This document shows positions 1-27,759 of a stretch of 27,759 nt of DNA, in pieces. Position 1 is the first letter of the stretch. Every line of letters starts with the position of its first letter. Position numbers and translations under genes: made by a program. The notes beneath the pieces were generated by a model, which searched no databases, had not been told where the DNA came from, and saw nothing but the letters and a program-made list of their open reading frames with translations. The stretch comes from Thermoproteota archaeon (lineage in GTDB: Archaea; Thermoproteota; EX4484-205; JAAOZP01). The DNA is taken from assembly GCA_049700215.1 (NCBI GenBank), contig JBNAVT010000016.1:19852-47610 (forward strand), given 5' to 3'.

Positions 1-37
1 GCACAGCGTCACGGTAGTAATGGGAGGGTGAAAGCCC

Positions 38-709
38 TCAGAGGATTTTCATAGCCCACAGTATCCCGCCTGAGAGGTGTTTCCTGAACCATTCTTCACC
101 CCATATTTCCTGAAAGTGGCCGAAAGCAGTGTAGAAAACCCTGCCCTCACCAAACTCGTGGCACCATGCTAAAGCATAATCATTGTCTTCCCTAGTGCCC
201 TTGCTGAGATCCACTGAAGAATTGTCCAGGCTTATCAGCACACGCGTCCTGCTGCGGCTCCAATCCTTGAAAGTATACACTTCCTCCTTAACCTTAAACT
301 TCTCCGGGAGATGCATAGTGGAAGGATGAGTATTGTCCTCGACTTTCACAACAACCTCCTGGGTCCAGGGGTGGCCGTTGAAGTAGCCCCCAATCATCTC
401 GCCGTAGGCGGGAAACTGGTAGAAAGTATCAGCTGCGTTATGGACGCCGATGAAGCCCTTTCCGTTTCTCACGAAATCTATCAGCAGCCTCTTCTGCTCC
501 TCACTCATGGGCAGCTCGCCGGTTGTCATGAAGAGCACTGCTGAAAAAACGCTCAGAAAATTCTCCTTAACGATCGAGCAATCGTCCGTCGAGAAAACGT
601 TGAACCCGTTGGGCTCGCCCAGTTCCTTCAAGGTTTTAACGGCGACGGGAAGATAATCGTGTTTGAAGCCTGCTGAATGCGTTAACACCAGTAGCCTCCT
701 AGACGCCAT
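38..709 (-). CDS. ThuA-like domain protein (class I glutamine amidotransferase-like fold)
   Basis: Motifs LVLTHSAGFKHDY, GKGFIGVHNAADT, EEVYTF, GEGRVFYTAFGH and LSGGILWA are typical of ThuA-domain proteins. ATG at 709 is preferred over TTG at 715. Confidence 0.85.
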   Translation of the reverse strand: MASRRLLVLTHSAGFKHDYLPVAVKTLKELGEPNGFNVFSTDDCSIVKENFLSVFSAVLFMTTGELPMSEEQKRLLIDFVRNGKGFIGVHNAADTFYQFPAYGEMIGGYFNGHPWTQEVVVKVEDNTHPSTMHLPEKFKVKEEVYTFKDWSRSRTRVLISLDNSSVDLSKGTREDNDYALAWCHEFGEGRVFYTAFGHFQEIWGEEWFRKHLSGGILWAMKIL

Positions 710-803
710 GCTCAAGAAGCATATTTTGAAAATTTAAGTCTTACTATAACGTTAAGCATAGGAGGACTATAGACTAATATATTGCTCAGGGCAAAACAGC
801 TTT

Positions 804-1238
804 ATGAACCCGAATGGTGTGGGAGCATGGCTCATATTAGCATTCCTCTCCGCCTTCTTCGCAGCGCTCGTAACAATATTCGGTAAAATAGGGTTGAAGA
901 CTGTTGACTCAACCGTGGCTGCCGGAGTCAGGGCAGTAATAATGGCTGCGACAATGATTGGAATAATGATCCTTCTCGGAAGAACCTCGCAAGTAGCAGA
1001 GTTAACGCAGAGAGACATGTTTTTCATAATACTTAGCGGGGTGAGCGGCGCGCTCTCATGGGTTTTCTACTTCGCCGCCTTAAAGCTGGCAGACGCCTCC
1101 AAGGTCGCAACCATAGACAGGACAAGCATACTCTTCATAATAGTGCTTTCATACCTAGTACTCGGCGAAGAAATTTCCCTTAAAACCGCCGCAGCCGGAA
1201 TACTTGTTTTCCTAGGAGCCCTGATACTAATGATTTGA
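804..1238 (+). CDS. EamA/DMT family small membrane transporter (single-repeat, ~5 TM)
   Basis: 144-aa hydrophobic protein with SAFFAALVTIFGKIGL..VDS, SGVSGALSWVFYFAALK..ASKVATIDR and LGEEIS. Confidence 0.85.
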   Translation: MNPNGVGAWLILAFLSAFFAALVTIFGKIGLKTVDSTVAAGVRAVIMAATMIGIMILLGRTSQVAELTQRDMFFIILSGVSGALSWVFYFAALKLADASKVATIDRTSILFIIVLSYLVLGEEISLKTAAAGILVFLGALILMI

Positions 1239-1284
1239 ACACGCGAGGCTAAACGGGGAGAGCCTAAACCCTCCTGCGGACGGT

Positions 1285-2913
1285 TCAGTGCCAGCCGTAG
1301 AGCCGCATTATAAACGGTGTGACGAACGTCTCTATCAAGCCTGCTACGATGAAGATGGGCACTAGGCCTAGAACAATGTAGACCGTTCTTCTTAAAGCCC
1401 TGTGAAAACCAGGGTCTGAGCTAACGCTTCTCCTCTTTAAAGCCTTCAGAAACTCTACTCCCAAGCTTAACCCGGCTGAGCCGGCGATCAGGAAGGCGGG
1501 AAGCTCTATTACGCCGTGTGGAAATACTGCTGCCAGGAACATTACCAGGTTTTGAACAATATCTTCAACCACCCCTAGGATGAACCCGTTGAAAACAAGC
1601 GTTGCTAGCACCGGAGCTGTGAATATGATTCCGGATAGGGCTGTGGCCAGTGAAACCTGCCAGTTATGGAAGGATATGTCGAGAGCCAGGAAAGGCAGGC
1701 TGAAGGCTGATTCGAAAAGAGTGTTTACCTCCCCCGGCACGTATCCTAGGGAGTAGACTATCTGCCTAATCCCTGAGGAGGATAACTGTTTTCCGAGGAC
1801 CACGCCCAGGGAGAAGACTACTGCTGAGGAAAAGTGGAAAACCATGTTCTTGGGCTCAGCCAGAAAGCCGGCGAGCTCGCTTAAACCCTTCCTAACCCTT
1901 TCTAACCCAGTTTTCAAAACATGCTGTAACACATCTTTCGAAACAGGGGGGCCGACTGGAAGAGGGGCGGCGAAGGATTCAGGCTTCCCCTTTAGAAAAA
2001 GCATCGTCTTGAATATGTGGAAAACCGGTGTTACAAGGAAGCTTAGAACCACCGTCGCGATTGAAGAGAGCTGAATGCCTAGCAGGCCTGCTAGGAACGC
2101 GGCAACAGTTATCGACAACGCGGATAAGACCCTTAGGATGCAGTATGCCACCGTGTCCGCAGGGAGCCTTAAGCATGTCCCGATGCTTCCCCTCACAGCG
2201 CTGAAACCGTAAGCACCTTCTGCGGCTGCAGGATAAGCGTAGACTGTTAAAACCGTCAAGACCACTGTGAAGATTAACGCGAGTATCGCGAGACCAAGCC
2301 ATAGAAACACCCTGCTTACAATAGTCGAAGAATCCGGGCCCGCGGAAAACAGTCTTAAAACATCCGACAGTATTAAGGCTGAAACAATTAACAGTGGAAG
2401 AATCTTTATCGTTTCAACAACCAGTACTGTCCAAGCCATCTTAACCCACTTAAGCCTCATCTCTTCGAAAACGTCTTCCGTTGAAAGCCCGCCCTTTCGC
2501 AGAAGACGATGGTAAGAACCGTATTCAGCGGAGTTCAGAAAACCGCCAGCCAGGATTGACACAAGGAAGAAGACGAATACGGATACTGCAGCCGCGATTA
2601 TGATTATCGGCACTACCGGGGATAGTGTTGAAACCAGTCTGGAAACGTCTCCAGACCCTATTGACTCTGCAATCGCCCTGAGAACCCCTGCTGCCGCGAG
2701 CTGCACTAGGCTTGCTATGAGGGTGACGACGACTATGGATTGCTTCAAAATGTCTACGGCGCTGCTCAGAATCACCGGGAGTATTGAGGAAGGGTTAAGC
2801 CTCCAGAGCCAGTAGGACACGTTGAACAGGCTTTCCAGAGGAGCGTGTTTAACCAGCAACGGGTAGGGTGGCGAAGGAAGCTCTAGAGGCGGCTCCGGCT
2901 GCGGGAGGCTCAC
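1285..2913 (-). CDS. Integral membrane protein: N-terminal multi-TM domain fused to a C-terminal SpoIIM (stage II sporulation M/DUF95) domain
   Basis: C-terminal motifs ISFHNWQV, LVFNGFILG, PHGVIELPA and AGLIETFVTP match SpoIIM. GTG at 2913 was chosen because a TATATA element lies ~25 nt upstream; the ORF track starts at 2970. Confidence 0.75.
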   Translation of the reverse strand: MSLPQPEPPLELPSPPYPLLVKHAPLESLFNVSYWLWRLNPSSILPVILSSAVDILKQSIVVVTLIASLVQLAAAGVLRAIAESIGSGDVSRLVSTLSPVVPIIIIAAAVSVFVFFLVSILAGGFLNSAEYGSYHRLLRKGGLSTEDVFEEMRLKWVKMAWTVLVVETIKILPLLIVSALILSDVLRLFSAGPDSSTIVSRVFLWLGLAILALIFTVVLTVLTVYAYPAAAEGAYGFSAVRGSIGTCLRLPADTVAYCILRVLSALSITVAAFLAGLLGIQLSSIATVVLSFLVTPVFHIFKTMLFLKGKPESFAAPLPVGPPVSKDVLQHVLKTGLERVRKGLSELAGFLAEPKNMVFHFSSAVVFSLGVVLGKQLSSSGIRQIVYSLGYVPGEVNTLFESAFSLPFLALDISFHNWQVSLATALSGIIFTAPVLATLVFNGFILGVVEDIVQNLVMFLAAVFPHGVIELPAFLIAGSAGLSLGVEFLKALKRRSVSSDPGFHRALRRTVYIVLGLVPIFIVAGLIETFVTPFIMRLYGWH

Positions 2914-3151
2914 AGTATAATGATTGTTGAGAAAGTATATAGTCTTTATGGCTTGGCGTGAGGGCGGCAAGCATTCTGGGTTCTCCGGACTGTCTCAGGA
3001 AGCCTTAGACAGTCGTGAACCACGGTGTCTGTAGCCGATTCAAGCAGTCTCAGGGAGCCCTTGAAAAAGTTTCAGGACTATTCGAGGAGAAGCGTGGTTT
3101 AGGGCCAACGGCCCAGCCTGGGTAAGGTTGATAAGCCGCTGAATCAAACTG

Positions 3152-3595
3152 ATGGTTGAAATGGGTGAGCAGCGTCAAACAGGCATTCTAAACCGCTTAA
3201 AAAACTGGTTTAAACATATTCCGCTGGCTGTGGGACTGCTTGTCTTCTACTCCTACGGTTTCCTATGGACATTGAAGCCACGGAGAATCAGGACGATGAA
3301 GGACGTTTTCGAGCTATTCTATATTCGTTTCCTCAGGCTGGAAAGAGAGCACGTGGAGATACTGGAGTTGACGGATAGAGAACTTGTAACGGTTTCAAGA
3401 AACCCGTGTCCAATACTCGGGCTCACACGAATCCTCGGAATGGATACAAGGTATACGTGTAGACTAGTCTCCGAGACAGTCTGCAGACACGTGCTTAAAC
3501 GCATGGACCCCAGGCTGGTTTTTGAAAGAGACTACAGCCACATCAGACCCTATAGGGACGGTTGCCTTGAAAGGATACTTTTAGAGGACACTTAA
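3152..3595 (+). CDS. Hypothetical protein with one N-terminal hydrophobic segment and a Cys-containing V4R/ATC-hydrolase-like domain
   Basis: 147-aa ORF with RNPCPI, TCRLVSETVC and GCLERI. The Cys spacing recalls V4R-like small-ligand/metal-binding domains, but the fold call is inference. Confidence 0.55.
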   Translation: MVEMGEQRQTGILNRLKNWFKHIPLAVGLLVFYSYGFLWTLKPRRIRTMKDVFELFYIRFLRLEREHVEILELTDRELVTVSRNPCPILGLTRILGMDTRYTCRLVSETVCRHVLKRMDPRLVFERDYSHIRPYRDGCLERILLEDT

Positions 3596-3664
3596 CCATA
3601 TTGAAGCTTAGCTATCTTAATTAACTTGAAAGCTTATGGGAAAAACAAGGATCTAGAAATAGTT

Positions 3665-4711
<1,047 letters not shown>

Positions 4712-4792
4712 TCAGGGTGTTTAAAAACTTAACGCAGATTCCACTATTGCTGAGTAAACTCTTTAATCTTAATCTATGCGAACACTTTGCTC

Positions 4793-5635
4793 ATGAGCGC
4801 CAGCGTCGAGGAGATTGTTAGGAGACGGGTTTTAAGAGAGGTTGAGAAATACCCGTTTTTCAGGAGGGCTGCTATCGCCCTCTCGGGTGGGAAGGACAGT
4901 GGGAGCCTTCTTCACGTTTTCAGAGAAGTGTACCCAGATAAAGAGGTTATTCCCATCCATCTGAATCTTGGCATAGGCGGCTTCTCAGAGGCCTCTGAAC
5001 GTTTTGCAAGAATGCAGGCTGAAAAGGCTGGTCTCCAGCTTATGGTTTTCAACATTCAGAAGGAGCTTGGCTTAACAATCATTGATGCGGCTAAGGTTTA
5101 CCCGAAGGTTTGCAGCGTCTGCGGAGGTTTTAAAAGATACCTTTTCAACAAGGTTGCCTACGAGCTTGACGCTGAAATTATTCTGACGGCTCACCAGCTG
5201 GAAGATTTTCTAGTAAGGATGTTGAAGTCTGTTTTGAACGCTGGGTTTGAGGAGCTCGCTAGGTTTAAAACATATCTCCCAAGGAATGGAAACCTGGTTG
5301 CTAAAGGCAGGCCGTTCTGCAGGGTTCCGGAGAAGCTCATAATGAAGTATGCCTCCGTCACGGGCATTCCGTTTTTACCTGAGAAATGCCCTCTTGGGAG
5401 AAAGGAGAATGTTGAAAGATTCAGGAAGGCGGTTGAAATCCTCGCTTGGAGGCAGAGTCAGAAGCTTCTTTACTTCTCGTCGTTGACGAAGCTGGCTGAG
5501 AAGCTTCAGAGCAGTGGAGCCATGCCTGTTTCAGAGTTGAGGCCCTGCTCGTCCTGCGGCTTTCTCGCTTCAAGCGAAACATGCTCGTTCTGCGCGAGGG
5601 TGAGAAAGATCAGGGCTTTCCTAGGCAGGAATTAG
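4793..5635 (+). CDS. TtuA/TtcA/Ncs6-family PP-loop tRNA sulfurtransferase-like protein
   Basis: PP-loop ALSGGKDS, CSVC, TAHQLED, KCP and a C-terminal Zn ribbon CSSC-x8-CSFC. ATG at 4793 lies ~25 nt after a TATA-like CTTTAATC. Confidence 0.85.
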   Translation: MSASVEEIVRRRVLREVEKYPFFRRAAIALSGGKDSGSLLHVFREVYPDKEVIPIHLNLGIGGFSEASERFARMQAEKAGLQLMVFNIQKELGLTIIDAAKVYPKVCSVCGGFKRYLFNKVAYELDAEIILTAHQLEDFLVRMLKSVLNAGFEELARFKTYLPRNGNLVAKGRPFCRVPEKLIMKYASVTGIPFLPEKCPLGRKENVERFRKAVEILAWRQSQKLLYFSSLTKLAEKLQSSGAMPVSELRPCSSCGFLASSETCSFCARVRKIRAFLGRN

Positions 5636-5731
5636 GCATAATGGCTTTCACGAATACTCGTGTTAAGCCGGTTTCTAAGCAATTCTTTAAATACGTTGCT
5701 TGCCTAAACATTTTTGGAAGCGGGATACTAC

Positions 5732-6832
5732 ATGAGGATCGCCTTCGTTTATGACGCAGTGTATCCCTGGATTAAAGGCGGTGTAGAGAGGAGAATATAC
5801 GAGATTGGGAGGAGGCTATCCCGCCGGCATGAGGTGCACTGGTTCGGCTTAGAGTGGTGGGGCGGTGGAGAGAGGGATATTGACGGTATTCGGCTTCACG
5901 GAGTTGGAGTAGGAAGACCGCTTTACGTTAATGGGAAGCGGTCGATAAGCGAGGCCTTATACTTCGGGCTTAAGCTGTTCTCCGGATTCAAGCATGGTGT
6001 TGACTTCATAGATGTTCAAGCGTTCCCATACTTCTCCTGCTTCGCCTCTAAGGCCCGCTCCATGACGACACGAGCACGCATGGCAGTGACGTGGCACGAG
6101 CTTTGGGGAAGCTACTGGTTTGAATACTTGGGTATTAAGGGGCTCGCGGGCTGGGCTGTTGAAAGAGCCCTCCCCAAGCTTACATCTACGCATATTGCTG
6201 TATCAAGCGTGACGAGGAGAAGACTGGAGGCAGTTGGTGTTCAAGCCGAGGTGATCCCAAACGGAATAGACTTTGAGCATATAGCGAGAGTTAACAGAAG
6301 TTGCGAGGAGTCCGACCTTGTTTTCGCAGGAAGGCTGGTGAAAGAGAAGAATGTTGACTTGATTATAAGGGCTGTTAGGATTCTGAAGGACAGTGTTCCT
6401 GACGTTAAATGCGTAATAATAGGCGACGGGCCGGAGAAACAGGCTCTAGTAAGACTATCAGACCGCCTTGGAGTAGGCGGGAACATTGTGTTTAAAGGAT
6501 TCCTTGATAATCATGACGATGTTATAGCCTGCATAAAGTCTTCCAAGGTTTTTATACTCCCCTCAACCCGGGAGGGTTTTGGAATCGTTGTGCTAGAGGC
6601 GAACGCGTGCGGAATCCCTGTCGTCACTGTTAGGCATGAGAGAAACGCTGCTTGCAGCCTAGTGGAAGAGGGTTTAAACGGTTTCACATGCCCTGTTTCA
6701 CCCGAGAAAATCGCGGAGAAAACCCTGGAAGCCATGTGTAGAAACATGAGGCAGGAGTGTTTTAACAACGCTTCCAAGTATGACTGGAGCAAAATAGTAA
6801 ACCTTTACGAGAATCTTCTGAAAAGGGTCTAA
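5732..6832 (+). CDS. Glycosyltransferase family 4 (GT-B fold)
   Basis: MRIAFVYDAVYPWIKGGVERR, IPNGID, FAGRLVKEKN and the E-x7-E motif REGFGIVVLEANACG. Confidence 0.93.
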   Translation: MRIAFVYDAVYPWIKGGVERRIYEIGRRLSRRHEVHWFGLEWWGGGERDIDGIRLHGVGVGRPLYVNGKRSISEALYFGLKLFSGFKHGVDFIDVQAFPYFSCFASKARSMTTRARMAVTWHELWGSYWFEYLGIKGLAGWAVERALPKLTSTHIAVSSVTRRRLEAVGVQAEVIPNGIDFEHIARVNRSCEESDLVFAGRLVKEKNVDLIIRAVRILKDSVPDVKCVIIGDGPEKQALVRLSDRLGVGGNIVFKGFLDNHDDVIACIKSSKVFILPSTREGFGIVVLEANACGIPVVTVRHERNAACSLVEEGLNGFTCPVSPEKIAEKTLEAMCRNMRQECFNNASKYDWSKIVNLYENLLKRV

Positions 6833-6857
6833 AGTACCATGGGCAACGGGTTGTTTC

Positions 6858-7271
6858 CTACTGGTGCTTCTCCCTAGAGATCTTTAAAACGGTGCTTGTG
6901 TTAAGGTATGGCGGGACCCTGCCGGCCAGGAGCATGGAGCAAACCTCTGAGCCAAGCCCTTTTGAAACAATCCTGTTGAACGCCCTCCACGTTAAAACAG
7001 ATACTGCAAGCATTTTCCTCGTGTCCACAAGGAGAACTCTCCACTTCCTGCAAAAGTTTGCAGCATCCATAGAAACCTCCACCCTGCCGAGGTGCGTCGC
7101 CCTAACATACATTCCCCGTCTAGACCTTACTCTGGCTCTCGACAATGCCACTACGCATATGAACTCCCTGTTCCCGGGACTGATCCTCCAGTATTTATCA
7201 TGCTTTACAGCGTTTACAAGGTCCTCCGCCTCCTTCTTCGTCAAGCCTTTGAAAACACTATTCTTGAACAT
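6858..7271 (-). CDS. Hypothetical basic protein
   Basis: 137-aa ATG ORF filling the gap downstream of the co-oriented TrmB gene. No recognised motif. Confidence 0.6.
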   Translation of the reverse strand: MFKNSVFKGLTKKEAEDLVNAVKHDKYWRISPGNREFICVVALSRARVRSRRGMYVRATHLGRVEVSMDAANFCRKWRVLLVDTRKMLAVSVLTWRAFNRIVSKGLGSEVCSMLLAGRVPPYLNTSTVLKISREKHQ

Positions 7272-7319
7272 CTTGATTCACGAGAGCTGGAAATAGATGA
7301 TGCGTGCCCAGGGCAATCC

Positions 7320-8534
7320 TTAAGAAGACTGTAGCTCAACCACCCTGATCCCGTAGAAACTGGCTAGTTGCCTCGCGTCATCCGTCAGCTTCGGCTTAAC
7401 TATTAAAGTCGACCCGTTAATCATCTCTTCAACATCATTCCTCTTAGTGTAGAAGCCAACTATGGATGTGACTGAAACATCAGTCACGTCGAAAACAATG
7501 TCGCAGACAATCGGCTTATCCCCGTTTAAAACACCTATGTCGAACACATGCGTGATTCCAGATTTACCGGTTATCTTAATGTCCTTCTCAACCTGCAGCC
7601 CAACTATTGAAAGGTATTGAGAAAGCTGTTTTTTGAAAGAAGCATACTCCTCCTCCCTCATCTTCAACTCCTGCTCAACCGGGAGCATCCTAGCCGATAC
7701 TTCCTCGGGCTGCATCATGCTTCTAAACAGCTTCTTGAGAGACTGTACTAAGGCATCGCTATTAGTCCAGATCGCAGTGGCCTCCTTTCTCTCAGCCCGG
7801 CTTACACCCGGCGGCTTAGTGAACAGGAGGAGCTGCTTATTATCAATGATTACGAAGCACGGTGCTGAAAGGCTCATCGTCTTAACCTCAATCACCTCGG
7901 CATGTTTCTTGAGAAACGACGTGATGCTCGATGCGCCTGAAATACCGTGTGTAAGTATCTGGATGCGAACATTATCTTTGCCCAAGTTGCGAAGCTTCTG
8001 AAGGATCCCCGCGTTATACGCTCTGACGAGCTCAGTCCTGAAAGCCACGATGTTAACCTCCTCCTTAGCCTCGTCAAGCATGTCTGCAAACCTGGCGTAA
8101 ATCTGCTCTATCCCCTTTAAAAGCTGAAGCTTCTCCTGCTCCTCCACTTTAGAAGGTACGCGGACCGTCTTCCATATTTCCATAAGCTCCTCCTTGCTTT
8201 TCTCCATCGTCATCACCCTTCTCTTCTCAGCCTCTATCAGAATGTCTAGAGCCTTTTCGAAGCCTATCGCTGAAAATTTGGCGGGACGATCCAGGCTGGC
8301 TTCAATAATACCCTTGTTCTGGAGGCTTGTCAGTATGTTGTACACCTCTGTCCTGGAAATGCCTAGTGATAACCCTATTTCACTGGCCTTCATCGGCCCT
8401 AGTTTTAAAAGATGCATGAAAACCTTGGCCTCATTATCCGTTAAACCGTATTCGCCAAGCTCCTCCTGAAGCTTTTCAAACTCTTGAGATCCCCCTTCTA
8501 AAGCAATGCGACTCTCGCCGTCGGTGGAAGCCAT
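7320..8534 (-). CDS. TrmB-family transcriptional regulator with a C-terminal restriction-endonuclease-like (PD-(D/E)XK fold) domain
   Basis: N-terminal wHTH GLTDNEAKVF..SEIGLSLGISRTEVYNILTSLQNKGII, a PLD-like effector domain (AKEEVNIV, FVIIDNKQLLL, AIWTNS) and C-terminal ITGKSGITHVFDI...ARQLASFYGIRVVE. Confidence 0.85.
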   Translation of the reverse strand: MASTDGESRIALEGGSQEFEKLQEELGEYGLTDNEAKVFMHLLKLGPMKASEIGLSLGISRTEVYNILTSLQNKGIIEASLDRPAKFSAIGFEKALDILIEAEKRRVMTMEKSKEELMEIWKTVRVPSKVEEQEKLQLLKGIEQIYARFADMLDEAKEEVNIVAFRTELVRAYNAGILQKLRNLGKDNVRIQILTHGISGASSITSFLKKHAEVIEVKTMSLSAPCFVIIDNKQLLLFTKPPGVSRAERKEATAIWTNSDALVQSLKKLFRSMMQPEEVSARMLPVEQELKMREEEYASFKKQLSQYLSIVGLQVEKDIKITGKSGITHVFDIGVLNGDKPIVCDIVFDVTDVSVTSIVGFYTKRNDVEEMINGSTLIVKPKLTDDARQLASFYGIRVVELQSS

Positions 8535-8689
8535 CGCTGGATATAAGCATATGTGTGTCAACGGCACTAATTAAGCTTTTTTAAAAAGCCTGGGAAATAT
8601 GCCTATCAATCTTTAGATCCTCAGTCCATAAAGGCTGAGAATGCTTAACGCAAAACCCTTAAGTATTGAAGCCCGGCTCATGCTTAAGG

Positions 8690-9478
8690 ATGATCGGGTT
8701 AATCCTGGCGGCTGGAAAGGGCACTAGAATGCGGCCTTATTCCAACGCGATAAACAAGGAGATGTCCCTAATCGGGGAGAGCCCCGTAATAGAGTATAAC
8801 GTGAAGGCTCTTGCAGACGCCGGAATTAGAAAGGCTTTCATAGTGCTCGGAGAAGGCAAGTGGCAGATATTCGAGTACCTTAGGGACGGCTCCAGGTTTA
8901 ACATTGCACTCTCCTACATTTATCAAGACCTGGGTGAGAAGGAGGAGAAAAAGGGTACGGCGAAGGCGATACAGGTTGCTGAGGAATGGGTTAACGATGA
9001 TTTCATAGTTATCTATGGCGACTCGTTTTTCTACCCGTATGATTTCCTCAGGAGCGAGATTGAGCTCCACCTGAGGGAGAAAGCTGATGTCACAATGGGG
9101 ATCTACATGATGAAAGAGTATAAGGATTACGGTATTGTTCAGACTCACGGCAGGAGGGTTGTCGACATTCTGGAGAAGGCGACTGAGGAAGAGGCGGAGA
9201 AGACTAAGGTCAACGACATGTTTGCAGTCAACTCTGGCCCACTGGTTTTCACGCGTGAAGTCTTCCCCTATATTAAGAGGACTCCTGTTTCGCCAGCCGG
9301 AGAATACTGGATAACTGACACAATCAGGCTGATGATTAAAGACGGTAGGAAAGTATTGGCGTACAGGATACCCGAGGGAGTCTTCTGGAGGGACATTGGG
9401 AGAATGAAGCACAGAATGGAGGCTGAAGCATACCTCTTAAGCAAGCATTCTGACTATAACATGCTAAACAGGAAGTGA
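8690..9478 (+). CDS. Sugar-phosphate nucleotidyltransferase (RmlA/GalU-like NTP_transferase)
   Basis: GLILAAGKGTRMRP..NKEM, GTAKAI, YGDS, EK, GEYWITD and WRDIG. Confidence 0.92.
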   Translation: MIGLILAAGKGTRMRPYSNAINKEMSLIGESPVIEYNVKALADAGIRKAFIVLGEGKWQIFEYLRDGSRFNIALSYIYQDLGEKEEKKGTAKAIQVAEEWVNDDFIVIYGDSFFYPYDFLRSEIELHLREKADVTMGIYMMKEYKDYGIVQTHGRRVVDILEKATEEEAEKTKVNDMFAVNSGPLVFTREVFPYIKRTPVSPAGEYWITDTIRLMIKDGRKVLAYRIPEGVFWRDIGRMKHRMEAEAYLLSKHSDYNMLNRK

Positions 9479-10429
9479 ACAGGCTGAGCCCTCGACAGCC
9501 ATCCGGATAAGGCGTAACGCGTCTTCAAGCTTAATCTCCTGTTTAAACTGGATGCCGCCGATATTTGCCCTGCCCCCTGCGTTCACACCATTGTTTTTCA
9601 AGAGTTCAGCGTAAACCTTGCCGAGGTCTATGCCTCTTGCAGCTATGGTTGCGGAAACCGGTTTGCCCTTCCTTAAGCCTATGCAGACAACCACTTTTTC
9701 ACTCTTCTCCAGCTCGAACATTAACATTCTTCTAGCAGCGGCCTCAAGCTGGTCCGTAACATCGTACGTGAAGTAGGTGACTACACCTGTTCTTCCCAAG
9801 GAGCTTCTGAGCTTCCCAACCCTGTTCTCCACTAGACTCCATCTGCCTAGCTCGCTTTCAACCCACTCCAGAACACTGCCCCAATCCATCTCGTAAACCA
9901 TGCGTGTGAGGCTGGTTCTGACATCTTCCCTCATGCTGTTCAAGAGAAAAGCCTTATTCATCTTCACAGCCAGCTCTGAAACCATGTTTCCGGAGTCTAT
10001 CTCGTCAACAGCCTCGAGAATCCTGACACCGTTCTCGTTTAACTCGAGGAAGTCTTTGAAAACATTGAAAACAAGCCTTGAAACGCTTCTAATCCCGCTG
10101 TTAAACAGTATTTCCCTGGTTTTCCTAGAGCCGTTGTAGAGCGCTATTACGGGTGCTTGACCATGATGGTCTATCAAAACGTTGCTGCCAACGTAAGTCA
10201 ATCCTTTGCTTAAAGGGAGTTCTATAAGTATGCTTCTATAGGCTTTCACAGTGTCGATCTCACTGGGCTTAGGATACTGGATTCTTGAAACATCCGCGCC
10301 CAGAGCCTTCGCCGTTATTGAGGCGGCGAAAATCCCGTCTAGATCAGGGTCGCTCAATATCATGTACTCCGGATTATCCTCAACGAAGCGGAAGAGTATT
10401 TGCCTCCCCTCCTCGTTTTCAAAGCTCAA
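9464..10429 (-). CDS. DHH/DHHA1-family phosphoesterase
   Basis: Motif I DPDLDG, the DHH motif (LIDHHG) and a DHHA1-like AGGRANIGG. Confidence 0.82.
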   Translation of the reverse strand: MSFENEEGRQILFRFVEDNPEYMILSDPDLDGIFAASITAKALGADVSRIQYPKPSEIDTVKAYRSILIELPLSKGLTYVGSNVLIDHHGQAPVIALYNGSRKTREILFNSGIRSVSRLVFNVFKDFLELNENGVRILEAVDEIDSGNMVSELAVKMNKAFLLNSMREDVRTSLTRMVYEMDWGSVLEWVESELGRWSLVENRVGKLRSSLGRTGVVTYFTYDVTDQLEAAARRMLMFELEKSEKVVVCIGLRKGKPVSATIAARGIDLGKVYAELLKNNGVNAGGRANIGGIQFKQEIKLEDALRLIRMAVEGSACSLPV

Positions 10430-10526
10430 GCCTTGTTTCCCTCTTTTTCAGAGTGCTGGTGGAGTTTTCCAGAGCACCCTTATTTAAAACTATTTTTAAA
10501 AGCGACTGGGGCTAGACCATCCTTAG

Positions 10527-11429
10527 TCAAAAGATTTGAAGCATGCTTAAGAGGATAATGATTGCTCCGAGTGCCAGGCAGTAGTAGGAAAACTTGTGGA
10601 AGTTGCGTTTAGCAACGTACTTCCTAACTGTCCCTATGGCAAGGTAGCCGACGACAGCGGTTACCAGAATCCCTAGGCTAATCATCCAATACTCCTGCTC
10701 GAAACTAATTTGCTGAAGCTTAACGAGGCTTCCGCCTATTATGCTCGGGATCGATAAAAGCAGGGAAAACCGGTAGGCCTCTTCTTCCTCAACCCCTCTA
10801 AGTAGACCGGTTGAAACAGTTATCCCGGTTCTGGATATTCCGGGCGTGATTGCAGCAGCTTGAGAAACCCCTATCAGAAAGGAGTCTAAAGTACTCAGTT
10901 TCCTACTTGGTTTAGCATTCCTCGTCGAATACAGGATTAAGCCGTTGAGAAGCATTGCAACACCGGTTGCGAAAAGGCTTTGAAACAATGATTCGAAGAA
11001 GCTTTCAAGAAAGAAGCCCGCCAAGCCGATGGGAATTGTGCCGAGAGCAATGTATACGAGCATCCTGCCTTCTTCTCCTGAGAAATCTAGCCTACACACT
11101 GCTCTAAGAATGGATTGTAAATCGTTTCTTAGAAACAGTATTACCCCAATGAGGGTTCCCAGATGAAGCATGACGTCGAAAGCAACAGAGACTTTTATGT
11201 TAAACAGCTCCTGCACTATTACCAGGTGCCCAGTGCTTGAGATTGGAAACCATTCCGTTAAACCTTGAACGAGGCTTAGGCAAACCGTCTCCAGAATTCC
11301 CGCCAAGCCTGTTCCTCCCTGTTTGGAAAAATCGATGGTTAAAACCGCCTCGGCGAAGATAACTAGCGTTTGAATAAACAGGCAACTAGCGAGAATAAAC
11401 GTTAGCAACCGGCGTTTCCTCTTATCCAC
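10527..11429 (-). CDS. uppP: Undecaprenyl/polyprenyl-diphosphate phosphatase, UppP/BacA family
   Basis: VQGLTEWFPISSTGH, HLGTL, PGISRTG and AYRFSLLLSIP. Confidence 0.93.
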   Translation of the reverse strand: MDKRKRRLLTFILASCLFIQTLVIFAEAVLTIDFSKQGGTGLAGILETVCLSLVQGLTEWFPISSTGHLVIVQELFNIKVSVAFDVMLHLGTLIGVILFLRNDLQSILRAVCRLDFSGEEGRMLVYIALGTIPIGLAGFFLESFFESLFQSLFATGVAMLLNGLILYSTRNAKPSRKLSTLDSFLIGVSQAAAITPGISRTGITVSTGLLRGVEEEEAYRFSLLLSIPSIIGGSLVKLQQISFEQEYWMISLGILVTAVVGYLAIGTVRKYVAKRNFHKFSYYCLALGAIIILLSMLQIF

Positions 11430-11486
11430 AGCCTTTCATAGCAACCACCTTATAAAAGTTTTACAGTTGATAAAACTCTCTACGAA

Positions 11487-14400
11487 TTAAGATTTTTCAA
11501 CAAACTTTCTTGCCGATATCTCATACATCTTTCCTTCAGCATCGAACGTTATGATGTTTTTGTTCAGCCGTATTGCTGCTATTGCGAGCGCTGAGCTTAA
11601 CAGGCCGTCATCCGAGTCCAAACATACAGCATCTATTGTGAGGATTTCTTCACAAAGCCTTTCGACAAGCGTATTCATATCTCTTGATTCAACCCTCCTA
11701 ACCTCGATCGTCGGAGGCCAGATGCCTTCAGACCTAACTCTCCTCCGCAATTCCCTTACCTTGCCGCTTACATCCGATCTTGAATAGATGATTAAAAACT
11801 GAGGCCGGTATTTTCTAACAACTGTTGCAGCATACTCTACCGACTCACCTATTACTACAGCCACGTTAAATCTTAGTGTAGACCATTCTAGGACGAGTTT
11901 CCTAACGTGAGTTATAACTTCATGCGCATTCGACTCAAGCATAACTGCGTAGAGAGACTTCGTATGAACGTAAGCCGCATACTCTTCACCATCCTTCTTA
12001 ACCTCGATCGTGGTTAAGGCTGTAAATGGCCTATTGCCTCCCTTTCCATACCTGAAACTCACCGAATATGAGACATTCCCGTTCTCATCCAGTTTTTCAT
12101 CGCGCGCAACATCTGAAATTACCAGCTCTAATGCTGTACTGCTTTGAGGCAATCTTTCATAAAGATAGTTAACAAATGTTTCAACCTTCTCCGAAGGAAT
12201 CCTCACTGGGATTCGAACCGTCCACACTCCTTCCTTAACTACTTTTTCTTCCATTCTCCACCTTCTCAAAAGCGAGGGGGTTGCTATTTTCGCAGCCCTT
12301 AGGGCAGGGATTGTTGAAGAAACCATGGCTGTCAGAAACGCCATCATTATTATGGAGAGCATATCTATAGGAGTAGTTTTCACGTCGATAGGTATGATCA
12401 TGTTAGAGACGTCAAACACTTTGAATATAATCATGCTCAATATATAGCCAATACCGCCGCCGATGAAGCCGAATACTCCCGCCTCCACTATGAACAGGCT
12501 GGAAATATGAGTAGGGTTTAAGCCTACGGATGAAAAAATGAATATTTCGTTCCTCCTTTCATAAACCAGCGTGTAGAATAGCAGCATAATGTTTAACACG
12601 GTGATGATCATTGGAATAAGAACTGACGCGCCAAAGACCTCGACGGAACCCCCTCTGAAGTAGTAGGTTATGCCCTCTGAACTCGGCATAGTTATGACTG
12701 AATAGTTGGCGAGCAAAGCTAATCTTCTCGAAACCTCCCTTGCCTGCGCATTGTCTTTGAATGTGCAGTAGAGCGCGGAAACGTATCCGCCTAATCTTTG
12801 AGCGGTGAAAGCATCTGTTATCAAGAGGTTGTCAGCGGGCACTGGCTGGGGACCGTTTTCAAAGCCCGGAAGAATATACATGGGTAAGAAATGGCTGCCA
12901 TCTGGCTCTTTTATCCCGTTAACAAGCCCACCGTCAAATATGCCGGCTACTTTTAGCCTTACTCCCCTGAAAACTATGGTCATGCCTACGTCCACGTCTG
13001 CTCTGGTTGCCAAATACCTGCTTATAAGAACAGCATTACTATTGTTAAACAGGCCTTCTATTGCATGCTCAGGGTATGTGGCGCTCCTAATCAAGCCTAG
13101 AGACGGATCTCCCTCGGAAACCCCCCTAACCCCATAGATCGGCACCTCGCTAACATAGTCCAGGGCGCCATACGCAACGGGAGTTATCACCTTATAGTCT
13201 ATTCTTGAAACCTCTCTCTGCGCGCCTATGAAACTAAAATCTTCAAGCGTGAGAGGGCCGGAAGGCTTGATCACCATCGACACTGGAGGCTTATCGGCTG
13301 GCCATGTTTTCGCCACCATTATAGCGTTAGTCGTTAGAGACACCCTTATTGAAGTCAACGTTGATACTGCTATAATCATTATTGTAATGGAGACGAGAGT
13401 TAGCGTAGTCCTTAGCTTCCTCTTTTTCAAGTTTCCAATAGAGTATGAAATAGCGATCAGTAGGGCAGGTATCAATGATACTCCTCGCTCGCTCTTTATT
13501 TCAAGAAAGTAGGGGGCTAAAAATACGAGTAGAAACATGATTATAACAATGTAGATTCCTGTCTGAAGCTCCAACGTTGTAATCCTTGAAAGGCCTGGGA
13601 ACACCTGATAAGCTATAGTCATTAAAACTATGAATGCAATCGCTGTAAACATCGCGTATTGATCCTTCCTCTCTGCAATTATCGAGCCGATGGATAAGGA
13701 TAGAATAGCCACGATCACGAATACTATAATCTGGTTGGTCCGTGTTTCCCTCACGATATTTTGAATAGCATCGATTATTAATACGCTGCTCATCACGGCT
13801 TCTTGCTGATACGCCAGTATCTTAATTGGGTCAGAGGCGTTTAAAACGGCTAAACTAGATCTTTCAATCTGCTCCAACCTGTAAAGCTCCAAGCCCACGT
13901 AGAGCCCAATGTTCCTGGTTTCCTCTACATGTCTTTCCGCAGATTCAATGGTTTCATTGACGAGAGTTTGGTAAGACTTTACCTGGAGGAAAGCGGGTTG
14001 ATCCAGGTAAATTTTAGCATTTTTGCTTAATCTAATCGGCTGGGTACTATTCCCCATTTCCACTACTGTTCTTCTCCCACCGACAGTGATTGAAACCAGT
14101 ATTGACAAGTCTGTTTCAGAAGGAACTATAAGGGTATTTCCAGTTATGTTTAGCAAGCCAAGTAGTGGCAGATGGCTTGAATCATAATTCAGCATTAGTT
14201 GATTAAGCCGCGTCTCATTAAGTAGAAGGACTTGCATTTCCTGCGTTGGAATCGTCAGGTCAAAGGGGGAGGGAACAACAGCCAGTACTTTTGCAACTGC
14301 TCCTGGACATAGGTTTATTTCTATGTTCCTGGTTTCTCTGACTGATAGTTTTCTCAGGCTTATTATTTGAGGCACATAAGTATCTTTTTCGTTTAGCGAG

Positions 14401-16862
14401 GGACCTATGATCCTTATTTCTGAGCCGGAGGGCACTGCTATCGTTGCTTCATCCCAAACCCTGGTGACCATGTATGTCTCATTCACGAACACTAGGAACA
14501 ACTGGGGTTCCCTAGGCTTCGGATTCAACGTTATTTTAAGCATTGATGACGGCTTTACGATGAAGCGTTTAGAATTGGTGTCAATCCTAGTGCCGTTTGC
14601 CAGGAGCAGCTCCGTTGAAACCTCCAGCACATGCTCGGAGTCAACATGGTGTGGCGCCTCGAAGACACGTTTTACGGTAAGATAGGCGGGTGATGATGAA
14701 GAGGGTATTTCAACACTTATGTTCTCACTGACTAGAGTTTCATTGGAGGTTATGTCGTTCAACCTCCAGCTTAGCACCGCGTCCAAAGGCTCCTGGAACA
14801 CGTCGTTCACAAGCCAGAGCCCAATCCTAACTGTTGAGCCTGGGAAAAAGAATAGGGATGTCAGATTATGCCTATAGTCCCCGTCAACCATTATTACGGT
14901 ATGCACAGGGTTGAAAGCGTTCCTAACCTCGTAGTAAGACTCTTTCTTAAAGCCGTAGGAATCTACGATTGAGCCGCTGACGAGCAGGGGGTAGTCTGTA
15001 AGCGGAAGAACATTGACGCCTATAGAAATATTGTACCTAAGTATTCTAACCCTGTCTATCGCATTCCTCAGCACCAGGGACTGGTATTTCTGGCTTAGCT
15101 CAATAAAGCTGGAGAGGTTCTCAGCCGCATCCCTCCAGTAGGCGTTTAGGAAACCCGGGTCAAGCCCCTCCGCCTCAAGAAGCTGAATAACCTGCTCATA
15201 GGGCAGGGTTTGAGCCTCTCCCCAGAATGAAGAGTTTAAACTGGGCAAGCCCACTGGGCTAATTAAGTTTGGAAAGGACTCCTTGTAATGCAGGTAGTCA
15301 ACCCAGCTGCCTGTCCCCCAACCGTAGTCTACGAACCTGTCAACATAATCGTATGCCTCAACGTATGATAGAGCTATGATTCCCTTATTCACCTCTTTAA
15401 CCAAGACGCCCAGATCACGGTCAAGGTAGAAATTGGTTCCAGAACCATAATAGGGTGACTCCTTGTTCAGCCACGGCGGGAGGGTGTGGGGGCAAACTAT
15501 TGTTATCGAGGGATAGTTGTAAGTTAGCAGCAACAGTTCAACGAGCTGAGTCTTCACGAGCCTAGCGTAGTCTTCAGAGTAGTCTAGGGCGGGGTAGGCG
15601 CCTATCAAGGGGAAGTCAAGCTGGACAATAAAGCCTTTCAAAGAGGTTAACTCATAGAACTCTTTCGGCTCAACATGCGCGAATGACCTTAAGAAATTTA
15701 CATTGGCTCCTCTCAGCAGGCTGAGCGTCTCATTCATTTTCGAAAAAAGACTCCGATCAGTAAGCCATTCTAGCCTGGAGAAATACGACCCACCCCTCAG
15801 AAAAACACTCCTACCGTTTACTTTAACGTAAGGATTCTTCTGGGAGATGGATCCCTCTAAGAAACGTATTCCAAAGATTGTCTCAACAGACCCGGCGTAC
15901 TCATCACCATGATGCAGACTAATGTTAAGGAGGTAGACGTTTGGAACGCCAATATCCCATGGGAACCAGTATGCTGGATCCCGGAGGGAGATGCTTAACG
16001 TTTCCCACCTTCTTTCTCCAGCGGAAAGCTTTATGCTGAAAGACTGCTCTAAGCTGGCTGTGTTATTTGAGCCAAGGCCTTTTATTCTCACGGATGCTGC
16101 AAAACTCTCGTCAACGCCCCCTTTGTTCTGAAGTAGAACACGCAGGTTCAAAGAGGCAGGGTTCAAGTACTGTGCAACATCAACTAAGACCAGGTTAATA
16201 ACGGGATCCAGTGTCCCGACGAGGGTGACGCCTCCAGATATTCCGATGAAACTGTTTCGAAGGTCTGGAAGAAACTCTGAGAAAGAGTATATTCCCATCG
16301 GATAGACCCTGGATTCATACGTTTCTTGAACCGGGGACTCCAGGTAAAGGGTCAGCACGTTTACTCCATCACGGAATGCGACATTATCTATGTCGAAGAA
16401 AAAATTGGAGAAGTAACCCACGTGCTCCCCCAGGTAGAAGCCGTTCAGCCAGGCTTTCGCAGCAACCCAGACTCCTGAGAAAACAAGCCTCAGCCTCTGC
16501 CCCTTCATAGTTTCAGGTATTGCAAAAGTCTTCCTCACCCATAGCGAGCTGTTCGATCTAGTTGACTTAAAAAGGAAGGGTGCCTCAACCCTGCTCCAGG
16601 AAGAATCATCATAATAAGGATCATAGTAAAGATTAATGTTTCCAGGGTCGAAAGCGTCAACCTTGTAGCTCCACCTCCCAGTCAATTCATATTTGGAGAG
16701 ATAGAAGTAGTCGAAAGGCGCCAAGTAGGCAGAAGCCTTGTCAACCAGGTTTTCAGAGGGCTCTACGAAGAAATATCGTAAACCAGGGAGAATTAGAGCC
16801 GCTATCAAAAACGATACTGAGACTATTGTTAGAAGCGGCTCTACGATTCTCCTAGGCGCCAT
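11487..16862 (-). CDS. Giant membrane fusion protein: GH2 beta-mannosidase-like ectodomain + MacB/FtsX-like ABC permease + C-terminal CARF-like domain
   Basis: N-terminal TM anchor. GH2 N-terminal and Ig motifs WVRKTF, LVFSGVWVAAKAWLNGFYLGEHVGYF, WFPWDIGVPNVY, FGIR, VNGRSVFLRG and ANVNFLR. MacB signature NLKKRKLRTTLT, FtsX signature YERRNEIFIFSSVG..LFIVEAG, IPALRAAK, and a Rossmann-like tail. ATG at 16862 (GTG at 16865). Confidence 0.85.
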   Translation of the reverse strand: MAPRRIVEPLLTIVSVSFLIAALILPGLRYFFVEPSENLVDKASAYLAPFDYFYLSKYELTGRWSYKVDAFDPGNINLYYDPYYDDSSWSRVEAPFLFKSTRSNSSLWVRKTFAIPETMKGQRLRLVFSGVWVAAKAWLNGFYLGEHVGYFSNFFFDIDNVAFRDGVNVLTLYLESPVQETYESRVYPMGIYSFSEFLPDLRNSFIGISGGVTLVGTLDPVINLVLVDVAQYLNPASLNLRVLLQNKGGVDESFAASVRIKGLGSNNTASLEQSFSIKLSAGERRWETLSISLRDPAYWFPWDIGVPNVYLLNISLHHGDEYAGSVETIFGIRFLEGSISQKNPYVKVNGRSVFLRGGSYFSRLEWLTDRSLFSKMNETLSLLRGANVNFLRSFAHVEPKEFYELTSLKGFIVQLDFPLIGAYPALDYSEDYARLVKTQLVELLLLTYNYPSITIVCPHTLPPWLNKESPYYGSGTNFYLDRDLGVLVKEVNKGIIALSYVEAYDYVDRFVDYGWGTGSWVDYLHYKESFPNLISPVGLPSLNSSFWGEAQTLPYEQVIQLLEAEGLDPGFLNAYWRDAAENLSSFIELSQKYQSLVLRNAIDRVRILRYNISIGVNVLPLTDYPLLVSGSIVDSYGFKKESYYEVRNAFNPVHTVIMVDGDYRHNLTSLFFFPGSTVRIGLWLVNDVFQEPLDAVLSWRLNDITSNETLVSENISVEIPSSSSPAYLTVKRVFEAPHHVDSEHVLEVSTELLLANGTRIDTNSKRFIVKPSSMLKITLNPKPREPQLFLVFVNETYMVTRVWDEATIAVPSGSEIRIIGPSLNEKDTYVPQIISLRKLSVRETRNIEINLCPGAVAKVLAVVPSPFDLTIPTQEMQVLLLNETRLNQLMLNYDSSHLPLLGLLNITGNTLIVPSETDLSILVSITVGGRRTVVEMGNSTQPIRLSKNAKIYLDQPAFLQVKSYQTLVNETIESAERHVEETRNIGLYVGLELYRLEQIERSSLAVLNASDPIKILAYQQEAVMSSVLIIDAIQNIVRETRTNQIIVFVIVAILSLSIGSIIAERKDQYAMFTAIAFIVLMTIAYQVFPGLSRITTLELQTGIYIVIIMFLLVFLAPYFLEIKSERGVSLIPALLIAISYSIGNLKKRKLRTTLTLVSITIMIIAVSTLTSIRVSLTTNAIMVAKTWPADKPPVSMVIKPSGPLTLEDFSFIGAQREVSRIDYKVITPVAYGALDYVSEVPIYGVRGVSEGDPSLGLIRSATYPEHAIEGLFNNSNAVLISRYLATRADVDVGMTIVFRGVRLKVAGIFDGGLVNGIKEPDGSHFLPMYILPGFENGPQPVPADNLLITDAFTAQRLGGYVSALYCTFKDNAQAREVSRRLALLANYSVITMPSSEGITYYFRGGSVEVFGASVLIPMIITVLNIMLLFYTLVYERRNEIFIFSSVGLNPTHISSLFIVEAGVFGFIGGGIGYILSMIIFKVFDVSNMIIPIDVKTTPIDMLSIIMMAFLTAMVSSTIPALRAAKIATPSLLRRWRMEEKVVKEGVWTVRIPVRIPSEKVETFVNYLYERLPQSSTALELVISDVARDEKLDENGNVSYSVSFRYGKGGNRPFTALTTIEVKKDGEEYAAYVHTKSLYAVMLESNAHEVITHVRKLVLEWSTLRFNVAVVIGESVEYAATVVRKYRPQFLIIYSRSDVSGKVRELRRRVRSEGIWPPTIEVRRVESRDMNTLVERLCEEILTIDAVCLDSDDGLLSSALAIAAIRLNKNIITFDAEGKMYEISARKFVEKS

Positions 16863-16865
16863 CAC

Positions 16866-16968
16866 CGGATTGCTTCCAATTGAAGCACGATATAAGTTTT
16901 TACTTAACGTTTCAACCCTGAGGCGAAGATAGATTTATAAAAAGGCTGGTTTTCGAGATAGGTGAGAG
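16866..16968. promoter_or_regulatory. Divergent archaeal promoter region
   Basis: TTTATAAA at ~16934-16941 and Shine-Dalgarno GGTGAG at 16961-16966 for the + gene. The minus strand reads AAAAACTTATAT (~16889-16900), ~27 nt upstream of the giant gene. Confidence 0.6.
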
Positions 16969-19305
16969 ATGCCTGTGAAAGCACCCAGCCGGATTATAGA
17001 AACATTTAAAAAACACTATTACATGCTATCCCTGCTTCTGCTCTTCCTATACGCATTGCTTTCCGTCAAGACGATTTTTCTAGAAGGCATGATCCCGGGC
17101 TGGGACAACCCTGTGCACTACGTGAACTCCTACCTCACAGCACTCTACATGTTTCCCAAGCTGGATATTCTAGGCTGGGACCCGTTTAACCAGTTCGGCT
17201 GGGTCTTCAACCTATACTATAACCCAGGCATGAGCATCTTCGTCGCGTCAGTCTACTATTTTTTCCTAGGGCTTATAGACCCTTTAATGGCTTACAAGAT
17301 TGCATTTTTCCTAGCGTATTTCCTACTGGCCCCGGCAGTCTTCATGTTCGTCCACGCCTTAACAGAGGATAAAATCGCACCCGTAGTCGCCTCACTGCTT
17401 TCAATAACAACCTTCACCGAAGAATCCACATGGTTTGACGCGGGCCTTAAGCAAATGTACTACATAGGCATGTGGCCAGAGAGACTGGGCTTAGTCTTCC
17501 TGTTTTTCAGCATAGCCCTCTTGGCTTACTCCTTTAAATCTAAAGAGCTTTCAAAAACCCTGCTTTTCACTGGACTGGGCTCCCTGTTTTTCTCCATGTC
17601 CGTTCTATCTCATGTGATGATGGGGATTTCTGCAGCATTAATCGCTTTCTTACTATGGCTATTTGTCTCCGGCAGAACATTGACTGATCTTTGTTCAGTT
17701 GACAGGCTTAAACCGGTCTTGAAAACGGAGGCCGTTGTCTTGGCGAAGTTTGCATCCATGGGCCTGCTTTCTTTAGGAATGGCTGCTTTCTGGATGGTCC
17801 CGTTGTTTCAAACGATAGGCGCGTATCATAGTTTTCCAGCCGTCACATGGGCTACTGGACCATATATTTTTGGAGAAATATTTGCAAGTATGCCGTGGTA
17901 CTTGCTGGTTTTTTATTGTCTAGGTGCTTTCACACCTGTTTACGCTGGAAAGAGGATCTCCTATTCATCCCTAGCCGCCTCTGCAGTTATCCTTATACTG
18001 CAGTTCCTGAACCTAGTTAACCTGTACGACGGCAACATCGGGCTGAGGCTTATTTTCGCATTCATGGCGTCACTGGTTTTACTGGTTTCTTCCAGGGATC
18101 TCTATGTGCCGTTCCTGCTCGCATCCATATCCATCCTAGGTTTTCTGGCAACAGGCCCGGATACTTATCTTGTTTACTTCGGCCCGTTTAGGCTCGACCT
18201 ACTTAGCCTAATACCTTTCGCAAGGAGCTTCGGCTACTCTAAGTTTAACGCTCCAGTTAGAATTCTAATACTCAGCTTAGCGGCTCTAGGTTTCTCGAAG
18301 GTTTTGAGCAGGCTCTACGCGCTCTCCAAAACAACAAGGTTTCCAGCAGTTTTCTCGATAGTCTCCGGATTACTAGCGTTCTTGATCCTTAACTCTTCGC
18401 TTAGTGCTCAACTGCAGAACACTGATCTCGCCTACCCGTTTTCCAAGGAGAAGGTTTTCAAGCTAACCTCAGACTACCCCGGCTTCGAGAAGGTTGACGA
18501 GCTTATAGGCTGGGTGGAGAACAATGTTCCCAAAGACACCTACATACTGTTTCAGGATACTTTGGATTTCGGCGACAGCAAAGACTTTCAGACGTCGCAC
18601 TATGTCTACATTGCTTCAATAAGGCTAAAAAGACCTATTATCGGGGGTTGTTTCGGGACCCGCTACATAACTAATACCTATGCCCTTACTGAGGGAGGGT
18701 ATCTTCTAAGTTTCTCTGTTGAAAAGCTGATTAAGAACAATCTGATTCAGCGACTGATGGATGAGCTTGGAATCGGTTATATTGCTATCCACGATTCGAG
18801 ACTAATAAATTTCTTAAACTCCTCCGCCGATTTTCGCCTTGAGCACTATAATGGGCTGTACGCAGTTTTTCGGAAAACTAATTCCTCAAAGATAGTTTTC
18901 ATCCAGGGAGATGGGACAGTTGAATCAGTAGATTTCACTATAAATAGAATTCAAGTCACCGTATCCAACGTTTCTGGAAACACTTCGTATCTGATAGTTA
19001 GGCAGGTGAACTTTCCAGGCTTCACTGCTGAGGCGGATGGAGAAATTATCCCGGTAGACACGTACTATCCAAAGCTGCCAAACGTAATAACGGGTTGGCA
19101 TGGAATCCAGCCAGTATTCAACTGGAGGATACCGTTCATTAAGGTGAAAATACCAGCCGGGTCTAATAGGGTAACGCTTAGGTTCAGTATGCATACCGTG
19201 GGAAGCGATGTATCAAAAATAGCCTGGGCAGTGTTTCTCTGTCTTCTGATCTCCGGCATAGCCCTGCCGATAGCTAGGAAGCTACATGGAAAATGGCGAA
19301 AGTAA
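16969..19305 (+). CDS. Polytopic membrane protein of the PTPS-related/YfhO type, putative GT-C fold glycosyltransferase
   Basis: First TM followed by GWDNPVH (acidic residue in the first external loop) and GWDPFNQFGWVFNLYYNPG, many TMs, and YfhO-like C-terminal LIVRQVNFPGFTAEADG with a terminal TM. Confidence 0.75.
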   Translation: MPVKAPSRIIETFKKHYYMLSLLLLFLYALLSVKTIFLEGMIPGWDNPVHYVNSYLTALYMFPKLDILGWDPFNQFGWVFNLYYNPGMSIFVASVYYFFLGLIDPLMAYKIAFFLAYFLLAPAVFMFVHALTEDKIAPVVASLLSITTFTEESTWFDAGLKQMYYIGMWPERLGLVFLFFSIALLAYSFKSKELSKTLLFTGLGSLFFSMSVLSHVMMGISAALIAFLLWLFVSGRTLTDLCSVDRLKPVLKTEAVVLAKFASMGLLSLGMAAFWMVPLFQTIGAYHSFPAVTWATGPYIFGEIFASMPWYLLVFYCLGAFTPVYAGKRISYSSLAASAVILILQFLNLVNLYDGNIGLRLIFAFMASLVLLVSSRDLYVPFLLASISILGFLATGPDTYLVYFGPFRLDLLSLIPFARSFGYSKFNAPVRILILSLAALGFSKVLSRLYALSKTTRFPAVFSIVSGLLAFLILNSSLSAQLQNTDLAYPFSKEKVFKLTSDYPGFEKVDELIGWVENNVPKDTYILFQDTLDFGDSKDFQTSHYVYIASIRLKRPIIGGCFGTRYITNTYALTEGGYLLSFSVEKLIKNNLIQRLMDELGIGYIAIHDSRLINFLNSSADFRLEHYNGLYAVFRKTNSSKIVFIQGDGTVESVDFTINRIQVTVSNVSGNTSYLIVRQVNFPGFTAEADGEIIPVDTYYPKLPNVITGWHGIQPVFNWRIPFIKVKIPAGSNRVTLRFSMHTVGSDVSKIAWAVFLCLLISGIALPIARKLHGKWRK

Positions 19306-20153
19306 ATGATTTTTTAGTGGAAGCAAGGATTCTAGACTGGTATAAGAATCTACTTATACTGCTTGCACCATTCTTCGGCGGAAAGCTTCTACTCCCAGTC
19401 TATTATCCTGGCCTTTTATTAGGATTTCTAGCCCTGTCAGCGACCTCCAGTGCTTGCTACGTGATTAATGATATTAAAGATGCTGCTCAGGATGCTTATC
19501 ATCCTAGGAAAAAACATAGGCCTGTGGCTAGTGGGAAAATGAGTAGGGCTTCAGCGCTAATCTTCTCGATTATCCTACTGGTTTTTTCCCTCTTCATCTC
19601 CTACCGGGTAAGCATCCCCTTTCTAGTACTGTGCATCTCCTTATTCCTAAACTCGATCACCTACACTTTTTTCCTAAGGGATATAGCGTGGTTAGACCTG
19701 CTCAGCATATCTCTTAATTATATCATTAGGTCGCTAGCAGGAGGCGAGATAGTTAATGTGTATATTTCACCATGGCTGTTGATCAGCGTCTTCTATGTTT
19801 CGATGCTCTTTGCATTGTCGAAAAGAAGGGAGGAATTAACCGCTTTAAATAAACCTGAACATCATAGAAAGTCTTTCAAGCATTATGATGTGGCTCTTAT
19901 AGATCAATCGATCACCATATTCTCAACCCTAATAATAATCTCTTATTCTCTCTATACTTTTCACTCGCCGTATGCAGATGGTCTACTGCCTTTCACGATT
20001 CCGATAATAACGCTAATAGTATTGCAATTCATTTCGATTTCGAAAAAAACTGGGGAGGCTGGAATTATAAGAAGACTCCTGTCCAGCAGGATCATAGTTA
20101 TAAGCCTCCTTATCTGGCTTGCAATAATGTTTTACCTAATATATTTAACATAG
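19293..20153 (+). CDS. UbiA-family prenyltransferase, decaprenyl-phosphate phosphoribosyltransferase (Rv3806c-like) subfamily
   Basis: R..DWYKNLLI, YVINDIKDAAQDAYHPRKKHRPVASG and LSKRREEL. Overlaps the upstream gene by 13 bp. Confidence 0.85.
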   Translation: MAKVNDFLVEARILDWYKNLLILLAPFFGGKLLLPVYYPGLLLGFLALSATSSACYVINDIKDAAQDAYHPRKKHRPVASGKMSRASALIFSIILLVFSLFISYRVSIPFLVLCISLFLNSITYTFFLRDIAWLDLLSISLNYIIRSLAGGEIVNVYISPWLLISVFYVSMLFALSKRREELTALNKPEHHRKSFKHYDVALIDQSITIFSTLIIISYSLYTFHSPYADGLLPFTIPIITLIVLQFISISKKTGEAGIIRRLLSSRIIVISLLIWLAIMFYLIYLT

Positions 20154-20212
20154 ACTTTTCAAATAATTGCTTGAAACAAGATTTATTAGTAAAGCGAGAG
20201 GAGTTTATCAGC

Positions 20213-21364
20213 ATGGTCCATCTTTATGAACGGGACTGGGCGAGGGATGATATTCTTAAACGAGTTGGCAGCATGGAGCAGATTGCTGGGGTGAAAATAG
20301 CGGAATTCTCCAACGGTTTTGAACGCGGTGTCAAAGTTGCCGTAGTCAGAAACGGGGACCTGGATTTTCTAGTGGCAATAGACCGAGGTATGGATATAGT
20401 GAATGCAGGGTATAAAGGAGTGCCGTTAAGCTGGATTAGCCCTACCGGGATAGTTGCACCCGGTTTCTACGAGCCGGAAGGACTCGGGTGGCTCCGCGGC
20501 TTCCCAGGTGGGTTAATGACTACCTGCGGCCTAACCTATATGGGTGCACCTACTTTCGACGATGGCGAGAGCCTGGGGCTGCATGGACGCATATCCTACT
20601 CGCCGGCTAATCTGTTGAAAGCCGATTCCTACTGGGAGGGGGAAAATTACAAGATTGTTCTAGAAGGGGAGGCTAGAGAATCAAAGGTGTTTGAGCCAAA
20701 CATCGTATTGAGACGGCGAATAACAACGATCCTAGGGGAGAGACGCATAGCAATACGTGACCTTGTGACGAACCGCGGGTGGAAAACACAGCCTCTGATG
20801 ATACTGTACCATATCAACATAGGTTTCCCCCTGCTGGACGAGGGTGCCAGGTTCTTGTCAACAACCGGCTGCCTCGCCCCGAGAGACCTGGACGCCTTGG
20901 AAGGTGTTGAAGACTTTGCGAGTGTCCATGGGCCAAGGCCCGGCTACAGGGAAAAAGTATACTTTCACAGCATGCTGAGTGATAGCGATGGGAACGCCTA
21001 TGCTGCCATATTGAACCATAGGCTTCTCGGAGGCTTGGGAGTATACGTGAAGTATAGCACTAGAGAACTTCCAAGATTCGTTCAGTGGAAAATGCTTGGC
21101 GAGGGGACATACGTTATGGGCATGGAGCCTGCGAACAGCCTCGTCTTGGGAAGGGACAAGGAGCGAGATTTTAAGACGCTGCAACATATTAAGCCTCAGG
21201 AAACAAGAGAATTCAACATTGAGATAGGCGTTTTAGTGGGAAGTGAACTAGCTATTTTTGAAGAAAGGATAAACAGTGTGACAGGCATGAGGAGGCCTCA
21301 GGTGTTTGAAAACCTGGAAAGCTTCATCGAACTCTCTGCGGCTAAAAAGCAAGGTGGCTTCTAG
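20213..21364 (+). CDS. Aldose 1-epimerase family protein (DUF4432)
   Basis: DRGMDI, GWLRGFPGGLMTTCGL, GLHGRIS, LYHINIGFPL and YVMGMEP. Shine-Dalgarno GAGGAG precedes ATG 20213. Confidence 0.87.
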   Translation: MVHLYERDWARDDILKRVGSMEQIAGVKIAEFSNGFERGVKVAVVRNGDLDFLVAIDRGMDIVNAGYKGVPLSWISPTGIVAPGFYEPEGLGWLRGFPGGLMTTCGLTYMGAPTFDDGESLGLHGRISYSPANLLKADSYWEGENYKIVLEGEARESKVFEPNIVLRRRITTILGERRIAIRDLVTNRGWKTQPLMILYHINIGFPLLDEGARFLSTTGCLAPRDLDALEGVEDFASVHGPRPGYREKVYFHSMLSDSDGNAYAAILNHRLLGGLGVYVKYSTRELPRFVQWKMLGEGTYVMGMEPANSLVLGRDKERDFKTLQHIKPQETREFNIEIGVLVGSELAIFEERINSVTGMRRPQVFENLESFIELSAAKKQGGF

Positions 21365-21367
21365 CAC

Positions 21368-22003
21368 CTATTTCTCAGCCAGTGCTGAAACTATTTCTCT
21401 CGAGAAAGCCTCTATGGCGGCCGGGCCGTTTGCAGTAATAATGTTCCTGTCTCTAATCACGCTTTCGCCAGTGTCTACTTCCGCCCCCTGAGCCTCTAGG
21501 TCACGTATCATATCCTCATCCCGCCAGCACGTTACCCTCACCCCATTGACCAAATCCGCTGCAGCAAGAACCCATGGACCATGGCATATAGCTGCAACAA
21601 TCTTACCCTCGTTAAGGGCCCGAGTCAGAATATTGAAAACAGTTTGGTTTTGCTCGTTGTGGATGATGTTATAAGGCCCATCTCCTCCGGGTATGAAGAT
21701 AACGTGGAAGACAGAAACGTTTACCTCGTTAAAAGTTATTTCCGGGGTGAAGCTTCCACCGTGGCCCGAAACAGTTTTAGTTGAAAAACTTGCGGTAGTG
21801 ATTTCCGCTCCCTCCTTCCTAAGATAATTGACGACACCTATGTATTCAGTGTAGTCGAAACCTTCCGCAATAATGGCTAAGACTTTGACACCTCTTAATT
21901 GTCCCTCGCTAGCCCTTCTTTGGTGCATAGTGTAGAAGTAAGCTCCGGTGATACTCCCAACTGCAATTACCACTATAAGCACGAGTACACGTTGCCCACG
22001 CAT
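21368..22003 (-). CDS. DJ-1/PfpI family protein with an N-terminal membrane anchor
   Basis: AEGFDYTE, IFIPGGDG, nucleophile elbow AAICHGPW and DRNIITANGP, plus a hydrophobic N-terminus VLVLIVVIAVGSITGAYFY. Confidence 0.88.
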   Translation of the reverse strand: MRGQRVLVLIVVIAVGSITGAYFYTMHQRRASEGQLRGVKVLAIIAEGFDYTEYIGVVNYLRKEGAEITTASFSTKTVSGHGGSFTPEITFNEVNVSVFHVIFIPGGDGPYNIIHNEQNQTVFNILTRALNEGKIVAAICHGPWVLAAADLVNGVRVTCWRDEDMIRDLEAQGAEVDTGESVIRDRNIITANGPAAIEAFSREIVSALAEK

Positions 22004-22102
22004 AATACTGTTTTCCAGATGAAAAGTTTTAAAGATTAACCAGAAGCCTTTTTGAGCCTGAACAGATAAACATATGAGTGCCAGCCATTAAACTATGGGG
22101 AG

Positions 22103-24964
22103 ATGAATGAAGCTCCCCTGCCCCAGAAATCCTTGGAACTGCTTCCAAAACCCATTAGGACAGCCATGAAACGTATGGGGATAGAAGAATTAACGGAGCC
22201 CCAGGAGAAAGCTATTCCAGCCATCCTGACCGGGAAAAACATCCTTTTAATAGCTCCGACTGGGAGTGGGAAGACGGAGGCAGCGATCCTGCCGGTTCTG
22301 GGTAAGCTACTCAGCATTAACGATAGAAGGGGGATCTCGCTCCTCTACATCACTCCATTAAGGGCTTTGAATAGGGATATGATGAAAAGAATCGCGAAAT
22401 GGTGCGCCCTACTAGGCTTGTCTGTAGACGTGCGGCATGGGGACACACCGTCATCAACGAGGAGGAAACAGGCTTTAAAGCCCCCCGATATTTTGATAAC
22501 GACTCCTGAGACTCTTCAAGCAATCCTCCCGGGTAGGAGAATGCAGGATAATCTTAAGAGGGTTAAATGGGTTATTATAGACGAGATTCATGAAATAGCT
22601 GAAAGCAAGAGGGGTGTTCAGCTCGCAGTAGCCTTGGAAAGGCTGAGGGAAATCACTGGCCATGATTTTCAGAGGATAGGTCTATCGGCAACCGTCGGAA
22701 CGCCGGAGAAGGTTGGAAGGCTTCTCGCAGGCAGCAAGAGACCGTTTGAAATCCTCAGGATCCCTGTGCCTAAAGGCTACAGGTATTGGATAGAATGGCC
22801 CCAGCCTAATGAGGAGGATTTCGACCTTTCAACTACTCTCTACACTTCTCCCGAGGCTGCCGCGAGAATAAGGACAATAAAGGATCTTTGCGACTCTTAT
22901 ACTTCTACCCTTATCTTCGTAAACAGCAGGCAGGTGGCTGAAATGCTTGCTTTAAGACTGGGACTACTGGATCCTAAAATAGGCATCCACCACGGCTCCC
23001 TGTCGAGAGAGGAGAGGATAAAGATTGAAGACGGTTTCAAAAAAGGCTTGATTAAGGCTATTGTCTGCACTTCAACACTTGAACTTGGCATAGATATTGG
23101 TACTGCCGACCTGGCTATACAGTATCTTTCCCCGCGTCAAGTAGGGCCTTTCATCCAGAGGGTAGGCAGGTCTGGTCACAGGCTTGGATTAACGTCTGAA
23201 GGAGTAATACTAACTGCCTTCGTAGACGACGTGCTCGAATCAATAGCCGTTGTGAACAGGGCACGGAGCGAAAAGGTTGAGCCTACCCGGATACATGAGG
23301 GGGCTCTAGACGTTCTTGCACACCAGCTAGTTGGCCTCTCCCTAGACCATGGGAGCATAAGCATTTCTAAGGCGGTTGAAATAGTGTCGAGAGCATACCC
23401 TTTCCGAAGGCTGGGCGAGCAGGAGTTTCGGAGGGTAGCGGGATTCCTTTCCAAGCTTGGCCTAATAAGGCTGGAAGGAGATAGCATAACGCATACTAGA
23501 AAAGCTAGGAAATATTATTTCTCGAACCTCTCAATGATACCTGACGAGAGAAGATATCCAGTTGTCGACCTTACGTCGAACAGGACGATAGGAATAGTTG
23601 GTGAAGAGTTCGTCATGCTTAGAGCGAGGATAGGACTCCACTTCATCTGCAGAGGAATGGTTTGGAATATTGAGCAGATTTCTGACGACGGAGTGTACGT
23701 GACACCGGTTGAAGACCCTAGAGCCGCCCTACCCGGATGGGATGGCGAGATTCTTCCACTGCCCTACGAACTAGCTAGGGAAGTCGGCAGGCTTCGGAGA
23801 AAAATCAGTGAAAAACTCCGCAGAGGCGAGAATGAGCAAACCGTAAGCTGGCTTTGCAGAGAGTTTCAGATAGATAGTAATGCCGCTAGGAAAATAGTCG
23901 GCGAAATCCGGGAGCATATGGGGATGGGGGCTCCAGTCCCCTCTGACAAACTTATCTTAATAGAGGGTTTCGAAAGGTATTTGATTGTGAATTGCTGCCT
24001 GGGAGAGCTGGCGAACAGAACACTCGGATACATTGTTGACCAGAGGCTTTCCGGAGACGGGCTCATTAGAAACTGGTGGGCAGATGGGTATAGGATCCTG
24101 ATCGAGCTACCGGTTGAGGTATCAGAGTCCAACTTCAAACACCTGGTCGAAAGAGTATTGCCCAGAAGCCCTGAGGAGGTTGAGAGGGATTTCCACGCTA
24201 GAATAAGGGAAAGGTTTCCATTTGGGTATTACATGAAGTTCATCGCTGAAAGGTTCGGTGCGATTGAACGTGGCCTGTCCCTGGGAGAAGAAAAGCTGCT
24301 CGACTTGTACAGCAGGCTCAAGCAGACACCGATACACGATGAAACCATACGGGAAGTTCTTCAAGAGAAGGCTGATGTCGAAACGGTGAAAAAAGTGGTT
24401 TCAGCCATTGGAAACGGGAAAATCAGGGTTGAAACCCGGATCTCAAATGAGAAACCAACTCCAATATCATACCACATACTATACAAGTACGCTGAGATTC
24501 CTGAGATGATCGCACCGGAGCAGGTTCAGGCTGACACGGTGGAGAGAATGAGAAACGCCATAATGCATACTAGTGTCGAGCTTATATGCATGGAATGCGG
24601 GAGGAAGCAGGAGCCGATTCCTATCAGGGATCTTCCGCAGAAGCCAAGCTGCTCCTGTGGCTCAACTCTTCTAGCTTTACTGCCAGGATATAAGGGGTAT
24701 CTTGTGGGAATCGTCAATAAGAGGCTGAACGGCGAGAAACTGTCTGGAGACGAGTCTAGGCTTCTTGCCGACCTAAGGAGGACTGCAGACGTTATTCATT
24801 CTTATGGGAGAAGAGGCGTTATCGCGTTATCCGTCTACGGAATAGGGCCGCAGACTGCTCTAAGAATACTTTCGAAAATGCATTACAGTGAAGATGAGTT
24901 GCTCAGGGATCTTCTGGAAGCAAAGCTGCAATACATAAGGACTAAGCCCTATTGGAAAACTTGA
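22103..24964 (+). CDS. lhr: Lhr-family ATP-dependent SF2 helicase with a C-terminal Zn-ribbon/HhH extension
   Basis: APTGSGKT, YITPLRALNRD, RHGDT, DEIH, LSAT, STLELGIDIG, QRVGRSGH, NLSMIPDE, C-terminal CMEC..CSCGS and GIGPQTA. Confidence 0.93.
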   Translation: MNEAPLPQKSLELLPKPIRTAMKRMGIEELTEPQEKAIPAILTGKNILLIAPTGSGKTEAAILPVLGKLLSINDRRGISLLYITPLRALNRDMMKRIAKWCALLGLSVDVRHGDTPSSTRRKQALKPPDILITTPETLQAILPGRRMQDNLKRVKWVIIDEIHEIAESKRGVQLAVALERLREITGHDFQRIGLSATVGTPEKVGRLLAGSKRPFEILRIPVPKGYRYWIEWPQPNEEDFDLSTTLYTSPEAAARIRTIKDLCDSYTSTLIFVNSRQVAEMLALRLGLLDPKIGIHHGSLSREERIKIEDGFKKGLIKAIVCTSTLELGIDIGTADLAIQYLSPRQVGPFIQRVGRSGHRLGLTSEGVILTAFVDDVLESIAVVNRARSEKVEPTRIHEGALDVLAHQLVGLSLDHGSISISKAVEIVSRAYPFRRLGEQEFRRVAGFLSKLGLIRLEGDSITHTRKARKYYFSNLSMIPDERRYPVVDLTSNRTIGIVGEEFVMLRARIGLHFICRGMVWNIEQISDDGVYVTPVEDPRAALPGWDGEILPLPYELAREVGRLRRKISEKLRRGENEQTVSWLCREFQIDSNAARKIVGEIREHMGMGAPVPSDKLILIEGFERYLIVNCCLGELANRTLGYIVDQRLSGDGLIRNWWADGYRILIELPVEVSESNFKHLVERVLPRSPEEVERDFHARIRERFPFGYYMKFIAERFGAIERGLSLGEEKLLDLYSRLKQTPIHDETIREVLQEKADVETVKKVVSAIGNGKIRVETRISNEKPTPISYHILYKYAEIPEMIAPEQVQADTVERMRNAIMHTSVELICMECGRKQEPIPIRDLPQKPSCSCGSTLLALLPGYKGYLVGIVNKRLNGEKLSGDESRLLADLRRTADVIHSYGRRGVIALSVYGIGPQTALRILSKMHYSEDELLRDLLEAKLQYIRTKPYWKT

Positions 24965-24984
24965 AAAAGCCTCCGTTATTATTT

Positions 24985-25000
24985 GAATGAAAAAAAGAGG
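24985..25000 (-). terminator. Putative oligo-T terminator of the minus-strand gene
   Basis: A7 run at ~24990-24996 (T7 on minus), ~20 nt after the stop at 25015, between convergent genes. Confidence 0.4.
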
Positions 25001-25014
25001 GGAATTAAGGGTTT

Positions 25015-25530
25015 TTAGGGCTTCTCGATTACTGTACGAGTTATTATCTCGATCCTAGTTACTTTACTGTTCTCAACATCCACCCATACAAATGCCATGC
25101 CAGAGTTGTCTTTGCGCAGCGTGAGGATGGCGCTCTTAGCCTTGGCTACAACGCTTCCGTCAGCCTCCACAACAGTTTTTATAATAGGTTGAATACAAGT
25201 TACGTTGTAGCCTTCTGACAACAGATTCTGAACGTCGGAATCGCTCTTAGCTATGTTAACGACATTGTTCTTGAACTCCTCGCTGATCTCTATAGAGCCC
25301 AATCCTCGCTTAAGGCAGCCACGGTATGCTTGAGCCCTACTAAGATTCGCTTCGACCTTAACAGGGCCCCATTGGAAACGGCCCAGCGGGCCACGAAACG
25401 GTAGCCAAGGCAAGGGTGTTTCTGAAGATTCATTGGTCTGCGCAATAACATTTGCCAGGCTAATGTATACGGCTATGCCTAGTAGGAGGATGAATACCGG
25501 CAAAGCTATCTTGAGAGCCTTGGTCATCAT
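25015..25530 (-). CDS. Hypothetical secreted or membrane-anchored protein
   Basis: N-terminal signal/TM KIALPVFILLLGIAVYISLA. ATG at 25530 lies 25 nt downstream of minus-strand TTTATATA (25555-25562). Confidence 0.75.
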   Translation of the reverse strand: MMTKALKIALPVFILLLGIAVYISLANVIAQTNESSETPLPWLPFRGPLGRFQWGPVKVEANLSRAQAYRGCLKRGLGSIEISEEFKNNVVNIAKSDSDVQNLLSEGYNVTCIQPIIKTVVEADGSVVAKAKSAILTLRKDNSGMAFVWVDVENSKVTRIEIITRTVIEKP

Positions 25531-25555
25531 TGCTACTATTGAATATAGTAGCAAT
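25529..25555. promoter_or_regulatory. Perfect 11-5-11 inverted repeat, probable operator
   Basis: ATTGCTACTAT-TGAAT-ATAGTAGCAAT sits between the TATA box and the start codon of the minus-strand gene. Confidence 0.65.
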
Positions 25556-25651
25556 ATATAAATGTTGCGTTCCTCTTAAACATGTATAAAAACCGGTCGG
25601 GCTGGAGACAGGACCATGATAATCTTTTTACCCGGTTTCAACAAGGCTCTT

Positions 25652-26184
25652 CCATAAAAAGGATTGGCCTAGGAGAGTCATACAGGCTCCTGCATCCCAG
25701 ACCAGTGAAGCAAGGAAGGAGGGTTAATATCATAAGCTGCTCCTGGGTTACCACTGTGAGCGACGACCCTCCGCTTATAGCAATGGCCCTATGGGAGAGA
25801 GGGGTATACTCATGTTTTGATAGACGAGACCGGAGAGTTTACGGCAAACATCCCCTCTTCAAAACTACTTAAACAGGTAGCGCGCACTGACAGGTTTGGC
25901 TAGCAGGCACCGGAAGCAGTAGTAAAGCGATAAGGCTAAGCTTCTAAAAGTCAGCTTCATCACCTCTAGCACAATTAAAGCGCCGGAATATAGGAATGCT
26001 TAGGGATCCTTGAATGTAGAGTTAGAGATAGAATGAAATTCTGAGAGCAGATTCTGTATGTTGCTGAAGTCAAAAGGCATGCGCCGAAGAAGGTTTGTTC
26101 AAAAAAGGTGTGTGGAGTAGTGGAGCAGAATTCCCGCTTCATCTTGCTGGCAAAGCCTTCGCAATACCGAAGCCGGTTGATTAA
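25652..26184 (+). pseudogene. Flavin reductase (DIM6/NTAB-like) family pseudogene
   Basis: Fragments across frames: YRLLHPRPV, NIISCSWVTTVSDDPPLIA, YTHVLIDETGEFTANIP, QVWLAGT, DKAKLL..IKAP, ECLGILECRV, in-frame TGA, EQILYVAEV and PLHLAGKAFAIPKPVD*. Several frameshifts; the start position is approximate. Confidence 0.8.
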
Positions 26185-26357
26185 ACGGCAAACCCTGTCA
26201 TTTTTCCCATTTCTTCTAACAATCATTCTTATCTGCTTCCTTTATCAAAATCGTTAACATCGTTCAAAATTTTCTAATAGAATTTGCAATACATGTTCTT
26301 AAAGAAAAAGAAACGATAGGCGCGCGCGAAGCTTCGCGTCACACACTTAGTCGGAGC

Positions 26358-26655
26358 TTTCTATTTTTAGAAAACTCTGAAACACCCTTTTTGACTTCTC
26401 TAAATAAGATGTGAGGCTTTTGTAAACAATACTTATGTTCATTCTTTTTCGGGGCGTCTCACCCGGAATGTTATTCGTAGACAATGCTTATAGAAGCATC
26501 TTGTAGCAATGAAGCGGGCTTAATCATCAAAAGTTATTCGAGGCCGCGCTCTTAAATACAACAATACTAATAGAACGCGGATAGAGGCTTAGGCATAAAA
26601 CCCAGGGAGTCTCCTCAGATCATCCCAATGAGACCTCTTTTCTATTTTTAGAAAA
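26358..26655. repeat. 17-bp exact direct repeat TTTCTATTTTTAGAAAA, itself quasi-palindromic
   Basis: Copies at 26358-26374 and 26639-26655. Related TTTTCTA..AGAA motifs at ~26270-26282 and ~26733-26747. Confidence 0.75.
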
Positions 26656-26752
26656 ATCTATGTAACGGCTTTTGGTTTTTCAGTATTTTACTCGCATCCC
26701 GATTTTCGTATTCTTGAAAGTTTTGAAATAGATTTTCTATAAGAAAATATTG

Positions 26753-26774
26753 AAAAAACGCGCGCGCGTTTTTT
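26753..26774. repeat. Perfect 22-bp palindrome A6-(CG)5-T6
   Basis: AAAAAACGCGCGCGCGTTTTTT read directly from the sequence. Confidence 0.85.
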
Positions 26775-26876
26775 ATGAATTTTTACCTTCATATCAACTG
26801 GCAAGATTGAAAGAGTTTTGGAAAAACAATAAGGACATAAAGAATGTTTATATAATACAATTCGGAGGAATGCCCT

Positions 26877-27759
26877 ATGAACTCTTGGGAAAGAGTCGTA
26901 AAAGCTATGCAGCTTTCAGCATCCGATAGGATTCCAATCTATGAGATGCACATTCCTCCTAAAATATCTTCAGTAATATTGAATAAGAACGTGAATGAAA
27001 TCATGTACGCTAATACCGAGGCCTTCTATAACCTGATAGTTTCAAAGGCAGAGATTAACCTGGATAGGTTGAATGCGCAAGTGGCAGAGGAACAGTTGAC
27101 CCTTTACAAGAAGCTTGGGTTAGATTGGATAAGAGTTGGCGGAGCCTACACCGGCGTTCCAAAGAATGTTAAAAAGCTTGAGGATAACGTGTGGCAGGTT
27201 AATGGCGGACGCTATAAATGGATAGGAGACACAGCCTGGTTTCTGGATGAGCCGAAAGAATACGATCCGGACGAGGTAATAAGGGCTTGCAAGAATAGCA
27301 GTATAAGGGTGAACACTAGTGTTTACGACATATTGAGGCGGATTTCTAAAAAAGTTAAGGGCGAGGTCTTTCTATCCTTTGACGCAGACGGAACTTGGGG
27401 GCCAATAGTTTCAAATCCAAATCTGCTTAAGCATGTTCTCGTCTGGGCGTATAGAAGACCTGATGCTGTTGAAGCCCTGATCAACTATCATACTAAAATT
27501 GCAATAGAATACGGGAAGCATGCAATTGATGAGGGCGCTGATGCGATTCAGCTCTGCGTTGACTATGGTAATAAAAATGGTCCTTGGCTTTCTCCACCGA
27601 TGTTCAGAAGATTCGTGAAACCGGCTTTAGAGAGGCATGTGAACGAATTCAGAAGAAAAGGGGCTTTTGTAGTGGTTCATTCAGACGGTTATATCATGCC
27701 GCTGCTGGGCGATATGGTGGATGCAGGGATTAATGCCTACCAGGGCATAGATATAATAG
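26877..27759 (+). CDS. Uroporphyrinogen decarboxylase / MtaA-CmuA methyltransferase superfamily protein (truncated by the window end; absent from the ORF track)
   Basis: Manual translation: MNSWERVVKAMQLSASDRIPIYE...KKLGLD...IDEGADAIQLCVDYGNKNGPWLSPPMFRRFVKP...VVHSDGYIMPLL.DMVDAGINAYQGID. TTTATATA at 26847-26854 and Shine-Dalgarno GGAGG at 26864-26868. Confidence 0.88.
   Translation, partial: MNSWERVVKAMQLSASDRIPIYEMHIPPKISSVILNKNVNEIMYANTEAFYNLIVSKAEINLDRLNAQVAEEQLTLYKKLGLDWIRVGGAYTGVPKNVKKLEDNVWQVNGGRYKWIGDTAWFLDEPKEYDPDEVIRACKNSSIRVNTSVYDILRRISKKVKGEVFLSFDADGTWGPIVSNPNLLKHVLVWAYRRPDAVEALINYHTKIAIEYGKHAIDEGADAIQLCVDYGNKNGPWLSPPMFRRFVKPALERHVNEFRRKGAFVVVHSDGYIMPLLGDMVDAGINAYQGIDII

Follow-up and report, generated by a model that had tools for sequence, protein, structure and literature searches.

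The window (the whole stretch of DNA that was analysed: 27,759 nucleotides from a hot-spring archaeon whose genome is 94.6% complete) carries on its minus strand a single uninterrupted ORF of 1792 aa (P0001; 11487..16865, with a GTG start). An earlier reading, made from the sequence only and referred to below as the sequence-only reading, had recognized this giant and placed it at 11487..16862: the start coordinate holds, and the end was put three nucleotides short because the second codon is an ATG, at 16860-16862. A chimeric assembly, the objection that the same reading had raised against itself, is ruled out by independent contigs and full-length relatives: in one independent run (X3) positions 11400-17000 lie within one 8803-nt piece, and a contig of another (X2) covers 11400-15168, with no joints reported. 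The search for the same architecture elsewhere, which it had proposed, turns up full-length orthologues in Brockarchaeota, Thermofilaceae and related MAGs; there are 38 protein matches to the giant, many of them 1780-1810 aa long with 99-100% query coverage, and identity inside the Brockarchaeota-type clade is 53-95%. The giant is a real, conserved membrane protein.

The polypeptide begins with a membrane anchor (aa 11-29; 16779..16835, on the minus strand, like every feature of the giant mentioned below) that has a hydropathy peak of 2.46. There follow a GH2 beta-mannosidase-like ectodomain (aa ~40-765; 14571..16748), a further beta-rich region and helical stalk (aa 766-1045; 13731..14570), three extra TM helices (aa 1046-1121; 13503..13730), a MacB/FtsX type VII ABC permease module (aa 1128-1534; 12264..13484) and a soluble, cytoplasmic tail. 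The TM assignments come from a Kyte-Doolittle scan, which places the three extra helices at 1046-64, 1071-89 and 1103-21, those of the permease at 1155-73, 1415-33, ~1457-81 and 1502-20, and a weak amphipathic segment at 1128-46. The tail had been thought to be about 270 aa long; it measures 258 aa (1535-1792) and is divided between an alpha+beta N-domain (aa 1540-1664; 11874..12248) and a CARF-fold domain (aa 1665-1791; 11493..11873). In these respects (the N-terminal anchor, the beta-rich and helical ectodomain past the GH2 part, the 3 TMs ahead of the MacB part) the three-part anatomy of the sequence-only reading, including its "CARF-like" tail, is correct. From about aa 900-970 onward the stalk is common to Bathyarchaeia relatives that have no GH2 head.

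The assignment of the head to the GH2 beta-mannosidases is borne out by three Pfam domains that score over their cut-offs (Glyco_hydro_2_N at 104-171, 32.4 bits against a cut-off of 28; Glyco_hydro_2_N2 at 103-184; Glyco_hydro_2 at 235-334) and by beta-mannosidase 5n6u as the top PDB match (residues 109-655, E 1.4e-14). The jelly-roll, the Ig-like domain and the (beta/alpha)8 (TIM) barrel of this fold are all present, together with a mannosidase Ig/CBM-like domain (Mannosidase_ig matches weakly, at about 682-764). The catalytic residues are another matter. In the N-E motif that follows the conserved "NHPS..W" strand, alignments show L462 (15480..15482) in the place of the acid/base Glu (HNE in the family, HTL here); L534 (15264..15266) likewise replaces the nucleophile Glu (TEFG in the family, NLIS here). 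Both Glu are missing in 27 of the 43 GH2-bearing relatives, namely in the entire Brockarchaeota-type clade, where the GH2 fold is conserved in spite of the loss, and in P0044; HNE and [TS]E[FL]G are kept in 13, and the other three are variant or unaligned. With neither catalytic position occupied by Glu, the head of the window protein cannot act as a retaining glycosidase of the ordinary kind: judged by these alignments, it is catalytically dead. Since the lineage has lost both catalytic glutamates, the head probably binds glycan and does not cleave it, which its conservation makes the most likely function. The Thermofilaceae orthologues, in contrast, have a GH2 head that to judge from its motifs still looks catalytic. 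The "glycan sensing or transport" suggested by the sequence-only reading is a reasonable inference.

The permease module is composed of an amphipathic helix, TM1, an extracytoplasmic domain and TM2-4. Both of the motifs that had been picked out by eye, the MacB amphipathic motif NLKKRKLRTTLT (from N1145) and the FtsX motif ERRNEI..SVG (at 1436-1448), are present and largely invariant across the family. Pfam FtsX (PF02687) matches residues 1416-1527 with 59.6 bits (cut-off 25.5, E 4e-16), and this segment holds the three helices that had been claimed for it, TM2-4 by hydropathy, which with TM1 make up the four of an FtsX-type permease. MacB_PCD, the extracytoplasmic domain between TM1 and TM2, is matched at 1153-1382 with 25.6 bits, slightly below the cut-off of 27, which some relatives exceed. 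MacB (5nik), LolC (7arh) and LolF are the PDB sequence matches of the permease, and it also matches a lolCE model. TM2 and TM3 are joined on the cytoplasmic side by the coupling helix, ERRNEIFIFSSVG, for which the ATPase-linked FtsX genes in this genome have ERTREIGILKALG and comparable motifs in the alignment. The residues of this helix are invariant in the giant's family, and its signature, ER..EI....G, recurs in the genome's three small ATPase-linked FtsX genes.

A Pfam search of tail residues 1535-1792 gives no match. The predicted structure (pLDDT 86.8) is much more informative: two independent fold searches strongly support a CARF-like tail. The top Foldseek matches are Csa3, Can2, Cam1 and Csm6 (E about 1e-5, probability 1.00). 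When the tail is compared with 48,161 chains by VIA-align, the 17 best matches are all CARF proteins (Z is 15.0 for Csa3, with an rmsd of 2.3 over 121 residues, 14.8 for Can2 and 14.3 for VC1899), and the first non-CARF Rossmann fold in the list is MurG, at Z 8.8. The last 127 residues of the tail are, on this model, a Rossmann-like CARF fold. (Naming the N-domain of the tail was also attempted: the AP-2 appendage, BamC-N, KA1 and TBP matches, at Z <=9.7, are too weak and too mixed, and its affinity is ambiguous.) The tail is predicted to form a homodimer with a score of 0.68, compared with 0.02 for the best of three controls, though the model may here be reproducing CARF dimers already solved; contacts agree between runs by at least 90%, and the partner pLDDT is at least 84. 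Of 30 solved homo-pairs 20 attain this mark, as does 1 of 23 single chains. The predicted interface includes the conserved loop 215-224. Canonical CARF domains contact their ligands through a Ser/Thr after beta1 and a D/N-x-S/T-x3-R/K motif after beta4. After beta1 the tail has G-E-S, which is compatible with the former; after beta4 it has L-D-S-D-D-G-L-L-S, which lacks the basic residue and lies on the predicted dimer axis, where a sequence alignment gives the Bathyarchaeia S-G-E-P. The tail is rare: among 1.84 billion proteins it is found in 52 representative clusters only, and an FtsX domain precedes it in every tail match scanned (33 of 37 proteins).

The gene directly upstream of the giant and divergent from it, o778 (P0040; 16969..19305, plus strand; 778 aa), is its conserved partner. 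Among GH2-giant loci whose upstream sequence extends for 2.5 kb or more, it occupies this place in 16 of 21, Thermofilaceae/Thermoprotei loci (34-38% identity) among them; it is absent beside a paralogous clade (L011, L016, L019) and at L024. The 39 proteins of the o778 family come from the same lineages as the giant, and every one of them is annotated as hypothetical. By sequence o778 matches nothing in Pfam (E up to 10), NCBIfam, PADLOC, a PDB phmmer search or a PDB profile search, and a Pfam search of all 12 members of one o778 set (A3) also gives no match. Its predicted structure (pLDDT 89, pTM 0.91) has the membrane fold of GT-C enzymes, with an extracytoplasmic domain at the C-terminus: the 20 best matches of the fold search are all GT-C proteins (AglB 3waj, Z 23.4 over 455 aligned residues; STT3B, 21.3; AftD, 20.0; Pmt, 19.8; ArnT, 18.3), as are the 31 best in Foldseek, and its ESM Atlas neighbours are YfhO/PTPS_related, at 0.98-0.99. 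Thus, according to one predicted model and to language-model features, o778 folds as an AglB/STT3-like GT-C glycosyltransferase. GT-C enzymes carry one or more catalytic acidic residues in their first external loop, and oligosaccharyltransferases have a WWDYG motif. In aligned o778 sequences D71 of the first loop does not vary and D46 of the same loop hardly does, D530 is invariant in "FQDTL", and no WWDYG motif is found. A Rosetta-stone hint at the partnership between giant and GT-C protein comes from P0085, in which FtsX and the tail N-domain are fused with a PMT_2 GT-C domain.

The last 13 nt of o778 are shared with a UbiA-family gene (19293..20153, plus strand). The best match of this gene is decaprenyl-phosphate phosphoribosyltransferase, with 177 bits (221.7 for the orthologue at L020) against a curated NCBIfam cut-off of 234; its linkage extends over the Brockarchaeota clade and L020, and is absent at L022, L023 and L027. 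Downstream of the giant, the next gene on the same strand encodes a BacA/UppP polyprenyl-diphosphate phosphatase (10527..11429), also scoring below the curated NCBIfam cut-off, the linkage of which is limited to close relatives, those of the Brockarchaeota clade. Sugar genes and the gene for a TrmB sugar regulator also lie near the giant. The conservation of the GT-C, DPPR-synthase-like and UppP neighbours makes a link to a lipid-linked surface glycan more concrete. The CARF-tailed Bathyarchaeia relatives without GH2 have variable contexts and no GT-C neighbour, so the glycan link may be specific to the GH2 subfamily.

What might such a protein do? The reading that we favour, tentatively and with somewhat less than even confidence, is that the giant is a type VII ABC-like mechanotransducer acting on a lipid-linked surface glycan and not a CRISPR effector. 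It would be a homodimer of the MacB/FtsX type, with a GH2-fold head that binds glycan outside the cell and a CARF-fold dimer that binds a small ligand inside; the FtsX helices would transmit conformational change between cytoplasm and exterior. The cytoplasmic state would be set by the CARF ligand and probably also by a LolD/FtsE-type ATPase, encoded elsewhere, as it turns over ATP, and the output would be the handling of lipid-linked or surface glycan outside the cell. The giant would act together with the divergent GT-C glycosyltransferase o778, whose donor, a polyprenyl-phosphate sugar, would be made with the help of the DPPR-synthase-like UbiA enzyme encoded beside it, the lipid carrier being recycled by UppP.

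If the giant is a mechanotransducer, where is its motor? The sequence-only reading had noticed that the window encodes no cognate ABC ATPase, and indeed none of the 43 PF00005 matches of the genome lies on contig C16, the 47.6 kb of DNA that holds the window. It is conceivable, though in our estimation quite improbable, that there is no ABC ATPase at all: the KA1-like and CARF tail would then sit where nucleotide-binding domains (NBDs) would be, and ligand-driven closure of the CARF dimer would replace ATP-driven NBD dimerization as the input to mechanotransmission, or else the flow would be outside-in. FtsX-type permeases are dimeric in the solved MacB and FtsEX structures, an arrangement that the predicted tail dimer fits. 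The comparison of loci also speaks for such a device: no LolD-like ATPase is found in the flanks of the CARF-tailed loci examined (L001-L061) or, above 40% identity, at eight further loci (L071-L078), while the CARF-less relatives L029, L031, L040 and L045 adjoin a short FtsX and a LolD-like ATPase. (The sole candidate near a CARF-tailed locus, at L024, where the gene is fragmented, matches a sugar-type ABC protein of a different ABC type; the one downstream of L010, L011 and L019 is part of a different four-gene ABC cluster.) But nine giant FtsX genes in this genome are without an adjacent ATPase and eight of the nine are without CARF, so that a missing cis ATPase is the rule here, whatever the tail. 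The giant has, moreover, retained the NBD-coupling helix signature of ATPase-linked FtsX genes, and the fourth LolD/FtsE/MacB-type ATPase of the genome (G000:C1:21833-22576), which has no adjacent permease, is a candidate to serve it in trans.

Must a CARF dimer report phage infection? A Cam1-like effector, in which the dimer senses type III cyclic oligoadenylate and the FtsX and ectodomain parts respond by damaging or remodelling the envelope (abortive infection), is what the structures nearest to the CARF fold (Csa3, Can2, Cam1, Csm6) and the inclusion of the family in a defence database, PADLOC-DB, would lead one to expect. A DHHA1 phosphoesterase gene two genes downstream points the same way (a membrane DHH-DHHA1 nuclease breaks down cA4, according to a review, PMC8284326), but it has no PADLOC match and its synteny is confined to close relatives. 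We consider this account very unlikely: Cas10 is not found in the window's genome; a Cas10-like match is seen in 5 of the 26 genomes that carry the tail, as compared with 68 of 201 in the whole sample, which is no sign of association with type III CRISPR-Cas; there are no Cas domains among the 20 neighbours in the window or the 105 neighbour proteins of relatives that were scanned; the conserved partner has a glycosyltransferase fold; and the loop at the dimer axis is acidic (LDSDDG), lacking the canonical basic residue. A Cas10-made cyclic oligoadenylate is probably not the ligand of the dimer. Could the giant, instead, be there for feeding, as a surface-anchored binder or processor of polysaccharide, an active enzyme in Thermofilaceae and a lectin-like version in Brockarchaeota? 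The intact catalytic residues of 13 relatives and the nearby TrmB and sugar genes would suit this, as would the resemblance to the five paralogous M28-peptidase/FtsX giants of the same genome, each of which adjoins DUF6785/DUF6784 OPT-like membrane proteins. Extracellular glycoside hydrolases and polysaccharide use have been described for Brockarchaeota, in a paper (PMC8065059) that makes no mention of GH2, mannosidase, FtsX or permease. We nonetheless think nutrient capture unlikely: the neighbour kept across a 30%-identity distance has a GT-C (that is, biosynthetic) fold and is not a sugar transporter, neither the window nor the neighbours of relatives show a conserved sugar importer of the ABC or MFS type next to the giant, and losing both catalytic residues in a clade with 53-95% conservation is hard to explain for a feeding enzyme.

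Speculation that the mechanotransducer proposed above represents CARF signalling outside immunity is on less firm ground, and we hold it to be doubtful in its full form: a small molecule not made by Cas10 would act on the CARF dimer and, through FtsX (with an ATPase or in place of one), on an extracellular pseudo-glycosidase governing an archaeal GT-C glycan polymerase, not recognized before, that is fed by a polyprenyl-phospho-pentose. No earlier ABC machine would be gated by CARF, and the system would be to archaea what envelope remodelling under FtsEX control is elsewhere. Should the favoured reading be true, the reach of CARF domains would go past CRISPR and anti-phage signalling, archaeal envelope glycan chemistry would be under the control of type VII ABC mechanotransmission, and the locus would be a pointer to an unannotated GT-C family (o778) and a polyprenyl-phosphoribose-type donor pathway in Thermoproteota. 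The Thermofilaceae orthologues, catalytically intact as they appear, and the seemingly dead ones of Brockarchaeota constitute a natural experimental pair.

The sequence-only reading had taken the architecture to be undescribed. That is not so: because a PADLOC-DB v2.0.0 profile, PDLC01990 ("CARF_m8--CARF_Beta-galactosidase_LolE_TM"), matches the giant end to end (residues 11-1790 against positions 9-1788 of 1791; 1209.5 bits, E 0), the architecture must count as already catalogued. The Bathyarchaeia relatives without GH2 match a second profile, PDLC01991 ("CARF_m8--CARF_LolE_TM"), which covers 972-1788. A Thermofilaceae orthologue scores 2353.6 bits with PDLC01990; since the window protein scores about half of that, it belongs to a diverged, catalytically dead branch. 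The name CARF_m8 presumably goes back to the 2020 census of CARF proteins by Makarova et al., the supplements of which may bear on novelty; no characterization of CARF_m8, or of CARF with FtsX, was found in the searchable literature, where the catalogue entry carries no function, partner genes or remark on catalytic loss. The CARF_m8 family, of which the giant is a member, is catalogued and uncharacterized. New in this work are the conserved o778 partner with its GT-C fold, the UbiA overlap, the downstream UppP and the scarcity of Cas10.

Among known systems, mycobacterial arabinan synthesis offers a parallel to the neighbourhood: there a UbiA-family DPPR synthase (Rv3806c) supplies the GT-C arabinofuranosyltransferases Emb and Aft, and here the UbiA gene that overlaps o778 is DPPR-synthase-like, while AftD is among the top structural matches of the GT-C-fold model of o778. 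The differences are that the UbiA protein scores under the NCBIfam cut-off, that the best folds for o778 are oligosaccharyltransferases (AglB/STT3), and that the host is an archaeon. FtsEX and its partners (EnvC-amidases, PcsB, CwlO, RipC) control extracytoplasmic hydrolases by type VII ABC mechanotransmission, and the giant has the corresponding parts: an FtsX-type 4-TM module, an extracytoplasmic domain, a coupling helix and a hydrolase-fold domain outside. In the giant, however, the hydrolase fold is covalently fused and, by its motifs, dead; there are three extra TMs, an N-terminal anchor and a CARF tail; no FtsE is adjacent; and the host has no peptidoglycan. MacB, LolCDE and YbbAP-TesA, likewise type VII ABC systems, pull lipid-anchored or hydrophobic substrates from the membrane. 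YbbAP-TesA couples a type VII ABC permease to a hydrolase (PMC12654888). The giant shares its sequence matches with MacB and LolC, and differs from all three in having no NBD in cis, a putative polyprenyl-linked glycan as substrate and a cytoplasmic sensor domain. With membrane CARF effectors such as Cam1 and with the soluble CARF proteins Csa3, Can2 and Csm6 it has the CARF fold (Z 11.6-15.0) and a predicted two-fold dimer in common; it differs from these proteins in its lack of Cas10 association, in the acidic loop at its axis and in the placement of the CARF domain, which is not joined to a nuclease, HTH or pore but stands C-terminal to an ABC-type permease.

The 1792-aa fusion protein of the window (the "giant") is encoded by a single ORF with a GTG start (11487..16865, minus strand); the end coordinate 16862 of the sequence-only reading is the ATG at codon 2. 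Every element named in that reading was found again on re-analysis. A hydrophobic anchor (aa 11-29, by hydropathy) precedes three GH2 Pfam domains above their cut-offs (Glyco_hydro_2_N, aa 104-171; Glyco_hydro_2_N2, aa 103-184; Glyco_hydro_2, aa 235-334). NCBIfam beta-galactosidase and glucuronidase models extend to ~aa 456, the top solved relative is a beta-mannosidase (5n6u; aa 109-655, E 1.4e-14), and a weak Mannosidase_ig match lies at aa ~682-764. Three extra TMs (aa 1046-1121, by hydropathy) are followed by a weak amphipathic segment, the motif GNLKKRKLRTTLT, a MacB_PCD match slightly below the Pfam cut-off (aa 1153-1382) and the anticipated FtsX domain (aa 1416-1527, E 4e-16); PDB matches include MacB, LolC and LolF. 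The 258-aa cytoplasmic tail (aa 1535-1792) has no Pfam match.

A homologue search with the giant found 38 related proteins, many of 1780-1810 aa and spanning 99-100% of the query, in MAGs of Brockarchaeota, "Thermoproteota" and Thermofilaceae from various sources; loci were compared in a set of 61. Chimeric assembly is ruled out by these full-length relatives together with an 8803-nt contig of an independent public run, which contains all of 11400-17000 at ~94% identity; a contig of a second public run bridges 11400-15168, with no joints reported in either run. A Thermofilaceae copy (L024:3965-9312) is broken into five consecutive ORFs (973, 220, 116, 309 and 147 aa), the mark either of a pseudogene or of assembly frameshifts.

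At the two GH2 catalytic positions of the family alignment, Thermofilaceae-type orthologues have HNEPPW and PTEFGAQ and the giant has PHTLPPW and PNLISPV. Both glutamates are absent from 27 of the 43 GH2-bearing relatives (P0001, the giant itself, to P0026, and P0044) and retained in 13; three are variant or unalignable (P0051, HDE/SDFG; that of locus L020, HER/SEFG; P0054). To judge from these residues, members of this lineage carry a catalytically dead GH2 head. What, then, is it kept for? Full-length identity within the dead clade is still 53-95%, which argues that the GH2 fold is selected for some role other than hydrolysis; binding, perhaps of a glycan, may be what is retained.

A model of the tail from a 28-sequence alignment (pLDDT 86.8) has two domains. 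The second (tail 131-257, or aa 1665-1791) is predicted to have a CARF fold: its best Foldseek matches are Csa3, Can2, Cam1 and Csm6, and in an independent VIA-align search the first 17 matches of the tail are all CARF proteins (Csa3, Z 15.0, rmsd 2.3 Å, 121 residues; Can2, 14.8; VC1899, 14.3), the best non-CARF Rossmann fold being MurG at Z 8.8. Both methods thus place CARF proteins first, bearing out the CARF-like label originally given to the tail. The first domain (tail 6-130), alpha+beta in the model, resembles KA1, TBP and BamC-N (top Z 9.7), an ambiguous assignment. Pairing of the CARF part with a second copy of itself is predicted with a score, possibly helped by solved CARF dimers, of 0.68, against 0.02 for the highest-scoring of the three controls; contacts agree between runs to 90% or more, and the partner has a pLDDT of 84 or above. 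(Of 30 solved homo-pairs, 20 reach the mark used for pairing, as does 1 of 23 single chains.) The predicted interface takes in the most conserved loop, LDSDDGLLS. Searching 1.84 billion representatives with the tail yielded 52 clusters only, the tail invariably C-terminal; in all 33 tail matches among 37 proteins scanned it comes after the FtsX domain, and the N-terminal ectodomain is GH2, CarboxypepD_reg or none.

This three-part architecture had been put forward as undescribed, and that claim falls: giant aa 11-1790 match, end to end, positions 9-1788 of 1791 of PADLOC-DB profile PDLC01990, "CARF_m8--CARF_Beta-galactosidase_LolE_TM" (1209.5 bits, against 2353.6 bits for a Thermofilaceae orthologue), and the form without GH2, from Bathyarchaeia, is matched by PDLC01991, "CARF_m8--CARF_LolE_TM". 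The architecture has therefore been recognized in a census, which we take to be that of Makarova et al. 2020, the presumed source of the CARF_m8 name. In the literature that could be searched, no paper pairs CARF with FtsX and none names "CARF_m8"; the giant is a real member of a catalogued yet unstudied family. The new elements are a GT-C partner with lipid-carrier genes, and the absence of a Cas10 association for the tail.

That absence bears on one main rival explanation, in which the giant, by way of its CARF-like tail, is a cOA-triggered defence effector. Two Cas10 models have no match in this genome (94.6% complete). The full tail is present in 26 of the 201 sampled genomes of the phylum, and Cas10-like matches (E up to 1e-5) occur in five of these 26 (G031, G085, G087, G122, G159) and in 68 of the 201 overall, counts that show a lack of association and not proof, the genomes being related and some incomplete. 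No Cas domains were found among 20 window neighbours of the giant or 105 neighbours in 13 related loci, and the loop at the predicted dimer axis, being acidic, may be ill suited to a polyanionic ligand. The giant is probably not a CRISPR accessory. Two genes downstream of it, on the same strand (9464-10429, minus), the 321-aa product bears a DHHA1 domain (E 7.7e-6) and has no PADLOC or NCBIfam match, its synteny confined to close relatives; a passage of PMC8284326 reports DHH-DHHA1 nucleases as degrading cA4.

What would drive the giant? The window encodes no ABC ATPase, as had been noted: all 43 ABC_tran matches of the genome are on contigs other than C16, the one that carries the window. Of 12 FtsX matches in the genome, three encode small permeases, each adjoined by a LolD-like ATPase, and nine are giant ORFs (1017-1792 aa) without one. 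Five of the nine are paralogous Peptidase_M28-FtsX fusions of ~1500 aa (L065:3158-7744 and L067:4579-9099, minus; L068:5184-9737, L069:4172-8842 and L070:4616-9115, plus), with no adjacent ATPase, each beside one or two OPT-like membrane proteins of 640-694 aa, several with DUF6785/DUF6784 or weak OPT matches. A fourth LolD/FtsE/MacB-type ATPase (G000:C1:21833-22576, or L062:6834-7577, plus; LolD model, 223.5 bits) sits between a phosphoribosyltransferase gene and ABCE1/RLI with no permease nearby; it is 61% identical to the contig C9 ATPase, which pairs with a 243-aa short FtsX, and is a candidate shared motor for all nine giants. CARF-less Bathyarchaeia relatives (L029, L031, L040, L045) adjoin a short FtsX and a LolD-like ATPase, and the giant retains the coupling-helix signature of ATPase-linked permeases; we therefore favor an ATPase supplied in trans. 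The same signature counts against another main rival, a motor-less variant driven by CARF, a mechanism that may still hold, as no CARF-tailed locus examined has a LolD-like ATPase beside it. The remaining main rival makes the giant a polysaccharide-capture device. In L045 (8192-15599), a 225-aa short FtsX and the ATPase are bracketed by two giant FtsX genes of 1050 and 976 aa, both CARF-less, and lie head to tail with the 976-aa gene on one strand, which suggests giant/short FtsX hetero-oligomers sharing one ATPase.

The gene upstream of the giant, o778 (16969-19305, plus; 778 aa), is divergently transcribed and is the sole neighbour kept beside it from the Brockarchaeota clade to Thermofilaceae/Thermoprotei loci (34-38% identity). 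The linkage is strong: o778 adjoins the giant in 16 of the 21 loci whose sequence extends 2.5 kb or more upstream, lies 7.8 kb off in L025, and is absent in L011, L016, L019 and L024. Pfam, NCBIfam, PADLOC, PDB profile and single-sequence searches assign it to no family; its own has 39 members, every one annotated hypothetical, all in the giant's lineages. A model from a 23-sequence alignment (pLDDT 89, pTM 0.91) predicts a GT-C fold: the top 20 structural matches are all GT-C enzymes (archaeal AglB, Z 23.4, rmsd 3.8 Å, 455 residues; STT3B, 21.3; AftD, 20.0; Pmt1/2, 19.8; ArnT, 18.3; PglB, 17.7), Foldseek agrees, and its ESM Atlas neighbours are YfhO and PTPS_related. The genome also has a canonical STT3/AglB gene, on contig C25, so o778 would be an extra GT-C.

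The next gene, of the UbiA family, overlaps o778 by 13 nt; among NCBIfam models it scores highest with decaprenyl-phosphate phosphoribosyltransferase (177 bits, and 221.7 bits for the L020 orthologue; cut-off 234). Downstream of the giant, a gene matches undecaprenyl-diphosphate phosphatase below curated cut-offs. A tail-bearing protein of 1534 aa, P0085, links FtsX-tail modules with GT-C glycosyltransferases in one chain (MacB_PCD; FtsX, 761-868; tail N-domain, 894-1021; PMT_2/PMT GT-C domain, 1078-1253). The UbiA gene with its overlap, the phosphatase-like gene and the fusion all connect the region with lipid-linked glycan chemistry. In Thermofilaceae a 664-675-aa ORF replaces the UbiA gene beside the o778 orthologue (L022:4061-6085, L023:5575-7566 and L027:5527-7539, all minus), with CarboxypepD_reg domains in the two copies scanned (L022, L023); such domains also head the GH2-less CARF_m8 proteins of Bathyarchaeia. 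The UbiA gene is followed on its own strand by a DUF4432 protein (20171-21364, plus; E 9.6e-103), its synteny conserved inside the Brockarchaeota clade. Farther along, GC falls to 0.374 at 26001-27000, vs 0.43-0.51 in the rest of the window, and 26227-26876 has no ORF of at least 80 aa.

The best-supported reading makes the giant a dimeric type VII ABC-like mechanotransducer acting with an AglB-like GT-C enzyme: outside, a non-catalytic GH2 head; inside, a cytoplasmic end that would be a CARF-fold dimer; and, between giant and o778, a joint action on a lipid-linked or surface glycan. The analysis establishes which domains are present, the loss of the catalytic residues, the fold assignments and the linkage of the genes, while we infer the ligand, the binding of a glycan, the ATPase and the direction in which the giant would signal. 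In mycobacterial arabinan synthesis, a UbiA-type phosphoribosyltransferase supplies GT-C enzymes; the likeness here is the UbiA-type phosphoribosyltransferase-like gene beside o778 with its predicted GT-C fold.
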